A program made the translations under genes and the position numbers. Under the pieces are notes generated by a model. It had not been told where the DNA came from. It was given only the letters and a program-made list of their open reading frames with translations, and did no database searches. A DNA stretch of 64,000 nucleotides from Dehalococcoidia bacterium (GTDB lineage: Bacteria > Chloroflexota > Dehalococcoidia > Plut-88900). Location of the stretch: positions 1,984,001 to 2,048,000 of the forward strand of contig OZ240215.1 in NCBI GenBank assembly GCA_965197585.1, written 5' to 3'. Positions 1-64,000 of the stretch are shown piece by piece (positions within the stretch are counted from its first letter, which is position 1; the number at the start of each line of letters is the position of its first letter).

Positions 1-237
1 CCCAGCCAGCTGTGGCATCGGCAGGGTTACTCCACATTCCAGCACGAACGCCCAACCCAGGAGGTGGTGGACACAATCGGTGAGGAGAACGTGATGTGGG
101 GCTCCGACTACCCTCACCATGATGGCGTCTGGCCCTACTCTCAGAGGGTGATAAAGGAAGACTTGGGACACCTCGAGCAGTCGGTGATTGACAAGATCAC
201 TTGCCACAACGCGGCAAAGCTGTACCGGTTCAACTAA
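1..237 (+). CDS. Amidohydrolase family protein (Amidohydro_2), C-terminal part, truncated by window edge
   Basis: Frame 1 manual translation ...EENVMWGSDYPHHDGVWPYSQRVIKEDLGHL...NAAKLYRFN* matches the C-termini of the four downstream paralogs. Confidence 0.9.
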   Translation, partial: PSQLWHRQGYSTFQHERPTQEVVDTIGEENVMWGSDYPHHDGVWPYSQRVIKEDLGHLEQSVIDKITCHNAAKLYRFN

Positions 238-483
238 TCCTCCCTCTGCCCTCGGCGGGATATCCTCGTCCTGGAATTGAAGCAGCCTCAACACGTCTAG
301 CTGCTATGGTCTTGACGCGTCGACATTCTTTTGCTCCACCCCTCCCCACCCCCCGAGGGGAGCCTGTCCGCCAAAGGCGGATCATTCCGAGGCCCTGCGC
401 TGAAAGTCCGCTGGGGGGGGAAGGAATCTAGGACTTGCCCTCTCACACCCTTCCTAGCTTTTCCTCCTTTCCTCCTGGATAAC

Positions 484-524
484 GATATATGGGCCATGCT
501 GCTCTGCAACATGGCCCATATATC
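484..524 (+). terminator. Long hairpin, probable terminator
   Basis: GATATATGGGCCATG...CATGGCCCATATATC inverted repeat downstream of the first amidohydrolase. Confidence 0.5.
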
Positions 525-587
525 AATAAAACAGGGCGGGTGGGCGGGACTCAACTTATCCCGGGGCCAGAGTCATCCCCCCAAAAA

Positions 588-1386
588 GTGACACGAACCC
601 ATTGACTGAATCAGGACATCTGTACTATTATCCCCCTCGACTAGCTCGTCACTCACCCTAAACACCAAGGAGGAACCAAAAACCCAGGGGGAAGCCCAGC
701 CCTGGCCCCCGAGGACTCAACGCCCCAGCCCATCCCAACGGCCCTGCACACGGGACCCGCGGCACAAGCGAACGGCGCCATCTCCTCATCCCACCGGGTC
801 CCGTGTCCCCTTCCCTACCCAGGCGATAGAAGGTCCATCGACTCAATACGGGCAGCCCCTCTCTCATCGAGACCCTGCCCTTTCGCGCCCTACCTGATGG
901 GCGCACTGTTTAACCGGCATTGACTTCGCCGGTAACAGGTACGGCCCCACTTTGTCGGGCCTGGGGCCTCAGGGCCCTTGCGGGACTCCACCGTCGTAGT
1001 CATATACGATGGAAGCGGGTTCGCGCTCCCTCTTCACAGAGAGGTCGAGCGCTACGGGACTCCACCGTCGTAGTCATATACGACGGAAGCGGGTTCGCTC
1101 TTCCTCCTCATAAAGAGGTCGAGCGCCACTGGTAGACGGGTATGCGCCCCACGCCGAGACTCTCTCGGTCCGCCCCGGAACCAACTTGAAAACCTGTGGG
1201 GTTGCGCAGGCTGGCCTCCCGCCCCCTGTGCCCGAGTCCCGGACCTTCCATCGCCGACCCCCTCCCACCAGACAAACCGAAAACCCGAAACACGACAATC
1301 GAAGATGGAACATCCGCCTCAGGAGGATCCGCCTCAGGAGGACTGAAGAAAACCCCGGTGTGTCACTAACCTACCGAACGAGTACA
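588..1386 (+). ncRNA. Repeated non-coding structured element, copy A (candidate large ncRNA or non-autonomous mobile element)
   Basis: 5' ~250 nt and 3' ~110 nt are homologous to the reverse complement of 31474-32231; promoter-like boxes at 602-631; helices 748-759/795-806 and 822-836/1241-1255; no conserved ORF. Confidence 0.6.
981..1126 (+). repeat. 74-bp imperfect tandem duplication inside element copy A
   Basis: CGGGACTCCACCGTCGTAGTCATATACGAYGGAAGCGGGTTCGC...GAGGTCGAGCGC starts at 981 and 1055. Confidence 0.9.
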
Positions 1387-1696
1387 ACCCCTTGCCCTTC
1401 TCCCCTTCACTCCGCCTACAATCTCCCGTGAGCTTACGACTCCAATTACGCCCTTTCCTTCCATCCCATGGTTTGGGGGTGCGCAAAAATCTTTCCCGAA
1501 TCAATCAAACAGGCACGGATTCAATCTGAAACAATCAAACTTCGCAGGTTATGACAACAAGCATGCTCCATTCATCGTCCTCTCGGCATCCCAACCTCCT
1601 GAGCAATTGCCGGATATTGACTATACCAACCCATGTTCTTAACATAGCCAGTTAGAGAAGACGTGCGACACATTTGATGTGATTTAGGAGGAGCCG

Positions 1697-2857
1697 ATGG
1701 ACTACAACATTATTACCGCAGACACCCACATGGACGTCACCTGGCTGCCGGGCGACATGTTTGTCAAAGGCGCACCCGACGCCCTTAAGGACAAGATGCC
1801 CTATGTCAACAATAAGAACGGCAAACCCCAATGGGAGATCGAAGGAGAGTTCATGTGCTGGGTCGGGGGCGGGGGACTCACCGGAGCCTTTGGAGGCTAC
1901 GTGCCCGGCGAATCAAAACACCTGGACCGCATGGCCGAGGTGGGCTTCTTCGACGGCATCAAGGATGGTGTATACCACCCCTCAAACGCCGACCTCCGGG
2001 TCAAGGACCTGGACATAGACGGCCTGGACGCCGAGGTCATTTACGGGATCCTTGGCATCGGTGGAGGCGGCTTCTCCGGCCCCGGCTTCAAGGACCCCGA
2101 AGTCACCGCTACCATCTATGACGTCTACAACGAGTGGATTGCAGAATTCACGTCGACCGACCCCGGCCGGATGAAGGGTCTGGCCTGCCTCGCCAGCCAC
2201 GATCCCGCCAGAGCCGCCCAACAGCTCAGAAGAGCCGGCGAGCTGGGTCTTAGGGGCGCCGAGATCAACGTCGGCACTATGGTAAAACCCGTGTATCACA
2301 GGGACTGGGACCCCCTATGGGCCACTTCCGCTGAATACCAGATGCCTATCTCCTTCCACACCCTCGGTGTCCCCCATCGGACACCCGACGCCGCGGACGC
2401 AGAGGCCTACCGTTGGCTTAGCGTCTGCCTCAACTACACCCTATTCCAGCTCTCGGGGGCGGAGTTCCTGTGCAGCATCGTTCTCTCAGGCGCCTGTGAA
2501 CGCTACTCTGATTTCAACTTCGTCCTGGGTGAATGCGGCATCGGCTGGATCCCCTACGTCATCGAGCGCACCGACGAGGAGTACGACGACCGAGGATTCC
2601 ACATGGGCTATCCGATGAAGCCCAGCGAGTACTGGAGACGGCAGGGTCACTCCACCTTCCAGAACGAGTACGTATCCGTCGACCAGATCGAGCGAATCGG
2701 ACTCGACAACATCATGTGGGGCAACGACTATCCCCACCCCGACGGCGTATTCCCCGATTCGAAGAAGGCGCTGGATGACGGCCTAGGCCACCTGCCCGCA
2801 GACATCCGCAACAAGATAGTGTGCGAAAACGCCATTAAGGCCTATCGCTTTAACTAG
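1697..2857 (+). CDS. Amidohydrolase family protein (Amidohydro_2)
   Basis: ITADTH metal-binding start, ISFH, LGECGIGW and WGNDYPHPD motifs; SD AGGAGG. Confidence 0.9.
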   Translation: MDYNIITADTHMDVTWLPGDMFVKGAPDALKDKMPYVNNKNGKPQWEIEGEFMCWVGGGGLTGAFGGYVPGESKHLDRMAEVGFFDGIKDGVYHPSNADLRVKDLDIDGLDAEVIYGILGIGGGGFSGPGFKDPEVTATIYDVYNEWIAEFTSTDPGRMKGLACLASHDPARAAQQLRRAGELGLRGAEINVGTMVKPVYHRDWDPLWATSAEYQMPISFHTLGVPHRTPDAADAEAYRWLSVCLNYTLFQLSGAEFLCSIVLSGACERYSDFNFVLGECGIGWIPYVIERTDEEYDDRGFHMGYPMKPSEYWRRQGHSTFQNEYVSVDQIERIGLDNIMWGNDYPHPDGVFPDSKKALDDGLGHLPADIRNKIVCENAIKAYRFN

Positions 2858-2883
2858 TCCATTTCCCCAGAGGATTGGGTAAA

Positions 2884-3213
2884 GTGGCCTACGACGAACG
2901 ATTGGCACAAAGTGTCCGCTTGGAACTGGCAGCCCAGGAGGGTGTGTCGGAAAAGCGGATGTTCGGCGGTCTGGCCTTTATGGTGCACGGGAACATGGCC
3001 TTGGCGGTCGACAAAGACAGGCTAATGGTTAGGGTGGGACCGGACCGGTATGAGGCCGCACTGAATATGCCCCACGCCGGCCCGATGGACATGACGGGCA
3101 GACCTATGAAGGGATTCGTGGTAGTGCAGCCGGATGGACTGGACAACAAAGAGGGCCTGGAGGACTGGGTTCAACAGGGGGTGGAGTTCGCACTTAGCCT
3201 GCCCCCAAAGTAA
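2884..3213 (+). CDS. TfoX/Sxy N-terminal domain protein
   Basis: EKRMFGGLAFMVHGNM...LMVRVGP...MTGRPMKGFV is typical of TfoX_N; GTG start inferred. Confidence 0.85.
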   Translation: MAYDERLAQSVRLELAAQEGVSEKRMFGGLAFMVHGNMALAVDKDRLMVRVGPDRYEAALNMPHAGPMDMTGRPMKGFVVVQPDGLDNKEGLEDWVQQGVEFALSLPPK

Positions 3214-3251
3214 GCCCAACATCGCGCCCTATAAGAAGGATTGGAAAGACT

Positions 3252-4394
3252 ATGGAATACAGCGTTATCTCTGCTGACACCCACCTCGACCTCACCTGGC
3301 TTCCCGGCGACATGTTCGTCGAGGCCGCACCGGCTCATCTCAAGTCCCAGATGCCCTACACAACCGACGCGGGACCCGAGAAGCGCTGGATTGTTGAGAA
3401 AGAGGACATCGCACGCGCAGGCGGATTTATAGGCTACACTCCCGGTCACTCCAAGCACATGGACCGAATGGCCGAGGTCGGCTTCTATGACGGAGTTGCG
3501 GACGGCGTCTACCATCCCGCCGTAGCCGATCTCCGAGTCCAGGACCAGGACCTGGACGGCATTGACGCCGAGATCATCTACGGCATCCTCGGCATAGCCG
3601 GCGGCGGGTTCTCGGGCCCCGGGTTCCGAAACCCGGAGGTGACCACGGCCATCTACGACATCTACAACGAATGGGTTAGTGACTTCGCGAAGGCCTCCCC
3701 CCAGAGACTCGGGGCCCTGGCCTGCGTCATAAGCCACGATCCCGAAGTCGCAGCTAAGCAGTTGAGACGAGCGGCGAAACTGGGCCTGAAAGGCGCCGAG
3801 ATCAACGTCGCGAAAATGAGTTCACCCATGTACCAGAAGGATTGGGATGTGCTTTGGGCCGTAGCCGACGAATGCGACATGCCTATCTCTTTCCATACTC
3901 TCGGCATTCCCACACGCACACCTGAAGGGGAGTCGGCATCGGACTACGCTGTCGCCTATGACGGGGTTAGAGAATGCCTCTTCCAGCTGTCGGGGGCCGA
4001 GTTCCTGGTCAGCGCCGTCTTTTCTGGGGCCTGTATGCGCTACCCCAATTTCCAGTTCGTCCTCGGTGAGTGCGGTATCGGTTGGATCCCGTACGTCATT
4101 GAGCGAATGGATGCGGAATATGAAGACCGCTACCACCCCATAGGCCTTGAGATGGCTCCGACGGCCTACTGGCGTCGGCAGGGATTCTCCACCTTCCAGA
4201 ATGAATTCGTCTCCCAGGACCAGGTGGACAGGATTGGGGCCGAGTGCATCATGTGGGGTTCCGACTATCCCCACCGGGACGGCGTCTTCCCCGACTCCCG
4301 AAAGGTCATAACCGAAGGAATGGGCCACCTGGACGATGCTGTTACCCAGCAGATCGTCTGTGGCAACGCCGCACGTCTTTACAACTTCAACTGA
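3252..4394 (+). CDS. Amidohydrolase family protein (Amidohydro_2)
   Basis: ISADTH and WGSDYPH motifs; close paralog of 1697-2857. Confidence 0.9.
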   Translation: MEYSVISADTHLDLTWLPGDMFVEAAPAHLKSQMPYTTDAGPEKRWIVEKEDIARAGGFIGYTPGHSKHMDRMAEVGFYDGVADGVYHPAVADLRVQDQDLDGIDAEIIYGILGIAGGGFSGPGFRNPEVTTAIYDIYNEWVSDFAKASPQRLGALACVISHDPEVAAKQLRRAAKLGLKGAEINVAKMSSPMYQKDWDVLWAVADECDMPISFHTLGIPTRTPEGESASDYAVAYDGVRECLFQLSGAEFLVSAVFSGACMRYPNFQFVLGECGIGWIPYVIERMDAEYEDRYHPIGLEMAPTAYWRRQGFSTFQNEFVSQDQVDRIGAECIMWGSDYPHRDGVFPDSRKVITEGMGHLDDAVTQQIVCGNAARLYNFN

Positions 4395-4433
4395 CCAGGG
4401 CCCGGTCCGCGACCTGCGGCAACGAAAGCGGGG

Positions 4434-5429
4434 ATGGGAAGTATGACGGTAATGGACCGGTTCAGCGTGTTCGCCTTCGCCCTCGGCGATCCGCCTCCGG
4501 CCGCGTCCGAGTTGATTGCCGCCGCCAAACACGCCGACGCCCTCGGATTCCACTCCATATCGCTGCCCCATCACTTGACTCTGCCTGCCGCGCAGGTGTA
4601 CACGGGATTCCCGAGTCGGGACATCCTTGATCCGTTGGTCCTTCTGCCAGCGATGGCCGCGGTCACCAAGAACATCCTGGTAGGGACCAACTCGGCAATA
4701 GTACCGGTGCTGGCCCCATACGTGTGGGCAAGGTACTTTGCGACGCTCGATGTGATGTCAGGGGGGCGGGCGCTGGCGGGGATGGCTATGGGTTGGTTCG
4801 AGAAGGACTTCGCTGCAGCCAAGGCCAATCTCAAGAGAAGGGCCCGACACTTCGACGAAGCCCTCGGGCTGATACGCCGCCTGTGGACCGAACCTGCCGT
4901 CACCCACTCCGGCGAGACTTGCCAAATATCCGAGATGGAGCTTGAACCAAAGCCTATACAACAACCTCATCCTCCTATCTGGATTGGCGGGCATATGGCG
5001 TCCATAGAAAGGGCTTCGCGGCATGCGCAGTACCTGCTGCCGGCAAATCTCACCGTCGAAGAGATAAAGGAAACGTACCTCCCGCGTCTACAAGAACAGA
5101 ACGCCAAGTGGGGCACCGAGGCTGCGATTTGTTTAAGTGTTCGGGTCAATGTCGGGGACAGCCGAGGTGCGGACTCTGAGATGCTGCCGCGCATTGCCCG
5201 GCTGGTCTCATCGCGGAGATACCCGGTTAGCGACATCCACAAGATAGCCATCGCCGGATCTCCCCAGCACTGCGCCGAGAGGATTGAAGAATACCTGGAA
5301 GCCGGAATTTCCCACTTCCTCCTGGACTTCCAGTATCATGGCCTCACAAGGGTGGACTATTCGATGCGGCAGATGGACCTGTTTGTGTCGGAGGTCGTAC
5401 CCATACTTAGTGGGGAAATCTCTCCGTAA
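4434..5429 (+). CDS. LLM-class flavin/F420-dependent oxidoreductase
   Basis: LDPLVLL..AAVT, ATLDVMSGGR..G..GW, PKPIQQPHPPIWIGG motifs. Confidence 0.85.
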   Translation: MGSMTVMDRFSVFAFALGDPPPAASELIAAAKHADALGFHSISLPHHLTLPAAQVYTGFPSRDILDPLVLLPAMAAVTKNILVGTNSAIVPVLAPYVWARYFATLDVMSGGRALAGMAMGWFEKDFAAAKANLKRRARHFDEALGLIRRLWTEPAVTHSGETCQISEMELEPKPIQQPHPPIWIGGHMASIERASRHAQYLLPANLTVEEIKETYLPRLQEQNAKWGTEAAICLSVRVNVGDSRGADSEMLPRIARLVSSRRYPVSDIHKIAIAGSPQHCAERIEEYLEAGISHFLLDFQYHGLTRVDYSMRQMDLFVSEVVPILSGEISP

Positions 5430-5791
5430 TTCGAACGTATGTTTATTGACCCGGTGATGCCGGGGGAATAGTGTTCCGTTCACTTATACGGGGCCGCTTT
5501 ACTTAGTAGCTTCCTTGCGGGAAGCCAAGGCAAATAGAGCAATGGGCATAGGGCCCTTCAAATGTCGGCTCCAAAGCGGGCATGTACCCGCACCGTGGTG
5601 GGGTACATGGGGTGTTCCGCCGCCCAGATCCCTTGCTCCTCACCAATGGAGCCCCGCGCCCCGAACAAACCTCCACTCAGCGTAAGCTAAAGAGGCTTTT
5701 ATCGCCCACGTAGAGCAAACGTTGCAGCCGATATTGAGCATTGGGGCAAGGGTCTCCGCCTCAGCATAGTTAGCCTAGCAAGGGAGACTCT

Positions 5792-7039
5792 ATGAAGTTT
5801 CAACTTTTTGTATTGCCAACAATTCCGGGCATTCTGGAAGACGGAGAGCGGCTCCGTCCTATAGCCCGGAACAACGACCGTTTCCAGGAGATGCTGGAAC
5901 AGGTGAGGCAGATATGCATCCTGGGCGATGAGCTCGGGTTTGACTGCTTCTCCACCACAGAGCATCACTTCCACTCAGAAGGATACGAGTGTTCGGTAGC
6001 GCCGCTGGTGCTCTACTCGAACCTCGCAGCACAGACCAAGAGAATCAAGTTTGGCCCGCTGGGGCTCGTGCTCCCCTCATGGGACCCAATCCGGTGCGCA
6101 GAAGAGATCGCGATGCTGGACCACCTGACCAAGGGCCGGGTCATCGCGGGTTTCGCCCGGGGCTACCAGGACAGGTGGGTGAACGTGATGGGCCAGCAGT
6201 ACAAGGCCATCGCCGCGCAGTCCGACGAAAGCGCGGGCGACTCCCACAATCGTGAGATCTTCCAGGAAATCTTCCAGATCATCAAAGGAGCCTGGACACA
6301 GGACGCCTTCTCATTCAAGGGGAAGTACTACCAGGTGCCATACCCCTACGAGGAGGGGATCAGAAACTGGCCCGCGCAGAAGTGGACAGGTAGTCATGGC
6401 GCCCCTGGCGAGTTAGACGAGGAAGGGACAATTCGCAAGGTGTGCGTGGTGCCCAAGCCCTACCAGCAGCCCCACCCTCCCATTTTCAACGCCTTCTCGG
6501 TAAGCGAAAGTACGGTGCGATGGGCGGCAAAGGAGGGAACGATACCCCACATCCAGATCTCCCTCCCGGAGTCTTTCAACCGGCTTTGCCACGTCTATCA
6601 GGACGTGGCCCGGGAGAATGGACGAGACCTTAAACTGGGCGAGAGCGTCGGGGCGTCAAGGGTGGTGTACACGGGCAAGACCTACGAGGAAGCTTACAAG
6701 CTTGCGGAAGAGACGCTGGGCTGGAGCTACGCCGTATACTATAACCAGTTCGGGTTCGCAGAGGGGTTCCGGTATCCGGGCGAGGACGCACCAAGACCGT
6801 TGACCTTCACAAGCAAGGCCGCCGCCACTGAGCGGCTCGTTGACCAGGGCTATGGCATTGTCGGCACGGTGGATGACGTGAAGCGGAAGCTGGAAGACCT
6901 GCAACGCTGCCACGAGGACGGCGACGGCGACCTGGAATGGTTCGGGTTCCTGGTAGACCAGGGCATGTACCCGCTGGAGGAGGTGCTGGAGCAGGTCCAC
7001 ACCTTCGGGAGCAAGATCATGCCGGAGTTCCAAGGATAA
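5792..7039 (+). CDS. LLM-class flavin-dependent monooxygenase (luciferase-like)
   Basis: TEHHFHSEG, DPIRCAEEIAMLDHLTKGR..GFARGYQ, PKPYQQPHPP motifs. Confidence 0.9.
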   Translation: MKFQLFVLPTIPGILEDGERLRPIARNNDRFQEMLEQVRQICILGDELGFDCFSTTEHHFHSEGYECSVAPLVLYSNLAAQTKRIKFGPLGLVLPSWDPIRCAEEIAMLDHLTKGRVIAGFARGYQDRWVNVMGQQYKAIAAQSDESAGDSHNREIFQEIFQIIKGAWTQDAFSFKGKYYQVPYPYEEGIRNWPAQKWTGSHGAPGELDEEGTIRKVCVVPKPYQQPHPPIFNAFSVSESTVRWAAKEGTIPHIQISLPESFNRLCHVYQDVARENGRDLKLGESVGASRVVYTGKTYEEAYKLAEETLGWSYAVYYNQFGFAEGFRYPGEDAPRPLTFTSKAAATERLVDQGYGIVGTVDDVKRKLEDLQRCHEDGDGDLEWFGFLVDQGMYPLEEVLEQVHTFGSKIMPEFQG

Positions 7040-7099
7040 ACATGTATCGGGGGTGGCGCTGGCGCGCCACCCCCACCCGGCATAGGAGGTATTCCCGCA

Positions 7100-8206
7100 A
7101 TGACCTCTTCAGTAACCGAAAAGGCATCCCCTATCTGGAGGACTCTGCCCAGTCGCTACTATTGGGCCGAGGACATCTACGAACTTGAAAAAGAGCGCAT
7201 CTTCTACGACTCCTGGCTGTATGTCGGGCGGGTCGCCCAGATCCCGAACCCCGGCGACTTCATAACACAGGACATCGTTGACGAGAGCGTCATCGTAGTC
7301 AGGGACAAGCACGGCATCATAAACGCCTTCTCCAACGTTTGCCGACACCGGGGTAACAAGTTGTGCGGTGTGGCGTCGGGAAAGTTCAAGGGAAGCGCCA
7401 TTTCCTGCGGCTACCACGGTTGGACCTACGACCTGGATGGCGAGCTCATCGCCACGCCCAACATGCTAGGCACTGAAGGATTTCGCAAGGGAGACTTCCC
7501 CCTGTATCCCGTGGCCCTTCACTTTTGGGAGGGCGGCATCTTCGTCAACCTGTCGCCAAACCCAGAGCCATTCGACCCGGGGGTCGGGCCGATGGCGGAC
7601 ATATTGGCGCGGTACAACCTGGCGAACTTGGGTGTCGCTGCACGCAGGGAATACCACATCGACGCCAACTGGAAGCTGGTCCAGGAGAATAACGTAGAGT
7701 GTTACCACTGCCCTTCAATCCACCCCGAGCTCTGCGCTATACAGCCGAACGTAAGGAGGGGCAACATAGGCGCCTCTAACAGCGACGGCAACGCTCTCAT
7801 AGAAGGCGGAAACTCCTTCACGCTGGACGCTACGACTAACAGGCCCCTCATCAGCACCATAACTCCGGAGGATGAGGGACGCTTCCGAAGCACCCCCGTA
7901 TGGCCCGCCTTCTTCCTGGGCTTTCTGCCTGACCACGTCTTCACTTTCAACGTCTGGCCGACGGGAATAGAGAAGAGCACGGTGGTGATGGAGTGGCTGT
8001 TCGAGCCCTCAACCATCGCCATGCCGGACTTTGACCCGAGCGACACGGTGGAATTCCTGGACACGGTCGTGAGACAGGACTTCGGGATTTGCCACGAGGT
8101 GCAGAAGGGCATTAAGTCCCGGGCGCACAAGTCGGGGATCTACGCACCGAACGAGTTCCTGCCCCACGAGTTCAACGAATGGGTCAGGGCAAGGGTGGAT
8201 CGATAG
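7100..8206 (+). CDS. Rieske ring-hydroxylating oxygenase alpha subunit (choline monooxygenase/GbcA-like)
   Basis: Rieske CRHRG...CGYHGWTY; mononuclear Fe motif NWK...ENNVECYHCPSIHPEL. Confidence 0.9.
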   Translation: MTSSVTEKASPIWRTLPSRYYWAEDIYELEKERIFYDSWLYVGRVAQIPNPGDFITQDIVDESVIVVRDKHGIINAFSNVCRHRGNKLCGVASGKFKGSAISCGYHGWTYDLDGELIATPNMLGTEGFRKGDFPLYPVALHFWEGGIFVNLSPNPEPFDPGVGPMADILARYNLANLGVAARREYHIDANWKLVQENNVECYHCPSIHPELCAIQPNVRRGNIGASNSDGNALIEGGNSFTLDATTNRPLISTITPEDEGRFRSTPVWPAFFLGFLPDHVFTFNVWPTGIEKSTVVMEWLFEPSTIAMPDFDPSDTVEFLDTVVRQDFGICHEVQKGIKSRAHKSGIYAPNEFLPHEFNEWVRARVDR

Positions 8207-8295
8207 AGGTCTTCAAGATTGGACTTTGAGTGGACAAGCCCGGATAATGGGGCCGTCCCAATGGCATAAATTAGTGTTTCCTGGGGAGGATTAAC

Positions 8296-9531
8296 ATGGG
8301 CTACACAGGTAAAGTTATCTCCGGGGACTGCCACGTGGACATACCGTGGCTGCCCGCAGACCTATTCACCTCCAACGCTCCGTCCCATCTCAAGGACCGG
8401 ATGCCCCACGTGGAGGACACCAAGGATGGCGAGCAGTGGTTCGCCGGAGGCAGGCAACTCGGTTGCGTTGGGGGCGCCGGCATCGGACTGCAGCCCAGTC
8501 TATTCTGGGACCCCTATGTGCCCGGAGTCTCCACTCGGCTGGACCGGATGGAGGAACAGAATTTCTTCACCGATGCTCAACAGGGCCTGTTCCACCCCAC
8601 CACCCCCGAGTTGAGAATCAAGGACCAGGAGACGGACGGTATAAAGGGTGAGGTGCTATACGGCGTCCTGGCCCTGGCCAGCGGTTTTGGCTCGACTCAA
8701 GGTGAAGAAGGAGCAGTCATAGGCGGTGACGAACCCAGTGGCCCCGGTTACGGCCTCACCGACCCGGATGCCATCCTCTCAGCCTTCGACATCTATAACC
8801 AGTACATAGCTGACTTTTGCAATACCAACCCGGATAGATTAGCGGCCCTTGCCTGCCTATTTGCCCGAGACCCCAAAGAGGCTGCGCGCCAGGTACATCG
8901 TGCCGCAGAACTGGGTCTTAAGGGTACCGAACTCAACGTGAGCTCCACCGAAGAACCGATCTATCTCCGGGACTGGGACCCCTTGTGGGCCGCTGTGGAC
9001 GAGTCTGGGTTGCCGATCTCGTTCCACACGGTCGGGCTGTCGCCCAAGGCGCCGAAGAGGGACACCACAGCGTCAGAAAGGGCGATCATGACAGGGGTGG
9101 CACTGACCGTCTTCCAGCTGTCGGGCGCGGAATTTGTATCCAGCATCATCCTTTCCGGCGCATGCGAGCGGTACCCGAATATGAAGTTCGTCCTGGGAGA
9201 ATGCGGCGTCGGGTGGCTTCCCTACGTCCTGTTCAGGATGGACGACGAGGCGGAGCGCTGGAAGATCGCAGAGCACGGCCTGAAAATGAAGCCGTCCGAA
9301 TACTGGCACCGCCAGGGTTACTCCACATTCCAGATCGAGTACCTCACCAATGAGATGGTGGAGACGGTGGGAGAGGACAACATTCTTTGGGGCTCCGACT
9401 ACCCACACCCCGACTGCGTGTGGCCCGACTCCCGGTCCGTCATCGATGAGAACCTGAGCCACCTGGACGAGGGCAAGCTAAAGAAGATCGTGTGTGATAA
9501 CACGGCCAAATTGTACGGTTTCCCCAACTAA
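8296..9531 (+). CDS. Amidohydrolase family protein (Amidohydro_2)
   Basis: ISGDCH, LGECGVGW and WGSDYPHPD motifs. Confidence 0.9.
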   Translation: MGYTGKVISGDCHVDIPWLPADLFTSNAPSHLKDRMPHVEDTKDGEQWFAGGRQLGCVGGAGIGLQPSLFWDPYVPGVSTRLDRMEEQNFFTDAQQGLFHPTTPELRIKDQETDGIKGEVLYGVLALASGFGSTQGEEGAVIGGDEPSGPGYGLTDPDAILSAFDIYNQYIADFCNTNPDRLAALACLFARDPKEAARQVHRAAELGLKGTELNVSSTEEPIYLRDWDPLWAAVDESGLPISFHTVGLSPKAPKRDTTASERAIMTGVALTVFQLSGAEFVSSIILSGACERYPNMKFVLGECGVGWLPYVLFRMDDEAERWKIAEHGLKMKPSEYWHRQGYSTFQIEYLTNEMVETVGEDNILWGSDYPHPDCVWPDSRSVIDENLSHLDEGKLKKIVCDNTAKLYGFPN

Positions 9532-9590
9532 ACTAATCCCGTAATTTCGAGGTCTAGGCAGTCAATAGCACTTCTTATAGGAGGGCGGCC

Positions 9591-10817
9591 ATGAGCTATA
9601 CGGGCAAGGTTATATCGGGGGACTGTCACCTGGACATTCCCTGGCTGCCGGAAGACCTGTTCACGTCCCGGGGCCCGGCTCACCTGAAAGACAAGATGCC
9701 CCGGGTGAAGGAAACCGACCAGGGCCTCAAGTGGTTCTCCGAAGACCGCGTACTTGGTTGGGTTGGAGGCGCCGGAATCGGCGTGAGGCCCGGGGGTTGG
9801 GACCCGTATGTCTCGGGGATGTCCAAGCGGCTGGACCGTATGGAGGAGCTTAAATTCTTCTCCGACGCCAACAACAGGGTCCTGCGCCCCGGCACCGCAG
9901 ATTTAAGAATCAAGGACCAGGACTCCGACGGCGTGAGTGGCGAAGTGATATACGGCGTACTGGGGCTTGGCGGGTTTGCCGGCCAAAACGAATCGGAGAG
10001 TGCGCCGGTTATGGGCGACGAGCCCTCGGGCCCCGGCTACGGCATACAGGACCCGGAGGTGATTACCGCCGTCTACGATGCCTACAGTGAGTGGATGTCG
10101 GGCTTTTGCAAGACCAACCCGGACCGGCTGGTGGGCCTCACCTGTCTCAGTCCCAACGACCCGAACATCGCCGCGGCACAGCTGCGGCGGGCCTCGGACC
10201 TCGGTCTCAGGGGCGCGGAGATGAACGTCGCCTCCGCTACCGACCCCCTCTACCACAAGAACTGGGACGCATTATGGGAAGCCGCCGACGAGACGGGCCT
10301 GCCCATATCCTTCCACACCGTCGGCATCGCGCCCCGGTCCCCGAAACCCGAGGAGGTAGAGGACTACCACTGGGTGCTGAACGGCCTCGTGATAACCATG
10401 TTCCAGCTAGCAGGGGCCGAATACCTAGCCAGCATCATCTACGGCGGGGCCCTGGATCGTTATCCCAACTTCAAGTTCATCCTGGGAGAGTGCGGCATCG
10501 CATGGATCCCCTACGTCCTGTTTCGCATGGACGACGAGTACGAAAGGCAGCTCTTCCACCTGGGCCTCAGCATGAAGCCCAGCGAGTACTGGGCCCGCCA
10601 GGGTTACTCCACCTTCCAGATAGAGCACCTGACGAACGAGATGATCGACGTGGTTGGCGAGGACAACATCATGTGGGGGTCCGACTACCCGCACCCCGAC
10701 TGCGTCTGGCCCGACTCCCGGACTGTGATCAACGACCACCTCGGACACCTCGATGAGTCCAAGATCAGGAAGCTGGTCTGTGACAACACAGCCAAGCTGT
10801 ACGGATTCCCGAACTAG
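9591..10817 (+). CDS. Amidohydrolase family protein (Amidohydro_2)
   Basis: ISGDCH and WGSDYPHPD motifs; tandem paralog of 8296-9531. Confidence 0.9.
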   Translation: MSYTGKVISGDCHLDIPWLPEDLFTSRGPAHLKDKMPRVKETDQGLKWFSEDRVLGWVGGAGIGVRPGGWDPYVSGMSKRLDRMEELKFFSDANNRVLRPGTADLRIKDQDSDGVSGEVIYGVLGLGGFAGQNESESAPVMGDEPSGPGYGIQDPEVITAVYDAYSEWMSGFCKTNPDRLVGLTCLSPNDPNIAAAQLRRASDLGLRGAEMNVASATDPLYHKNWDALWEAADETGLPISFHTVGIAPRSPKPEEVEDYHWVLNGLVITMFQLAGAEYLASIIYGGALDRYPNFKFILGECGIAWIPYVLFRMDDEYERQLFHLGLSMKPSEYWARQGYSTFQIEHLTNEMIDVVGEDNIMWGSDYPHPDCVWPDSRTVINDHLGHLDESKIRKLVCDNTAKLYGFPN

Positions 10818-10860
10818 TATTTCCCAGCGAGCCCATTAGCATTCAGTGGGGAGGAAGACG

Positions 10861-12570
10861 ATGGCTGAGTTCGATGCCGTAATCAGGAACGGGACGGTAG
10901 TTGAGGCCACGGGGATACCCGCCTACAGGGCGGATGTGGGGATCAAGAACGGCAAGATTGCCCAGATGAGCGGCAGCATCAAGGGCTCCGGGGCGAAGGA
11001 GCTGGACGCTACGGGGTGCATCGTGGCGCCCGGCGCAGTAGAGCAGCACGCCCACTACGACGGTCAGATCAATTGGGACCCGTACTGCAGCCTGTCCGGC
11101 TGGCATGGTATGACTTCCATGACCATCGGGCACTGTGGCTATGGAGTCGCCCCCGTGAGGCCCGAGGACCGGGAAGCTAACATGCAGCTCCACTCCCGCA
11201 TAGAGGCGATACCGCTGCACTCCATGCGGGCGGGCATTCGCTGGGACTGGGTCACATTCCCGGAGTACCTGGATAGCCTCCAACGGCAGGGTGTAGGTGT
11301 GAACGTGGGCGCAATGTTCGCGTATTCTCCTGCACGGGTATGGGTGATGGGAGCAGAAGAGGCGGCGAACAGGGCAGCTATCACTGAAGAGGAACTGGAC
11401 CAGATTCTTGCTCTATTCAGGGAAGCGCTGGACGCGGGAGCCTTCGGTTTCTCCCTGAACAAGAACATGGCAGACCGGCCTGCGACCGGTGGACTATTGC
11501 CGACCCACGTGGCCGCCGACGTCGAATTCGAGTCCCTGGCCCGAGTCCTCGGTGAGTACGGGCTTGGGGGGATCACGATGACCCTCGGGAGTACGGATGA
11601 CGAGGGGAGGGACATGCTGGTCGAGAAGCTCGCCCAGGCCAGCGGCCGCCCCGTCCAGTTCGCCGCCCTGAACTACAGCGACCAGGACCCGGGCCTGTAC
11701 AAGAGGCAGTTGGCCTGGGTGGAGGGCGCCAAGGCTCGAGGGATGTCCATCTACGGTCAGTCCATCGCCATGCCGATAGACCCTAGGTTCAAGCTCTCGG
11801 AGTTCAACCTCCTCGACGATATGCCAAATTGGTTCATCGCCCTCCTTGGCACCCGGGAAGAGAGGATCGAGAGGCTTCAGCGCAAGGAGATACGGGACGG
11901 GATGAAGAGGGACATCGCCGAGTGGGAGGAGACGGACTTCCATAAGGACTGGTCAAAGATCACTGTGATTGAGACGGTGCACGAGCGAAATTACAAATAC
12001 GACGGCATGAGCATCGCCGAAATAGCTGCGTCGGAGGGCAAGGACCCCGTGGATGCATGGCTAGACCTGAGCCTTGACGAAGGTCTGGAAACCGAGTTCA
12101 GCCTCTCGGGGCTGATTGGCGGCAACGCCGAGGCGGACGTCGAGACGCTTACTCATCCCCTGACGCACCCGTCGTTCTCGGATGGCGGCGCCCACGTCCG
12201 CTTCTTCACAACCAGCACCTGGCCGACCTACCTGCTGAGCCACTGGGTGCGGGACGAGGGGGCTCTTACACTGGAGCAGGCCCACTACAAGATGAGTGCT
12301 CTTCCCGCTTGGCTGGCCGGGTTCCGGGACAGGGGCATCCTCCGGGAAGGCATGGCCGCCGATACCATCGTCTACAACCTGGACGAGATAGGCTTCGAGA
12401 CGGACAAGCCCGAGTACGCCACCGACTTCCCCGGGGGCGAGAAGAGGCTGATCCAGAAGCCCAAGGGAATGCGCTACATCATGGTCAACGGCACGGTGAC
12501 TTTCGAGGAGAACAAGTGCACCGGAGCCCTGCCGGGCAACGTCTTGAGAAGCTACGACATGATTGGCTAA
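10861..12570 (+). CDS. N-acyl-D-amino-acid deacylase family amidohydrolase
   Basis: FDAVIRNGTVV..TG.P...ADVGIK, HAHYDGQ, SDGGAH, RDRGILREGMAAD; ATG at 10861 after GGGAGG. Confidence 0.85.
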   Translation: MAEFDAVIRNGTVVEATGIPAYRADVGIKNGKIAQMSGSIKGSGAKELDATGCIVAPGAVEQHAHYDGQINWDPYCSLSGWHGMTSMTIGHCGYGVAPVRPEDREANMQLHSRIEAIPLHSMRAGIRWDWVTFPEYLDSLQRQGVGVNVGAMFAYSPARVWVMGAEEAANRAAITEEELDQILALFREALDAGAFGFSLNKNMADRPATGGLLPTHVAADVEFESLARVLGEYGLGGITMTLGSTDDEGRDMLVEKLAQASGRPVQFAALNYSDQDPGLYKRQLAWVEGAKARGMSIYGQSIAMPIDPRFKLSEFNLLDDMPNWFIALLGTREERIERLQRKEIRDGMKRDIAEWEETDFHKDWSKITVIETVHERNYKYDGMSIAEIAASEGKDPVDAWLDLSLDEGLETEFSLSGLIGGNAEADVETLTHPLTHPSFSDGGAHVRFFTTSTWPTYLLSHWVRDEGALTLEQAHYKMSALPAWLAGFRDRGILREGMAADTIVYNLDEIGFETDKPEYATDFPGGEKRLIQKPKGMRYIMVNGTVTFEENKCTGALPGNVLRSYDMIG

Positions 12571-12594
12571 GGGTGCGATTCATACGATAACCTT

Positions 12595-12627
12595 ATAGGG
12601 GGGCGAGACTCGTCCCCCTATATTTTT
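12595..12627 (+). terminator. Rho-independent terminator
   Basis: ATAGGGGGGCGAG-ac-TCGTCCCCCTAT hairpin followed by a T run. Confidence 0.65.
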
Positions 12628-12645
12628 GTGGACGAGTAGCCAGAT

Positions 12646-12957
12646 ATGCGCATAAAAGAAGGTAACAGACCCATTGTCCACCGCGGCGATTCCTTCGAGA
12701 TCGAGGTTGACAGTAATCCGATGTCGGCTCATCACGGTGAGACGGTTGCATCAGTGATGTTGAGTAGCGGCAGTCGGGCGCTCCGTAACACCCGTAAGGA
12801 GGGCAAGCCTCGGGGGCTCTTTTGCGGGATAGGGGTGTGCTATGACTGTCTGGTGGTGGTGGATGGAAGGGCTAACGTGCGGGCCTGCATGACTAGGGCC
12901 GTACCGGGCATGCAGGTGCGGACACAGCATGGCATTGGGGGAGAGGAGGAGGAATGA
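12646..12957 (+). CDS. [2Fe-2S] subunit (HcnA/sarcosine oxidase alpha N-terminal-like)
   Basis: PRGLFCGIGVCYDCLV...RACMT motif. Confidence 0.85.
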   Translation: MRIKEGNRPIVHRGDSFEIEVDSNPMSAHHGETVASVMLSSGSRALRNTRKEGKPRGLFCGIGVCYDCLVVVDGRANVRACMTRAVPGMQVRTQHGIGGEEEE

Positions 12958-14360
12958 ACAGCATCGACCTGGCGATAGTCGGGGCGGGGCCCGCAGGGCT
13001 GTCGGCGGCGCTGGCTGCGGCGTCGTGCGGCCTTCGGCCCGTGGTCATCGACGAGAACCCGGCTCCCGGGGGGCAGATATACCGCCAGCTTCCTGCCGAC
13101 TTTCGGGTGGAAAGGGCAGGGGCCCTCGGGCACACCTATCAGAAGGGCCAAAAGCTGCTAGCCAGGGCCTATCAGGCCGATATCGAATTGAGGCTGGGTA
13201 CTACGGTCTGGGGGCTGTTCAATCCCCTAATCCTCGGGCTGGACAGTGGGGATAGCGCCGAGTCCCTTCAGTGCAAGGCACTAGTGCTCTCTACAGGCGG
13301 CTACGACCGGACGGTTCCCTTCCCCGGCTGGACACTCCCCGGCGTAATGACTCTTGGAGGGGCGCAGACGTTGGTTAAGAGCCAGAGGATGCTGCCGGGG
13401 AAGAGGATTGTGCTGTCCGGGTCAGGGCCGTTTCTAATGCCGGTAGCGTCGCAGCTGATAAGGGGCGGGGCGAAGATAGTAGTTGTGCTCGAAGCGTCTA
13501 AGCCAATGGGGTGGCTCTCAAGGGCGGGCGCCCTCTGGGGGCAATGGGAGCGTTTCCAGGAGGCATGGGAATACGTGACTCCGGTGATCAAGGCGCGAAC
13601 GCGGGTCAGGTTTGGTCAGGCGGTAATTGAGGTGAGGGGCAGGGACAAAGTGGAAGGGGTCGTAACAGCGTCTCTGGACAAGAACTGGCGCCCGATACCC
13701 GGGACAAAGCGGACGATAATGGCGGACGCTGTGGCGGTGGGGTACGGGTTCAGCATCAACACGCAGCTGTCGCGGCTGTGCCGGTGTGAGCACGAGTTCA
13801 AGCCGGGCTACGGCGGCTGGACAGTGAAGGTCGACGCCCGGCAGGCGACTTCCGTCGCCAACGTCTTTGCAGCGGGGGAGGCCACTGGCATCGGGGGTTC
13901 GGACATTGCGGCTGCCGAGGGGGCGATAGCCGGATACTCGGCGGCGCAGGCCTTGGGAAGGATCACCGAGTCGGTGGCCCGGGCGCTGCAAGCGCCCCAC
14001 GTCAGTCGGCTCCGCAAGCTGAGACCCTTCGCCCGGATGATGGCAGACTTGTTCGCGCCAAGGGACGGATTGCTGGAAATAACCACGCCCGACACCATCG
14101 TATGCCGGTGCGAGGAAGTCTCGGCGGCTGAGATTGACCAAGCCATCGACTCAGGTGCAAACGACCTCAGTGGGGTGAAGTCTAGAACGCGGGTGGGGAT
14201 GGGTCTTTGTCAGGGTCGAGTGTGCGGGGCGGCGGTGGCCGGGCTGATAGCGCGGCATACGGGTCGGCCGCAGGCCGAGGCGGGGGCCAATACCGGCAGG
14301 CCGATAGTGAAGCCCGTGTCGATCGGGGCGCTCGCCAAGATGGAGCAGAGCGAGTCATGA
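12954..14360 (+). CDS. FAD/NAD(P)-dependent oxidoreductase with BFD-like Fe-S C-terminus (HcnB/OoxA-like)
   Basis: GAGPAG, PFPGWTLPGVM, VCRCEEV...GMGLCQGRVC; ATGA overlap with the upstream gene. Confidence 0.85.
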   Translation: MNSIDLAIVGAGPAGLSAALAAASCGLRPVVIDENPAPGGQIYRQLPADFRVERAGALGHTYQKGQKLLARAYQADIELRLGTTVWGLFNPLILGLDSGDSAESLQCKALVLSTGGYDRTVPFPGWTLPGVMTLGGAQTLVKSQRMLPGKRIVLSGSGPFLMPVASQLIRGGAKIVVVLEASKPMGWLSRAGALWGQWERFQEAWEYVTPVIKARTRVRFGQAVIEVRGRDKVEGVVTASLDKNWRPIPGTKRTIMADAVAVGYGFSINTQLSRLCRCEHEFKPGYGGWTVKVDARQATSVANVFAAGEATGIGGSDIAAAEGAIAGYSAAQALGRITESVARALQAPHVSRLRKLRPFARMMADLFAPRDGLLEITTPDTIVCRCEEVSAAEIDQAIDSGANDLSGVKSRTRVGMGLCQGRVCGAAVAGLIARHTGRPQAEAGANTGRPIVKPVSIGALAKMEQSES

Positions 14361-15517
14361 GTCCAACCGTCGCAACGGCTGACGCGGTGGTGATCGGCGG
14401 GGGGATAGTCGGGACTTCCACAGCGTACCACCTGACACGGATGGGGGCCAAGGTAGCGCTGCTGGAGCGGGGGGCCATCGCTTCCGGGACTTCGGGGGCG
14501 TGCGACGGGCAGATCCTGATCGCGGACAGGCACCCGGGCCCCGAGCTGGAGCTGGGCAAACTGGCCGTGCGTCGGTGGAAAGAGCTGGCCGCCGAGCTTC
14601 CGTTCGATGTCGAGTACGAGGTGAACGGGAGCACGCTCATAGCAGAGGTGGAGGAGGATCTGGGCGTATTGGCCAAGCTTGTTAAGTCACTTCAGAACGA
14701 GTCGGTGGCCGCCGAACTGATAGAGGGCCCGGCGGCGCGGGAACTGGAACCCAATCTGGCGGAGGACATACCTGGCTTGGCCTTCTTCCCGGGACATGGG
14801 CAGGTGCAGCCTCAACTCGCTTCGTGGGCTATGGCGGAGGCGGCAAGGCTCGGGGGGGCGGACGTCAGGACCTATTCGCCGGTTACCAGCATAGAGAAGG
14901 ACAACGATGGGAAAATCTCGGCGGTGTTGGCCGGAAATGACCGGATAGCGACACCCGTGGTGGTGAATGCGTCGGGGGCGTGGAGTGCGTCGATTGGGGA
15001 GATGGTGGGAGTCAAGGTGCCGGTTATACCCCGGCGGGGGCACATCCTGGTATCGGAGCCCGCGCCGGCGATAATCAAACACGCGGCGATGGGAGCATCC
15101 TATACACGCACCATAGATGCGGAGGCGGCGAGCCTGCAGGTGGCGACGGTTATCGAACACACAAAGAGCGGGCCGATGCTTCTAGGGAGCAGCCGGGAGT
15201 TCATAGGGTTCGACGGCAACGAGCAGCTGGCCGCGGTGACGGGCATAGCGGCAGGGGCGGTACGCTTCTTCCCTGCCCTGGCCGGGGTTCAGATCATGCG
15301 GTGCTACACGGGGTTCCGGCCCTACACGGCAGACCACCTGCCGATCATCGGGGCTTGCGAGGCCGTGCCAGGCTTCTACCTGAACACGGGCCACGAGGGT
15401 GGCGGGATCTGCATGGGGCCCGTTTCTGGGATGCTGGTGGCACAGTTGATCACGGGGCAGGATCCGGCGATACCGATGGAGCCGTATAACATTGCGAGGT
15501 TTGGTACTCAAGCCTAG
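14357..15517 (+). CDS. DAO-family FAD oxidoreductase (HcnC/OoxB/glycine oxidase-like)
   Basis: VIGGGIVG, GFRPYTADHLPIIG, TGHEGGGI; ATG at 14357 overlaps the upstream stop. Confidence 0.85.
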   Translation: MSPTVATADAVVIGGGIVGTSTAYHLTRMGAKVALLERGAIASGTSGACDGQILIADRHPGPELELGKLAVRRWKELAAELPFDVEYEVNGSTLIAEVEEDLGVLAKLVKSLQNESVAAELIEGPAARELEPNLAEDIPGLAFFPGHGQVQPQLASWAMAEAARLGGADVRTYSPVTSIEKDNDGKISAVLAGNDRIATPVVVNASGAWSASIGEMVGVKVPVIPRRGHILVSEPAPAIIKHAAMGASYTRTIDAEAASLQVATVIEHTKSGPMLLGSSREFIGFDGNEQLAAVTGIAAGAVRFFPALAGVQIMRCYTGFRPYTADHLPIIGACEAVPGFYLNTGHEGGGICMGPVSGMLVAQLITGQDPAIPMEPYNIARFGTQA

Positions 15518-15550
15518 TGCTTGGCTTTCACCAGAGGGAAGGGCCACCAC

Positions 15551-15628
15551 CCGCTCGACCCTTCGACTCTGCTCAGGATGAGCGGCTCCTCACGGAGGTG
15601 GATTCTCGATCGTGGTCGGGAATGACGG
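15551..15628. repeat. REP-like palindromic repeats
   Basis: CCGCTC-gacccttcgactctgctcaggat-GAGCGG and GGATTCTCG...GGGAATGAC; the latter motif recurs near 16543-16570, 32415-32441 and, reversed, 382-430. Confidence 0.55.
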
Positions 15629-15724
15629 AGGGTGGGGTGACACTGCTCGGAGCCCGAGTGGTTGAAGAAGTGATTTGGCACACCTATAATCGGGCAACGA
15701 ACTGCCCGTTTAAGGAGAAAATGA

Positions 15725-16435
15725 ATGGCCATTGATCGAATACCCCCCGGACTGATCCCGAGCAGTGGCTCGCATACTTTTACGGAAGACACGATCCCGG
15801 AAGCTCTTCAGAAGGAGCACAAGCTGGCCGCGGGGCATTGGGGTGTGCTGCACGTTTTTGAAGGCAGTCTCAATTTTGTAGACATCGCTAGCGGGGAGCA
15901 GAGAACAGTGTCGGCGCCAGACCTGGTGACCATTCACCCCGAGGCACCGCATCGGGTGGAAGTGGAAGGCCCCGTAAGCTGCCGGGTCGACTTCTTCAGG
16001 GAGCCGGATGCGGGCTCTTCAATGTCTACGCCCGGGGCGTTCGCCGAACAGGACGTTCGGAGCAGCTTCGACCGGTGCGAAGCGAACGGGAATTTTGCAG
16101 AGACCTTCTACAACAACTTCCTGAATTCCTCGCCGGAGATAGCGCCATATTTCGCAGCGACAGATTTCGAGAAGCAGCGGAAGGTGCTCCGTCAGTCGGT
16201 ATACATGATGGTGATCAATGACGTGGCAGACCCGGGGATGAGGGACATGCTGGGCAATCTCGCCAGAATTCATAGCCGGGCATGGCGGGACATACATCCA
16301 AAGCTCTACGAACTGTGGCTGGACAACATCTGCAAAGCGGCAAGCACCCTGGACCCGGAATGGAGCAAGGATCTTGAGAGGAAGTGGCGCGTGCGGTTGC
16401 GGGATGGCATGCAGATTATCATGGCGGCTTATTAG
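15725..16435 (+). CDS. DUF1971 (TehB/YeaR-type cupin)-globin fusion protein
   Basis: N-term FTEDTIPEALQKEH....G.WGVLHVFEGSL...HRVE; C-term SFDRC..F...FY..FL..SPEIAPYF..TDFEKQ...HS.....I.P.LYELW globin pattern. Confidence 0.75.
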   Translation: MAIDRIPPGLIPSSGSHTFTEDTIPEALQKEHKLAAGHWGVLHVFEGSLNFVDIASGEQRTVSAPDLVTIHPEAPHRVEVEGPVSCRVDFFREPDAGSSMSTPGAFAEQDVRSSFDRCEANGNFAETFYNNFLNSSPEIAPYFAATDFEKQRKVLRQSVYMMVINDVADPGMRDMLGNLARIHSRAWRDIHPKLYELWLDNICKAASTLDPEWSKDLERKWRVRLRDGMQIIMAAY

Positions 16436-16614
16436 GGTGTAGGCGGGGCTATCAAGGTGGGTGAGGGCCAGGGAGGGGTGAGGATTGGAGGGGGCAGGCG
16501 CGAGATTTGCTCATACAAGCGAGGTTGGAGGAGTGGCGCCTTGGATTCCTCGCGGAGCCTCGGAATGACACGTCATGGGGTGGCAGGGTTTTCGTGGGTG
16601 GGCAGATTAAGTGC

Positions 16615-17817
16615 CTAACCCACGGCGCCTGTTTCTCGGAGGGCGGTTATTTCTGAGGGGGAGTAGCCGATTGTCTTCAGGACATCTTCGGTGTTCTCGC
16701 CGATTTCGGGGGAGAAGCTGCGGGGCTGCAGGGACTCTCCGGCGTACTTGAAGGGCACTCCCACTTGCTTGACCGCGCCCAAAGTCGGGTGCTGCATCTC
16801 GACAACCATTTCACGGGCCTGGATTTGCGGGTCGGTGGCAACTTCATCTATGGCATAGACTCGGCCTACTGCGCTATCGATTTTGCTCAGTATGTCGAAC
16901 CACTCGTCTCGGGTGCGGGTGAGGAAAGCCTTGGCTATCTCTGACTTAACACGTTCGTCGTCCATACCATGTTCGTACTGGTCGGCAATGTCATCAAGAC
17001 CCATGGCTTTGCAAAGGGCAACGTAGAACCAGGGCTCCAGGCTGGCTATCGAGATGAACTTGTCGTCCTTGGTACGGTATATGGCGTAGCGGGGATTGCC
17101 GCCCGCCAAGGGCGATTTCCCGAGAACCGGCACGTTTCCCGTCTTGAAGTAGTCTTCGAACATGGTGGCCATGAGGTACATGACACCGTCGGTCATGGCC
17201 ACGTCGACGTACCGGCCTCGGCCCGTGGCCCTTCTATCTACAAGCGCAGCCAGCACGGCTACCGCAGCGGTGAGGCCGCCGCCTGCGAAGTCGGCGAGGA
17301 GGTTCCAGGGGATAGCGTGACCGCCATCGGAATTCCCGATCGTGCCCTGGGCCCCGGCGGTCGAGGTGTAGTTGATATCGTGGCCGACCATGCTCTTGTA
17401 GGGGCCGGTCTGGCCGTAGCCCGTGACGGATAGATAGACGATGCCGGGGTTGATGCCGCTGATGGTATCGTAGTCGACGCCGAGGCGCTTGACGACGCCG
17501 GGCCTGTACTCTTCGACGAAAACGTCGGCGTCCTTGACGAGCTTGTAGAGGACCTGTCGGGCGTCATCGTTCTTGAGATTCAGGCCGATGCTGCGCTTGT
17601 TGCGGCCCATGGCGTCAAAGGCGTTCTCTTCCTCGGAGCGGTTGAGCCAGTGAGCCCCGGAGATGGCTCCCTTGACGGCAGCCCTTCTGCCGCTCAGGGC
17701 GAACTCTTCGATTTTCAGGATGTCGGCGCCAAGGTCTCCGAGTACCATGGTGCAGAAGGGGCCCGGGGCCATGCGGGAGAGGTCGACTACTTTTACGCCT
17801 TCAAGGGGGAGAGTCAT
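16615..17817 (-). CDS. CaiB/BaiF CoA-transferase family (alpha-methylacyl-CoA racemase-like)
   Basis: PLEGVKVVDLSRMAPGP, GHDINY and LLADFAGGG motifs. Confidence 0.9.
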   Translation of the reverse strand: MTLPLEGVKVVDLSRMAPGPFCTMVLGDLGADILKIEEFALSGRRAAVKGAISGAHWLNRSEEENAFDAMGRNKRSIGLNLKNDDARQVLYKLVKDADVFVEEYRPGVVKRLGVDYDTISGINPGIVYLSVTGYGQTGPYKSMVGHDINYTSTAGAQGTIGNSDGGHAIPWNLLADFAGGGLTAAVAVLAALVDRRATGRGRYVDVAMTDGVMYLMATMFEDYFKTGNVPVLGKSPLAGGNPRYAIYRTKDDKFISIASLEPWFYVALCKAMGLDDIADQYEHGMDDERVKSEIAKAFLTRTRDEWFDILSKIDSAVGRVYAIDEVATDPQIQAREMVVEMQHPTLGAVKQVGVPFKYAGESLQPRSFSPEIGENTEDVLKTIGYSPSEITALRETGAVG

Positions 17818-17926
17818 TTTTGAGGTCCTCCTAATTGAGTCACGGGGTTATTCTTCTAGGATCGGGGAACACCCTTACCCTAGCCCTCTTCCATCGAGGG
17901 AGAGGGTACAGGATACATCCGCCTGC

Positions 17927-19147
17927 TCAGCCTTCGACGGTAATTACGCCTTCGGCGATGAGGTCTCCGATTTGTTCGTCGGTCATGCCGAGGATCTCCT
18001 TGTAGACGTATTCGTTGTGCTGGCCGAGTGTCGGGGCGGCGGCGAGGGTGCCCGGAGTGCGGGAGAGATCGAAAGAGAAGCCGTCGTACGCGTGACGCCC
18101 GATAACCTGATGGTCGAGATAATGGAAGAAGCCTCGGTGCTTGACCTGGAGATCGTTGAACTGGCCCTCGGCGCTCAGTACCACGCCGGCGGGGACGCCC
18201 GCGGATTGCAGAGTTTCCATGACATCTTGGGCATCACGTTCTCGGGTCCATTCACCAATGAGGCGGTCGAGATCGTCTTCGTTGGCCTTTCTCGCTTCCA
18301 GGGTCGCGAAGCGGAGGTCGCGGACGATGTCGGGCCTGTTCAAGACCATGCAGAGGCTGGTCCATTCTTCGTCGGTGAAGACGGCGATGGCGCACCAGGA
18401 GTCGCTGCCGAGGCAGGGGTAGGCGTTGTGGGGGGCGGCTCTCGGGTCCCGGTTGCCGTCACGAATCATCTCGTGATCGTTCAGCACGTAGTCCATCTGC
18501 ACGGGGGCGATCAGCTGCAGGCCGCACTCCAACTGTGACAGATCCAGGTGTTGGCCCACGCCTGTCTTTCGTCGGTGGTCCAGCGCGGCTACCAAGGCTG
18601 CGGACCCGAAGAAAGGCGATATGAAGTCCGTGTAAGCGCCGTAGGGCGTTGCGGGGTCGCGATCGGGCCAACCCGTGAGATGGGCGTATCCGGAGAGACT
18701 GGCCATCATCATGCCGAAGCCGATGAAACCACTGTGGGGTCCGCCGTGGCCCTGCTGGCTGGCGCTATAGTAGATTATGTCGGGCTTGAGCTTGCGGATG
18801 GTCTCATAGTCGAGCCCCCACTTGGCCATGGCCCTGGGGCTGAAGGACTCGGCGACGACGTCGGCCCATAGGATCAGCTTCCTGGCAATCTCGACGCCTT
18901 TGGGTTTGTTGACGTCCAGGCTGACACCGTACTTGCTCGTGTTGTAGTCGGCCATGAAGGCGCTGTTGTTAACCCCCGCCACCCCATCCTTGAATGGGGG
19001 TGTCATGCGCAGGGTATCGAGGTGGGTGTGGGACTCGATGTGGACGACGGTGGCGCCGTGGTCGGCGAGGTTCTTGACGGTTATGGGCCCAACGCCCACC
19101 CACGTGAAGTCGGCGACTTTAATCCCTTCAAATATCTGTTCAGGCAA
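17927..19147 (-). CDS. CaiB/BaiF CoA-transferase, BbsF-like catalytic subunit
   Basis: KVADFTWVGVGP; PYGAYTDF with catalytic Asp; GQHLDLSQLE. Confidence 0.85.
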   Translation of the reverse strand: MPEQIFEGIKVADFTWVGVGPITVKNLADHGATVVHIESHTHLDTLRMTPPFKDGVAGVNNSAFMADYNTSKYGVSLDVNKPKGVEIARKLILWADVVAESFSPRAMAKWGLDYETIRKLKPDIIYYSASQQGHGGPHSGFIGFGMMMASLSGYAHLTGWPDRDPATPYGAYTDFISPFFGSAALVAALDHRRKTGVGQHLDLSQLECGLQLIAPVQMDYVLNDHEMIRDGNRDPRAAPHNAYPCLGSDSWCAIAVFTDEEWTSLCMVLNRPDIVRDLRFATLEARKANEDDLDRLIGEWTRERDAQDVMETLQSAGVPAGVVLSAEGQFNDLQVKHRGFFHYLDHQVIGRHAYDGFSFDLSRTPGTLAAAPTLGQHNEYVYKEILGMTDEQIGDLIAEGVITVEG

Positions 19148-19159
19148 ACCGTTCGCTCC

Positions 19160-20416
19160 TCAGATAACTCCGGCGTTCTTAAGGCGGGCCAAGTCCCGCG
19201 GTTTCAGGCCCAGTTCGCCGGCATAGATATCCTCGTTGTGCTCCCCGACGTGCGGGGCCCGGCGGGGCGGGGGGACGGGGTTCTCCGACTGTCGAATAGG
19301 CCATCCCGGATAGATAACGGTCTCCCCGATCTCCGGGTCAAAGACCTTTTGCCAGAAGCTGCGGGCCTCCAGCTGCCGGTTGACCATCTGGGTAGCCGGT
19401 GTGCCGATTGGGGCTATCCAAACGCGTCGGGCCACGGCGCCTTCGTAGAGCTCTTCCATGGTGTGAGCTTCGAAGAAGGCGCCGATGCTTTTTTCGAGCA
19501 ATTCGCGGGTCTCGGGGTCGGTGGGGACAAAGCCGAGGCTGGCCCAATCGAAGTCCTTGAGGTCGAGGCCCAGGCCTTCGCTGTTCATCCACTCGGTGAG
19601 GATCTGGTTGACCCGGACCCCGGGGCCCGAGCCAACGATGAGGAAGTTGACGTAGCCATCCTTGCACGGCCACGTGTATCGGACAGGAACGTCCATCGCT
19701 TTGCCGTCCCTGACCATGGAGAAGGTCTTGACGGCCCCACCCCTGAGGGTGTTCATGCGGGACAGGTCCCAGGTAATGGTGACGTTCATCTGGGTCCAGA
19801 TAATCGATAGCTGCATTGAGGCGTCAACGTGCTGGCCCTTGCCGGTGGTCTCACGATAATAGTAGGCGTTCATAGTCCCGACAGCGGCCTGAAGGGCTGC
19901 ATGGCTCCACGCCTGAGGGTAACTAACCCGCACCGGGGGGCGATCATCGTCGCCGCTGATGTACATGATGCCGCCCATAGCCATGCCGATGAGGTCGGTG
20001 GCCTTGTACCGAGCGTAGGGGCCGGTTTGGCCGAAGGGAGTGATGGAGGTCATGACGAGGCCGGGGTTCTGCCTATTCAAGTCCCGGTACCCGAGACCCA
20101 AATCATCCATATAACCGGGGGTAAAGGACTCGATGACGATGTCGGCCTTTTCGGCGAGGCGGAGAAAGAGTGCTCGGCCCTCGAGGCTTTCGATGTTGAG
20201 GGTTATGCCCCTTTTGTTGGTGTTGAAGGACCACCAGTAGAGGCTTTTATCGGGGTCTGGGGTGTTTTGGTAGAAGGGGCCCTGGAGTCGGCCCGGGTCT
20301 CCGCCCGGCTCCTCGATCTTGAGAACGTCACAACCGAGGTCGGCGAGGACTTTTCCACAGAGGAAGCCGTTTTCACGGGTGAGGTCCAGGACTCTGAGGG
20401 GACCGAGAAGGTTCAA
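19160..20416 (-). CDS. CaiB/BaiF CoA-transferase, BbsE-like subunit
   Basis: LRVLDLT..G..CGKVLADLG, SLYWWSFNTNKRGITL; TTG start at 20416 inferred from SD. Confidence 0.85.
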   Translation of the reverse strand: MNLLGPLRVLDLTRENGFLCGKVLADLGCDVLKIEEPGGDPGRLQGPFYQNTPDPDKSLYWWSFNTNKRGITLNIESLEGRALFLRLAEKADIVIESFTPGYMDDLGLGYRDLNRQNPGLVMTSITPFGQTGPYARYKATDLIGMAMGGIMYISGDDDRPPVRVSYPQAWSHAALQAAVGTMNAYYYRETTGKGQHVDASMQLSIIWTQMNVTITWDLSRMNTLRGGAVKTFSMVRDGKAMDVPVRYTWPCKDGYVNFLIVGSGPGVRVNQILTEWMNSEGLGLDLKDFDWASLGFVPTDPETRELLEKSIGAFFEAHTMEELYEGAVARRVWIAPIGTPATQMVNRQLEARSFWQKVFDPEIGETVIYPGWPIRQSENPVPPPRRAPHVGEHNEDIYAGELGLKPRDLARLKNAGVI

Positions 20417-20682
20417 GCCGGAAGTCTCCCGTGTAGTGATTACGGCAGGGCTAGTCGTTGATGGGGAAACCCTAAACGCGGGGTGTCGGGTTGTCAACGG
20501 CGCGTATTATTTCGCTATCGTTTATGTGGAATGCCGAAACAATGGACGGAAGACCCACGACGCCCAGTGAAGTACGAGCACAGCCGTGCAGAACGCCCAC
20601 CCTCGATACTCGCTTAAATGTATAATCGCCCCACCCCGTCCGTAAGCACCGACAGCCTTTCAAACAAGGAGGCACACCCGAC

Positions 20683-21099
20683 ATGGATAACGTAAAGCGG
20701 ATTGTAGCCCTCTACCTCGCCCTAACTGCCCTGGCGGTCTTCTTCAACCTCATCCTCACCCCCGTATACCATGACGGCTCCCCCGACTACCCAGTATGGG
20801 AGATCATCAACTACTTCATGGCCGCCGGCACCCTCTTTGCCCTTGCCGCGAGCTACCTGCGAAGACGCGCTGCGGGAAACTCGGGCGCCAGTACCGCCGA
20901 GTCAATATGGGCCAACGTCTTCTGCTACGCGGCCATAGCGCTTGCTATGCTTTTCTTCTGGCAGTATCTCTGGCTCCAATTCCCCGACAGCGAGACAGGC
21001 GACGCTGTCACATCCCACGTCATCTACTTCCCGATAGTCGACGTTCTCTACACCATCGTCACCCTTGATGCGGCTCGCTGGCTGTGGAGGAGGGGGTAG
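20683..21099 (+). CDS. Small integral membrane protein (about 4 TM helices)
   Basis: Four hydrophobic stretches; SD AAGGAGG; upstream TATAAT. Confidence 0.7.
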   Translation: MDNVKRIVALYLALTALAVFFNLILTPVYHDGSPDYPVWEIINYFMAAGTLFALAASYLRRRAAGNSGASTAESIWANVFCYAAIALAMLFFWQYLWLQFPDSETGDAVTSHVIYFPIVDVLYTIVTLDAARWLWRRG

Positions 21100-21219
21100 A
21101 GACATAGCTGCCTATGGTGGGACAACAATACCCACTTCATACGCACACGTAAATAGTTCAGAATAGCCCCAAATCATACAGCCGAGCTAGTGTCTGCTAA
21201 CCCCATGCTATACTCGGCT

Positions 21220-22452
21220 ATGGATACCACCCAGCCCCCACCTCCCGGCCCTGCGTTTCGGCAGCGCTGCGCCGCCTCCCTTACCCATCCCATCACCCTG
21301 TTCGCCGTTCTTGTTCTCCTCCTAAACGACCTCGTTTTCAAAACTCTGCTTTGCCACCGATGGAGGTCCGATACTAGGAATATCCGCGTTTACCCACGTT
21401 CGGTTCTTCTCTCAGTTGGAATTGTTTCCCTCGTTGCTGTGCTCGCGTGTAGTGACCCATTTTATCGAGGGATTACCTCTAACGTTGTCGATGTGGATGG
21501 CCGACTGATTTCTATTGCGGAATCAATTGGGCATTCATCGGGAGCCTCTGAAATTCCCTCCCTACCTGTGCAAGTGAGTATCGAGCATCACGAAAGCATG
21601 TACGTGAGTACGGATGGAGGATGGAATTGGCATTACACCGACGCACGGACTTACTCACCCGTTTTGGCAAGTGCACAATCAGCCGAGACCCCACGTGGTA
21701 CGTATACTATCCATGGATCGGACCTTGTCCTAACGACAGACTACGGATCTCCGATGGTGGTCTACTCTACCGATGAATGGGGCCACGATGCCCAGCTTTG
21801 GGTGCAGAGCAATAGTTTGGACCCATATTCCTATTCATTCGCCACAGAACCGCACAGCGTAATTCATCACGAACAAAGCGGTAACATTATCATGACCGTG
21901 GGAGTCCGGGGAGTGATCGTTGGAACTTCGGACGGGGAGTGGACCCCCGTGGAGATCGGGCCTTACAAGTTGGCTGACTTCTCTCCTCTAGCCAAGTCCT
22001 TTGTCCTCCTCAGCGATCTTGTATTTTTGCTATCTACGGCTGTCCTAGCAGTGTGTTTTTCAATGTTAGCCTTTGTACTGTCCAAGTCTAAGAACTACAC
22101 ACCGGGAGCAGTCTTCGCAACAATTGTTACGGGCATAAGCATTTTGCCTCTAAGTCTCTTCGGGATCGTTAGCGTTGAAGACCGGGATAACAATGAGGTC
22201 ATCCAGCGATTTACAATAATCTTTCTTGTCGTCTCTTTCATCTGCGCTCTAGTAGTAGTTCCAACATTATTAGCGAATATTAGACGTTGGCGCCAATTGG
22301 TGGTTATCCTGCTATTCATGACGCATGTTGTTATTGTGATATTCATTGTATGGATCCAGGTGGGATTTCCATTGCCTATTGCGAAAGCTTTGGCGATAGG
22401 GCTCGTGGCATTGATGGCTATTGAACGCGCTAGAGCCCTAAGGAGAAGCTAA
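21220..22452 (+). CDS. Hypothetical membrane protein with an extracellular beta-rich domain
   Basis: Long ORF with N- and C-terminal TM segments and a BNR-like YVSTDGGWNW motif; visibly AT-richer than its flanks. Confidence 0.6.
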   Translation: MDTTQPPPPGPAFRQRCAASLTHPITLFAVLVLLLNDLVFKTLLCHRWRSDTRNIRVYPRSVLLSVGIVSLVAVLACSDPFYRGITSNVVDVDGRLISIAESIGHSSGASEIPSLPVQVSIEHHESMYVSTDGGWNWHYTDARTYSPVLASAQSAETPRGTYTIHGSDLVLTTDYGSPMVVYSTDEWGHDAQLWVQSNSLDPYSYSFATEPHSVIHHEQSGNIIMTVGVRGVIVGTSDGEWTPVEIGPYKLADFSPLAKSFVLLSDLVFLLSTAVLAVCFSMLAFVLSKSKNYTPGAVFATIVTGISILPLSLFGIVSVEDRDNNEVIQRFTIIFLVVSFICALVVVPTLLANIRRWRQLVVILLFMTHVVIVIFIVWIQVGFPLPIAKALAIGLVALMAIERARALRRS

Positions 22453-22587
22453 GCAGCTTTGCTGATTCTACTAAAGCCAGACAGGGTTCAGACTTGCAGT
22501 GGCTACTCTTCATCTATGCCCCCATCGTGTATCATATGCCCCTTGTCCTAACGCGTAGAAAATCCACCCTCCCAGGAGTAACCCCCA

Positions 22588-24381
22588 GTGCCTGCCGACA
22601 TTACAGACCCCAGTGGCATCGAATACGCCTTAGAGTCCAAGAAGGGCCCCTCTGAAGAAAACGCCCTCGTCCTGCGCCGCGAGAGCATCCGGCACTCCGC
22701 CTCCCACATCATGGCCGAGGCCGTACGCTCCATCTTCCCCGAGGCCAAGTTCGCCATCGGGCCTCCAACCGAGGACGGCTTCTACTACGACTTCCAGCTC
22801 CCCCGAGCCCTCACGGATGACGACCTCCCCGCCATCGAGAAAAAGATGGCCGAGACCGTCGCCGCAGATCTCCCATTTCGACGCACCCAGGTATCCCGCC
22901 CCGAGGCTGGGGACATGTTCCGAGACCAGCCTTTTAAGCTAGAGATCATCAACGCCATTAAGGACGACACCCTGGGCATCTACACTCACGGCCCCTTCTC
23001 TGATCTCTGCAACGGCCCCCATGTCGAGACCACGAGCGGGGTGCCCGCGTTCAAGCTGCTCAGCGTCGCCGGGGCTTATTGGCGCGGCGACGAGAACCGA
23101 CCCATGCTACAGCGCATCTACGGCACCGCCTTCGAATCTCAAGACGCCCTGGACTTATACCTGAAAAGGTTGGAAGAGGCGGCCAAGCGCGACCATCGGA
23201 AGCTGGGCCGAGACCTGGGGCTCTTCTCCGTCCACAACGAGCTAGGCGCGGGCCTGATCTGCTGGCACCCGAAAGGGGCCCGGGTGCGGAGCCTCGTGGA
23301 GGACTTCTGGCGGCAGCTTCACCTGGACTCGGGCTACTCGCTGGTCTACTCGCCGCATATCGGAAAGAGCAAGCTGTGGGAGACCAGCGGCCACCTGCAA
23401 TTCTACAGCGAAAACATGTACGCCCCCGTGGAAATCGACGAGCAGGACTACTACCTGAAGCCGATGAATTGCCCCTTCCACATCCTCATGTACCGCTCCT
23501 CGCTCCGCAGCTACCGGGAGTTGCCCATGCGCCTGGCGGAGCTGGGAACCGTCTACCGATACGAAAGGACGGGTGTCCTCCACGGTCTGCTCCGCGTCCG
23601 AGGCTTCACCCAGGACGACGCCCATATCTTCTGCCGCCCCGACCAGCTGGAAGACGAGGTCCGCGGCGTTCTTGATCTCACTTTCCGGCTTCTCGGGGCA
23701 TTCGGATTCAGCGACTACAAGATCTTCCTCTCCGACCGCCCCGAAAAGTATGTCGGTGAGCAATCCGAGTGGGACACTGCCACCTCCGCACTTCGCAACA
23801 CCCTCGAGGACATGGGCATCAACTACCAGGTCGACAGCGGAGGCGGGGCATTCTATGGCCCCAAGATCGACGTCAAGATCGAAGACGCCATTGGTCGAGA
23901 GTGGCAATGCACCACCGTCCAGTTTGACTTCAACCTCCCCCGCCGCTTCGAGCTGTCTTATATAGCCGAAGATGGCCGGGAGCACAGGCCCTACATGGTC
24001 CACCGGGCCATCCTCGGGTCCATGGAGCGATTCATGGGCATACTCATAGAGCACTATGGAGGTGCGTTCCCCGTGTGGCTGGCCCCGACCCAAGCCTCGC
24101 TAGTCCCGATTACCGACCGCCATGTCGAATACGCCCGGTCAGCCGCTGCCCAAATGTCTGCCGCCGGCCTCCGAGTCGAAGTTGACGACCGGGGCGAACG
24201 CATGAACCGCAAGATCCGGGACGCACAGCTGAACAAGGTCCCGTACATGCTTATAGTCGGCGACAAAGAAGTCTCCGCGGAGACCCTGTCCGTCCGCAAA
24301 CGCAACGGCGAGAACTTGGGCCCGCAGCCCCTCGCCTCCGTGATAGATATGCTCCAGGAGGACATTGCCTCCAAGACTTAG
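22588..24381 (+). CDS. thrS: Threonine--tRNA ligase
   Basis: RHSASH, DLCNGPHV, RDHRKLG, KPMNCP, RVRGFTQDDAH, GAFYGPKID. Confidence 0.98.
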   Translation: MPADITDPSGIEYALESKKGPSEENALVLRRESIRHSASHIMAEAVRSIFPEAKFAIGPPTEDGFYYDFQLPRALTDDDLPAIEKKMAETVAADLPFRRTQVSRPEAGDMFRDQPFKLEIINAIKDDTLGIYTHGPFSDLCNGPHVETTSGVPAFKLLSVAGAYWRGDENRPMLQRIYGTAFESQDALDLYLKRLEEAAKRDHRKLGRDLGLFSVHNELGAGLICWHPKGARVRSLVEDFWRQLHLDSGYSLVYSPHIGKSKLWETSGHLQFYSENMYAPVEIDEQDYYLKPMNCPFHILMYRSSLRSYRELPMRLAELGTVYRYERTGVLHGLLRVRGFTQDDAHIFCRPDQLEDEVRGVLDLTFRLLGAFGFSDYKIFLSDRPEKYVGEQSEWDTATSALRNTLEDMGINYQVDSGGGAFYGPKIDVKIEDAIGREWQCTTVQFDFNLPRRFELSYIAEDGREHRPYMVHRAILGSMERFMGILIEHYGGAFPVWLAPTQASLVPITDRHVEYARSAAAQMSAAGLRVEVDDRGERMNRKIRDAQLNKVPYMLIVGDKEVSAETLSVRKRNGENLGPQPLASVIDMLQEDIASKT

Positions 24382-24434
24382 CCATCACCTTATCCTTGAA
24401 CCGCCCCAACCTTCGTGCTAAGCTACCGACTCGT

Positions 24435-24511
<77 letters not shown>

Positions 24512-24641
24512 TTTTCTCTCCCCCAACTCTTTCCCCGCCCTTTATCAAGGGCCTGCATTGGTGTCACGACCCATTGGCGAATGTCCCAATTTGCTCGTCT
24601 GCTATAATCGGTTCACGGCTGTATTCGACGGGAGTGTGAAC

Positions 24642-25850
24642 ATGGGAACGGCATTGGACGGCGTTCGGGTTATAGATCTCACCCAGTTCGAGGCTGGCAC
24701 CACCTGCACCCAGGCCCTCGCCTGGCTTGGCGCCGACGTTATAAAGGTCGAGGCGCCCGGCCGCGGCGATCCGGGCCGTAAGGTGCGCCAGGACGGCACG
24801 GGCTTCGATAGCTACTATTTCATGACCTTAAACGCCAACAAGAAGAGCATCACCCTCGACCTGAAATCCGAGGAGGGCAAGCTCATCTTCTTCGATCTGG
24901 TCAGGAAGGGCGACATCGTCGCCGAGAACATGGGTCCCGGCACCCTCGAGCGCCTAGGTCTGGGCTACGACGTGCTTTCCAAGATCAACCCCCGCATCAT
25001 CGTGGCCCGGGTCAAGGGGTTCGGAACCTACGGCCCTTATAGCAACTACAAGAGCTTCGACATGATAGCCCTCACCACCGGCGGCGCTGTTGCCATGACC
25101 GGCGAACCGGGCGGTCCGCCTCTGCTGCCCGGCATTACGGCCGGCGACATCGGGACTGGCTACCACACCGCCCTCGGCATCATGGCCGCACTCTGGCAGC
25201 GAGAGAAGACGGGTAAGGGACAAGAAGTCGAAGTGTCCATGCAGGACGCGGTGGTGAACTTCACCCGAGTCACCATGCACGGCTACTACTACGATAAGAA
25301 GGCCCCCGACCGCCGAGGCCGCGCCTCCCCCGGTTCCGCTCCTGCCGACCTATACAAGTGCAAGCCCGGCGGCAAGGATGACTACGTGTACCTGTTCGTC
25401 AACGGCATAGTCGGGTTGAAGGTCTGGGACCAATTCCTTCGGTTAATCGAACGCGAAGACTTGATCGGTGACCCACGCTTCTCCACCAACGACGACCGTA
25501 TAGCCAACAAGGATGAGCTCGCCCGCATCATAGAGGATTGGTCCGCCGACCACGACAAGCATGAGGTAATGAAGCTCATGGGCGAAATCGGCGTCACCGC
25601 CGGCGCTCTCCTCAACGCCGTGGACATCCACACCGACCAACACCTCCTCGAGCGCGAGATGATCGTCACTGTCGATCATCCCCAGCGCGGCGAATTTACC
25701 TTCCCGGGCAACCCCATCAAGCTGTCCGACTCCCCCACCAGCGTCGAGCCCTCGCCTCTGCTCGGGCAGCACACCGAACAGGTGCTGTCCGAAGTCCTGG
25801 GATACGACGGGGAGCGCATCGGCAAGCTGCGGGAAGCGGGCGTGGTTTAA
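24642..25850 (+). CDS. Formyl-CoA transferase-like CaiB/BaiF CoA-transferase
   Basis: ALDGVRVIDLTQFEAGTTCTQALAWLGADVIKVE, GDIGTG, VSMQDAV; ATG at 24642 (the longer ORF runs through the tRNA). Confidence 0.9.
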   Translation: MGTALDGVRVIDLTQFEAGTTCTQALAWLGADVIKVEAPGRGDPGRKVRQDGTGFDSYYFMTLNANKKSITLDLKSEEGKLIFFDLVRKGDIVAENMGPGTLERLGLGYDVLSKINPRIIVARVKGFGTYGPYSNYKSFDMIALTTGGAVAMTGEPGGPPLLPGITAGDIGTGYHTALGIMAALWQREKTGKGQEVEVSMQDAVVNFTRVTMHGYYYDKKAPDRRGRASPGSAPADLYKCKPGGKDDYVYLFVNGIVGLKVWDQFLRLIEREDLIGDPRFSTNDDRIANKDELARIIEDWSADHDKHEVMKLMGEIGVTAGALLNAVDIHTDQHLLEREMIVTVDHPQRGEFTFPGNPIKLSDSPTSVEPSPLLGQHTEQVLSEVLGYDGERIGKLREAGVV

Positions 25851-25900
25851 GGCCCTTGGCTTGGTCTACGCCCCGTTCTCCGAGCTAAGGTAAACGCTGC

Positions 25901-26506
25901 GTGCCATTCTTCCGACGTAAAAAAGAGCCAAAGGAGCCGAAGTCCCTCCAGCAGATGATCGAGGAGAGGGAGACCCGAGAGGGCAAGACCCGGCCTCTTC
26001 CCTTCATACCCCTTTACATCATCGGCGGGCTAACCGTATTCATCATTTTTATCTCCTCATGCGGGTTGGCGGTATTCTTCTTCGTCGGCCCCGACCTCGG
26101 GGAGGAGCCTCTCCCCACCGCCGTGGCCGTCATCCCGGAGGAATTCCTTATCCGCGGTATCGCTTTCGCCGAAGAGGGACAGTTTGATTTGGCTATCCGG
26201 GACTTCACGGAGGCCATACACATGCGGCCCGACTACTCCTCCGCCTTCTACAACCGGGGCCTTACCTACACCAGGCTGGAACAATATGAGGATGGAATCC
26301 GGGACTACACCACTGCCATATCCATCGTACCGGAGCACCAGGGCGCCCACGTCTGGCGTGCCATGTCCTACACACTGCTCGGCCGGGATTCCGAGGCGGA
26401 AGTCGACGTGGCACGTGCCATTGAACTAGGCGTAGACCCCGACGAGCTCCGAGCCAGAATTGAAGGCGCCAAACTGTCCCGTGACACCGCCACCGCTACC
26501 CCCTAG
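25901..26506 (+). CDS. Membrane-anchored TPR protein
   Basis: One TM helix followed by TPR consensus (AIRDFTEAI..RPDY..AFYNRG). Confidence 0.85.
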   Translation: MPFFRRKKEPKEPKSLQQMIEERETREGKTRPLPFIPLYIIGGLTVFIIFISSCGLAVFFFVGPDLGEEPLPTAVAVIPEEFLIRGIAFAEEGQFDLAIRDFTEAIHMRPDYSSAFYNRGLTYTRLEQYEDGIRDYTTAISIVPEHQGAHVWRAMSYTLLGRDSEAEVDVARAIELGVDPDELRARIEGAKLSRDTATATP

Positions 26507-26555
26507 CTCACCCCACCATTACCTGTTGGGGCAGGTCTTGCGCTTACCGTGTTTC

Positions 26556-27368
26556 CTACCTCCCCCGATCAACCCACACCTGATACACTCTGTTCCTCCC
26601 CACCCCATACTCCCCGGACACCCTATCGACCGCCTCCCTTCCTGATACATCTTCCGACTCAAGACGCTCGAACGCCGAGCGCAACTCCGCGTCGCTGACA
26701 TCGGTGTCCGGCTGGGGTTTGGGCCCTATAACCAGCGTGAATTCGCCGCGGGGGTTGGTGAAGTGCGCCCGTGCCTCGGAGGCAGATCCCCGGAACACCT
26801 CTTCGTGCAGCTTGGTAAGCTCTCGGCACACGGCGATCTCTACGTCGGGGGCTACCGCGGCGATGTCATCCAGCGCAGCTTGAATCCGGTGGGGAGTCTC
26901 AAAGGCAACGGTGGTGCGCCCATCGTCGATCACTGATGACAGGAGTTTCCTCCGCTCCGAACTTTTCCTCGGCAGAAACCCGACAAACGTGAATTGGGAG
27001 GTCGGAAGCCCCGAAGCTACCAGTGCGGAGATGACCGCTGTGGCTCCTGGAATCGGGACCACGGGCACCGAGTTCGTTATTGCAGCCGCGATCAGGTCGT
27101 GGCCCGGATCGTTGATGTTAGGCATCCCCGCATCTGAGACCAGTGCAAGGTCATCGCCCATCATGTGCTCCACCAGCCTCGACAGCTTGGCCTCGCCGCT
27201 GTGGTCGTGGAAGCTAGTGACTTTTGTCTTTATCCCGTGTCTTTCGAGAAGTCGCCTGGTCTTTCGGGTGTCCTCCGCTGCGATGAGTGGGACCTCACGC
27301 AGGACGCGCAGGGCCCTCAGCGTGATGTCCTCCATGTTACCTATGGGCGTCGCGACTACGTAGAGCAA
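26556..27368 (-). CDS. rsmI: 16S rRNA (cytidine1402-2'-O)-methyltransferase
   Basis: LYVVATPIGNMEDITLRAL, AAEDTR, LVSDAGMP.INDPG, RELTKLHEE. Confidence 0.95.
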   Translation of the reverse strand: MLYVVATPIGNMEDITLRALRVLREVPLIAAEDTRKTRRLLERHGIKTKVTSFHDHSGEAKLSRLVEHMMGDDLALVSDAGMPNINDPGHDLIAAAITNSVPVVPIPGATAVISALVASGLPTSQFTFVGFLPRKSSERRKLLSSVIDDGRTTVAFETPHRIQAALDDIAAVAPDVEIAVCRELTKLHEEVFRGSASEARAHFTNPRGEFTLVIGPKPQPDTDVSDAELRSAFERLESEDVSGREAVDRVSGEYGVGRNRVYQVWVDRGR

Positions 27369-27719
27369 CCTATCTCAACCTGCTAGAGCGGACACATCGG
27401 AATTCGGTCAATAGTAGCATCCCCTCAGTGGCAGGTCTTTGTAAAGGCTTTCATGGCGCTCGTCGATGGCCCGGCTTGCGCGTACACAACGCGTTCAATA
27501 CACTACGCAGTCCACGCGCTATTTTCGTGTGAGGGTCCTTCTTGGTCAGGGAGACGGAAAATTGATCAATCCCGATTCTTACGACCCGTCAGCAATGACT
27601 CACAGCGATTTCCTCGAAATAGCCGACGACGGCCTCAGGGTCTACGACTGCGTGAATGACGACGAGCTACGCCGGATGCAGGAATTCTCTGTGAGCGCCT
27701 TGTCTCAGTAGGTACGAAT

Positions 27720-28526
27720 ATGGCAAGCGACCAAGTTAAAGAGCGGATAGCGGTTTCGAAGGCGGAGTCTGCGCGGCTGGGGCAACGGCTGAGAAGTCTG
27801 TCGGCAGATGACCTAAACCGGCCCAGCGCCTGCGACAGGTGGGCGGTCGGGGACGTGGTCGCGCACCTGGTTTTCGTGGTGCAGTTCCAGAAGAACATGA
27901 TTGTGCGGGGAATGCAGGGCGACGACAGCGCGCCTGAAGGGGCTCGGAGGCCGGGGGCCGCGGACGTGCCCACGGAAGTGAGGATAGCCCAGGGCGCCAT
28001 AAGGCTGCGAGAGAAGCTCGGGGAGGGGCTGCTGGACGCTTTCGACGAGAAGTACCAGGATTGCTTTGCGCTTGTCGACTCCCTAAACCCCTACGACTAC
28101 GCCAAGCCGTGCTGGCACCCCTGGGGACCCATGAACGTGGCCGATTTCGTGGACCTGGTGGTCAACGAGCTTGCCATCCACGCCTGGGATGCACTATCTC
28201 CCGTGGACTCCGACTACCATATGTCGCAGGAGTCGTTGCCAGCGGCGCTGGCTATCGGAAGCATGACGCTGGCCCGCATGGCCGCGACCGGACCTGCGCG
28301 GTTCAGGTTTGACGTGACGGAGGGCCATGAGATGCCTGACCTGGTTGTCGGTGGAGACGCAGCCCCAGAGACCCCCAGTGCAACGCTAAGCTGCGACGGC
28401 GAGGCGTTGGTGCTGATGTCCTGCGGGCGATTGGGCTTGGAGGACGCTCTGTCCTCCGGTCGGCTGAGCGTGTCGGGGGATGAGGGGTTGGCTCGGGAGT
28501 TGGGTCGGGGGTTTACGGGGTTGTAG
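27720..28526 (+). CDS. Maleylpyruvate isomerase/DinB-like (MDMPI_N) protein with an SCP2-like C-terminus
   Basis: PSACDRWAVGDVVAHL...ELAIHAWD metal motif. Confidence 0.8.
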   Translation: MASDQVKERIAVSKAESARLGQRLRSLSADDLNRPSACDRWAVGDVVAHLVFVVQFQKNMIVRGMQGDDSAPEGARRPGAADVPTEVRIAQGAIRLREKLGEGLLDAFDEKYQDCFALVDSLNPYDYAKPCWHPWGPMNVADFVDLVVNELAIHAWDALSPVDSDYHMSQESLPAALAIGSMTLARMAATGPARFRFDVTEGHEMPDLVVGGDAAPETPSATLSCDGEALVLMSCGRLGLEDALSSGRLSVSGDEGLARELGRGFTGL

Positions 28527-28531
28527 GGGAC

Positions 28532-28927
28532 CTACGCAAACGGCAGCTGTATTAATTCAAGGCTGGAAATGCCAGAGAAGTCTCTGTCATGAGAAGCCAA
28601 AGGACATTGCAGCAAAATTGCAGTTGCTGCTATCCAGGCGTCCGCTACATCTAAGCGGAGTCCGATAGACTCTCTTTCCATACGCACTTGAGCACAGATG
28701 TCCACCATTTCAAAGTTGGGCCAAACAATCTCATATTGCTCAATATGCTGCGATAGCTCGTTCTTGCGCCTTGCTCCCCAACCTTTCTTATAGGCCCCAA
28801 ACCAGAGTTCCTCTAACGTTTGGAAAGACAAAAATGTGCGTAGGCCACGAATCATCTGTAAGTAACGCAGGGCGCGGTAGTCCCCGCCAAAAATATACGA
28901 AACGATATTAGTATCCAGGATTATCAA
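28532..28927 (-). CDS. PIN-domain (VapC-like) ribonuclease toxin
   Basis: IILDTNIVS...EEL...ADAWIAATA..LASHDRDF acidic tetrad. Confidence 0.9.
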   Translation of the reverse strand: MIILDTNIVSYIFGGDYRALRYLQMIRGLRTFLSFQTLEELWFGAYKKGWGARRKNELSQHIEQYEIVWPNFEMVDICAQVRMERESIGLRLDVADAWIAATAILLQCPLASHDRDFSGISSLELIQLPFA

Positions 28928-29784
28928 TTGGGAGTTTCCTCTAAGCGCGTATCCCTTGCTTCGTGGATGATACCTATGAACTCGTCAGCATCGAAGGGTT
29001 CACTTGCTCTAACTACTTTTTCAGGATCGAATATCTTGGGATTGGGGTTATTTAGGAGCGTTTCCAAGCTAGTAGGGTCGCTCCAAGCTCGAGTAGCATT
29101 GAGTTGCTTAACCTGAACGGTGATCCATTCCCCCTTCGCGTTGAGTCGGCCCCGCCCGCGTACATCCACGAATCCATTTGCTAATTTCAGCATTTCTATG
29201 TCGAGATCACTATTGAAACGCAACTGAACAAATTTATCCCCATATTGATGGAGCTGTGCCGTCCCTTTATGCCAATTCACTTCCTTCAGCCAACCGTGCA
29301 CCAATGCTTTTTCTGTGTCTGAATTTCCAACCGGAGCACGACCTACGCTTTCTATCTTTACCTTACGAGGCTTTTCATCGCTGCCAATCCAGAGGCTAAC
29401 ATCATCAGGCAGCGCATGTGGTATTTCGTAAAGTCTTCCCATCACTTCCCCAGGCAGGGTGGAATCCTCGCTCCCATCCCAGTTTCTTAAGGCATCAAAC
29501 GCTTGTTGGCCAAAGTCCTCCAAATACCCCTGACGGTCAGGTGGATGTTCTAGGGTCAATTCGGCAACATAAGACCCAACATGAGTAGCATTCAGACGTA
29601 AGGTACTCTGTTCGCGAACCCACTTTGGCGGCTGTCCCGGACTCCGTTGACGTTCGCCTAGGTGTTCCACTATTAGGCGCATCGCATCTTGGACACCCTG
29701 CATTGCAATCATGAATTCATTCAGGGGCACACTACCATCGCTAACTCGACCACCATCCAATGTTACGAAAAGTTTGTCATTCAC
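28924..29784 (-). CDS. Hypothetical protein, putative large antitoxin or partner of the PIN gene
   Basis: 286-aa ORF overlapping the PIN start by 4 nt; AT-richer island. Confidence 0.65.
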   Translation of the reverse strand: MNDKLFVTLDGGRVSDGSVPLNEFMIAMQGVQDAMRLIVEHLGERQRSPGQPPKWVREQSTLRLNATHVGSYVAELTLEHPPDRQGYLEDFGQQAFDALRNWDGSEDSTLPGEVMGRLYEIPHALPDDVSLWIGSDEKPRKVKIESVGRAPVGNSDTEKALVHGWLKEVNWHKGTAQLHQYGDKFVQLRFNSDLDIEMLKLANGFVDVRGRGRLNAKGEWITVQVKQLNATRAWSDPTSLETLLNNPNPKIFDPEKVVRASEPFDADEFIGIIHEARDTRLEETPN

Positions 29785-29971
29785 CGTGACTCCCTTCCTG
29801 CACCCTAGGATACCGACATGGTGTTAAAGGAGCGCGTATTATATCCCGACCTAGTCTAGATTTCTCGATTTGGATTCTAACAACAATTGTAGCCCTACCA
29901 AGAAACGCGGAAGTTCTTTCAGTCCTTGCTAGTGAAGTCCGCAGAGGCAGCAATCCCCACTATCAGAGTCC

Positions 29972-31393
29972 CTAGTTCGCGTGCGCCATCTGCACCGGCG
30001 CAGGGCCGATCTTGTTGTAGCAATCCAGGGCGGCGACTTTGTAGCACTCGGCGAGGGTGGGGTAGTTGAAGACGGTGTTGACGAAGTAGTCGAGGGTGCC
30101 GCCGAAGGCCAGGACGGCCTGGCCTATGTGAATGAGCTCTGCGGCCTCGGCGCCGATGATGTGGATGCCCAGCAACTCCCGGGTGTCCCTGTGAAACAGC
30201 ATTTTGAGCATCCCCGTGTCGTCGCCGAGAATGTTGCCCCGCGCTATCTCCCGGTACCTGGCCAGGCCCACCTCGTAAGGGACACCGGCCTCGGTCAAAG
30301 CCTGCTCCGTGCCACCGACCATGGACAGTTCGGGCACGGAGTAGATGCCGAAGGGGTAGTGGTGGGGGGAGGAGTGGTACTCGATCCCGAAGGCGTGGCA
30401 GGCCGCGGCCCGGCCCTGCTCCATGGAGGTCGAGGCCAGGGAGGGGAATCCCACCACGTCGCCTACCGCGTAGATGTGGGATTGTGCAGTCTGGTAGTGA
30501 TCGCCGACGGGTATGCGGCCTCGGTTGTCGGAGGTCAGGCCGGCGGAGTCGAGATTCAGCACACCTGTTGCGCCCATCCGCCCAACTGAATACATGAGCA
30601 GGTCGGATGTGATTCTCTTTCCCGACTTTAGCGAGGCGACGGCCTTGCCGCCGATGGACTCCACGAGCTCCACTTCCTCGCCGAACCGGAAGATGCAGCC
30701 CATGTTGCGCATGTGGTAGACGAGGGCCTCGGTCAATTCCCTGTCTACGAAATCAAGGATGCCGGAACGTTTCTCCACAACGGTGACTTCCGAGCCGAGG
30801 GCGGCGAAGATCGAGGCGTACTCGATTCCGATTACCCCGGCCCCGACCACGGTCATCGTGCGCGGAATGGTGTCCAAGCTGAGGACTCCGTCGGAGTCGA
30901 CGATCGCCCGGCTGTCAACGTCGAACCCCGGCAGGGACGCGGGCGTCGTGCCGGTGGCTATCACGATCTTGTCGGCCTCGACTCGGACCGTGCCTTTTCG
31001 CCCGGTGACCGCCAGGACGTTGGGAGATTCGAAGGCGGCCTCGCCCTGCAGAACATCGACGCGATTGCGCCTCATCTGGTGGCGGATCACCTCGGTTTCC
31101 TGGACGATCACGTGGTTGCAGCGGAAGAGGAGGTCGTCCGCCATGGATATGTCTTCTTTGACCGTGAAGGAAGAGCCGTAGATGCCCCGCTGTCGGAAGC
31201 CGGTCAGGTATAGCACGGCCTCGCGAAAGGTCTTGGAGGGGATGGTACCGGTGTTGATGCATACACCGCCGACGACTTCTCTACGCTCGCAGATCCCGAT
31301 CTTTTTGCCCAGCTTGGCAGCCTGGATTGCGGCGCGTTGCCCGGCAGGCCCGGTACCGATCACGAACATGTCGTAGCGTCCGTTTTCGGCCAT
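29972..31393 (-). CDS. sthA: Soluble pyridine nucleotide transhydrogenase
   Basis: GGVCINTGTIPSKT (single Cys), FPSLASTSMEQGR, ELIHIGQAV, FNYPTLAECYKVAAL. Confidence 0.93.
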   Translation of the reverse strand: MAENGRYDMFVIGTGPAGQRAAIQAAKLGKKIGICERREVVGGVCINTGTIPSKTFREAVLYLTGFRQRGIYGSSFTVKEDISMADDLLFRCNHVIVQETEVIRHQMRRNRVDVLQGEAAFESPNVLAVTGRKGTVRVEADKIVIATGTTPASLPGFDVDSRAIVDSDGVLSLDTIPRTMTVVGAGVIGIEYASIFAALGSEVTVVEKRSGILDFVDRELTEALVYHMRNMGCIFRFGEEVELVESIGGKAVASLKSGKRITSDLLMYSVGRMGATGVLNLDSAGLTSDNRGRIPVGDHYQTAQSHIYAVGDVVGFPSLASTSMEQGRAAACHAFGIEYHSSPHHYPFGIYSVPELSMVGGTEQALTEAGVPYEVGLARYREIARGNILGDDTGMLKMLFHRDTRELLGIHIIGAEAAELIHIGQAVLAFGGTLDYFVNTVFNYPTLAECYKVAALDCYNKIGPAPVQMAHAN

Positions 31394-31473
31394 GTTGCTC
31401 CAGAAAGCACGTGGGGGAATTGCCTATAACGCTCTGGCAGTGTAGTTGCCGCCCGCGCATCATGTCAATTGAG

Positions 31474-32231
31474 TGTATTCGTTCGATAGATTAGTGACAC
31501 ACCGGCCTTTTCTTCAGTCCTCCAGAGGCGGATGTTCCATCTTCGATTGTGGGGTTTCGGTTTCCGTTCTGTCTGTTAGGTTTTGAGAAGGCGATGAAAG
31601 ACGCTTGCCGGATTAGGCTCCCTACATTTAGATAATGCGGGCTAAGAGGCGTCCCGGGAGCGTGGGACGGGACTCCGCCGCCGCCTAGACCTGGAAGTAT
31701 GGTCGGACGTACGGGTCCGTCATCCGTCATAGGCTCCAATGAGGTTTGGCTGCGCTGTCCGCCGTAGGCGGATGCAGTAAGGGGAAAGTCCAGGGTCAGT
31801 TCCCCTCGCAGGAGTACGGGATATCCAGTTAGCCGCCTGTATCCAGGAGCCGGGAGTGGCGGACAGTCCAGTTTATTTGAGGAAGCGGACGGAGAGCCGA
31901 GCGGTCCTCGGCTACGGGCTGCCCCGTTCCGCTCCATGGGTCGGGTTGCTCCGTGAGGAGACTTTTAAGTACGGTCCAGGGCGTCTTCCATCGCCTAGTG
32001 GTCAGGGAAGGGGGAAGGGTACACGGGACCCGGTGGGAAGAGGAGATGGCGACTTTTGCTTGTGCCGCGGGCCTGCGCGAGGGCCGTTGGGATGGGCCAG
32101 GACGTTGAGTCCTCGGGTGGGGCCGGGTGGGCTTCCTTAGTTTTTGGTACCTCCTTAAGGTGGTTGGGTGGTGTTCGAACGGTGAGGATAGTAGCACGAG
32201 TGTTCAGGTAGTGTCAATGGGTTCGTGTCAC
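31474..32231 (-). ncRNA. Repeated non-coding structured element, copy B
   Basis: Reverse complement matches 588-1386 at both ends; long-range helix 31981-31996/31589-31604; promoter TTGACA-18-TACTAT. Confidence 0.6.
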
Positions 32232-32348
32232 ACTTGGGTGGACACCGCCCCAGCCCCACAGGGGAACCCTCACCCCCTTGATCCCCCTCTCACGCCACAG
32301 GCGCATCTTCGACCCTTAGGGCCTTCAAGGGAGAGGGGGAGATAAGAA

Positions 32349-32389
32349 TAGAGGCCCACGTGCGTGCTTTGCACGCACGTGGGCCTCTA
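32349..32389. terminator. Perfect long hairpin, probable terminator of the lipoprotein gene
   Basis: TAGAGGCCCACGTGCGTGC-ttt-GCACGCACGTGGGCCTCTA. Confidence 0.6.
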
Positions 32390-32464
32390 ATTCAGTACTG
32401 GGGGGAGGGGGATGGATTCCCGATAGGGGTCAGGGATGACGGAGGGGGTGGGGGTGTTTATTGA

Positions 32465-33355
32465 CTAGTTGGAGAGAGGCAGAAGTTCGTCGGGGGGTTC
32501 TAGCTCATAGGGCTCGTTGTAACCGCTGTAGGTGATGGAGATGAAATCACGGGGCTCGCCGTCAGAACCCTGTTCGGCGACTATGACTTTCCTGGTTAGG
32601 AAGTCGGTGGCGTCCACGGTCCTGGTGACGCTGCCTGCCGACCCCGAAGCCAATCCTGTCCCGCCACCCTGTCCAGCGAATTCGGAAATCAAGACGTAGC
32701 CCCGTGAGCCGTCGGCCAGGAGTGCGATTCCGTCGAAAGAAGCGGTGGGGTCATTGGGTGCGATAAGGAAGCCGACCAACTGCAAGGCGGTGAGAAACTC
32801 GGTGTCGGGAGGATCGCCTTCGTACCACTGACCGGAATCAGGGTTGTGGAAATAGGTGTCGTTGCCTATAAAGACTCCATTGGTCGTGCTGGTTGCTCCC
32901 GCTATGTTCAAGACCATCTCGAACTGAAGGCGGCTGGCCCGGACTACGGTGCCGCTCAACGTCATGGAGAAGTCGGACCCGCCGGAGCCACCTACCGGGA
33001 ATAGAGACAGCAGATCTACTTCAGCGACGAATGAGACGCTTTCAATATCCTGCGCGGCAAGAATGCCACAAGACGTAACCACCGCGGCACTTTCGAGGGT
33101 GCCGTCCGGGGCACATTGAGCGGACAGGTACCCCGAGGTGTCGACGTCTGGGCCAGGGCCGGCTGTAGGGTCGGGCGTGGAGGTGGGGACTTCCGTGGGT
33201 ACTGGAACCGGGGTGGATGTCGGTTGGGAGGTGGGGGTAATGGAGGGAACGGCTGTCGGGGAGGGAGTTTTGGTTGGCTCCGGGTCGCTGCTACAGGCTG
33301 CCAGGATGACCGCCGCCAGGAATAGTGTGGTGGTCAAAATGAATATTCTCTTCAA
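32465..33355 (-). CDS. Lipoprotein with Pro/Thr linker (possibly LppX/LprAFG-like fold)
   Basis: Signal peptide with lipobox LAAC, PT-rich linker, beta-rich C-terminal domain. Confidence 0.7.
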   Translation of the reverse strand: MKRIFILTTTLFLAAVILAACSSDPEPTKTPSPTAVPSITPTSQPTSTPVPVPTEVPTSTPDPTAGPGPDVDTSGYLSAQCAPDGTLESAAVVTSCGILAAQDIESVSFVAEVDLLSLFPVGGSGGSDFSMTLSGTVVRASRLQFEMVLNIAGATSTTNGVFIGNDTYFHNPDSGQWYEGDPPDTEFLTALQLVGFLIAPNDPTASFDGIALLADGSRGYVLISEFAGQGGGTGLASGSAGSVTRTVDATDFLTRKVIVAEQGSDGEPRDFISITYSGYNEPYELEPPDELLPLSN

Positions 33356-33450
33356 TTTAAACCCCTTCGATCACGTGGCCGACGATTTCAGAGTTAGTCG
33401 GCGTTCCCAAAATCGTACTGTTTTTTGGAATGGGGCTTTTAGGAGAAACG

Positions 33451-33762
33451 TCATGAAAATGACATATTCAGGGTACGTTCCAAATTGGAGAGATACTCAG
33501 CGAAGGCGCGTCGGCCGGCGGATGTAGCCTCGACCCATGTGCGAGGTTTGGCATCCACAAACTCCTTGGTTGTGGCTACGTATCCGGCTTCCTCCAACTT
33601 TCGCAAGTGGATTGTCAGGTTGCCGCCAGTCAGGCCCAGGCTCTTCTGGATGAGGCCGTAGGCGACCCGATCAGCCTGGGACCGGTGAGCCAGGAGGGTC
33701 ATGATGCGCAGGCGGGTCGACTGATGAATGATTTCGTCGAGGACGGCAGGCTCGGCACTCAT
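33451..33762 (-). CDS. Winged-helix transcriptional regulator (HTH_34/MarR-like)
   Basis: LDEIIHQSTRLRIM...LTGGNL..HLRKLEEAGYV...PRTW...T.AGR.AF..Y. Confidence 0.88.
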   Translation of the reverse strand: MSAEPAVLDEIIHQSTRLRIMTLLAHRSQADRVAYGLIQKSLGLTGGNLTIHLRKLEEAGYVATTKEFVDAKPRTWVEATSAGRRAFAEYLSNLERTLNMSFS

Positions 33763-34394
33763 GCGACGCTGGTCTTCCGAATCCAAGTCCAGGCTATGGC
33801 CACTACAGTGAGGATGAGTGCAGCCGACACGGCGTTAGAAAAATCACCTGCAAAATAGGAGGGAACGTAGTGAGCTGCGGCGATACCCACGCCCATGAGT
33901 GCAATTGCCTTGTGATGCATGATGCCAAAAAGAATGTAACCGAGCGCTACAATACCTACGGCTACACCGGATATGGCAAGCCCATTGGACTCAATAGTCC
34001 ACAAGCCGGACGCCGCCGGGATGATGAACGCAGCCGTGACAACGGTCATCCAGAAGAAGAAGACTCGGAGCCCGGCGCGGGTGGCAGTAGGACCGTCGGA
34101 GTTCGCGTGCCCGGCTCGGTGCCCCAATATGGAGCTGCCGATCATGCCAATAGTCCCTAACACGCCCCACAAGGGGCCGGGAAACCATGGATTGTCGTCT
34201 GCAAATGTCGAGAAAGCCGTCTCTACTACGAATTGAGTCAGGTAACCCACCGAAACTATGACTCCCCACAGCAACAAGATGGACGGCCAACCCGCCACAT
34301 ACATAAGGCTGCGGGACCTGTCCAAGGTTGCGTGAATGGACTCCCATGCGTCCTCTGAAGTAATGCGTTGTTCTTCACGATCCTGGTTCTTCAT
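33759..34394 (-). CDS. Integral membrane protein co-transcribed with the wHTH regulator
   Basis: About 6 TM segments; ATG at 34394 after GGGAGG; 4-nt overlap with the regulator. Confidence 0.75.
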   Translation of the reverse strand: MKNQDREEQRITSEDAWESIHATLDRSRSLMYVAGWPSILLLWGVIVSVGYLTQFVVETAFSTFADDNPWFPGPLWGVLGTIGMIGSSILGHRAGHANSDGPTATRAGLRVFFFWMTVVTAAFIIPAASGLWTIESNGLAISGVAVGIVALGYILFGIMHHKAIALMGVGIAAAHYVPSYFAGDFSNAVSAALILTVVAIAWTWIRKTSVA

Positions 34395-34440
34395 GTTATG
34401 CCTCCCGGTTGTCTTAACTCTATGCATCTTTGCGCAAACT

Positions 34441-34457
34441 AGTTTGTACCACAAACT
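34441..34457. promoter_or_regulatory. Palindromic operator candidate
   Basis: AGTTTGT-ACC-ACAAACT upstream of the membrane protein/wHTH operon. Confidence 0.45.
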
Positions 34458-34851
34458 TACTTCTGTCAAGAGGAGCGGGGGTGAGCTGAGGTCCACGTGG
34501 GGGATAGCTAAGGATTAGGCCAGGATGCCGACGGCAGATGAGGGGGTGGGGTTAGGTGAAGGGGGATTCGGACTGTATGCCGACAGCTGAACTCCGCAGC
34601 TTCCGCGTTCTGCCGGATTCTCAGCGGTGGCCAGTAAGTACAAACATCAGGTTCCAGAACACACCTTTATTGCGGGAGCATCATATACAACGATGGCCTC
34701 AGAAAAGCTCCGGGTTGAAGACCATCGGCCACCGGAGGGGTGAATCCCACGCCATACAAGGTCGACTCGAGGAGCGCGATCGCATGATGTGCAGCTATAT
34801 GGGTCTAGGGCGGTACGTCGAACACGCTGTGGGCGGGGGGCTATGCAAGGA

Positions 34852-34928
34852 TGGTGGGCGATACTGGACTCGAACCAGTGACCTCTGCGATGTCAACGCA
34901 GCGCTCTAACCAACTGAGCTAACCGCCC
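34852..34928 (-). tRNA. tRNA-Val(GAC)
   Basis: Reverse complement GGGCGGTTAGCTCAGTTGGTTAGAGCGCTGCGTTGACATCGCAG...GGTTCGAGTCC...CCCACCA. Confidence 0.97.
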
Positions 34929-35007
34929 CGGGGTTCCGAGTCTAGCAAACGGGATTTTGTGAGTCAACAAAGGCTCGGGCGGCAGGGGTCAAGGGCCTCA
35001 ATCTGCC

Positions 35008-35091
35008 TTGCAATAAGTCGGCTCCCTCTGATATAATCAGCCCAACTTAAGGCCAGTTCGTGGAAGAAGTGGGGAGCACCCCACTTTTTTT
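35008..35091 (+). promoter_or_regulatory. nusA promoter and leader terminator/attenuator
   Basis: TTGCAA-18-TATAAT (extended -10), then AAGTGGGG-agca-CCCCACTT followed by a T run before nusA. Confidence 0.65.
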
Positions 35092-35131
35092 AATACGGCC
35101 CAAAAGTCCGGATTGGAGGGTATAGGCCGGT

Positions 35132-36826
35132 ATGAAAAGCGATTTCCTAATCGCGGTGACTCAGCTTGCCTCTGAGAGAAATTTGCCGCGCGAAGTGGTT
35201 ATTTCCGCTATCGAAGCTGCCCTCGTCTCCGTCTACAAGAGAGAGGGCGAGACCGCAGGCCAGAACCTGTCGGTCAAGATCCTCCCCACCACCGGCGAGG
35301 TGAAAGTCGCCGCGCTGAAGACGGTCGTCGAAGAGGTGACCGATACAGACCTGGAAATTACTTCCAAAGAGGCGAACAAATACAAGAAGGGCGCGGCCAT
35401 CGGCGAGATCATCGAGATTGAGTCGACGGGCCAATTCGCCGGCAGGATCGCTGCCCAGACGGCCAAGCAGGTCGTCATGCAGCGCCTGCGGGAAGCCGAG
35501 CGTGAACTGGTCTACCAGGAGTTCTCCGACAAGGAGGGCGAGATAGCCAGCGCTATCGTCCAGCGCCTCGAGCCCCGACAGGTGATCGTCGACATCGACA
35601 AGACGGAAGCTGTAATGCCGGCGCCCGAGATTCCTCCCAACGAGCGGTGCCGACCGGGACAGAGAATGAAGGTCCTGGTACTGGAAGTAAGCCGCAGCGT
35701 GAAGGGCCCGCAGGTCATCGTATCCCGGACCCACAAAGACCTGGTCAAACGCCTATTTGAGCTGGAAGTGCCGGAAGTCTACAACGGCACGGTGGAGATA
35801 CGTTCCATCGCCCGGGAGGCGGGTTACCGGACCAAGGTAGCGGTCTCGGCGAGGCAGGAAGGCATAGACCCCGTCGGGTCGTGCGTAGGCCTGCGAGGCA
35901 TCCGAATACAGAATATAGTCAACGAACTCCACGGCGAAAAGATTGACGTAGTGCAGTGGGACAGGGACCCCTCCGCCTTCATTGCCAACTCCCTAAGCCC
36001 GGCCCAGGTGGCTCGGGTGGAGATCGAAGAAGAGGAAGAGTCCGCAGTGGTAGTCGTGGCAGATCGGCACCTGTCTCTGGCCATAGGCAAGGAAGGGCAG
36101 AACGCCCGGCTAGCCGCAAAGCTCACGGGGTGGCGCATTGACATCAAGGGTGTCAGCGACGCCGGTGAGAGCAAGATACGAGCGGCGGCCATCGCAGCCC
36201 TTACCCGGCCGGCGCCCACCGTTGAAGAGCCCACCCCCGAACCCGTGGCGCTTGAGGTTGAGACTCCCGAGCCGGAGGAATTGGCCGCAGTAGCTGCAGG
36301 GGTGCTCGAAGAAGCAGCAGCCGTAGTTGAAGAGGCCGCCGCTGCACTGGCCGAACCGGTTATTGAAGTGGAGCCCGCGGAACTGCTGGATATTGAAGAG
36401 GCCCTGGTGCCGGAAGAGCTGGCCCCGGTAGCCGAGTTGGCGCCCATCGCCGAACCCGAGCCGGTATTCGAAGAGGTGGCCGTGCCCGCCTTCCCCGAAC
36501 CCGCTCCCCAAGCCATTGAGGACATCTGGCCAAGCACCGAGCAAGAGATTTATCGCCCTGCTACCGAGCTCAGGTTCGCTGAGGACCTGGACATCTTCAT
36601 TCCAGGCCGTGGTGGCAACAAATCCAAGGGCAAGAAGCGCAAAGGTGCGAAGAGAGGAAGAGGTCCGGGCGGCGGGCCGTCCAGAGGCCCGGGCGGCGGG
36701 ATGTCCAGAGGCCCGGGTGGTGGAGGCGGGCCATCCAGAGGTCCGGGTGGTGGTGGAGGACCGTCCAGAGGTCCGGGGGGTGGCAGCTTCGCTCCATTCC
36801 CCAGCTCGCCAAGGACCCGTCGGTAG
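35132..36826 (+). CDS. nusA: Transcription termination factor NusA with a long low-complexity tail
   Basis: [55 protein letters not shown]. Confidence 0.97.
36659..36787 (+). repeat. Coding tandem repeat (SRGPGGG[G]n) in the NusA tail
   Basis: About 5 copies of AGAGGYCCGGGYGGY units of 24-30 bp. Confidence 0.8.
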
Positions 36827-36877
36827 CCGGGTTGGAGGGGTCGGATTTTCCGACCCAGGCAGAAACGGTAAGTAAGG

Positions 36878-37195
36878 TTGGCTAAGAATATCGCTGTAAA
36901 ACAGAAACGTTTGACTCCGCAGCGCACCTGCGTCTCATGCCGCAGGGTGATGGACAAGCGTACATTGGTCAGGCTCGTACGCACGCCCGAGGGGAAAATC
37001 GAAATAGACGCTAGCGGCAAGATGTCGGGCAGGGGAGCATACTTGTGTTCCGACTACCAATGCTGGCACGGCGCAGTCGGCTCCCAGCGTCTGGCACGCG
37101 CCCTAAAGTGCAGCATCCCCCCAGACTCCTTGAGCGCCTTTAAGGATTACGCAGAGAAGCTAAATCCAGAGGTGTTGGCAACTTCAAAGAATTGA
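36878..37195 (+). CDS. ylxR: YlxR (RnpM, DUF448) RNA-binding protein
   Basis: PQRTCVSCR...LVRLVR...GRGAYLC; position in the nusA-infB operon. Confidence 0.92.
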   Translation: MAKNIAVKQKRLTPQRTCVSCRRVMDKRTLVRLVRTPEGKIEIDASGKMSGRGAYLCSDYQCWHGAVGSQRLARALKCSIPPDSLSAFKDYAEKLNPEVLATSKN

Positions 37196-37239
37196 AATAG
37201 CAGGTCCGGGCCTAGAACCCGGAGCATCCGAGCAATATA

Positions 37240-39069
37240 TTGGTTTCAAGACAGTCCAATCCCCCAAGAAGCAGGACGGTCCGACAAGGTGTTAACGTCG
37301 AGACCCGGCCGGTGTCTGGGCCTCCCCTGGAGATCCCGAGCGCCATAGCGGTCCAGTCCTTATCCGAACTCATGCGGGCCAGCGGCATCGAGGTCATCAA
37401 GCAGTTGATGCGCCGCGGGGTAATGGCGAATATCACCCAGGTGATCGACTACGAGACCGCCTCTATCATCGCCACAGACTTTGGTTTCTCTCCACAACTA
37501 GAGGAGAGAAAGGGCACGAGTGTCAGGGATACCAGCGACGCGGAAGCAGCGGACGAAGATGAAAATCTCGTGCCGCGGGCCCCGATAGTCACCATCCTGG
37601 GCCACGTAGACCACGGAAAGACTTCGCTGCTGGACGTTATCAGAAACACCTCCGTTACCACTTCCGAAAAGGGAGGCATAACCCAGCACATCGGCGCCTA
37701 CCAGGTGAGCGTGGACGGTCAGCCCGTCACCTTCCTGGACACGCCGGGCCACCAGGCCTTTACGGCCATGAGGGCCCGCGGGGCCCAGGTAACGGACATA
37801 GCTATCCTAGTTGTTGCCGCGGACGACGGCGTAATGCCGCAAACCCGAGAGGCCATTGACCACGCCAAGGCGGCGAAGGTCCCGATCATCGTAGCCATAA
37901 ACAAGATGGACATGGCCGGGGCCAATCCGGACCGAATAAAACAGCAGCTTTCCGAACTAGGGCTTATCCCGGAGGAGTGGGGCGGGGACACGATAGTCGT
38001 GCCCTTATCGGCGAAAACCCAGGAGGGGATACCGGACCTGCTGGAAAACATCGTCCTGGTCGCCGAAGTAGGCGAGTTGAAGAGCAATCCGGATGGGATG
38101 GCCCGGGGCGTAGTGGTTGAGGCTAAGCTGGACTCGGCCAGAGGACCTATCGCCACCGTGTTAATCCAATCCGGCACCCTAAAGGCGGGAGATCGATTCT
38201 TCGCCGGTGAGACGAAGGGTAAAGTCCGCGCCCTGTTCGACCATCAGGGGCAGCGGCTCTGGGAGGCCGGCCCCGCATTCCCCGTCGAGGTGCTGGGGTT
38301 CGACAGCGTACCCAGGACGGGGGACATCTTGACCGGTGTGGAGGCGGGGCGGAAGTCTACCTCTGCTTCAGAGCGGCGTGAGCGTCAGATGGCAGTCCGG
38401 GACGAATGGCACGGTGACGCCGAGGCCCTCCAAGCCCAGGTCCGTGTCGGTTACAGCAAGGAGCTCAACGTAATCCTGAAGACTGACGTGGAGGGCAGCG
38501 GAGAGGCACTGCGAAGCGCCCTGGAAGATCTATCCACGGATGAGGTGGCGGTCAAGATCATTCGCACCAGCAGTGGAATAGTCACCGAGACAGACGTACT
38601 TCTAGCTTCCGCCTCTGACGCAGTGATCCTGGGATTCAACACCAAGGACGATGCCGGGGCCAGGCGATTGGCCGACCTTGAGGATGTGAACATCCGCCAC
38701 TATGACATCATCTACGGCATGCTGGACTTCGTTTCCGCCGCCGTATCCGGGATGCTGGAGCCGGTCTACAAGGAGACGGTAGAGGCAAGGGCGTTGGTCA
38801 AGGAAGTGTTCGAGGTGAAGGGCGGCAAGGCGGCAGGTATAGGCGTAGGCGAAGGCAGGTTGAGCCGCAACGCTCTGATCCGCGTCTTACGGAAGGGCAG
38901 CGTAGTCCACGAGGGCAGGATAAAGAGCTTGCGCCACTTCAAGGACAACGTCAGGGAGATCGCCTCGGGGTCCGAGGGAGGCCTCGGGTTGGACGGGTTC
39001 GACAGCTTCGAAGCCGGAGACGAATTGGTCGCCTTCCGCAAAGAGCTAGTTCCCCCCACAGCCAACTGA
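37240..39069 (+). CDS. infB: Translation initiation factor IF-2 (short N-terminus)
   Basis: [40 protein letters not shown]. Confidence 0.97.
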
Positions 39070-39128
39070 TCCTAACCCCATGTCCCCGTTCATCCCCGAC
39101 CATCCGGCGCGCCACGGGAGTCCCAACC

Positions 39129-39503
39129 ATGAGTAGGCGAACTCTGAGAATCAACGAGCTTCTGCGCGAGGAACTGAGCGTATTGCTCCAGAGGAACGTG
39201 CGGGACCCAAGGCTCAACCGAATGCTCTCCATAACCTCCGTGTCAGTGTCCAACGATCACAAGGCGGCTACGGTCCACGTGAGCGCCATGGGCACTGGCG
39301 AGGAGAAGTCGGAAGTTTTTCAAGGGCTTAAGGCCGCCGGCAGCTATCTACGCAAAAGCCTGGGGAACCGGCTCTCGCTCCGATACATACCCCGTCTCGA
39401 CTTCCAGATGGACGACTCTATCGAACGCGGGGCGAGGCTAAACAGCATCATAAACAACCTTGATCTCCCCGAAGAAGACCCGGAGGCGGCAAGCGAGATT
39501 TGA
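39129..39503 (+). CDS. rbfA: 30S ribosome-binding factor A
   Basis: RINELLREELS...DPRL...LRYIP.L.F..D.SIERGAR. Confidence 0.95.
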   Translation: MSRRTLRINELLREELSVLLQRNVRDPRLNRMLSITSVSVSNDHKAATVHVSAMGTGEEKSEVFQGLKAAGSYLRKSLGNRLSLRYIPRLDFQMDDSIERGARLNSIINNLDLPEEDPEAASEI

Positions 39504-40456
39504 GCGTTTCAGGAATACTAAACCTCCGCAAGCCAATCGATTGCACGTCTTTCGACATGGTGAAGCGTATCAGAAGGCTGTCCGGGGAGAAGAAGGTGGG
39601 CCACGGGGGAACCCTCGACCCCCTGGCCTCGGGGGTGCTGCCCATATGTCTGGGCCGGGCGACCCGGGTGAGTGAGTTTCTAGCCGACTCCAGCAAGACC
39701 TACCGCGCCGTCGTTACCTTTGGCGCCGCCACGGACACCTATGACGCCGAGGGTAAGGTGACCGAGGAAAAGGATGCCACCCACCTTACTCGGGATATGG
39801 TGGAGGAGTCGCTGGGTCCGTTCCGCGGCATCATCATGCAGGAACCCCCTATGTACAGCGCGCTCAAGCACGAGGGCAAGCGTCTCTACGAGCTGGCACG
39901 GGAGGGTATAACGGTGGACCGACCCAAACGTGAGACGGCCGTACACAAGCTGGAAATCATAAGCTGGGACCCGCCCCATGCAACCATATACGTAGACTGC
40001 GGCCGAGGCACGTACGTGCGGTCACTGGCCCATGATATAGGCCAAGACCTGGAGGTGGGGGCGCATCTTACTGAACTCGTGAGGCTGCGTACTGGGCCCT
40101 TCGATATACAGGACTCGGTCACGCCCGAGCAGTTCGAGGAGGCCGTGAACAACGGGCGTTGGGAGGACCTTATTTTCCCGACGGACTTCGCTATGTCCAA
40201 CATGCCCGCAGCAATACTGGACCGGAAGGGAGAGAGGGCCGCAACCAACGGCCAGCCGATCCCAGTCTCCTACCCCGACTACGACAGGATAACCACCGCG
40301 GCGGCACAACTATCGAACGCCTACCGAGAGCCCGGAGAGCTGATCCTCTGCCGAGCCTATTCACTGGACGGCCGTTTTCTCGCCGTGATCTCGGCGCCCA
40401 CGCCCCGGGGCCCGTGGAGCCCCAAGCGGGTCTTCGCCCCGCAGGAAGAGGGCTGA
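39500..40456 (+). CDS. truB: tRNA pseudouridine(55) synthase
   Basis: KVGHGGTLDPLASGVL, PPMYSALK..GKRLYELAR, GTYVRSLAHDIG. Confidence 0.97.
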   Translation: MSVSGILNLRKPIDCTSFDMVKRIRRLSGEKKVGHGGTLDPLASGVLPICLGRATRVSEFLADSSKTYRAVVTFGAATDTYDAEGKVTEEKDATHLTRDMVEESLGPFRGIIMQEPPMYSALKHEGKRLYELAREGITVDRPKRETAVHKLEIISWDPPHATIYVDCGRGTYVRSLAHDIGQDLEVGAHLTELVRLRTGPFDIQDSVTPEQFEEAVNNGRWEDLIFPTDFAMSNMPAAILDRKGERAATNGQPIPVSYPDYDRITTAAAQLSNAYREPGELILCRAYSLDGRFLAVISAPTPRGPWSPKRVFAPQEEG

Positions 40457-40874
40457 GCTTCGCCTTGTTCGCTGGCTCTGAGACCGGGAGCAGGGAAGGG
40501 GAGTCGGGGCGGTTAAACTTGACAGTAAAGGGTGCCATTGCTAAAGTCACAACGAGACAGGCGGCGGTCCAATGGCGGTTGAGAAAGGCACCGGCGCAAG
40601 TAATCGGAGCGGTCCTACAGAGTAAATTTCACAGATCTACCGAATGTCAGGGTCTCGAAGGGCAGGCGGAAAGCATTTCACTACCGATACCGTGCGGCAG
40701 AAACCCGTATACCCTTCCCACCAGCCCGTCTAAGACCAATTACAAGTCCCACTAAATCCCAGCACTTCCGGCTGCCAGGCATGGCCACCCCGAAACCGGG
40801 GACGAGTACAACGCCTGGTTCCGGCCCCAATATCCTCTAGGACAAAGGTTACCGACACCCCACTCGAAAGACCA

Positions 40875-41882
40875 ATGCTTTGGAAGTATGTAGCGTTTCT
40901 TATCGCACTGGCCTTCGTCGCTCCCCTGCCTAGAAGAGCGGGCTATTTTATTGCCCGCATAGTTGCGGACCTGTCCTTCCTGAGCTCAAAGCGCGCCAAG
41001 AAGAACCTCTCCAAAAACTTGCGCAACGTCCTGGGTCCCGATGCCAGTGAAGACCTTGTCAACCACTGCGCCCTGGAAGTGTCCCGCAACATGTCTCGAA
41101 ACATCTTTGACTTGATCAACATGCCGCGTTTGGACCCTCAATCTCTTGAAAAGCCCATTTCTATTAACGGCTGGGAGTACATGGAAGAAGCATTGTCCCG
41201 GGGCAAGGGAGTAGTGCTGGCCTCTATCCACATGGGAAACATGGATATGTCGATCCAGGTGATGAGGGCCCGGGGAGTGGATTTGACCATCATCGCCGAA
41301 GTTGAGGAACCGAAGCAGCTATACCAGCTGACCCACCGCCTGAGAGGGTACAATGGCATATCCATCCTCCCGGTGACTTATTCGGGGATCAAGCAGGCCA
41401 TGAAGAAGCTGCGACAGGGAGAAGTCGTGGCCATAGCCTGTGACCGAGCAATCCAGGGCAGTGGCGAATACCGGGATTTCTTCGGCAAGAAGGCGTTGCT
41501 GCCCATTGGAGGCGTTGAAATGGCGTACCGGACCGGGGCCGCCATACTACCGGCCTTCACAGTAAGGACCGGTGGAAACAGTTTCTCAATGTATTTCGAG
41601 CCACCCATCATTCTCGACCGGCAAGATGGAAAAGCCAAGAGCATTCAGTCGGGGCTAGAAAGGATCGGAGCTCTCATGGAGCAGTACATTTCCCGGCACC
41701 CCGACCAATGGATGGTCTTCGAACCTATCTGGCATGAAGAGTCCTCAGCCCCAAGGAAGACCGCCTCCCTCGGCGACGGTCGGAGAGCTGTGAACGGTGT
41801 AGCCGCCAGGACATCAGACTCCAACGGACGCCGACCCGGGGCCGGGGCTTCAATCCACTCTGTCCCACCCTCAAAGCATTGA
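40875..41882 (+). CDS. Lysophospholipid acyltransferase (PatA/LpxL family)
   Basis: GKGVVL...HMGNMD (HX4D), G.V....DR, FFG..A.LP.G, I..HPDQW. Confidence 0.85.
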   Translation: MLWKYVAFLIALAFVAPLPRRAGYFIARIVADLSFLSSKRAKKNLSKNLRNVLGPDASEDLVNHCALEVSRNMSRNIFDLINMPRLDPQSLEKPISINGWEYMEEALSRGKGVVLASIHMGNMDMSIQVMRARGVDLTIIAEVEEPKQLYQLTHRLRGYNGISILPVTYSGIKQAMKKLRQGEVVAIACDRAIQGSGEYRDFFGKKALLPIGGVEMAYRTGAAILPAFTVRTGGNSFSMYFEPPIILDRQDGKAKSIQSGLERIGALMEQYISRHPDQWMVFEPIWHEESSAPRKTASLGDGRRAVNGVAARTSDSNGRRPGAGASIHSVPPSKH

Positions 41883-43057
41883 ACATAGGATTCGTATCGA
41901 TATATGACTTTGGATATCCCGGAGGAGTAAACCTCCACGTTGCTAACCTTGCAGAGCAGTTCTCGAAGGAGGGGCACCGGGTCCGGATAATTGCACCCTG
42001 CTCCAAGGATACCGACCAATTTGGCAAGGACAAGCTGATCCCGCTCGGCTGGTCGATCCCCCTGCACACCGCCGGCACCACTGCCCGGATCGTCCTGTCC
42101 ATGCGGCTCGCCAACAAGGTCAAGCCGCTCCTTGAACGGGAGAACTTCGACCTGATCCATTACCATGAACCCCTCTGCCCCACCCTTCCCACCACCATCC
42201 TGAGAAACTCCAAGGCCGTCAACGTTGCCACTTTTCATGCCTTCCACGGCGCCCGCAGGATCGTAGGGGTGTCCTGTGCGGACAGGGCATACACGATCTT
42301 CAACAGATACGTCCGGAAGCACTGGCTGAGTCGTCTTCACGCGAAGATAGCGGTCTCCCAGGCAGCGCTGGCATTCGTATCGAGACACTTCCCCGGGGAC
42401 TACACCATCATCCCCAACGGTATAGACCTGGAGAGGTTTCACCCCGACGTAAAGCCCATAGAGCAATTCGACGATGGATATGTGAATATCCTGTTCGTCG
42501 GGAGGATGGAGAAGCGTAAGGGGCTCAAGTACCTGCTCAACGCCTACTCCAAGTTGAAGTGGGACTACCCCAAGATCCGGCTGCTGATAGTCGGGCCGGG
42601 GAATATGGACTCCGATTCCGAAAGAATAATGGGCGAGCGAAGCCTGGCGGACAAGGACGTGAAGGTGATCGGAAACGTGTCCCATGATGAGCTGCCCCGC
42701 TATTACCGGACCGCCGATATCTACTGCTCACCTGCAACCGGCAAGGAGAGCTTCGGCATCGTGCTGCTGGAGGGTATGGCCTCCAGGGCGGCGGTTGTAG
42801 CTTCAGACATCATAGGCTATGCCGGGGTCATTAGCGACGGAGTACAGGGCTTCCTGGTGCCGCCGAAAGACGATGCGGCGTTGGCATCGGCGCTAGCCCG
42901 GCTCATCGAAGACAATGATCTGAGAAAAGCCATGGCTGACCGGGGCCTGGCCCACGTGCAGGAGTTCAGTTGGGACAAGGTGTCCACGCGCGTTATGAGT
43001 GTCTATCAGGACGCCGCGGCCGCGCGCAGGGATGGAGCCCTGTCGACGCCGAACTAG
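41879..43057 (+). CDS. GT4 glycosyltransferase, PimA-like phosphatidylinositol mannosyltransferase
   Basis: YD...PGGV..HV..LA, HYHEP..P, VATFH, ILFVGR.E.RKGL, P.TG.ESFGIVLLEGMA. Confidence 0.8.
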   Translation: MNIGFVSIYDFGYPGGVNLHVANLAEQFSKEGHRVRIIAPCSKDTDQFGKDKLIPLGWSIPLHTAGTTARIVLSMRLANKVKPLLERENFDLIHYHEPLCPTLPTTILRNSKAVNVATFHAFHGARRIVGVSCADRAYTIFNRYVRKHWLSRLHAKIAVSQAALAFVSRHFPGDYTIIPNGIDLERFHPDVKPIEQFDDGYVNILFVGRMEKRKGLKYLLNAYSKLKWDYPKIRLLIVGPGNMDSDSERIMGERSLADKDVKVIGNVSHDELPRYYRTADIYCSPATGKESFGIVLLEGMASRAAVVASDIIGYAGVISDGVQGFLVPPKDDAALASALARLIEDNDLRKAMADRGLAHVQEFSWDKVSTRVMSVYQDAAAARRDGALSTPN

Positions 43058-43114
43058 GCTCATTCGTAACCCTGCCTGCTATAATGCAACGCCACGCGCC
43101 CATGAGACTCCGCT

Positions 43115-43753
43115 ATGAAGAATGATAAAGGCCGTTCGGGCTTCTTCGACACAGCCCGCCTGCGGGACAGGGCAAAAGACTTCCTAACCGAACGGTTCTC
43201 GAACCCCACTGCGCGGGTCTTGTCCGGAGTCGGATTTACACCGAATAAAGTCACCATAGCCGGAGGGTTAATCGCCGTGGCCGCGGGGGCGGTGGCTGCC
43301 AAGGGTCGGCTCCCGGAAGCTGGGGCCCTGGTCCTGGCAGCCGGGGCCCTGGACCTGGTCGACGGTGCGATGGCGAGGTTGACGGGTAAGCAGTCCAAGT
43401 TCGGGGCTGTACTGGATTCAACCTTCGACAGGCTGGGCGAGGCAGCCGTCCTATTCGGCCTGCTGGCCTTGTACAGCGGCCTCGGGCAGACACCCTACGT
43501 GCTGCTAGTATTCGCGGCGATGTTCGGCTCGGTGCTGGTCAGCTACATAAAGGCCCGGGCCGAGGGTGAGGGGATCGACTGCAACGTGGGGCTGCTGTCG
43601 CGGGGGGAGCGGGTGGTGTTAATGGGCCTGGGGCTGTTGATAAACCAGGTCCCCGCCGTGCTCGTGATACTGACCTTCTTTTCGTACGTGACCGCGGCGC
43701 AGCGGCTCTGGCGGGTAAAGAAGGCCACGGAAGAGGCGGCCCAGGACTCCTAG
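43115..43753 (+). CDS. CDP-alcohol phosphatidyltransferase (PgsA1/PIP synthase-like)
   Basis: TPN.VT, DLVDGAMAR...SKFGAVLDSTFDR, VSYIKARAE, RGER. Confidence 0.88.
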   Translation: MKNDKGRSGFFDTARLRDRAKDFLTERFSNPTARVLSGVGFTPNKVTIAGGLIAVAAGAVAAKGRLPEAGALVLAAGALDLVDGAMARLTGKQSKFGAVLDSTFDRLGEAAVLFGLLALYSGLGQTPYVLLVFAAMFGSVLVSYIKARAEGEGIDCNVGLLSRGERVVLMGLGLLINQVPAVLVILTFFSYVTAAQRLWRVKKATEEAAQDS

Positions 43754-44860
43754 CTTGCCGTGCCCGACCCGATCATCGCCATGAGATAGGCATCCAGAAG
43801 CGGGTCAATATCTCCCTCCAGAACGGCCTCCGGATTGGTAGACTCGAAACCCGAGCGATGGTCCTTCACCATCTTGTAGGGGTGCAGAACGTAGGAACGG
43901 ATCTGGTTTCCCCATCCCGTGTCGACGTGCTCACCCTTAAGCCTTGCCTGCTCCTCCGCTTTCTTGTTCAGCTCTATCTCCAGCAGCCGGGCGCGGAGCA
44001 CCTTCATGGCGGCTTCCCGATTCTGGAGCTGGGAGCGTTCGTTTTGGCAGGTCACCACTATGCCCGAGGGCAGGTGGGTAATTCTGACCGCCGTCAGGTT
44101 TTTCTGGACGTGCTGGCCACCGGCGCCGCTGGCCTTGAAGAAGTCGGTCTTAATGTCATCCGGGTCTATGGTTATGTCGATGTCATCCTCGGCCTGGGGC
44201 AGGACTTCAACCAGGGCGAAGGATGTGTGGCGTAGGTGGTCGGCGTCAAAGGGAGAGAGCCTGACGAGGCGGTGGACGCCCCTTTCGGACTTCAGGTAGC
44301 CGTATGCCCAGGCGCCGTCGATCTCCAGCGTCACGCTCTTGATGCCGGCTTCTTCTCCGGGAGAGAGGTCCAGGATACGAGTCGGACGGCCTTTCGCGTC
44401 ACCCCAACGGAGATACATACGCATAAGGGTCTCCGCCCAGTCCTGGGACTCGGTGCCACCGGCCCCGGAGTGGATAGCGACCAATGCAGCGTCGCGGTCG
44501 TACTTTCCGTTCAGGGCGAGGTTGAATTCAAGGCGCTTGAGGCGAGATTGGAGATCAGATATCTCCTCGATGATCTGAGACTCTAGGGAAAGGTCTCCCG
44601 TCTCGACGGAAAGGTCTATGAGCCCGGCGAGGTTGTCTACACTGCTCTCAAGACCACTCCAAAGGGTGATCTCTTCATTGAGCCCGGAGAGGCGGCGCAT
44701 TGTGGACTGGGCGGATCTGGAGTCGTTCCACAAGTCGGGTTTGGACGCCTCTTTCTCCAGTCGCTCTACTTTCAGTTTTTTGCCCTCGATGTCAAAGACG
44801 GTCCAGAAGGTATGCGGTCCTGGCTCGGAGTTGTTCTACCTCTTGTTTTAGTTCTTCCAT
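43750..44860 (-). CDS. prfB: Peptide chain release factor 2 with programmed +1 frameshift
   Basis: SPF and GGQ motifs; upstream ORF MEELKQEVEQLRARTAYLLDRL ends in CTT TGA C (44797-44791) and continues in the +1 frame. Confidence 0.96.
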
Positions 44861-44924
44861 TTCGTTCTCTTCCGAGGGCCCTCTACCCGAAGGGCGAGGG
44901 GAATTTATTGCAATCTTAATTTTA

Positions 44925-45614
44925 TCACTGATTTGCAGGTTCGAACGGCGCTATCCTACCTCCCGCAGCCAGGTGGGCCCGTCTGGTTGGCTCAGGAATA
45001 CGGTATTTACCGACGCACCCAAGGACAATGCGCAGGGCAGACTCTAGGTCAACCTTGTGCCCTATGGATACGAATATGGGCTTGGTCCCGTCTCGGGTCC
45101 TGAGCGCCGCGCCAATAACTTCCTCTCCGTCCTTGAGTTCGGCGCGGGACCCCTTAGCCCGGCCAGGCTCCTCGAACTTACCGGTCAGCCTGGACTTTGC
45201 GCATCCTATGGTGGGTATGTCGAAGAGGAGGCCCAGGTGGCAGGCAATGCCAAAACGCCTCGGGTGGGCGATGCCCTGGCCATCCACCAGCAGTACGTCG
45301 GGGCGAAGCGTAATGCTCTCCAGGACGGGGACCAAGACGGGTATCTCCCGGAAGGAGAGCAGGCCCGGCACGTAGGGGAAAGTGACCTCCGTCCTCGCGA
45401 TCCGGCACTCTACCGTCTCCAGGGTCGGATAGCTCAAGACGACTACAGCCGCCGTGGCCCGTCCATCCGTCCCAACCCCTGAGATATCCAGTCCTGCAAC
45501 GAATCGAGGCTGAAGAACGGTAGGGGTGGTGTTTACTCGGGAGGCCAAGCGGCGTTGGACGGCTGCAGCCTCGGAGGGAGAGAGGGCCCAGGGATGGATA
45601 TCTCGGGCTTTCAC
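44925..45614 (-). CDS. nfi: Endonuclease V
   Basis: VAGLD, FPYVPGLLSFRE, LVDGQGIAHPRRFGIA, IGCAKSRL, YRIPEPTR; start at GTG 45614 inferred. Confidence 0.95.
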   Translation of the reverse strand: MKARDIHPWALSPSEAAAVQRRLASRVNTTPTVLQPRFVAGLDISGVGTDGRATAAVVVLSYPTLETVECRIARTEVTFPYVPGLLSFREIPVLVPVLESITLRPDVLLVDGQGIAHPRRFGIACHLGLLFDIPTIGCAKSRLTGKFEEPGRAKGSRAELKDGEEVIGAALRTRDGTKPIFVSIGHKVDLESALRIVLGCVGKYRIPEPTRRAHLAAGGRIAPFEPANQ

Positions 45615-45794
45615 AGGGGTGATGGTAGCATAGGAAGTGAAACCTGAAGTCTTTTTGAGCAACTAGTGGTAAAATATGCACACGGTATTGATATATTGCT
45701 GCGGGGCGCCGGAGGAAATTGACGCCCCTATAGCCTTGTGTTATATTCCCGCCACTTTCGGGTACGACGTAAGAGCTAATGAGAGGGAATACGC

Positions 45795-46352
45795 ATAGTC
45801 CGAGAATATAAAACCAACGGTAGGATACGAGCACGCGAGATCCTGGTGATCGGGTTGGACAACGAGCAAATCGGCGTTATGCCTGTGCCCGAGGCTATCA
45901 GGATTGCCCGCGAGAGCGGTGTCGATGTCGTGGAGGTATCCCCAAGCGCCGATCCCCCGGTCTGCCGCCTGATGGACTACGGAAAATTCCGTTACGAACA
46001 GGCGAAAAAAGAGCGGGAAGCCAAGAAGACTCAAAAGTCTTCCAGCTTGCGGGAAGTTCGCATGAGAACCCGGATCGGTGAAAGCGACATGCAACGCAAG
46101 ACCAACAAGATCCGCGAGTTTCTAACGGAAGGTGATAAGGTCAAGGTCTCGGTGCAGTTCAGGGGAAGAGAGATGACGCACCCGGAGATCGGGAACCAAC
46201 TCCTTGGCAAAGTTGCGAGATCGCTCTTGGAAACCGCCCGGGTCGAGTCTCCTCCCATATTGGAACGAAGAATGATGAGCATGGTGCTGGTGCCAGGGCG
46301 CAAGGACGTGCCTCGGGCCACCGCCCCACAAACTACAGATGCCAAAGCTTAA
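45795..46352 (+). CDS. infC: Translation initiation factor IF-3, non-canonical ATA start inferred
   Basis: [21 protein letters not shown]...FRGRE; in-frame ATA at 45795, 7 nt after GAGAGGG, adds the typical N.RIRAREI N-terminus. Confidence 0.95.
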
Positions 46353-46542
46353 AACGCATAAGGGCGCCAAACGGCGCTTCCACATAACAGGTACGGGGAA
46401 AATACTGCGCGCCAAAGGCGGGAAGAGTCATCTCCGGCGAAAGAAGCCCAAACGGGTCAAGCGCCTATATTCCGAGATGCACCCCATTTCCCCCAGCGAC
46501 GTTCGCAAGATAGCCAAGATGCTGCCTTACGGCCTGCCGTAA
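46339..46542 (+). CDS. rpmI: 50S ribosomal protein L35
   Basis: [19 protein letters not shown]. Confidence 0.97.
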
Positions 46543-46596
46543 GACCAGCCTCGACGCTATTCCAGTGCCCATGAAAACCAATTTCGGAGAGTTATA

Positions 46597-46947
46597 TTGC
46601 CACGGGTAAAAGGCGGTCCCACAACCCGACGGAGACACAAGAAAATCCTTAAGCTCACTCGTGGGCATAGGGCTACCAGTAGCACGTTGTTCCGCAGGGC
46701 CAACGAGGCGATGCTGCATGCCCTGAGCTACGCCTACAGGCACCGCAGGGAGAAGAAGCGGGACTTCAGGCGGCTGTGGATTGCCCGTATCAATGCCGCA
46801 GCCCGGAGTGAGGGACTCTCCTATAGCGCATTCATGCACATGCTGAAAAAGCGGGACATCCAGCTAGACCGCAAGACCCTGGCTGACATAGCCCTTCGGG
46901 ACCCGGCGGCATTTTCCAAGCTGGCCGCCGAGGTGCGCGGGGCCTGA
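46597..46947 (+). CDS. rplT: 50S ribosomal protein L20
   Basis: MPRVKGG...YAYRHRREKKRDFRRLWIARINAAAR. Confidence 0.97.
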   Translation: MPRVKGGPTTRRRHKKILKLTRGHRATSSTLFRRANEAMLHALSYAYRHRREKKRDFRRLWIARINAAARSEGLSYSAFMHMLKKRDIQLDRKTLADIALRDPAAFSKLAAEVRGA

Positions 46948-47100
46948 CTTCCTGCCTACCCGTTCGTACTTCGACTGACCAGACTTGGGTGGCTACCGCA
47001 CCCCAGCCCTAAGTTTTATCTCGCCAAGCCCATCACGAGCGACCCGTACCCTGCTAGCTCCAATATTTCAACAGGTCTAGCATGGGGAAGACCGGCTCTA

Positions 47101-47161
47101 TTGACGCCCATAAAGGGTCGTTCTAAAATTGGGTTGCCGCGAGGTATGATTTTTTTCACAA
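47101..47161 (+). promoter_or_regulatory. rex promoter with a putative Rex operator
   Basis: TTGACG-17-TAAAAT; GTATGAT-TTTT-TTCACAA (47144-47161) versus consensus TTGTGAA-N4-TTCACAA. Confidence 0.65.
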
Positions 47162-47242
47162 TCGCCGCAGTACCCGGTCTGCGCGACCTTTTGCGTAGCC
47201 GTTCCCAGACTGTGGTGTAAGAGAGGACTAGGCTGCTCCACC

Positions 47243-47881
47243 ATGGATGGCTCTATACCGGATGTAGTGGTACTGCGGTTACCGCTTTACGTCAGAGCTT
47301 TAACTCAACTCCACGATTCCGGCATCGAGGTTGTCAGTTCTCACGCGCTCGGGGAGAAGCTGCAGATAACGCCGGCCCAGATCCGCAAAGACCTGAGCTA
47401 TTTCGGACGGTTCGGGAAGCAGGGCCGGGGGTACAACGTCGGCTACCTGCTCCGGGAGCTGAGGACTATCATGGGCCTGGACCAGGAATGGAAGGCAGCA
47501 TTGGTCGGGTTGGGGAGGCTGGGCCGGGCGATAATCAGCTACCCCGGTTTTGCCAGGGAGGGCTTCCAGGTCGTGGCAATATTCGACGCTTCTCCCAACG
47601 TCGTGGGCACTGAGCTGGACGGCATCGGCGTGAGGGATATGAGTGACCTGGGGCCCATCATCCGGGACCTGGGGGTCCACATCGGGATCGTGGCTGTTCC
47701 TGAAGAACACGCTCAGAGCGTGGTGGAGCTACTGGTCGAGAGTGGGATCAAGGGAATCCTGAACTACGCGCCGATTTCGCCGCAGGTGCCGGAGGGTGTG
47801 TGGGTCCGCAACATTGACCCGGTGTTATCCCTACAGACTTTGACTTTCCACCTTAAGATGCCCGAAGGGCAGTCTGAGTAG
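47243..47881 (+). CDS. rex: Redox-sensing transcriptional repressor Rex
   Basis: IP.....RLPLY.RAL, AQIRKDLSYFGRFGKQGRGY, VGLGRLGRA, ILNYAP. Confidence 0.96.
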   Translation: MDGSIPDVVVLRLPLYVRALTQLHDSGIEVVSSHALGEKLQITPAQIRKDLSYFGRFGKQGRGYNVGYLLRELRTIMGLDQEWKAALVGLGRLGRAIISYPGFAREGFQVVAIFDASPNVVGTELDGIGVRDMSDLGPIIRDLGVHIGIVAVPEEHAQSVVELLVESGIKGILNYAPISPQVPEGVWVRNIDPVLSLQTLTFHLKMPEGQSE

Positions 47882-47917
47882 CCAAGCCTCTAGGTCTTGG
47901 AACAGCCGGGGATCCGG

Positions 47918-48358
47918 CTATGCTAGGGAAGACGGCGCTCCGCCCCCACCCCGTCTGCGACGCCGTTCCGCTACCTTCACCCTTAGTTGTGACCGCCTGA
48001 TAGCGGCGAGGGCGACAGCCAAGTCTGCATCCGATGCCCCGGTCTTTACCTGCTCCTGGGCACGAGCCAACGCTCGTTCCGCACGCTCCACGTCGATCTC
48101 ATCGGCCCTTTCTGCGGCGTCGGCCAAGACGGTGAGCTTGTTCTGGAACATCTCCAGGAAACCGCCGGTAACGGCTATGGCCACCTCCTCGCTTCCCTTT
48201 TTGATACGCAGTTCACCGGGCTGAAGTGGAGTCAACAGGGGTGCGTGGTTTGGCAATATGCCCAGCTCGCCCAGTTGGCCGGGTGCTACCACCATATCTA
48301 CTTCGTCGGAGTAGACCCGACGCTCGGCGGTGAGTATTTCGAATTGAAGAGGCGCCAT
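47918..48358 (-). CDS. atpC: ATP synthase F1 epsilon subunit
   Basis: GELGILPNHAPL, GGFLE, DEIDVERA. Confidence 0.96.
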   Translation of the reverse strand: MAPLQFEILTAERRVYSDEVDMVVAPGQLGELGILPNHAPLLTPLQPGELRIKKGSEEVAIAVTGGFLEMFQNKLTVLADAAERADEIDVERAERALARAQEQVKTGASDADLAVALAAIRRSQLRVKVAERRRRRGGGGAPSSLA

Positions 48359-48373
48359 TTAGGTTCTCGCCTT

Positions 48374-49783
<1,410 letters not shown>

Positions 49784-49798
49784 TCATTATCATTTCGA

Positions 49799-50026
49799 TT
49801 AAGACCTGTGGGAGTAGTGCTTCTTGCCTTCAAATATTCTGGTGATAACCGATCCCGAGGATTCCAACGATTGCAACGCCTTGTGAAAGTCGACATCCTT
49901 CAGGTCCATCAAACCCCCGGTCTTCCGACCCCTGACTCTCGTGGCCAAGGAGCCGGGATCGAAGGCCTGGGTCTGGTTGTCGGCCAGGTAGCCTGCTATT
50001 TCTTTTAGCCAACGCTGAACGCTCAT
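49799..50026 (-). CDS. Small hypothetical protein between atpG and atpD
   Basis: 75-aa ATG ORF filling the atpG-atpD gap on the operon strand; helix plus beta-hairpin pattern suggests a winged helix. Confidence 0.55.
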   Translation of the reverse strand: MSVQRWLKEIAGYLADNQTQAFDPGSLATRVRGRKTGGLMDLKDVDFHKALQSLESSGSVITRIFEGKKHYSHRS

Positions 50027-50042
50027 AGGGGAGTTGCCGTTG

Positions 50043-50906
50043 CTATCCTCCCAGGGCCACGACGCCGCCGGTTATGTCCAGAAGCTCGTTGGTGATCATC
50101 TCCTGTCGGACCTTGTTATATATCAGGGTCAGGTCCTGAATCATATCGTCCGCGTTGTCCGTTGCACTGCGCATCGCCACCATGCGGGCCGACTGCTCAC
50201 TGGCTATGGACTCAAGCACGGCGTGGTAGACCTGCATCTCCACGAAGCGAGGCAGGAGCTCGCTGAGGGCGGTGGCGCTGTCGGGTTCGTAAATATAGCC
50301 CGCCTGCTTCATTCCCTCTATCTTGGCGGGTTCCACCGGGAGGATCTGTCTCATAACGGGGGTCTGGTTGGTTGTGGTAACAAACCGGCTGTACGCTAGA
50401 TAGACCTTATCCACTCTCGCGTCCGAGTACTCATCGATGATAATCCGGGCGATGGGCAGGATGTCCAAGACACCCGGCCTGTCCCCCAAGTCCGAGAATA
50501 CGGCCTTTATATCCCGTCCGAAGCGGCCCATGAAGTCGCGGCCTTTCTTTCCGACGGTTACCATGGACACGGAAGCGCCGTTGGAGCCAAGGATGAAGCT
50601 GCTGGTGGACCTATTCACGTTGGCATTCAGGCCACCGCAGAGTCCCCTGTCGGGGGTTATGTGGACTACCGAAATCCGGTCTCCCTCCCGCTTCTGGAGC
50701 AGGGGTTGGACCACGTCGTCCTCGGAGGGCTGAGAGGCGAGATGGCTGAGGATTTCGGCCATCTTCTCGGCGTAGGGCCTGGCAGCGAGGACCCGGTCCT
50801 GGGCGCGCTTCATCTTGGAAGCCGCGACCATCTCCATGGCCTTGGTTATCTTGGCAGTGTTTTCGACACTGCGGATTCTTGTTCGAATTTCCCTGGTGCT
50901 GGGCAA
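50043..50906 (-). CDS. atpG: ATP synthase F1 gamma subunit
   Basis: KITKAMEMVAASK, DRGLCGGLN, ASEQSARMVAM..ATDNA, RQEMITNEL. Confidence 0.97.
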   Translation of the reverse strand: MPSTREIRTRIRSVENTAKITKAMEMVAASKMKRAQDRVLAARPYAEKMAEILSHLASQPSEDDVVQPLLQKREGDRISVVHITPDRGLCGGLNANVNRSTSSFILGSNGASVSMVTVGKKGRDFMGRFGRDIKAVFSDLGDRPGVLDILPIARIIIDEYSDARVDKVYLAYSRFVTTTNQTPVMRQILPVEPAKIEGMKQAGYIYEPDSATALSELLPRFVEMQVYHAVLESIASEQSARMVAMRSATDNADDMIQDLTLIYNKVRQEMITNELLDITGGVVALGG

Positions 50907-50925
50907 AGCAGTTTCTCGTCCCGGA

Positions 50926-52434
50926 CTAGACTGCTACGGTCTGTTTGTACTCGTCTATGGCCTTCCTGAGGCCTTCAACAGCCTCATCCCCAAGGTCCTT
51001 GGTCTCGGCGATCTTCTCTACAACCTCGGGGTGGTTGGTCTGCATGAATTTGTGGAAACCGGTCTCAAATTCGGCGACGCTGGCCACGGGCACCTCATCC
51101 ATGAAGCCATTGATGGCGGCATAGATTATGCTCACCTGCTGCTCCAGGGACGCTGGCACATACTGGGCCTGCTTGAGGATTTCGGTGATGCGCTGGCCCC
51201 GTTCGAGCTGGCGTCGTGTGGCGGCATCCAGGTCGGCGGTGCCGAACTGGGCGAAGGCGGCCAATTCTCTGAACTGGGCAAGGTCGAGCCGCAGCCTACC
51301 CGCGACTTTCTTCATCGCTCGGCTCTGGGCCGACCCACCGACACGGGACACCGAGAGTCCCACGTTCATCGCCGGTCTCTGTCCGGAGTTGAAGAGGTCG
51401 GTCTCAAGGTAAATCTGGCCGTCGGTGATGGAGATGACATTGGTGGGAATGTAGGCGGATACGTCACCGGCCTGGGTTTCAATAATGGGGAGTGCCGTCA
51501 GTGACCCGCCTCCCTCAGCATCTTCCAACTTGGCTGCTCTTTCGAGGAGCCGGCTGTGTAGGTAGAAGACATCTCCGGGGTATGCCTCACGACCCGGGGG
51601 CCGGCGAAGGAGGAGGGATATCTGCCGGTAGGCCCAGGCGTGTTTGGACAAGTCGTCGTAAATGATCAGGGCGTCTCTGCCGCTCTCCATGAACTCTTCG
51701 CCGATGGCACAGCCGGCGTAGGGCGCAAGGTACTGGAGGGCAGCTGGGTCGGCGGCGTTGGCAGTTACGACAACGGTGTGCTCCAAGGCTCCATGCTGCT
51801 CGAGAGTGGCAACGGTCTGGGCAACCTTGGCCGCTTTCTGACCGATGGCGACGTAGATGCAGATCAGATTGCCGCCCTTCTGATTGATTATGGTGTCAAT
51901 GGCAATGGCCGACTTGCCAGTGGACCGGTCTCCGATGATCAGCTCCCGCTGGCCGCGACCGATGGGAATCATGGAGTCGATGGCCTTTATTCCCGTCTGG
52001 ACGGGGGTGTCGACCGATTTCCTGAGCACCACGTTGGGGGCGACCCGCTCTACAGGCCTGGTCTTGTTGGTGCTGATCGGGCCCCGGCCGTCGACCGGTT
52101 CACCCAGGGGATTGACCACGCGGCCTATCAGGGCGTCCCCGACAGGGACCTCGGCGATCCGGCCCGTGGACCGGACCTCGTCGCCCTCTTTAATATCGTT
52201 GTAAGCGCCAAGAATAATGGCGCCAACACTCTCCTCTTCGAGGTTCAGGGCCATGCCCGTCACCCCGGTGGGGAATGTGATGAGCTCGTTGGCCTGGACG
52301 CTGGACAGTCCATGGATCCTGGCGATCCCGTCGCCAACCTCTACCACGGTGCCAACGCCGGTCATAGTGACCTGGGCTCCGAACTCTTCTATCTGTCGTT
52401 TGATTATGGACGTTATGTCCTGCGACCCGACCAT
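50926..52434 (-). CDS. atpA: ATP synthase F1 alpha subunit
   Basis: [38 protein letters not shown]. Confidence 0.98.
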
Positions 52435-52495
52435 CGCGCCTCACCTCTAACCCGTTTCATTTTTATTTTAGCCCTTGCGCGTCCGCTCCCGACCT

Positions 52496-53035
52496 CTACA
52501 CCCGCCGCTCGGCAAGGGCGCTTCGCATTGCCGAGAGCTTAGTCCTAGTGCTGCCGTCTATCAGACTGTCCCCGATCTTGATGACGATACCACCCACGAT
52601 ATCCGGGTCCACCCGCGACGTCAGCTTTATCTGCCTTCCGGTAGCTTCCGTCATCTGGTCCGCTATCCGTTTTTCTGCCTCGGCGTCCAGGGCAACGGCG
52701 GTGGTAACCTCCGCATTCCCGACTCCCCGATAGTCGTCCACAAGTTCCCGATACTCCGCGGCGATGCCTTCCGCCAGTGCGACCCGGCCCTTGGATACCA
52801 GAAGGCTGGTCAGGTTCCGGGCGAGGGTATCAAGCCCCGCCAACCGTTGAGCGGCCAACTCCTGCTTTTGGTCGGGCCTGACTTTCGGGCTTTCCAGCAC
52901 CTTGCGGAGGTCCGGGTCACCAAAAGCGGAAGCGAGCTCGGCCAGGTCCTCCTGCCACTTGTCCAGGCTGTCCTGGTCCCGGGCAATCTGGAAAACAGCC
53001 TGGGCATGCCTTCGTGCCGAAGAGCCTGCAGCCAT
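52496..53035 (-). CDS. atpH: ATP synthase F1 delta subunit
   Basis: ARRHAQAVF, VDPDIVGGIVIKIGDSLIDGS. Confidence 0.95.
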   Translation of the reverse strand: MAAGSSARRHAQAVFQIARDQDSLDKWQEDLAELASAFGDPDLRKVLESPKVRPDQKQELAAQRLAGLDTLARNLTSLLVSKGRVALAEGIAAEYRELVDDYRGVGNAEVTTAVALDAEAEKRIADQMTEATGRQIKLTSRVDPDIVGGIVIKIGDSLIDGSTRTKLSAMRSALAERRV

Positions 53036-53038
53036 TTG

Positions 53039-53545
53039 CTAGCTCCCGTCCTTTCGGGAGGAAACGCTTTCCTCCAGAACGTCATCGATCAGCTTGCGGT
53101 GGCGGTCCTCGTCCAACTCGGAGTTGATGACCTTCTCCGCCGCCGAAATGGCGAGTCCTGCGAATTCGCTGCGGACTTTCTCGACAGCGTCATCGCGCTC
53201 ACGAGTGATCTCGCTCCTGGCCCGCACGATCATTGCCTCGCCTTCCTTCTTAGCGTCCTCGCGAGCATCCAGTTTCAGACGCTCCCCCATCTCGGACGCC
53301 TGGCCTATGAGGCGCTGACCTTCTTGTCGGGCCTCACCCAAGGTCTTGCGGACCTCTTCTTCGCTGCGGGTGGACTGGGCCTTGGCGGCCTCAGCAGCCT
53401 CCAGGCTTTCCTTTATCCTGGAAGACCGGTTTTCCAGCAGCCTAAGTATGGGTTTGTAGAGGACCAGGCGCAGGATTATCAGCACCAGGGCGACATTGAT
53501 GATCTGCACCAGAAGCCCCGGCAGGTTGATTCCCAGCTCTCCCAA
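53039..53545 (-). CDS. atpF: ATP synthase Fo b subunit
   Basis: TTG start after AAAGGAG; LGIN...QIIN....L...LYKPI..LLENR followed by a coiled coil. Confidence 0.93.
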   Translation of the reverse strand: MGELGINLPGLLVQIINVALVLIILRLVLYKPILRLLENRSSRIKESLEAAEAAKAQSTRSEEEVRKTLGEARQEGQRLIGQASEMGERLKLDAREDAKKEGEAMIVRARSEITRERDDAVEKVRSEFAGLAISAAEKVINSELDEDRHRKLIDDVLEESVSSRKDGS

Positions 53546-53582
53546 TGGCCTCTCCTTTCGGAAGTTAGTACGTGTGCGCCGC

Positions 53583-53876
<294 letters not shown>

Positions 53877-53947
53877 CTACCGATCTTTTACCGTGTGAGT
53901 CGTCAGAAGCCGTTGTCAGTACAGAGAGCGTTCCTTGAGATTCTCCG

Positions 53948-55219
53948 CTATCGAGCGCTTCCGCTCACCTCTTCCGGGCCCGTTCCTTCCACCTGGGCCG
54001 GTATTCCTGCCTCCGCCTCGGAGTGCTCGTCATGGCCGTGAGCCGTGACTGCTATGACAGCAAACATCAAGGTGAGCACGGCGAAGATGGTGGCCTGGAT
54101 GAACCCGACAAACAGCTCCAACCCGTAGAAAGGCACCGCCAGGCCCAGGGGAATCAGGAACATCATTACGAAAATCAGGATTTCCCCGGCGAACATGTTG
54201 CCAAAAAGCCGGAAGGTGAAGCTGATCAGTCTAGCGATCTCGCTGACGCCTTCCAGCATTCCAACCAACAGGTCTAAGAACCCCGTGCTGATCCCGCGTC
54301 TGAATCCACTCAAATTAATGAATTTGCCGCCGTAGCCTAAGAAGCCGAGAGACCTGATACCCCAGAATTCAATGAAAAACATAGCTATTAAGGCGATGGC
54401 CAGGGTTGTGTTCAGTCCCGTGTTGGCGTTCCTGAACAGCGGTATCAGCAGAGCGACGTTTTGGCCCTCAGGCTGGCCATACTCGATATGGCCGTCCTCG
54501 AAGTGGATGTGATCGTCGGCGTATTCCGCCGCGGACATGCTCTGTTCGAAGAGGGCGAAGGGCATTACCCGGAAGGGGCCGACCTCGTCCCAGACATGGA
54601 AGTCCTTACCTTCCAACTCAGAGTAGATCTGCTTGCCGACGTGGTCGTTGGGGGCCGCGGACCTCTCGGACTCGCCCCAGTCCAGGAAGACTTCGAGTTC
54701 GTGCTCCGCCTCGGTGAGGGTGAGGTGAGGTTCGGCCTCTTCGGCTTTCTCCTCGATGATGTGGTGGACCACTTCCTCCGCCGCCTCCATTCGCCCGACG
54801 GTGCCGAAGCCCGGAACCAGGCTGATCCAGTTATTGATAATTATGAAGATGAAGATGGTGACGACAAGGGGATAGAAGCGCCGGCCGTTTTTTGCTCCGG
54901 CTATCGACTCCACCAGTCCTAGCAGCCAGGATAGCACGGCCTCGACAAGGTTCTGCAGGCCCCGGGGCACCATGCCCAGCTTCCGGGTCGCGAAGTAGGC
55001 GAGAATGAAGATGACGGCGAGACCGACCCAAGAAGAGAGGATGGTGTTGGTGAGGTTGAAGTCGCCGAGAGGGCCGAAGGGGATGAGCTCTTTGCCAAGG
55101 TTCTCGGGCTTGATCTGGATGGCGGGGAAGGGGAAGCGGAGGATCGTGTGACTGATAATAAGAGATAGTATGACCAGGACAAGGGCCAGAAGGACTTTCG
55201 GTTTGCGAAGCAATCCCAC
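53948..55219 (-). CDS. atpB: ATP synthase Fo a subunit with a large insertion
   Basis: VPRGLQNLVE, NTTLAIA, SFTFRLFGNMFAGE, ELFVGFIQA. Confidence 0.93.
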   Translation of the reverse strand: MGLLRKPKVLLALVLVILSLIISHTILRFPFPAIQIKPENLGKELIPFGPLGDFNLTNTILSSWVGLAVIFILAYFATRKLGMVPRGLQNLVEAVLSWLLGLVESIAGAKNGRRFYPLVVTIFIFIIINNWISLVPGFGTVGRMEAAEEVVHHIIEEKAEEAEPHLTLTEAEHELEVFLDWGESERSAAPNDHVGKQIYSELEGKDFHVWDEVGPFRVMPFALFEQSMSAAEYADDHIHFEDGHIEYGQPEGQNVALLIPLFRNANTGLNTTLAIALIAMFFIEFWGIRSLGFLGYGGKFINLSGFRRGISTGFLDLLVGMLEGVSEIARLISFTFRLFGNMFAGEILIFVMMFLIPLGLAVPFYGLELFVGFIQATIFAVLTLMFAVIAVTAHGHDEHSEAEAGIPAQVEGTGPEEVSGSAR

Positions 55220-55452
55220 TAATGGTCTTCCTTGCTGTCGGTATTCCTCTTCAGCAGGGGGGACAGCATCCGGAACATACCCCAGAAAGCCGCCAGTATG
55301 CCCAGAGCCAGTCCTACAAGGGTCAAGATCGGGGCGGTGTCAGCCCAATGATCTATTAGAAGACCGCCTGCCACACCTATCCCGATGGCCGTGACTACAT
55401 ACCAACCCAGGCCCAAAAGCCGCAGAATATCCAGCCACTGCCTTCTGTCCAA
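55219..55452 (-). CDS. AtpZ/AtpI family protein
   Basis: Two-TM protein with G..ID.W..T.P...L.GL.LG at the head of the atp operon. Confidence 0.85.
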   Translation of the reverse strand: MDRRQWLDILRLLGLGWYVVTAIGIGVAGGLLIDHWADTAPILTLVGLALGILAAFWGMFRMLSPLLKRNTDSKEDH

Positions 55453-55470
55453 ATCCCCCTCCCGCTCCGG

Positions 55471-55506
55471 TCGTGCATTATATCACAAAGAAAATTGGAG
55501 AGGCAA
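55471..55506 (-). promoter_or_regulatory. atp operon promoter overlapped by a putative Rex operator
   Basis: Minus strand TTGCCT-18-TATAAT with TG extension; TTGTGAT-ATAA-TGCACGA (55488-55471) resembles the Rex box. Confidence 0.6.
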
Positions 55507-55676
55507 GGCCGGGTGAGACCAAGTTTGGAAAACGAATAGGTTTGGGGGGAGTCGTCCCAAAACTTGTCTTTGATTTGGACCACGTGAGTGACGACAACGC
55601 TACTGGATTCCAGTGTCGGGGCACGGGGATAACACCGAAAATAGGATCACAGGGAGGGGGGATGAGGGGGTGAGGC

Positions 55677-55887
55677 TCATGCGCTGTCAAGGTCTCGTTT
55701 GGGTATTCCCAAGTTGCGGATGATCCTTAGAAGCGTTCCCGGTTTAAATTAGCGATTGCTGTGGCGTGGTATGGGCGATGTGGCTCCCGTCTTGTCGTTC
55801 GCCCATATTTCGTGGCTCCCCCGCGCTTGAGGGACAAACACGCCAACCCAGACGTCGGAGTTTGCGCGTCAACTACCTATGGGTCAA
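55677..55887 (-). pseudogene. hicA: HicA toxin pseudogene
   Basis: Manual translation MTHR*LTRKLRRLG/VFVPQARGSHEIW...IPRHSNR*FKPGTLLRIIRNLGI: GSH motif, 2 stops and 1 frameshift. Confidence 0.8.
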
Positions 55888-56159
55888 ACGGAAATCTCGA
55901 GCACACTTGGCTGGGAAGAACGGTCGGCATCGGTCTCCAAGGGCGTCACACCAGGGGGCAAATCATACCCTCGTTCCTGATAGGTCAGAATGGTGGCCGC
56001 CACAACGCTTTCCAATATGGCGATAGTCTCTTCAGGAGTATCCCCCCATGCGACACAGCTGGGGAAAGACGGGACATCTGCCATGTACTTGTCCGGTTCT
56101 GTTGATTCCGATGGAGAGTACAGGGCACAAAGCAGGCGGTAGCGCTTTTTGCTTGTGAT
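55884..56159 (-). CDS. hicB: HicB family antitoxin (start uncertain)
   Basis: Y.ADVPSFPSCVAWGDTPEE....LE......I..Y.E.G..LP HicB pattern. Confidence 0.75.
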   Translation of the reverse strand: MTSKKRYRLLCALYSPSESTEPDKYMADVPSFPSCVAWGDTPEETIAILESVVAATILTYQERGYDLPPGVTPLETDADRSSQPSVLEISV

Positions 56160-56294
56160 CACCTCAGACCTCCCGGCTCGGGCAATAGAGAAACCGGTTC
56201 GTGACGCAAGAATTCCGCAATATCCGCGGGATGGTCGAGGAGGGCTCGCCCAGAGTGTTATGCAAACGGGGGGGGTCAAGGGAGGGAGGAAGGC

Positions 56295-56846
56295 CTATTC
56301 GGACTCTGCCGACTTCTTTTTGCCGAAGTCTTCCAGGTCCAGGTTGTCCACGAATTCCCGGAACGCCGAGAGTCGCTTCAGCTCTGCCTCATCGACGGGT
56401 TTTATGTCCGCAGCGTCGGCGGCGATGATCGGTTTGCCCGTCTCCTTGTCCAGGATGACCCCGGCCTTCTCCAGAACGATCTCCTCCACGAAGATAGGGG
56501 CTTTGACCCGGACTGCGAGGGCGAGGGCGTCGCTGGGGCGAGAGTCTATTTCAACCGTCTTGCCGTTGCTTTCGAGCATAATCTTGGCGAAGAATGTCTC
56601 GTTGTTCAGGTCTGAGACGACAATCGAGTTGACTGCCGCGCCCAAGTCCCCGATGACCGACTGCAGCAAGTCGTGGGTCAAAGGCCGGGGCACGGACACG
56701 TCCTGAAGTTTCACGGCAATAGCGTCTGCCTCGGCGGGGCCGATCCATATGGGAAGGTAACGGTCTGCGTCCTTCTCCTTAAGGATGACCACCCGCTGAT
56801 AGTTCATCAGGCTGACGCGGATGCTTTCTATGGTGACTTCAAGCAT
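56295..56846 (-). CDS. Bifunctional nuclease family protein (DUF151)
   Basis: YLPIWIG..EA.AI, PRPLTHDLL, IDSRPSDALALA. Confidence 0.93.
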   Translation of the reverse strand: MLEVTIESIRVSLMNYQRVVILKEKDADRYLPIWIGPAEADAIAVKLQDVSVPRPLTHDLLQSVIGDLGAAVNSIVVSDLNNETFFAKIMLESNGKTVEIDSRPSDALALAVRVKAPIFVEEIVLEKAGVILDKETGKPIIAADAADIKPVDEAELKRLSAFREFVDNLDLEDFGKKKSAESE

Positions 56847-56914
56847 GGTATGGCTCTTCGCAACGGGGGCTATGAGTCCATTCTAGCCTACGCAATTTTT
56901 GGGTGTCAAACGAC

Positions 56915-58075
56915 TTACGGAGCACCCAACCCGAGAAACTTGCCAAGGACCTCGTCCGTATCCCCTCCGTGAAGGGGCGCGGCTCCCGTGACATCGGCTT
57001 GGGTGCGGGAAAATCTGATGGGGTTGTTTACCATCTTTACCGTACCTGACTCTGGGTGGGGCACGTCGATAATCATGCAGCGCGCCTTAGTATGCTCGTC
57101 GGCGACAACGTCGGCGATGTTGTTCACGGGGCCGCAGGGGATTTGGGCCTCGGTGAGTTCTTGGAGCCACTGGGCCGTCGATTTCCTGCGCATCCCCTCT
57201 TCGATTATGGGGTTCAGGTCATCATAGTTGAGGGTGCGGTTCCAGCTGGTGGTAAATCTCTCATCGTCGATGAGGTCCACCCGGTCGAGGAGGGCGCAGA
57301 AAATTGGCCACTGGTCCTTGGCCCCGCCGACAAATGCGAGAGCTACATATCCATCGCTGGTCGCGTACACCTGGAAGGGAGTCGTGACCGGGTGCCGGGT
57401 GCCGATGGGCGTGGGCACCTCACCGGTGGCGAAATAGCGGGCGAATGCGTTTTCCAACACGGCCATCTGGCAGTCGAGCATCGCCACGTCGATCATCTGG
57501 CCGACGCCGCTCCGGTCTCGTTCGTGGAGGGCAGACAGGATTCCGATGGTGGTGAAGAGGCCTGCCGTGATGTCGCCGAGAGAGGAGCCGGGCCTGACCG
57601 GCGGGCGTCCGGGCTCGCCGGTGATACTCATTATCCCACCCATCGCTTGAACTATTATGTCTAGTGCTGGGCGTTTTGTGTAGGGCCCCCACTGCCCGAA
57701 CCCCGAGACTGCCGCATAAATCAGCCTCGGATGCCGCTTGCTCAAAACTTCGTAGTCGAGGCCGAGGCGTTTCATCACGCCGGGGACAAAGTTCTCTACG
57801 AGCACGTCGAAGTGGTCGACCAATTCTAGAAATGTCTGTTTGTCCCCTTCGTCCTTGAGGTCCAGGATGACGCTCTTCTTGCCTCGGTTGATGCTCATGA
57901 AATAGGAGCTTTGGCCGTCTACGAAGGGCCCCGTGCCCCGGGCCATGTCTCCGCCCTCGGGGCGCTCAACTTTGATGACCTCCGCTCCGAGATCGGACAT
58001 GACCATTGTTGCGTAGGGCCCGGCGAGCACCCTGGTAAGGTCGAGAACTTTCACACCATCTAGTGGACCGGCCAA
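56915..58075 (-). CDS. CaiB/BaiF CoA-transferase
   Basis: GPLDGVKVLDLTRVLAGP, LGDITAG, GQMIDVAMLD. Confidence 0.92.
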   Translation of the reverse strand: MAGPLDGVKVLDLTRVLAGPYATMVMSDLGAEVIKVERPEGGDMARGTGPFVDGQSSYFMSINRGKKSVILDLKDEGDKQTFLELVDHFDVLVENFVPGVMKRLGLDYEVLSKRHPRLIYAAVSGFGQWGPYTKRPALDIIVQAMGGIMSITGEPGRPPVRPGSSLGDITAGLFTTIGILSALHERDRSGVGQMIDVAMLDCQMAVLENAFARYFATGEVPTPIGTRHPVTTPFQVYATSDGYVALAFVGGAKDQWPIFCALLDRVDLIDDERFTTSWNRTLNYDDLNPIIEEGMRRKSTAQWLQELTEAQIPCGPVNNIADVVADEHTKARCMIIDVPHPESGTVKMVNNPIRFSRTQADVTGAAPLHGGDTDEVLGKFLGLGAP

Positions 58076-58169
58076 ATCGTCCTCCTCCGGGGAGTCTGCA
58101 CTCCCGAATAAGTCACGGACAAAGAAAGTTTACTACAGGGGTGTCGGGGCGCGGGATGGATGCAACCCT

Positions 58170-59459
58170 TTATTCGTCCCCGACGAGTTGGAGAAGGTCC
58201 TCATAGCTGGAGACCCGTGACATGGTTTCGATGAACTCCTTGAGCGTGTCGCTTTGCTCACGCACTTGCTGCACCTGATCGCCGATGGGGCTTACGGCAG
58301 TCGGACGGTCGGCATAGGAGCCGTGGAAAGCAAAATAGGCCTGGTTCAGCTTACGGAGAAAGTAGCCGTTGTTGGCAAAGACCAGCCGACGAGCCTCCAT
58401 GTAGGATTCCGCTTCCTCGATTTCCCCTTCGGCCAGAAGGCGGTCGGCCTCAAGCCGGGTCTCCCGCATCTCACGGTTGAAGCCGAAGACTGGGGGGTCG
58501 GGTGCAGGGGTGGGAGAGGCTCCTGGCTCGGGGGTGGGGGGTGGGGGCTGTGGGGTGTCTTCCATGTAATATCTTTCGTAGACGGCGTTACCGACTTCGT
58601 CCCCCGCGATGTTCGCGACGGTCTCGTTGATCGTGACCATCTCGCCGGACGACCAGTAGTTCCGACCCAGGGGATAGAAAACAAGGTAGTGATGGAACCA
58701 TTCATGCGCCACGGTGCGGAGCGTGTACTGGACGTTGGATGAAGCTTCGACGACGGCGGGGAATGTAGCTACGCCTCCTGTATCGATCACCAGGACGGAG
58801 TAGTCGTCATCCAAGCCCTCAACGTCCTCTTCTATAATCTCCCTTTCCACAACACCAAGCCCGGGCGTCAAGAGACGCGTCGACTCCAGCTCAATGCGGT
58901 CCCTGGGCGAGATGACGAGGACGGGTGGCGAGCTTTCGTACTTGAAATCCACGGGCGGAAAAAGGTAACCGTCCGCGTCCAGGAACCCTACGCGCCAGGA
59001 CATGCCTTCCTCGGCAAGGATACCGCTTATCTGCCCCTCTATAAGCTCTTCCACCCGATACTGGATATCCAGCCTCTGGATATCCACCTCTTCCCGCTCT
59101 TCTTCCAGGTCGGATACCTGTTCGCCGAGGGACACAGCCCGGTTTATTGCCCCTTCTATCCGATTGATCTCTCTGGTCAGTCGGGCGTATTCCCGGACCT
59201 CCGCGATGGCGTCCTCTTTGGACAATCCCTCATCGAAGAACGAGGCAGTCATTGAGAGCCACTTATCGAAGAAATTCCTCAGCTCCCAGGCAACAACATC
59301 GTGGTCATGGCCGTGGATCGCGCTCCCGATGCGGTCTCGGGTCTGGGGAGAGGAGGACGACAGCAGAACCAATGCAAACAAGATCAGGCAGACGGCCGAT
59401 AGCCGGGTCCGTCTGTTGCGCAAAAGGAGCTTGGCAGAATATCCCAATTTGGTAAGCAT
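58170..59459 (-). CDS. Membrane-anchored hypothetical protein with an HEXXH zinc-peptidase motif
   Basis: N-terminal TM; TVAHEWFHHYL...NETVA gluzincin-like motif. Confidence 0.6.
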   Translation of the reverse strand: MLTKLGYSAKLLLRNRRTRLSAVCLILFALVLLSSSSPQTRDRIGSAIHGHDHDVVAWELRNFFDKWLSMTASFFDEGLSKEDAIAEVREYARLTREINRIEGAINRAVSLGEQVSDLEEEREEVDIQRLDIQYRVEELIEGQISGILAEEGMSWRVGFLDADGYLFPPVDFKYESSPPVLVISPRDRIELESTRLLTPGLGVVEREIIEEDVEGLDDDYSVLVIDTGGVATFPAVVEASSNVQYTLRTVAHEWFHHYLVFYPLGRNYWSSGEMVTINETVANIAGDEVGNAVYERYYMEDTPQPPPPTPEPGASPTPAPDPPVFGFNREMRETRLEADRLLAEGEIEEAESYMEARRLVFANNGYFLRKLNQAYFAFHGSYADRPTAVSPIGDQVQQVREQSDTLKEFIETMSRVSSYEDLLQLVGDE

Positions 59460-59609
59460 GGTCCCGCCCGGGCCAAGGGTGTTCGGCCCCTCTTCAGGAT
59501 AGCACCCCGATGCCTGTCTCTCCGACCTACGGGGCGGGCTGTTGCAGGGGTGCCGTACTTTTCCATACAATGACCTTGTTTTACAGATCAGGGGGAGGTC
59601 TGAGCAGTT

Positions 59610-61673
59610 ATGCAGAGCTACAAGTCCGAGTCAATCAGAAACGTGGCGCTCCTTTCCCACAGCAAGGCAGGCAAGACATCACTGTCCGAGGCCATACTCT
59701 TCAACGCTGGGCACACTACCCGGTTGGGCAGGGTTGAAGACGGGAACACCACTTCCGACTACGAGCCGGAGGAGGTGAACCGGGGAGGAAGCATCCAGCT
59801 GACCCTCCTTCCCTATGAATGGAACGGCACGAAGGTCAACCTGATAGACACGCCGGGCTATGCTGACTTCTTCGGGGAGGTGGTAGCCGCCCTGAAGGTA
59901 GCCGACTCCGCTCTGCTGGTGGTCTGCGCAGCCTCCGGCATAGAGGTCGGGACCGAGCTTATGTGGGGGGAAATCTCCGCCCGCGAACTCCCGGCGATGA
60001 TACTGCTGAACAAGATGGACCGGGAAAATGCAGACTTTGCAGCCGTACTGGAACGGATTAAGGATGAGTTTGGCCGACAGTGCGTGGCCATCCAGCTTCC
60101 CATCGGTGCAGAGTCAGATTTCAAAGGCGTGATAGACCTCATAACCATGAAGGCCAAGGGGCCTGACGACCAGGACATAGAAATTCCCGCCGACCTGGCC
60201 GACCAGGTCCGGGTCCTCCGGGACGCCATGGCCGAGGCCGTAGCCGAGTGCGATGACGACCTAACCATGAAGTACCTGGAGGGAGAGGAGCTGACGGAAG
60301 AGGAGCTGGTGCAAGGCCTCGCTGAAGGGCTGAAGTCAGGGGCCATAGTCCCGGTTATGGCGGCTGCGGCCCAGTCCAACACCTGTGTGAAGGCGATAAT
60401 GGACAACATCAGCGCCTACATGCCCTCCCCCATCGAAAAGGGGGGTGTGACCGCCAAGGACCTCGTGTCCGAGGAAACGATCTCCCTTAACGGCGGCGGT
60501 AACAGTCCGCTTGCCGCCTTCGTATTCAAGACCTCCGCCGACCCATTCGTAGGCAAACTGTCCTATTTCCGGGTGTACTCCGACACCCTTCACAGCGACT
60601 CCCAGGTCTGGAACTCGGGCAAGAACTCCGGCGAGAAGATAAGCCAACTCTTCATGGCCAGGGGCAAATCCCAGGAGAACGTGACCGAGGTAGTCACAGG
60701 GGACATCGGCTCGGTGGCGAAGCTGTCGGCAACGAGCAGCGGCGACACGTTGTGCAACCGAGACAGGCCCTTGGACCTCGGCAGAATCGACTTCCCATCC
60801 TCCCCCCTTTCCGTTGCTGTGATGGCCAAGTCCAAGTCGGACATCGACAAGCTGGGCTCCTCCCTCGCCCGCCTGGTGGAAGAAGACCCGACTCTGAAGC
60901 TCGGAATCGATCCCGACACCGGACAGATGCTGCTGTGGGGAATGGGCGAGGCCCATATCGACACCACGCTGCAGAAGCTGGACCGGAAGTTCTCGGTAGA
61001 GGTGGTCACCGAGATACCCCGGATACCGTACAAGGAAACCATCACCATGCCCATCAAGTCCGAGTACAAGCACAAGAAGCAGACCGGTGGGCACGGGCAG
61101 TACGGGCACGTGAAGATACAGTTGGAGCCCATGCCGCCGGGATCCGGGATAGAGTTTGCGCAGAAGGTAGTCGGGGGCAACGTGCCGAAGAACTACATAC
61201 CGGCAGTTGAGAAGGGCGTTATGGAAGCGGCGCAGGGTGGCGTGCTCACCGACTTCCCAATGGTCGACGTGAAGGTGACCCTGTACGACGGCAGCTCCCA
61301 TCCCGTGGACTCATCCGACATGTCCTTTAAGATAGCCGGGGCACAGGCCTTCAGAAAAGGAGCGACCCAGGGCAACCCCGCCCTCCTGGAACCGGTGATG
61401 CACGTGAAGATCACCGTCCCTGACACTTACACGGGAGACGTTATAGGCGACCTGAACACGAAGCGGGGCCGAGTGCTGGGGATGGAGCCGTTGAACGGGA
61501 AGACGGTGATCGAAGCGGAAGTCCCGCAGGCCGAGATAGTCCGCTACGCCGTGGACCTGAGATCGATTACCCAGGGGCGCGGGACCTACGCCACGGAGTT
61601 CGCGCACTACGACGAGCTGCCCGCTCACCTGACTCAGAGAATCGTCGAGAAGATACAGAAGGAGAGCGGGTAA
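59610..61673 (+). CDS. Elongation factor G paralog (EF-G2-like)
   Basis: Full EF-G architecture (DTPG, NKMDRE, KKQTGGHGQYG, DGSSHPVDSS) with divergent G1 (SHSKAGKTS) and switch I (RGGSI). Confidence 0.9.
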   Translation: MQSYKSESIRNVALLSHSKAGKTSLSEAILFNAGHTTRLGRVEDGNTTSDYEPEEVNRGGSIQLTLLPYEWNGTKVNLIDTPGYADFFGEVVAALKVADSALLVVCAASGIEVGTELMWGEISARELPAMILLNKMDRENADFAAVLERIKDEFGRQCVAIQLPIGAESDFKGVIDLITMKAKGPDDQDIEIPADLADQVRVLRDAMAEAVAECDDDLTMKYLEGEELTEEELVQGLAEGLKSGAIVPVMAAAAQSNTCVKAIMDNISAYMPSPIEKGGVTAKDLVSEETISLNGGGNSPLAAFVFKTSADPFVGKLSYFRVYSDTLHSDSQVWNSGKNSGEKISQLFMARGKSQENVTEVVTGDIGSVAKLSATSSGDTLCNRDRPLDLGRIDFPSSPLSVAVMAKSKSDIDKLGSSLARLVEEDPTLKLGIDPDTGQMLLWGMGEAHIDTTLQKLDRKFSVEVVTEIPRIPYKETITMPIKSEYKHKKQTGGHGQYGHVKIQLEPMPPGSGIEFAQKVVGGNVPKNYIPAVEKGVMEAAQGGVLTDFPMVDVKVTLYDGSSHPVDSSDMSFKIAGAQAFRKGATQGNPALLEPVMHVKITVPDTYTGDVIGDLNTKRGRVLGMEPLNGKTVIEAEVPQAEIVRYAVDLRSITQGRGTYATEFAHYDELPAHLTQRIVEKIQKESG

Positions 61674-61720
61674 CGGGCGGCAGTACGGGGACAGTAACTC
61701 TCCTACATGTAATTCAAGTA

Positions 61721-61753
61721 AAGAGGCCGACACGCTAAGCGTGTCGGCCTCTT
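61721..61753. terminator. Bidirectional terminator hairpin
   Basis: AAGAGGCCGACACGC-taa-GCGTGTCGGCCTCTT between convergent genes. Confidence 0.75.
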
Positions 61754-61780
61754 CTTGTGTTCGGAGGTGGCGGGAATAGC

Positions 61781-62218
61781 CTACTTGGGCGCTTCCCAGA
61801 GGGTGTAGTAGTTCTTGCCCGTGATTACTGCGGCAATTTCCTCTGCGTCCAGCTGCAGCAGCTTCTCGTAGCAGGTGTTGCATTTGCCGATGATTTCCCG
61901 GTTCCCGGTGAACATCATCCGCTCGATGATCTTATTCCAGAGGCCCAGCCGCATGAGGCTCTTGACCTGCTTGGGCCAGGGAATGATGGTGACGCTTTCG
62001 GGGCGGGGGAAGCGGGGGCGCATGCGCTTTATGGAGCGCAGCCGGTCATCTACGGACTCGGCCATGGGTACGACTCTGGCCATAGGGCCGTCTTCCAAGT
62101 CCGACCGGGTGTCGAGCACCAAGGACTTGCGAAGCATGGGGAAAAGTATAGAGATCACTTCGGCGGTCTCTATGGTTGTGGATATCTCGTCCAGGTCGAT
62201 GCGAAATTCACCGTCCAT
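61781..62218 (-). CDS. Hypothetical protein downstream of etfA
   Basis: 145-aa ORF with SD AGGAGG; same strand as etfBA. Confidence 0.7.
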
Positions 62219-62257
62219 CTGTTCCCTCCTGCCTGCTAAAGGACCAGGGAAGCCGAT

Positions 62258-63262
62258 TTACGAAGATGCCAAAAGCTCTTTGCACTTTTCGTGGAACGCC
62301 GGCATGACCTGTTTGAAATCACCGACGGCCCCATACCTGGAGTCCTTGAAGACGTTGGCATCCGCGTCCTTGTTGACCGCAACAATGACCTTGGAGCCGA
62401 GGCAGCCCGACATGTGCTGGCTCGCTCCCGACAGGGCGACGGCAATATACAGGTCGGGGCTGACAACCCTCCCCGTAATGCCTATCTGCACTGAGGGGGA
62501 GATGTAGCCCGAGTCGCAGGCTGCCCTGGTCGCGCCTATCAACCCGCCAAGGGACTTGGCAACCTCAGCCAACTCCTGGAAGGCCTCGGAACTGCCGACA
62601 CCCCTGCCCCCTGCGATGATGGCCGGCGCCTCTTCCAGTTTCATGCCGGCGGCTTCCGCCTTGACCCGGTCAACAACCTTGGTCTTGGCAACCGAGGCAT
62701 CCACCGAGGGCTGCCAGTCAACTATCTCACCGGACGCGGAGCCGTCGTATTCAGAAGGCTGCAGGGTCTTGGCCCGGACTGTGGCCATCTGCGGGCTGGA
62801 GCCCTCGACGACGACCTGGGCCTGGGCGTTACCGCCATAGACGGGCCGAGTCTGGACCATCAGGTTGGATTCGGAGTCAATGTTTAGGTCGGTGCAGTCG
62901 GTGCCGATGCCGGTGTCGAGTCGGAACGCGAGCCTGGGCCCGAGGTCCCGGCCGATCTCTGAGTGCGCCATGAGCACTATTGACGGCGAAGTCTCACCGA
63001 TCAGGGCAGCAAGAGCCGCGGTGTATAGATCAGAGTCATAGGTGCCAAGTACGCCGCCCTCGGCACAGTAGACTTTGCCTGCCCCATGAGCGACCATCTC
63101 TTCGGCTGCGACCTTGGCGCCGTCGCCGGCCACCACCCCTACTACGCTTTCGCCCAAGGTCCCGGCCATCTCAGATGCCTTGCCCAGAATCTCCTTGGAA
63201 GTTCCGCTCAATCCGTCATCGGCGACTTCGCCAAAGACCAGGATTCCACTATTCTCCGCCAT
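62258..63262 (-). CDS. etfA: Electron transfer flavoprotein alpha subunit
   Basis: [37 protein letters not shown]. Confidence 0.95.
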
Positions 63263-63298
63263 TGTTAAGACCCTCCTGATACGTACGGGCTGAGCCGG

Positions 63299-64000
63299 TT
63301 AGATAATTTTGTCTTCTCGTAGCTTGAGCGCGAGGTTTGCGCCGATCTCGGCGGGACTGTCGCCCGGGATGAATTCGCACTGGGAGACCTTTTCGGGCTG
63401 GAAGAGTTTCATAATCTTCACCTTGGAGCCCGAGAGCCCGACGCCCGAGGCATCGAGCCCCAGGTCCCCGGCAGACCAGACGGTTGGCTTCTTGCGTCCC
63501 GCCGCCATTATGCCGCGAAGGGTCGGATATCGGGGTTCGCCCAGCTCGTTGCTGACGGTGACGACCACCGGAGGCGCGGCCTCAACGACCTCGTAACCGT
63601 CGGCGACAACCTTCTCGACCCTGACGACCCCGTCATTCACCTTAACGTCGCGAGCTATGGGGATGATGGGAATGCCGAGCATCTCCGCGATGCCGGCCCC
63701 GACCAGGCCCGTGTCGAAGTCCGAGGACTGTCGGCCGCAGATGATCATGTCGAAATCGGAGATCTTGCGGATGGCAGCGGTCAGGACTTTGGCAGTGGCG
63801 TAGTCATCCGAGTCCTCGAAAGCGTCGTCTTGAAGAAGGACGAGCTCGTCGGCGCCCATGGACAGAGGCTTCTTAATCACATCGGAGACGAGATTAGTGC
63901 CCATGGAGAGGACGGTGATCTTGACGTCTCCGCCCTCTTTCAACCGAAGCGCAGCCTCGACGGCCTGCTCGTCATACCCGTTGATAACGGGGGGAATGCC
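63299..64000 (-). CDS. etfB: Electron transfer flavoprotein beta subunit (5' end beyond window)
   Basis: MGADE.VL, CGRQSSDFDTG.VG, EPRYPTLRGIM. Confidence 0.93.
   Translation of the reverse strand, partial: GIPPVINGYDEQAVEAALRLKEGGDVKITVLSMGTNLVSDVIKKPLSMGADELVLLQDDAFEDSDDYATAKVLTAAIRKISDFDMIICGRQSSDFDTGLVGAGIAEMLGIPIIPIARDVKVNDGVVRVEKVVADGYEVVEAAPPVVVTVSNELGEPRYPTLRGIMAAGRKKPTVWSAGDLGLDASGVGLSGSKVKIMKLFQPEKVSQCEFIPGDSPAEIGANLALKLREDKII

What the first reader, a model, noticed from the sequence alone, without database searches (positions are those of the whole stretch)
588..1386. Twin ~0.8-kb non-coding elements: conserved scaffold with dissimilar, hairpin-packed interiors (candidate new large RNA or mobile element family)
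Seen: 588-1386 (+) and 31474-32231 (-) share a ~250-nt 5' block (GTGACACGAACCCATTGAC; AAGGAGGWACCAAAAAC; CCCGAGGACTCAACG; GCCCATCCCAACGGCCCT; CCCGCGGCACAAGC; CGCCATCTCCTCWTCCCACCGGGTCCCGTGT) and a ~110-nt 3' block (ACAATCGAAGATGGAACATCCGCCTC...GGAGGACTGAAGAAAA...CCGGTGTGTCACTAAYCTAYCGAACGARTACA). The interiors (837-1240 versus 31605-31980) show no similarity I can see, yet both are strings of hairpins. Indels break any shared reading frame. I do not recognise it as RNase P RNA, tmRNA, 6S, SRP or a group I/II intron. Inference: a multi-copy structured RNA or non-autonomous element with variable cargo, possibly mobilised in trans.
Basis: partly seen in the sequence, partly recalled or inferred. 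Interest (0 to 1): 0.88.

Follow-up and report, generated by a model that had tools for sequence, protein, structure and literature searches.

The report
Terminase-derived, promoter-carrying non-coding repeat elements
The two look-alike 0.8-kb stretches belong to a family of about 57 non-coding repeats per genome that carry a strong promoter, a decayed piece of a phage DNA-packaging gene and, in part, the ends of an insertion sequence, so they are mainly a mobile repeat and not yet a proven new RNA class.

Summary
Copy A (588-1386, +) and copy B (31474-32231, -) share the 5' and 3' blocks and have unrelated interiors. They are 2 of 57 copies ("F1") in this 3.43-Mb genome of a Dehalococcoidia MAG. 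All 8 other species of the genus hold 23-70 copies each; none was found in 3 sister genera.

- **Promoter.** Each copy starts with a consensus promoter (TTGAC, 16-19 nt, TAnnnT).
- **Stem.** A 15-22-bp long-range stem closes the 316-544-nt interior in 57 of 57 copies, and it shows compensatory changes.
- **IS ends.** The 3' end of A and B is the right inverted repeat of an IS481-like insertion sequence. Of 14 copies with both repeats, 11 have 5-bp target duplications. The right end lies 5 bp upstream of a TTG(AC) -35 box in 16 of 25 cases.
- **Origin.** The promoter, the stem arms and several interior classes, including A's, derive from a terminase-large-subunit operon. A 12-copy sister family matches that operon at E 3.5e-83.
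- **Coding.** F1 is non-coding: substitutions fall 33/36/30 by phase, against 3/2/51 in a flanking gene.

Verdict: a non-autonomous, mosaic, probably transcribed repeat family, a new variant of MITE-like elements. A function for its RNA is unproven.

The parts
588..631 (+). Copy A: promoter module P1. GTGACAC 588-594 (the same 7-mer as the inner end of the IS481-like left repeat), -35 TTGACT 602-607, -10 TACTAT/TATTAT 623-631.
   Evidence: Read. The module recurs at 76 places. -35 is TTGAC in 67 of 69 F1+F2 copies, while there are 60 distinct spacers with 63% mean identity.
667..821 (+). Copy A: conserved 5' domain. It begins with the SD-like AAGGAGG (667-673), which has no start codon after it, and holds the invariant motifs CCCGAGGACTCAACG, GCCCATCCCAA, GGCACAAGC and CGCCATCTCCTC.
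   Evidence: Alignment of 57 copies. Single-sequence folds place the G-run/CTTCCC helix in 51 of 57 copies and GAGGA/TCTCC in 25 of 57. Covariance model R1 scores 139-219 bits on the 57 copies.
822..836 (+). Copy A: 5' arm of the long-range stem (GGCGATAGAAGGTCC).
   Evidence: Pairs with 1241-1255. 57 of 57 copies have both arms.
837..1240 (+). Copy A: interior, a decayed fragment of the terminase-large-subunit gene. It holds two tandem ~74-nt units, about 981-1054 and 1055-1128.
   Evidence: BLASTN to the terminase operon: 369-410, 419-443, 459-484 and 493-580 of the element match operon 1564-1717 at 75-93%. The colinear alignment is visible. The interior is unique in this genome and 87-91% identical in other species.
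1241..1255 (+). Copy A: 3' arm of the long-range stem (GGACCTTCCATCGCC).
1256..1352 (+). Copy A: C/A-rich, G-poor tail (1256 to about 1300), two small hairpin modules ATCCGCC-TCA-GGAGGAT/C (1312-1328 and 1327-1343), and the end motif CTGAAGAAAA (1343-1352).
   Evidence: Tail alignment of all copies. The hairpin module is present 0-3 times per copy and at 9 solo sites.
1360..1386 (+). Copy A: right inverted repeat of an IS481-like insertion sequence (GTGTCACTAACCTACCGAACGAGTACA).
   Evidence: The same 27-mer ends a 336-aa IS481-family transposase gene in a sister genus. Pattern hit at genome position 1985360.
1392..1422 (+). Flank of copy A: TTGCCC 5 bp after the repeat end and TACAAT 19 nt further, a promoter-like site of the downstream amidohydrolase-type gene (ATG at 1697).
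   Evidence: 16 of 25 right ends are followed by N5+TTG.
32188..32231 (-). Copy B: promoter module P1. GTGACAC 32231-32225, -35 TTGACA 32217-32212, -10 TACTAT 32193-32188.
31996..32156 (-). Copy B: conserved 5' domain starting with AAGGAGG (32156-32150). It is preceded by the leader palindrome GTTCGAAC (32180-32173).
31981..31995 (-). Copy B: 5' arm of the long-range stem (GGCGATGGAAGACGC).
31605..31980 (-). Copy B: interior of class 3 (10 members). No detectable similarity to copy A's interior or to the terminase gene.
31590..31604 (-). Copy B: 3' arm of the long-range stem (GCGTCTTTCATCGCC).
31508..31589 (-). Copy B: C/A-rich tail, one hairpin module (ATCCGCC-TCT-GGAGGAC, 31533-31517), and CTGAAGAAAA (31517-31508).
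31474..31500 (-). Copy B: right inverted repeat of the IS481-like IS (GTGTCACTAATCTATCGAACGAATACA).
   Evidence: Pattern hit at genome position 2015500.
31439..31468 (-). Flank of copy B: TTGACA 5 bp after the repeat end, an 18-nt spacer and TACACT, the promoter-like site of the downstream flavoprotein-type gene (ATG at 31393).

Best explanation
A and B are members of a mosaic, non-coding repeat family (F1: 57 copies, about 1.2% of this genome, genus-wide). The family arose from an internally deleted copy of a phage-type packaging operon. It kept the operon's consensus promoter P1 and 5' leader, a decayed stretch of the terminase-large-subunit (TerL-like) nuclease-domain coding region bounded by an inverted repeat, and the region around the gene's stop codon. 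This cassette came to lie between the inverted repeats of an IS481-like insertion sequence and was spread as a non-autonomous (MITE- or cassette-like) transposon by a transposase supplied in trans. Insertion makes a 5-bp duplication. The right end lands 5 bp upstream of a TTGAC -35 box, so P1 reads through the element towards the neighbouring gene, whose own promoter stays intact. Copies then exchanged parts by recombination. Many, including A and B, now lack the outer left repeat.

Shown: copy number and distribution; the repeats and duplications; descent from the terminase operon for the 12-copy sister family F2 and for several F1 interior classes including A's; the non-coding state; the closing stem with compensatory changes.

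Inferred: that P1 fires and gives a ~0.65-0.75-kb structured RNA; that the stem is kept at the RNA level; the order of events; and that the elements are mainly selfish, with at most a side effect on neighbouring genes.
For: - **Family size.** 57 full 5' blocks out of 76 HMM hits. The covariance model finds 58 hits in G000 and 23-70 in each of the 8 other genomes of the genus.
- **IS ends.** The 27-nt 3' module ends a 336-aa transposase gene in sister genus G010. Its best NCBIfam match is IS481 (E 2.2e-62, 211 bits, cutoff 224), with Pfam rve, rve_3 and HTH_32. By pattern (<=5 mismatches of 27), 15 F1 copies have the left repeat: 13 abutting, 2 at 232 and 1337 nt upstream. 24 F1 copies have the right repeat.
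- **Target duplications.** The 5-bp flanks match at >=4 of 5 in 11 of 14 two-ended copies (7 perfect), against 1.6% of cross-pairings.
- **Target site.** TTG stands at +6 to +8 after the right end in 16 of 25 cases (genome frequency 0.013). 12 of these have TAnnnT 16-19 nt further on.
- **Terminase origin.** Interior sequences occur outside F1/F2 as long matches only inside two TerL-like genes. Those genes sit behind P1 promoters. The F2 HMM matches operon positions 1326-1832 at E 3.5e-83 and 1.6e-76. F1_14 aligns colinearly over 414 nt at 66%. F2 frames hit TerL at the protein level at E about 1e-31 to 4e-33. TerL identity rests on PHROG terminase hits (E 7e-6), on two listed relatives (about 59-60% identical) passing Pfam Terminase_6C, and on a portal and a major capsid gene nearby.
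- **Non-coding.** In the orthologous copy A (G000 vs G005), substitutions by phase are 33/36/30 with indels of 3, 4, 1, 1, 2, 1. The flanking genes give 3/2/51 and 167/46/25.
- **Stem.** 57 of 57 copies have both arms. On 18 of the 57 F1 copies plus the 2 TerL genes, 15 pairs are 91.7% paired, against 31-50% when slid. 4 pairs (17 cells) are changed on both sides, and 0 of 500 shuffles reach the covariation score.
- **Mosaicism.** Each of 3 leader types combines with 5-8 interior classes.
Against: - Only about a quarter of the copies have both repeats. A and B have only the right one, and no duplication could be found for them. How the repeat-less majority spread is not explained.
- No intact partner transposase was found in the genus. 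At E<=1e-8 there are 0 matches in 7 of 9 genomes, a 169-aa fragment in G005 and a copy in G007 whose match is split between two frames.
- B's interior class and four others show no detectable similarity to the terminase gene. The F1 5' domain matches it only weakly (E 0.007-0.03).
- The promoter hexamers are kept across diverged leaders, and the stem is kept by compensatory changes. Both point to selection on transcription or RNA, which a purely selfish DNA element does not need.
- Transcription itself is not shown. Contigs from four RNA libraries cover only the conserved core (681-816), summed over paralogues, and DNA carry-over is not excluded.
- Gene orientation counts rest on my crude ORF calls.
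Confidence: 0.65

Rival explanations
1. F1 (with F2) is a family of functional, trans-acting large structured RNAs. They would be fired together with the phage-like head and packaging genes from the shared P1 promoter, for instance as a sponge or scaffold for a protein or for ribosomes. Their mobility would be secondary.
For: The -35 is TTGAC in 67 of 69 copies although spacers differ (60 distinct, 63% identity). The closing stem is present in 57 of 57 copies with compensatory changes, and is better paired than in the parent gene. Several motifs are invariant in 57 copies. The same promoter heads the terminase and capsid operons. The core is present in contigs of 4 of 4 RNA libraries laid.
Against: No Rfam relative was found. 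The family is confined to one genus among those searched. Outside the stem, RNAalifold found 0 of 20 pairs with double changes. Interiors are unrelated between classes. The body is a decaying gene fragment. The invariant motifs may reflect recent spread. The RNA evidence comes from contigs only.
Confidence: 0.13
2. The elements act in cis as mobile regulatory modules. P1 adds read-through transcription, or a long structured leader, to the gene downstream, and selection keeps copies that sit in front of genes.
For: The downstream gene is co-oriented in 44 of 57 cases, mostly 50-100 nt away. The upstream gene is divergent in 36 of 57. The right end abuts a -35 box. Two copies stand before tRNA genes. 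No terminator-like T-run is seen at the element end.
Against: The downstream genes keep complete promoters of their own (12 of 25 right ends are followed by -35 plus -10). They are functionally unrelated: of 57 proteins only one group of 8 and one pair are homologous. The C-rich, G-poor tail looks like a Rho loading site (inference), which would end transcription. The orientation bias also follows from oriented insertion next to TTGAC. Gene calls are crude.
Confidence: 0.1
3. The copies are dispersed cis sites for the phage-like, possibly gene-transfer-agent-like, packaging machine. The terminase-gene fragment with its inverted repeat would serve as a packaging-initiation or decoy site spread around the chromosome.
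For: The part kept in every copy is the inverted repeat and its surroundings from the terminase gene itself. A TerL-like gene is found in 51 of 81 sampled genomes of the class, and here it lies by portal and capsid genes. About 70 copies are spread over the chromosome.
Against: Nothing shows that particles are made or where packaging starts. From recall, in known pac phages the site usually lies in the small-subunit gene. The arms are absent from the TerL genes of 8 other genera. Compensatory changes in arms 320-540 bp apart fit RNA pairing better than a DNA site.
Confidence: 0.05
4. The elements encode proteins: small or unusual ones in F1, and a truncated nuclease-domain protein in F2.
For: F2 has an SD, an ATG and an open frame of 220-425 codons in phase with TerL. 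Minority-base counts by codon phase in its first 90 nt are 37/35/60.
Against: F1 has no start codon after AAGGAGG, indels of 1-4 nt between copies, and flat substitution phases of 33/36/30. The F2 frames give no Pfam hit (2 of 12 tested). They run on into REP-type repeats and are rich in R/P/S/L.
Confidence: 0.03
5. The arms are recombination sites of an invertible DNA switch (inverton) that flips the interior.
For: Inverted repeats of 15-22 bp flank 316-544 bp, a typical inverton geometry (recalled), in 57 of 57 copies.
Against: 0 of 559 interior-to-interior BLAST alignments among the 57 copies are in reverse orientation. No promoter is evident inside the interior. The same arms lie inside an intact coding gene.
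Confidence: 0.02

Closest known systems
MITEs and mobile insertion cassettes (non-autonomous IS derivatives with or without passenger DNA)
   Same: They have terminal inverted repeats like those of a full-length IS, a short target duplication, no transposase and many copies. Copies lie mostly in intergenic DNA.
   Different: At 0.6-0.9 kb they are large for a MITE. The passenger is a promoter plus a decayed phage-gene fragment, not IS-internal sequence or an intact gene. Only about a quarter of the copies keep both ends. No close partner transposase is found in this genome. Comparison with named examples is from recall. My searches listed no paper on such an element, and I saw listings and abstract starts only.
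IS481-family insertion sequences
   Same: The parent transposase is best matched by the IS481 model. The ends are TG...CA, the repeats are ~27-30 bp and imperfect, and the duplication is short.
   Different: The score is just under NCBI's cutoff (211 vs 224 bits). The target here is N5 followed by TTG(AC), in one orientation, not the palindromic site I recall for IS481 itself.
Promoter-bearing intergenic repeats such as Correia elements of Neisseria or ERIC/BIME repeats (recalled)
   Same: They are dispersed, transcribed or transcribable, hairpin-rich intergenic repeats that can alter expression of neighbours.
   Different: Those are 30-160 bp. These are five to ten times longer, carry a full consensus promoter reading inward, and derive from a phage gene.
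Phage terminase large subunit genes and gene-transfer-agent packaging modules
   Same: The scaffold and several interiors are homologous to the nuclease-domain part of a TerL-like gene and share its promoter.
   Different: The copies are fragments without a frame, about 35 times more numerous than the 2 intact genes, and spread over the chromosome.
Large bacterial non-coding RNAs in Rfam (OLE, GOLLD, ROOL, HEARO, group II introns)
   Same: Similar size, hairpin-rich, with a long closing helix.
   Different: No model matches even at E<=10. The elements are multi-copy, limited to one genus among those searched, and gene-derived.

Membership tests
Non-autonomous IS derivative (MITE / mobile insertion cassette) | Terminal inverted repeats matching those of an autonomous IS | tested here: met
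   Left and right repeats match the ends of the full-length IS in G010. 15 F1 copies have the left repeat and 24 the right one by pattern. A and B have the right repeat only.
Non-autonomous IS derivative (MITE / mobile insertion cassette) | Direct target-site duplication | tested here: met
   11 of 14 two-ended copies have >=4 of 5 matching flank bases (7 perfect), against 1.6% of cross-pairings. None was found for A or B.
Non-autonomous IS derivative (MITE / mobile insertion cassette) | No transposase inside; partner transposase available in trans | tested here: inconclusive
   There is no ORF of that kind inside. The partner is absent from G000 at E<=1e-8 and is fragmentary or split between frames in G005 and G007. 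It is intact in sister genus G010.
Non-autonomous IS derivative (MITE / mobile insertion cassette) | Insertion polymorphism between related genomes | tested here: inconclusive
   Copy A is orthologous in G005. The same interior stands at non-orthologous loci in G001 and G008. No empty site was recovered.
IS481 family (parent IS) | DDE transposase matching the family model above its cutoff | tested here: inconclusive
   NCBIfam IS481 gives E 2.2e-62 and 211.2 bits against a cutoff of 224. The next best is IS3 at 101 bits. Pfam rve, rve_3 and HTH_32 pass.
Structured non-coding RNA family | Match to a curated RNA family | tested here: not met
   Rfam 15 gives no hit at gathering score and only chance-level hits at E<=10.
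Structured non-coding RNA family | Conserved secondary structure with covariation | tested here: inconclusive
   The closing stem is 91.7% paired, with 4 of 15 pairs changed on both sides and 0 of 500 shuffles as high. In the 5' domain, RNAalifold found 0 of 20 pairs with double changes, while my manual helices recur in single folds (51 of 57 and 25 of 57). All sequences are close kin.
Structured non-coding RNA family | A transcript of defined ends | not testable with these tools
   Only assembled contigs of RNA libraries were available. They cover the core at 681-816.
Terminase large subunit (pseudo)gene | Colinear sequence homology to an intact gene | tested here: met
   F2 HMM vs operon 1326-1832 gives E 3.5e-83. 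F1_14 aligns over 414 nt at 66%, and A matches in four pieces. This is not met for B's class.
Terminase large subunit (pseudo)gene | Open reading frame under purifying selection | tested here: not met
   F1 shows flat substitution phases of 33/36/30 and frame-breaking indels.
Inverton (invertible promoter switch) | Both orientations of the segment between the inverted repeats | tested here: not met
   0 of 559 interior alignments are reversed. Population reads were not examined.

The most novel reading that the evidence does not exclude
The ~70 copies (F1+F2) are not junk. They would be a domesticated regulon tied to a gene-transfer-agent-like head and packaging cluster that is widespread in Dehalococcoidia. 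When the shared late-type promoter P1 fires, each copy would give a stem-closed RNA, or expose a terminase-gene-derived DNA site, that controls or seeds packaging of host DNA. On this reading a phage packaging gene fragment has been multiplied and placed in front of promoters all over a symbiont's chromosome for a host function.
Probability: 0.1. Interest if true: 0.85.

Novelty: new variant of a known kind. Interest (0 to 1): 0.45.

Why it matters
- It gives a worked example of how a 'mystery' conserved-scaffold element can be built from three ordinary parts: IS ends, a phage late-type promoter and a decaying gene fragment. It also shows that such composites can reach over 1% of a small symbiont genome.
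- An IS481-like element and its derivatives sit with one fixed end 5 bp upstream of -35 boxes. If confirmed, this is a promoter-proximal target choice that leaves genes intact and could be useful as a tool.
- A 15-22-bp stem inherited from a coding gene has been improved by compensatory changes in non-coding descendants. That is a clean case for testing selection on RNA structure in a repeat family.
- The link to a terminase operon and to a head-gene cluster found in most sampled Dehalococcoidia makes the question of gene-transfer-agent-like particles in this class testable.

Tried and rejected
- **Rfam.** A gathering-score scan of the window and E<=10 scans of both regions found no family.
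- **Viral contigs.** An exact scan for the core motif gave 0 hits.
- **Consensus fold.** RNAalifold on the MAFFT alignment of 57 5' domains gave a weak consensus (-12.4 kcal/mol, 0 of 20 pairs with double changes), because variable hairpins are misaligned. I replaced it with a manual model checked by single-sequence folds. That model was derived from these same sequences.
- **Reach of the model.** Covariance model R1 does not detect the 12 F2 copies at E<=0.01. A blank in other genera (0 in G009, 80% complete, and in G010 and G011) therefore does not exclude distant relatives.
- **Unrelated IS.** The abundant 1056-bp IS next to several copies looked like the parent but is unrelated. Its inverted repeats differ and its target is a REP-type hairpin.
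- **Stem in the parent gene.** I tested whether the stem is a conserved feature of TerL genes. The arms are absent in 8 of 8 other genera aligned.
- **Inverton.** Rejected: 0 of 559 reversed alignments.
- **Coding.** Rejected for F1. Left open, but unlikely, for F2.
- **Theme among neighbours.** Of 57 downstream proteins, one family has 8 members and one has 2; the rest are singletons.
- **RNA runs.** 22 runs were listed, and every row labelled RNA (15 on record) has a small share of words, <=0.12. Laying 4 of them (X1, X5, X8, X10, contigs only) shows cover of neighbouring genes and of the conserved core only. Parts without cover prove nothing, and no habitat claim is made from these small shares.
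- **Solved structures.** PDB sequence search with the TerL-like protein: 0 hits at E<=1. Pfam on it: 0 hits.
- **Literature.** Searches listed nothing on such elements. I saw only listings and the starts of abstracts and read no paper. Supplements were not consulted.
- Structure prediction, complex prediction and the protein atlas were not used. The Python cap (40 scripts) was reached, so no R-scape-like test over all genus copies and no search for empty sites could be run.
- **Report hand-in.** I resent it with that field added.
Full report
**1. The observation**

Their interiors give no BLASTN hit to each other. Both fold better than shuffled sequence, with z of -3.39 and -1.90 on 20 shuffles each. 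Rfam finds only two tRNAs in the window and nothing credible in either region, even at E<=10.

**2. A large family**

- BLASTN of copy A against its own genome gives 72 matches.
- An HMM of the 5' block gives 76 hits. 57 are full-length (139-247 bits). 19 share only the first 50-110 nt.
- An HMM of the 3' block gives 58 hits.
- I call the 57 copies F1. They measure 0.6-0.9 kb and make up about 1.2% of the genome.
- BLASTN finds the family in all 8 other species of the genus. In 52 genomes of other genera it finds only 25-28-nt matches to the last part of the element, in 2 genomes.
- A covariance model of the 5' domain (R1) finds 58 hits in G000 and 23-70 in each other genome of the genus. It finds none in the 3 genomes of other genera of the family.
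- R1 also misses the related F2 copies, so its reach is short.
All are in records titled 'MAG: Dehalococcoidia bacterium'.
- A scan of viral contigs found none.

**3. Anatomy**

From 5' to 3' each copy has six parts.

- **(a) Promoter module P1.** It reads GTGACAC-N7-TTGAC, then 16-19 nt, then TAnnnT. The -35 is TTGAC in 67 of 69 F1+F2 copies. There are 60 distinct spacers with 63% mean identity.
- **(b) Leader.** It comes in three types, each with a short palindrome, and ends in AAGGAGG with no start codon behind it.
- **(c) Conserved 5' domain of ~150 nt.** It holds invariant motifs. My manual model, derived from these same sequences, has nested helices and a junction. The outer helix appears in single-sequence folds of 51 of 57 copies and the GAGGA/UCUCC helix in 25 of 57. 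RNAalifold on the MAFFT alignment gave only a weak consensus with no double changes.
- **(d) Inverted repeat of 15-22 bp.** It is present in 57 of 57 copies with duplex energies of -28 to -40 kcal/mol, and it closes an interior of 316-544 nt. I tested 18 of the 57 F1 copies, chosen by hand to span the arm types, plus the 2 parent genes. The 15 outer pairs are 91.7% paired against 31-50% in slid controls. Four pairs (17 cells) change on both sides, and no shuffle of 500 reaches the covariation score. The tool warns that related sequences can beat shuffles without any structure.
- **(e) C/A-rich, G-poor tail of ~45 nt.** It carries 0-3 small hairpin modules (ATCCGCC-NNN-GGAGGAT) and the end motif CTGAAKAA.
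- **(f) A 27-nt module in about half the copies.** It reads GTGTCACTAAYCTAYCGAACGAGTACA.

The interiors fall into 10 classes of sizes 12, 12, 10, 7, 6, 6, 1, 1, 1, 1. Each of the three leader types combines with 5-8 interior classes, which indicates recombination among copies.

**4. The ends belong to an insertion sequence**

- The short match in sister genus G010 lies at the 3' end of a transposase gene.
- A full copy there encodes 336 aa. Its best NCBIfam match is IS481 (E 2.2e-62, 211 bits against a cutoff of 224), with Pfam rve, rve_3 and HTH_32.
- Its left end, TGATCTCGTTCAGAAAGATGAGTGACAC, matches a sequence that precedes part of the F1 copies. Its right end is module (f).
- In G000 a pattern search (<=5 mismatches of 27) finds 16 left repeats: 13 abut an F1 copy, 2 lie 232 and 1337 nt upstream of one, and 1 is solo. 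It finds 25 right repeats: 24 at F1 ends and 1 at a truncated copy.
- Hand curation of weaker matches gave 17 left and 27 right repeats (used).
- For 14 copies with both repeats, the 5 bases outside the two ends match at >=4 of 5 in 11 cases (7 perfect), against 1.6% of cross-pairings.
- The right end is followed by N5 and then TTG in 16 of 25 cases, where the genome frequency of TTG is 0.013. 15 are TTGAC-like, and 12 have TAnnnT 16-19 nt further on. Two of these promoters belong to tRNA genes.
- The full-length IS in G010 shows the same arrangement.
- No close transposase is found in G000 (0 matches at E<=1e-8). G005 has a 169-aa fragment, and G007 has a copy whose match is split between two frames.
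- Copies A and B have the right repeat but not the outer left repeat, and I found no duplication for them.

**5. The body comes from a terminase operon**

- Interior sequences occur almost only inside F1/F2. The only long matches elsewhere lie at two loci.
- Those loci lie in two ~462-aa genes that stand third in operons headed by P1 promoters. The operons are at genome positions 1119956 and 2874405 on the minus strand, and the large gene follows ORFs of 132-134 and 72-73 aa.
- The protein has weak PHROG hits to terminase large subunits (E 7e-6, 0.002, 0.009) and no Pfam hit itself.
- It has over 3500 relatives. Two relatives listed at about 59-60% identity pass Pfam Terminase_6C.
- Near one copy lie an SPP1-type portal gene and an HK97-type major capsid gene. 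A further P1 promoter stands before the capsid operon.
- Twelve of the 19 partial promoter hits head a sister family, F2. Its HMM matches the operon colinearly at positions 1326-1832 with E 3.5e-83 and 1.6e-76.
- The long open frames of F2 are in phase with the terminase nuclease domain, with protein-level hits at E 3.8e-33 to 1.5e-31.
- F1 interiors of several classes also match. F1_14 aligns over 414 nt at 66%, F1_32 and F1_43 match in long pieces, and copy A matches in four pieces. Colinearity is visible.
- B's class and four others show nothing.
- The two stem arms are the codons for (N/D)DGRFL and G(P/S)SIVKP of the gene. In the intact genes they already pair, at -29.1 and -30.5 kcal/mol. 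They are absent from the TerL genes of 8 other genera.
- The F1 end motif resembles the gene's stop-codon region. This is a resemblance seen by eye only.
- The F1 5' domain matches the gene only weakly (E 0.007-0.03).

**6. Non-coding now**

Copy A has an ortholog in G005 with conserved flanking genes. Substitutions in the flanking genes pile up in one codon phase (3/2/51 and 167/46/25). In the element they are flat (33/36/30), with indels of 3, 4, 1, 1, 2 and 1 nt.

**7. Context**

These counts use my crude ORF calls.

- The next gene downstream is co-oriented in 44 of 57 cases, mostly 50-100 nt away.
- The upstream gene is divergent in 36 of 57.
- The downstream proteins are unrelated, apart from one family of 8 and one pair.
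- One F1 copy lies at a synteny break between species.

**8. Expression**

Of 22 runs listed, every row labelled RNA held at most 0.12 of the sampled words. In the four RNA libraries laid, from four studies and as contigs only, the flanking genes and the conserved core (681-816) are covered. Loose ends there read like other F1 copies. This is compatible with transcription but is not proof. Depth sums over paralogues, and DNA carry-over cannot be excluded.

**9. Reading**

The best account is a composite, non-autonomous transposable element. It combines IS481-type ends, a late-type phage promoter and a decaying terminase-gene fragment. It was multiplied in trans and placed next to -35 boxes, and later scrambled by recombination, with many copies, including A and B, now one-ended or end-less.

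Two features are not explained by selfish DNA alone: the preserved promoter hexamers, and the compensatory upkeep of a stem 320-540 nt across. They keep alive three other readings, in that order of likelihood:

- a functional RNA,
- a cis-regulatory role,
- a role in packaging.

Invertons are rejected (0 of 559 reversed alignments). Coding is rejected for F1.

**10. Novelty**

Searches of the paper library listed nothing on such elements. I saw listings and abstract starts only, and supplements were closed. I rate the finding a new variant of a known kind (MITE- or cassette-like elements) and of moderate interest.

Noticed in passing
G000 genome, e.g. C1:1222982-1224037; 21 copies (nearest to the window: 1861370-1862425): A 1056-bp IS is present in 21 copies at 89-100% identity, with inverted repeats TGTAAGTGTTAGGTAATTCGTTGACAG. 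Almost every copy sits inside the REP-type hairpin GTCATTCC...GGAATC, with ATTCC/GGAAT repeated on both sides. This suggests a hairpin-targeting IS.
   Followed up: partly
G000 C1: 62860+, 505610-, 684518-, 1445638+, 1577663+, 1590859+, 1673469+, 2280200+, 3022084+, 3035253-, 3062928-, 3386770- (loci L099-L110): Sister family F2 has 12 copies. Each has the P1 promoter, an SD and ATG, and a 220-425-codon open frame in phase with the terminase nuclease domain. The 75-95-nt internal units vary in copy number. Two of the 12 frames were scanned against Pfam, with no hit. The family is possibly still coding.
   Followed up: partly
G000 C1:2863000-2874500 and 1117800-1120000 (loci L133-L135): A phage-type head and packaging cluster holds a small ORF, a 73-aa membrane-like ORF, a TerL-like gene, an SPP1-type portal and an HK97-type capsid, with P1-type promoters before two operons. 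The TerL-like gene is found in 51 of 81 sampled genomes of the class, usually once. This could be a prophage remnant or a gene-transfer-agent-like system.
   Followed up: partly
Right ends of 25 IS481-like repeats in G000; in the window 1387-1397 and 31463-31473: The IS481-like element and its derivatives end 5 bp upstream of TTG(AC) in 16 of 25 cases. In 12 of these a -10-like hexamer lies 16-19 nt further on. Two of these promoters belong to tRNA genes. This suggests oriented insertion just upstream of promoters.
   Followed up: partly
window 1312-1343 and 31517-31533; 9 solo sites in G000 (e.g. 1217262, 2672277): A small hairpin module ATCCGCC-NNN-GGAGGAT, with a conserved G/A mismatch, is inserted 0-3 times in F1 tails and sometimes in the 5' domain. 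It is flanked by similar heptamers (TCGAAGA...CTGAAGA). It looks like a tiny mobile hairpin of its own.
   Followed up: no
window 32345-32393 (- strand upstream of copy B) and 470-539 (upstream of copy A): Two long perfect hairpins lie upstream of the copies. Upstream of B, AGAGGCCCACGTGCGTGC...GCACGCACGTGGGCCTCT is followed by a T-rich run and looks like a terminator. The same module precedes other F1 copies. Upstream of A lies GATATATGGGCCATG...CATGGCCCATATATC. Both give chance microRNA hits in Rfam.
   Followed up: no
L003 (G000 C1:1188813-1192057) against the other 8 genomes of the genus: The two genes flanking this F1 copy are adjacent in 4 genomes. In 5 genomes they lie 9-11 kb apart and inverted. 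In G002 the orthologous copy keeps both end blocks at 93% identity while its interior does not align. F1 copies may therefore mark rearrangement points and swap interiors.
   Followed up: no
window 24435-24508 (+) and 34855-34928 (-): Two tRNA genes are the only Rfam matches at gathering score in the window.
   Followed up: no
G000 C1:3315507-3316216: A truncated or rearranged F1 copy has its 5' domain cut after ~115 nt. An array of ~35-nt GC-rich tandem repeats (CCGGGTTCCCGGGTAGGTCTACCGGCCCC) replaces the rest before a normal 3' block.
   Followed up: no

What the first reader, a model, noticed from the sequence alone, without database searches (positions are those of the whole stretch)
748..1255. 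Compensatory base changes in two helices support RNA structure and indicate the strand
Long-range helix closing the interior: copy A GGCGATAGAAGGTCC (822-836) pairs with GGACCTTCCATCGCC (1241-1255); copy B (sense) AGGCGATGGAAGACGC (31996-31981) pairs with GCGTCTTTCATCGCCT (31604-31589). The inner end changes on both sides (GGTCC/GGACC versus GACGC/GCGTC) over ~400 nt. Second helix: A ACACGGGACCCG (748-759) with CGGGTCCCGTGT (795-806); in B the 5' arm is GCGCAGGCCCG, whose A-to-G changes keep pairing as G-U only on the promoter-sense strand. One A-C mismatch in the copy A long helix points the other way, so the strand call is tentative.
Basis: seen in the sequence. Interest (0 to 1): 0.75.

Follow-up and report, generated by a model that had tools for sequence, protein, structure and literature searches.

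The report
Mobile repeat encoding a folded RNA
The two helices are real and belong to a roughly 750-base mobile repeat, present about 60 times in this uncultured Dehalococcoidia genome, that carries its own promoter and appears to specify a large, elaborately folded non-coding RNA of unknown function.

Summary
Both helices are in the sequence as described. Copies A (window 588-1386, +) and B (32232-31474, -) are two of at least 58 copies in this 3.43-Mb genome. The family occurs in 8 of 8 genomes searched in the same genus and in 0 of 32 genomes of other genera.

The element behaves like a MITE:
- imperfect 27-28-bp terminal inverted repeats;
- 6-bp target duplications;
- one clean empty site in a sister species.

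In 57 of 58 copies a sigma-70-like promoter faces inward. It would transcribe an invariant AAGGAGG, a roughly 155-nt domain I, a 300-540-nt domain II, and a tail that is 80% A+C.

The long-range helix closes domain II. Its outer part is paired in 96% of cells, and its inner end differs by three compensated pairs between two superfamilies.

The second helix is perfect only in copy A. It fails in about a quarter of copies, where competing local hairpins covary instead.

Between orthologous copies, stem sites change 2.3 times less often than loop sites, and 6 of 7 double changes keep the pair.

No Rfam or Pfam match was found. The promoter and fixed G-U pairs favour the sense strand; recent substitutions do not discriminate. 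The RNA's function is unknown.

The parts
588..1386 (+). Copy A of the repeat, from the GTGACAC motif of the variant 5' end to the last base of the 3' terminal inverted repeat
   Evidence: its domain II class has 6 members, only 1 in this genome
602..631 (+). Inward-facing sigma-70-like promoter of copy A (TTGACT, 18 nt, TATTAT; 10 of 12)
   Evidence: the same motif lies 29-40 nt upstream of AAGGAGG in 57 of 58 copies
667..673 (+). Invariant AAGGAGG at the start of the conserved core; no start codon follows it
   Evidence: invariant in 90 of 90 aligned copies; it also served as an anchor for collecting copies
667..821 (+). Domain I, the constant C-rich domain (43% C, 11% T)
686..694 (+). 5' strand of helix P1, which closes domain I; pairs with 810-816
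   Evidence: helix 87.0% paired, 5 of 8 pairs changed on both sides
810..816 (+). 3' strand of helix P1
740..757 (+).
   Evidence: at least 4 bp in 99% of 122 distinct versions, 47 distinct stems; 89.7% paired
748..759 (+).
795..806 (+).
822..836 (+). Long-range closing helix of domain II, 5' arm
1241..1255 (+). Long-range closing helix of domain II, 3' arm
840..844 (+). Inner continuation of the closing helix (GACTC), pairing with GAGTC at 1234-1238
   Evidence: 82.9% paired, one pair C-G to A-U in 8 copies
1234..1238 (+). Partner of 840-844
822..1255 (+). Domain II of copy A, a variable module of the GGUCC superfamily
982..1129 (+). Two tandem 74-nt units inside domain II of copy A, each two hairpins
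   Evidence: read; relatives of the same class have one or two units
1256..1300 (+). A+C-rich, G/T-poor tail after the closing helix
   Evidence: 60 nt after the 3' arm are 40% A, 40% C in 137 copies
1308..1342 (+). Two tandem copies of a small hairpin module (TCCGCC, UNNG, GAGGA)
   Evidence: 101 in the genome, 46 in or beside elements
1360..1386 (+). 3' terminal inverted repeat of copy A
31474..32232 (-). Copy B of the repeat, domain II class 0 (26 members)
32188..32217 (-). Promoter of copy B (TTGACA, 18 nt, TACTAT, with TG; 10 of 12)
31981..31996 (-). Closing helix of copy B, 5' arm
31589..31604 (-). Closing helix of copy B, 3' arm (one G-U on the sense strand)
31474..31500 (-). 3' terminal inverted repeat of copy B; the downstream gene's own promoter (31468-31439) lies outside the element

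Best explanation
The helices are parts of a genus-restricted family of about 0.75-kb non-autonomous transposons (MITE-like) that carry a gene for a large structured non-coding RNA.

DNA level. The element has imperfect 27-28-bp terminal inverted repeats and makes 6-bp target duplications. It is therefore presumably moved in trans by a DDE transposase (inferred). An rve-type IS with related ends is abundant in the same genome.

RNA level. A sigma-70-type promoter just inside the 5' end would transcribe, in order:
- a leader of about 34 nt;
- an invariant AAGGAGG;
- domain I (helix P1 enclosing hairpins);
- a tail that is 80% A+C;
- optional small hairpins and the 3' repeat.

The fold, especially domain II, is kept by selection in place.

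My committed guess for its role is about 0.3 on its own and is inference only. The fold plus the unstructured C/A-rich tail make a stable, untranslated, self-limiting transcript, with Rho loading on the tail. A strong mobile promoter can then sit in promoter regions without disturbing neighbouring genes.

Shown here: repetition, ends, duplications, an empty site, promoter motif, helices, and slower stem evolution. Inferred: transcription, the transposase, and the RNA's role.

The confidence given (0.6) is for the statement that this is a mobile MITE-like element carrying a selected, sense-strand structured RNA. It is not the confidence for the specific role.
For: Copy number and range:
- 58 copies with more than 100 nt of the 5' module in G000, 1.08% of the genome.
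- Found in 8 of 8 genomes of the same genus. Found in 0 of 3 other genera of the family and 0 of 29 other families of the class.

Mobility:
- 16 5' ends and 22 3' ends match the terminal repeat within 4 of 22 positions.
- The repeat motif occurs 22, 21, 15, 7, 3 and 1 times in six genomes. Read backwards as a control, it occurs 0 times.
- Among 13 copies with both ends, six carry clean 6-bp direct repeats next to the ends.
- A 745-nt copy is absent from G002, which has a single AGCCTC where G000 has it on both sides.
- The sthA locus shows presence, absence or a different interior in different species.

Promoter: 57 of 58 copies.

Structure:
- Closing helix 96.2% paired against 27-48% when slid.
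- Domain I model: 84.3% paired, covariation 0.234 against 0.157 shuffled, 0 of 500 shuffles, 10 of 16 pairs changed on both sides.
- P3 has 47 distinct stems.
- Copy A z = -4.92.

Selection, from 16 orthologous pairs:
- Domain II is 95.3% identical, against 88.9-90.3% for other element parts and 93.6-94.6% for the flanks.
- Substitutions occur at 6.2% of unpaired and 2.6% of paired sites.
- 6 of 7 double changes keep the pair.

Non-coding: no Pfam hit, and 1-nt indels occur among close copies.

RNA libraries: contigs of 4 metatranscriptome runs from 2 studies hold family fragments.

Related IS: 29 rve matches in G000. The IS ends are identical to the MITE 3' end at 18 of 28 positions.
Against: - No transposase gene flanked by these exact ends was seen. 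The candidate IS duplicates 5 bp (ATTCC) in the two copies read, not 6.
- Copies A and B have the 3' repeat but a different 5' end without the CGTTC..TAGA part. Seven of 13 two-ended copies lack a clean duplication.
- At the sthA locus and at L026 the 'empty' sites are not clean.
- Transcription is not shown. The RNA-library evidence is contigs at 90-95% identity, and DNA carry-over cannot be excluded.
- Single-side changes at stems keep the pair only slightly more often than expected (27 observed, 21.2 expected). They give 22 G-U against 25 A-C.
- The antisense strand folds as well in absolute energy.
- Within a class there is little covariation: 5 of 141 pairs.
- Gene conversion among copies could mimic conservation and compensated changes.
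- The Rho/self-limiting role has no direct evidence.
- Gene contexts rest on my crude ORF calls.
Confidence: 0.6

Rival explanations
1. Selfish MITE with no RNA function. The helices are inherited from a structured progenitor and kept similar by recent copying and gene conversion. The dispersed copies decay neutrally.
For: - The nearest paralogue is a median 92% identical, up to 97.5%.
- Within classes almost no covariation: 5 of 141 pairs.
- Single changes at stems are near the neutral expectation, 27 against 21.2, and show no G-U excess, 22 against 25.
- Modules are shuffled between copies.
- The review passages say MITE transcripts generally form stable stem-loops (PMC10969869).
Against: - Stem sites change 2.3 times less often than loop sites.
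- 6 of 7 double hits restore a pair.
- Domain II is better conserved than the rest of the element and as well as the mostly coding flanks.
- P3 is kept with 47 different stems.
- The RNA core is kept in genomes where the terminal-repeat motif no longer matches (G004, G006, G007).
Confidence: 0.22
2. Mobile promoter and leader. The element exists to drive or tune the gene downstream of it, and the fold is a 5' leader, a stabiliser or a sensor.
For: - 45 of 58 copies point toward a co-oriented downstream ORF.
- 28 of 58 lie in divergent intergenic regions, against 18% of such regions genome-wide.
- No terminator-like site lies at the 3' end.
- Promoters on MITEs such as Correia are known to drive neighbours (PMC10969869, passages).
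Against: - In tandem regions, the only informative ones, the orientation is 17 against 8.
- 13 of 58 copies face a gene's 3' end or the wrong strand.
- Downstream genes are unrelated, and domain II class does not follow gene family.
- Both genes in the window keep their own promoters downstream of the element, and the sthA promoter is present at loci without the element.
Confidence: 0.12
3. The long-range helix is a DNA feature. Domain II would be a second, nested mobile unit whose terminal inverted repeats are the GGCGATGGAAG arms, inserted into a domain-I element. Pairing in RNA would be incidental.
For: - The arms are 11-20-bp inverted repeats around a 300-540-bp interior that comes in discrete, swappable classes.
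- The same arms occur with a different domain I in two extra copies.
- The antisense strand folds equally well.
Against: - No domain II was seen away from a domain I and promoter. The exact arms outside the 58 copies that I read (two of three loci) belong to further copies with an alternative domain I, and the third locus is unrelated coding-like sequence. Five other exact sites were not read.
- By eye, no direct repeat flanks the arms.
- There are 34 G-U against 8 A-C cells in the constant arm on the sense strand.
- Helices inside domain II also evolve under pairing constraint.
Confidence: 0.08
4. The functional strand is the antisense one, or both strands matter, for example as a DNA cruciform or single-stranded DNA structure used in transposition.
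For: - Antisense MFE is -298 against -266 kcal/mol.
- Class alignments fold slightly better antisense.
- The copy A helix has an A-C that would be G-U antisense.
- Recent single changes show no G-U preference.
Against: - The promoter is on the sense strand in 57 of 58 copies.
- The z-score is better for the sense strand, -4.92 against -3.53.
- Consensus G-U pairs in the closing helix and domain I would be A-C antisense.
- The A-C of copy A occurs in 2 of 137 copies.
Confidence: 0.06
5. The element encodes a protein. The invariant AAGGAGG would be a ribosome-binding site.
For: - Sense-strand ORFs of 100-289 aa overlap many copies.
- Two copies with an alternative domain I have AAGGAG, 5 nt, ATG, and a frame open through the whole element.
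Against: - No start codon follows AAGGAGG in the main family.
- Copy A has no ORF over 86 aa on this strand.
- 1- and 2-nt indels occur between close copies.
- 0 Pfam families for 4 ORFs at E up to 0.1.
- The T-poor composition makes long open frames likely by chance.
Confidence: 0.02

Closest known systems
Prokaryotic MITEs that carry promoters and give structured transcripts or sRNAs (Correia/NEMIS of Neisseria, QMITE1/2 of Coxiella, MITEAba12, BrickBuilt)
   Same: Non-autonomous, many copies, intergenic. Terminal inverted repeats of 23-29 bp and short target duplications. Sigma-70-like promoters on the element. Transcripts that fold stably, and sRNAs that arise from them. (Review PMC10969869: passages seen. 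Listings and abstract starts only for PMC5896051, PMC3184786 and PMC11602168.)
   Different: - This element is G+C-rich, whereas the review calls MITEs typically AT-rich.
- It is large, 745-770 bp between the ends.
- Its fold is not the two ends pairing with each other. It is an internal two-domain architecture with its own closing helices.
- It shows swappable domain II classes and pairing constraint in orthologous copies.
Large ornate bacterial non-coding RNAs (OLE, ROOL, GOLLD) and the multi-copy, mobile HEARO (IscB omega) RNA
   Same: Size class of 600-700 nt and an elaborate multi-helix fold, with function unknown from sequence. HEARO-like RNAs are also multi-copy and tied to mobile DNA (recalled; for PMC12286853 only the listing and abstract start were seen).
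   Different: - No Rfam family matches, at gathering or at E up to 1.
- About 60 copies per genome.
- Has terminal inverted repeats and target duplications, which IS200/IS605-type elements lack (recalled).
- No adjacent nuclease gene.
rve-type (IS481/IS3-like) insertion sequence of the same genome
   Same: Ends start TGTA and share 18 of 28 positions with the element's 3' end, including TGACA. About 18 near-identical copies. Both lie in repeat-rich promoter regions.
   Different: The IS is about 1.06 kb with a 329-aa open frame. It duplicates ATTCC (5 bp) in the two copies read, and it targets a small REP-like hairpin. It has no domain I or II. Assignment to a named IS family is recalled knowledge and was not tested.
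Eukaryotic SINEs such as Alu (analogy only, recalled)
   Same: A high-copy mobile element whose body is a structured RNA with a constant part and a promoter that travels with it.
   Different: SINEs move through RNA, with variable duplications. Here the promoter lies upstream of the RNA yet is copied with it, the ends are inverted repeats, and the duplication is a fixed 6 bp. This indicates DNA transposition.

Membership tests
MITE (non-autonomous DDE transposon) | Terminal inverted repeats | tested here: met
   16 5' ends and 22 3' ends in G000. Motif CGTTC-N2/3-TAGA-N4-TGACA on both strands in 6 of 9 genomes, with 0 hits for the backwards control. Copies A and B carry only the 3' repeat plus a variant 5' end.
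MITE (non-autonomous DDE transposon) | Target-site duplication and empty sites in relatives | tested here: met
   6-bp repeats adjacent to the ends in 6 of 13 two-ended copies. G002 has one AGCCTC and no element where G000 has a 745-nt copy between two AGCCTC. Two other loci gave unclean 'empty' sites.
MITE (non-autonomous DDE transposon) | No transposase gene; small; many copies | tested here: met
   No Pfam family for element ORFs. Frame-breaking indels. At least 58 copies. 745-770 bp is at the large end for MITEs (size range recalled).
MITE (non-autonomous DDE transposon) | A related autonomous IS with matching ends | tested here: inconclusive
   No long-spaced pair of the repeat motif in 9 genomes. 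An rve IS shares 18 of 28 end positions but duplicates 5 bp.
Known RNA families (Rfam 15: OLE, ROOL, GOLLD, HEARO, group I/II introns, riboswitches, ribozymes) | Match to a family covariance model | tested here: not met
   Window at gathering thresholds: 2 tRNAs only. Eight loci covering seven domain II classes at E up to 1: one tRNA and weak chance hits outside the conserved core.
Cis-regulatory leader or riboswitch | Constant position upstream of functionally related, co-oriented genes | tested here: not met
   Downstream ORFs fall into 45 unrelated groups, the largest having 8 paralogues spread over 7 domain II classes. 13 of 58 are not co-oriented.
IS200/IS605-derived elements (PATE, omega/reRNA carriers) | No terminal inverted repeats, no target duplication, subterminal hairpins, TnpB/IscB link (features recalled) | tested here: not met
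   Inverted repeats and 6-bp duplications are present. No HEARO match. TnpB/IscB genes were not searched for.
Protein-coding gene | Conserved open frame with a start codon | tested here: not met

The most novel reading that the evidence does not exclude
A new class of large (about 650-700 nt), ornate, two-domain bacterial RNA that spreads as the cargo of a DDE transposon and is kept functional at dozens of loci. It would have a constant domain I and interchangeable domain II modules. Possible roles: a ribozyme or RNA-only assembly, or an RNA that serves the transposase through targeting or regulation.
Probability: 0.2. Interest if true: 0.85.

Novelty: new variant of a known kind. Interest (0 to 1): 0.58.

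Why it matters
Promoter-bearing MITEs with folded transcripts are known. An element this large is unusual because it is G+C-rich and has an internal two-domain fold, swappable structured modules and measurable pairing constraint between species.

If the RNA is functional, it would link two fields: large ornate RNAs of unknown function, and mobile DNA. It would also give a natural set of about 600 sequence variants across nine genomes for structure determination.

If it is only selfish DNA, it still makes up about 1% of these genomes. It sits in promoter regions, so it matters for annotation and for reading the transcriptomes of these uncultured Dehalococcoidia.

Tried and rejected
Rfam. No family matched inside the elements at gathering thresholds or at E up to 1.

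Coding. Rejected.

Riboswitch-like regulon. Rejected because the downstream genes are unrelated.

Hammerhead-like motifs in the 3' module. Considered by eye and dropped: the flanking stems do not pair, and Rfam was silent.

Mini-ORF MEHPPQED in the 3' module. It is part of a small hairpin repeat present 101 times. Dropped.

Automatic consensus folding failed twice:
- For domain I it gave inconsistent structures.
- For the 46-copy superfamily it recovered only 21 pairs, because MAFFT could not align the classes.

The mutual-information scan was dominated by subtype differences.

G-U against A-C counts on class-wise folds gave 169 against 122 columns. They are biased, because the fold was derived on the sense strand, so I do not rely on them.

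The arm search with one mismatch was too loose. It gave 221 background hits. Only the exact sites were looked at, and only three loci were read.

GC skew did not explain the 40 plus / 18 minus strand bias.

Collections:
- Viral contigs: 0 matches.
- Metagenome contigs: 5 short stretches of one assembly.
The 80 rows listed (of 91 stretches) all carry the title 'MAG: Dehalococcoidia bacterium', so wider absence is not shown.

RNA-library contigs show presence only. Parts without cover mean nothing.

Literature. Searches found no description of this family. This covers the held open-access library only, and supplements were not consulted. The first search was badly worded and returned papers on arthropod mites.

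No protein homology search, structure prediction or complex prediction was run, since no protein is involved. TnpB, IscB and reverse-transcriptase genes were not searched for.

Full report
OBSERVATION

Copy A's long helix is 15 positions with one A-C (A828 opposite C1249). Copy A's second helix is 12 of 12 complementary. Copy B's long helix has one G-U on the minus (sense) strand.

An alignment of the two regions shows three parts:
- a conserved 5' block of about 250 nt;
- an unrelated interior of about 400 nt;
- a conserved 3' block of about 110 nt.

The copy A RNA (667-1262) folds at -266 kcal/mol, z = -4.92, and 0 of 100 shuffles fold as well. Both helices are in the MFE structure.

WHAT THE TWO COPIES ARE

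They are not a pair. Searches of the genome that holds the window (3.43 Mb, one contig) with the 5' and 3' blocks gave 65 and 64 blastn matches. Of these, 58 have more than 100 nt of the 5' block. Together they make up 1.08% of the genome.

The 5' block is found in 8 of 8 other genomes of the same genus, with 52-87 first-look candidates each. It is found in 0 of 3 other genera of the family and in 0 of 29 further families of the class, one genome each, at blastn sensitivity.

Wider scans with a 22-base core pattern:
- viral contigs: none;
- metagenome contigs: five short stretches from one assembly.

Rfam holds nothing like it.

ANATOMY

Promoter. In 57 of 58 copies a TTGAC-N16-18-TANNNT motif lies 29-40 nt upstream of an invariant AAGGAGG. 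For copies A and B the scan tool scores 10 of 12.

Domain I follows. It is 43% C and 11% T. A closing helix P1 (AGGGAAG with CUUCCCU) becomes GGGGGAA with UUCCCCC in a subtype. It is 87% paired, and 5 of 8 pairs changed on both sides.

Domain I also contains hairpin P3. P3 has at least 4 bp in 99% of 122 distinct versions and 47 different stem sequences.

Across 137 copies (57 from this genome plus 80 from relatives' loci) its interiors fall into discrete classes of 26, 23, 22, 17, 13, 13, 7, 6, 3 and 2 members, plus 5 singletons. Copy B is in the largest class. Copy A is the only member of its class in this genome.

After the 3' arm comes a tail that is 40% A and 40% C. Then come optional copies of a small hairpin module and a conserved end.

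Two further copies combine the same promoter and closing helix with a different domain I. The parts are therefore modular.

MOBILITY

Ends. Sixteen copies begin with (G)ATCCCGTTCACATAGAGGGGTGACA, directly followed by the -35 box. Twenty-two copies end with GTGTCACTAAYCTAYCGAACGAGTACA. These are imperfect inverted repeats.

The motif CGTTC-N2/3-TAGA-N4-TGACA occurs 22, 21, 15, 7, 3 and 1 times in six of the nine genomes. Read backwards as a control, it never occurs.

Duplications. Of 13 copies with both ends, six have a clean 6-bp direct repeat abutting the ends. The others are degraded or unclear (positions judged by eye from the script output).

Empty sites:
- One copy (745 nt) is missing from the closest relative. 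That relative has a single AGCCTC where this genome has the element between two AGCCTC.
- At the sthA locus of copy B, the element is present in G002 (93% identical). An element with another interior is there in G005. It is absent in six genomes, but 110 nt of unrelated sequence takes its place.
- At another locus, the genomes without the element keep a 20-nt remnant resembling the 3' end.

Transposase. No gene lies between such ends anywhere in the nine genomes, judged by motif spacing. The genome does have 29 rve-domain matches. About 18 are near-identical and belong to a 1.06-kb IS. Its ends share 18 of 28 positions with the element's 3' end. That IS duplicates ATTCC in the two copies read, so it is a relative of the mobilising enzyme and not proven to be it.

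Helix 1. The outer 10 bp are almost invariant in 137 copies. Where they vary there are 34 G-U cells against 8 A-C cells on the sense strand. Copy A's A-C is shared by only one other copy.

The inner end comes in two main forms, GGUCC/GGACC and GACGC/GCGUC. These go with two superfamilies of domain II. That is three compensated pairs, but probably one event or a module swap.

Within the GGUCC superfamily (46 copies), the 15 bp are 96.2% paired against 27-48% for slid partners, with no double change. The next 5 bp are 82.9% paired, with one C-G to A-U pair.

Helix 2. Over 90 copies, 77.9% of cells pair (slid controls 38-48%). Covariation barely exceeds the shuffles (9 of 500). In roughly 21-27 copies several pairs fail.

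In those copies the two arms instead form local hairpins with compensated changes: C-G to A-U in 16 and G-C to C-G in 18. The 5' arm overlaps P3.

Helix 2 may form in the major subtype, perhaps as an alternative to P3. As a conserved family feature, the local-hairpin model is better supported.

IS THE FOLD UNDER SELECTION, AND ON WHICH STRAND?

Sixteen orthologous pairs were found, covering 14 of the 57 own copies examined. These are cases where one alignment spans the element and at least 200 nt of both flanks.

Identity by part:

| Part | Identity |
|---|---|
| Promoter and leader | 88.9% |
| Domain I | 90.3% |
| Domain II | 95.3% |
| Tail and 3' module | 90.3% |
| Flanks (largely coding) | 94.6% and 93.6% |

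In domain II, substitutions hit 6.2% of unpaired sites and 2.6% of paired sites. Pairing was taken from the MFE fold of the copy in this genome.

Seven pairs changed on both sides, and six of them stayed paired. Single-side changes kept the pair 27 times of 87, against 21.2 expected from the loop spectrum. They produced 22 G-U against 25 A-C.

So pairing is constrained, or re-imported by gene conversion. Recent changes do not identify the strand.

The sense call rests on three things:
- the promoter;
- the fixed G-U pairs;
- the better z-score (-4.92 against -3.53).

Absolute folding energies favour neither strand.

EXPRESSION

Contigs from four metatranscriptome runs, from two studies, contain fragments 90-95% like domain I and the 3' module. 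Their loose ends match other family members. This shows presence in RNA libraries. It does not prove transcription.

CONTEXT

With my own crude ORF calls, 28 copies lie between divergent genes, 17 are tandem and co-oriented, 8 are tandem and opposed, and 5 lie between convergent genes. Genome-wide, intergenic regions are 18% divergent, 64% tandem and 18% convergent.

Downstream genes are unrelated to each other. Both window genes are an Amidohydro_2 protein and a pyridine-nucleotide disulphide oxidoreductase. Both keep their own promoters outside the element.

CODING EXCLUDED

- No start codon follows AAGGAGG.
- One- and two-base indels separate close copies.
- Four element ORFs have no Pfam match at E up to 0.1.
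- The T-poor composition explains the long open frames.

MECHANISM

Shown:
- a mobile, non-autonomous DNA element;
- a conserved promoter motif;
- a conserved two-domain fold.

Inferred:
- it is moved by an rve-type transposase supplied in trans;
- it is transcribed from its own promoter;
- the fold matters at each locus.

My preferred role is about 0.3 and is pure inference. The structured body and the unstructured C/A-rich tail make an untranslated, stable transcript on which Rho can terminate. This would insulate neighbours from the element's strong promoter.

Alternatives are a trans-acting RNA, an RNA that serves transposition, or no function.

COMPARISON AND NOVELTY

The closest known things are promoter-bearing bacterial MITEs whose transcripts fold and can yield sRNAs (review PMC10969869, passages seen).

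This family differs in five ways:
- size;
- G+C content;
- an internal domain architecture instead of end-to-end pairing;
- module swapping;
- detectable pairing constraint.

It resembles the large ornate RNAs in size only. For PMC12286853 only the abstract start was seen, and the Rfam tests were negative.

I file it as a new variant of a known kind.

Noticed in passing
L020 348-1403 and L004 259-1314 (own genome, about 1,007,810-1,008,865 and 3,178,073-3,179,128): A 1.06-kb insertion sequence with a 329-aa rve-domain frame and 28-bp inverted ends. About 18 near-identical copies among 29 rve matches in the genome. Both copies read are inserted in the same small REP-like hairpin (GTCATTCC..GGAATCC), with ATTCC on both sides. 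Three copies lie just upstream of elements of the family.
   Followed up: partly
own genome 659,330-660,640 (L191 covers the ORF): A different IS with a 438-aa rve-domain frame (Pfam E 9e-09). It is inserted between the 5' terminal repeat and the -35 box of one family copy, splitting its promoter.
   Followed up: partly
window 1308-1342; own genome, 101 sites: A small hairpin module (TCCGCC, a 4-nt UNNG loop, then GCGGA or GAGGA). It occurs 101 times in the genome: 46 in or beside the elements (43 of these on the element's strand) and 10 inside long ORFs. It is tandem in copy A and is inserted into domain I of some copies.
   Followed up: partly
window 32389-32349 (-); also L004 1366-1406: A 19-bp-stem hairpin followed by a T-rich run lies upstream of copy B. 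Together with about 230 nt of further small repeats, it is shared with another copy of the same 5' variant. That variant's mobile unit may therefore start further upstream.
   Followed up: partly
own genome 3,404,966: A solitary 5' terminal repeat of the family, followed by a -35-like CTTGCG, sits about 120 nt upstream of a groES-like and groEL-like gene pair. It may be a remnant that donates a promoter, or a shared operator. The gene names were judged from the translations only.
   Followed up: no
L188 (own genome 683,500-684,600, minus strand) and L190 (1,590,750-1,591,700, plus strand): Two extra copies have the same promoter and closing helix but a different domain I. That domain I has AAGGAG, 5 nt, ATG, and a frame open for 289 and 246 codons through the element. 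The translations are Arg/Pro/Ser-rich and have no Pfam match.
   Followed up: partly
window 699-684 (-) and 32119-32135 (+): At the same place in both copies, the antisense strand of the AACCAAAAAC leader reads as a weak hairpin plus a T run (terminator-like). This is no more than the shuffles give (1 found against 1.3 expected; 2 against 1.5).
   Followed up: no
whole own genome: 40 copies lie on the plus strand and 18 on the minus strand. All 7 copies between 2.68 and 3.0 Mb are minus. GC skew is unusually strong (down to -0.19 per 50 kb) from 1.1 to 2.6 Mb and does not form two equal arms. The link between the two was not resolved.
   Followed up: partly
window 1697-2857 and 3252-4394: Two neighbouring Amidohydro_2 genes. 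Eight of the 58 genes downstream of family copies belong to this one paralogue group, which suggests a large expansion of the family in this genome.
   Followed up: no
window 24435-24508 (+) and 34855-34928 (-): Two tRNA genes (Rfam 59.0 and 70.7 bits). tRNA genes also lie just downstream of two other family copies (L016 2291-2362; and the copy at own genome 2,399,452, the latter seen by eye only).
   Followed up: no
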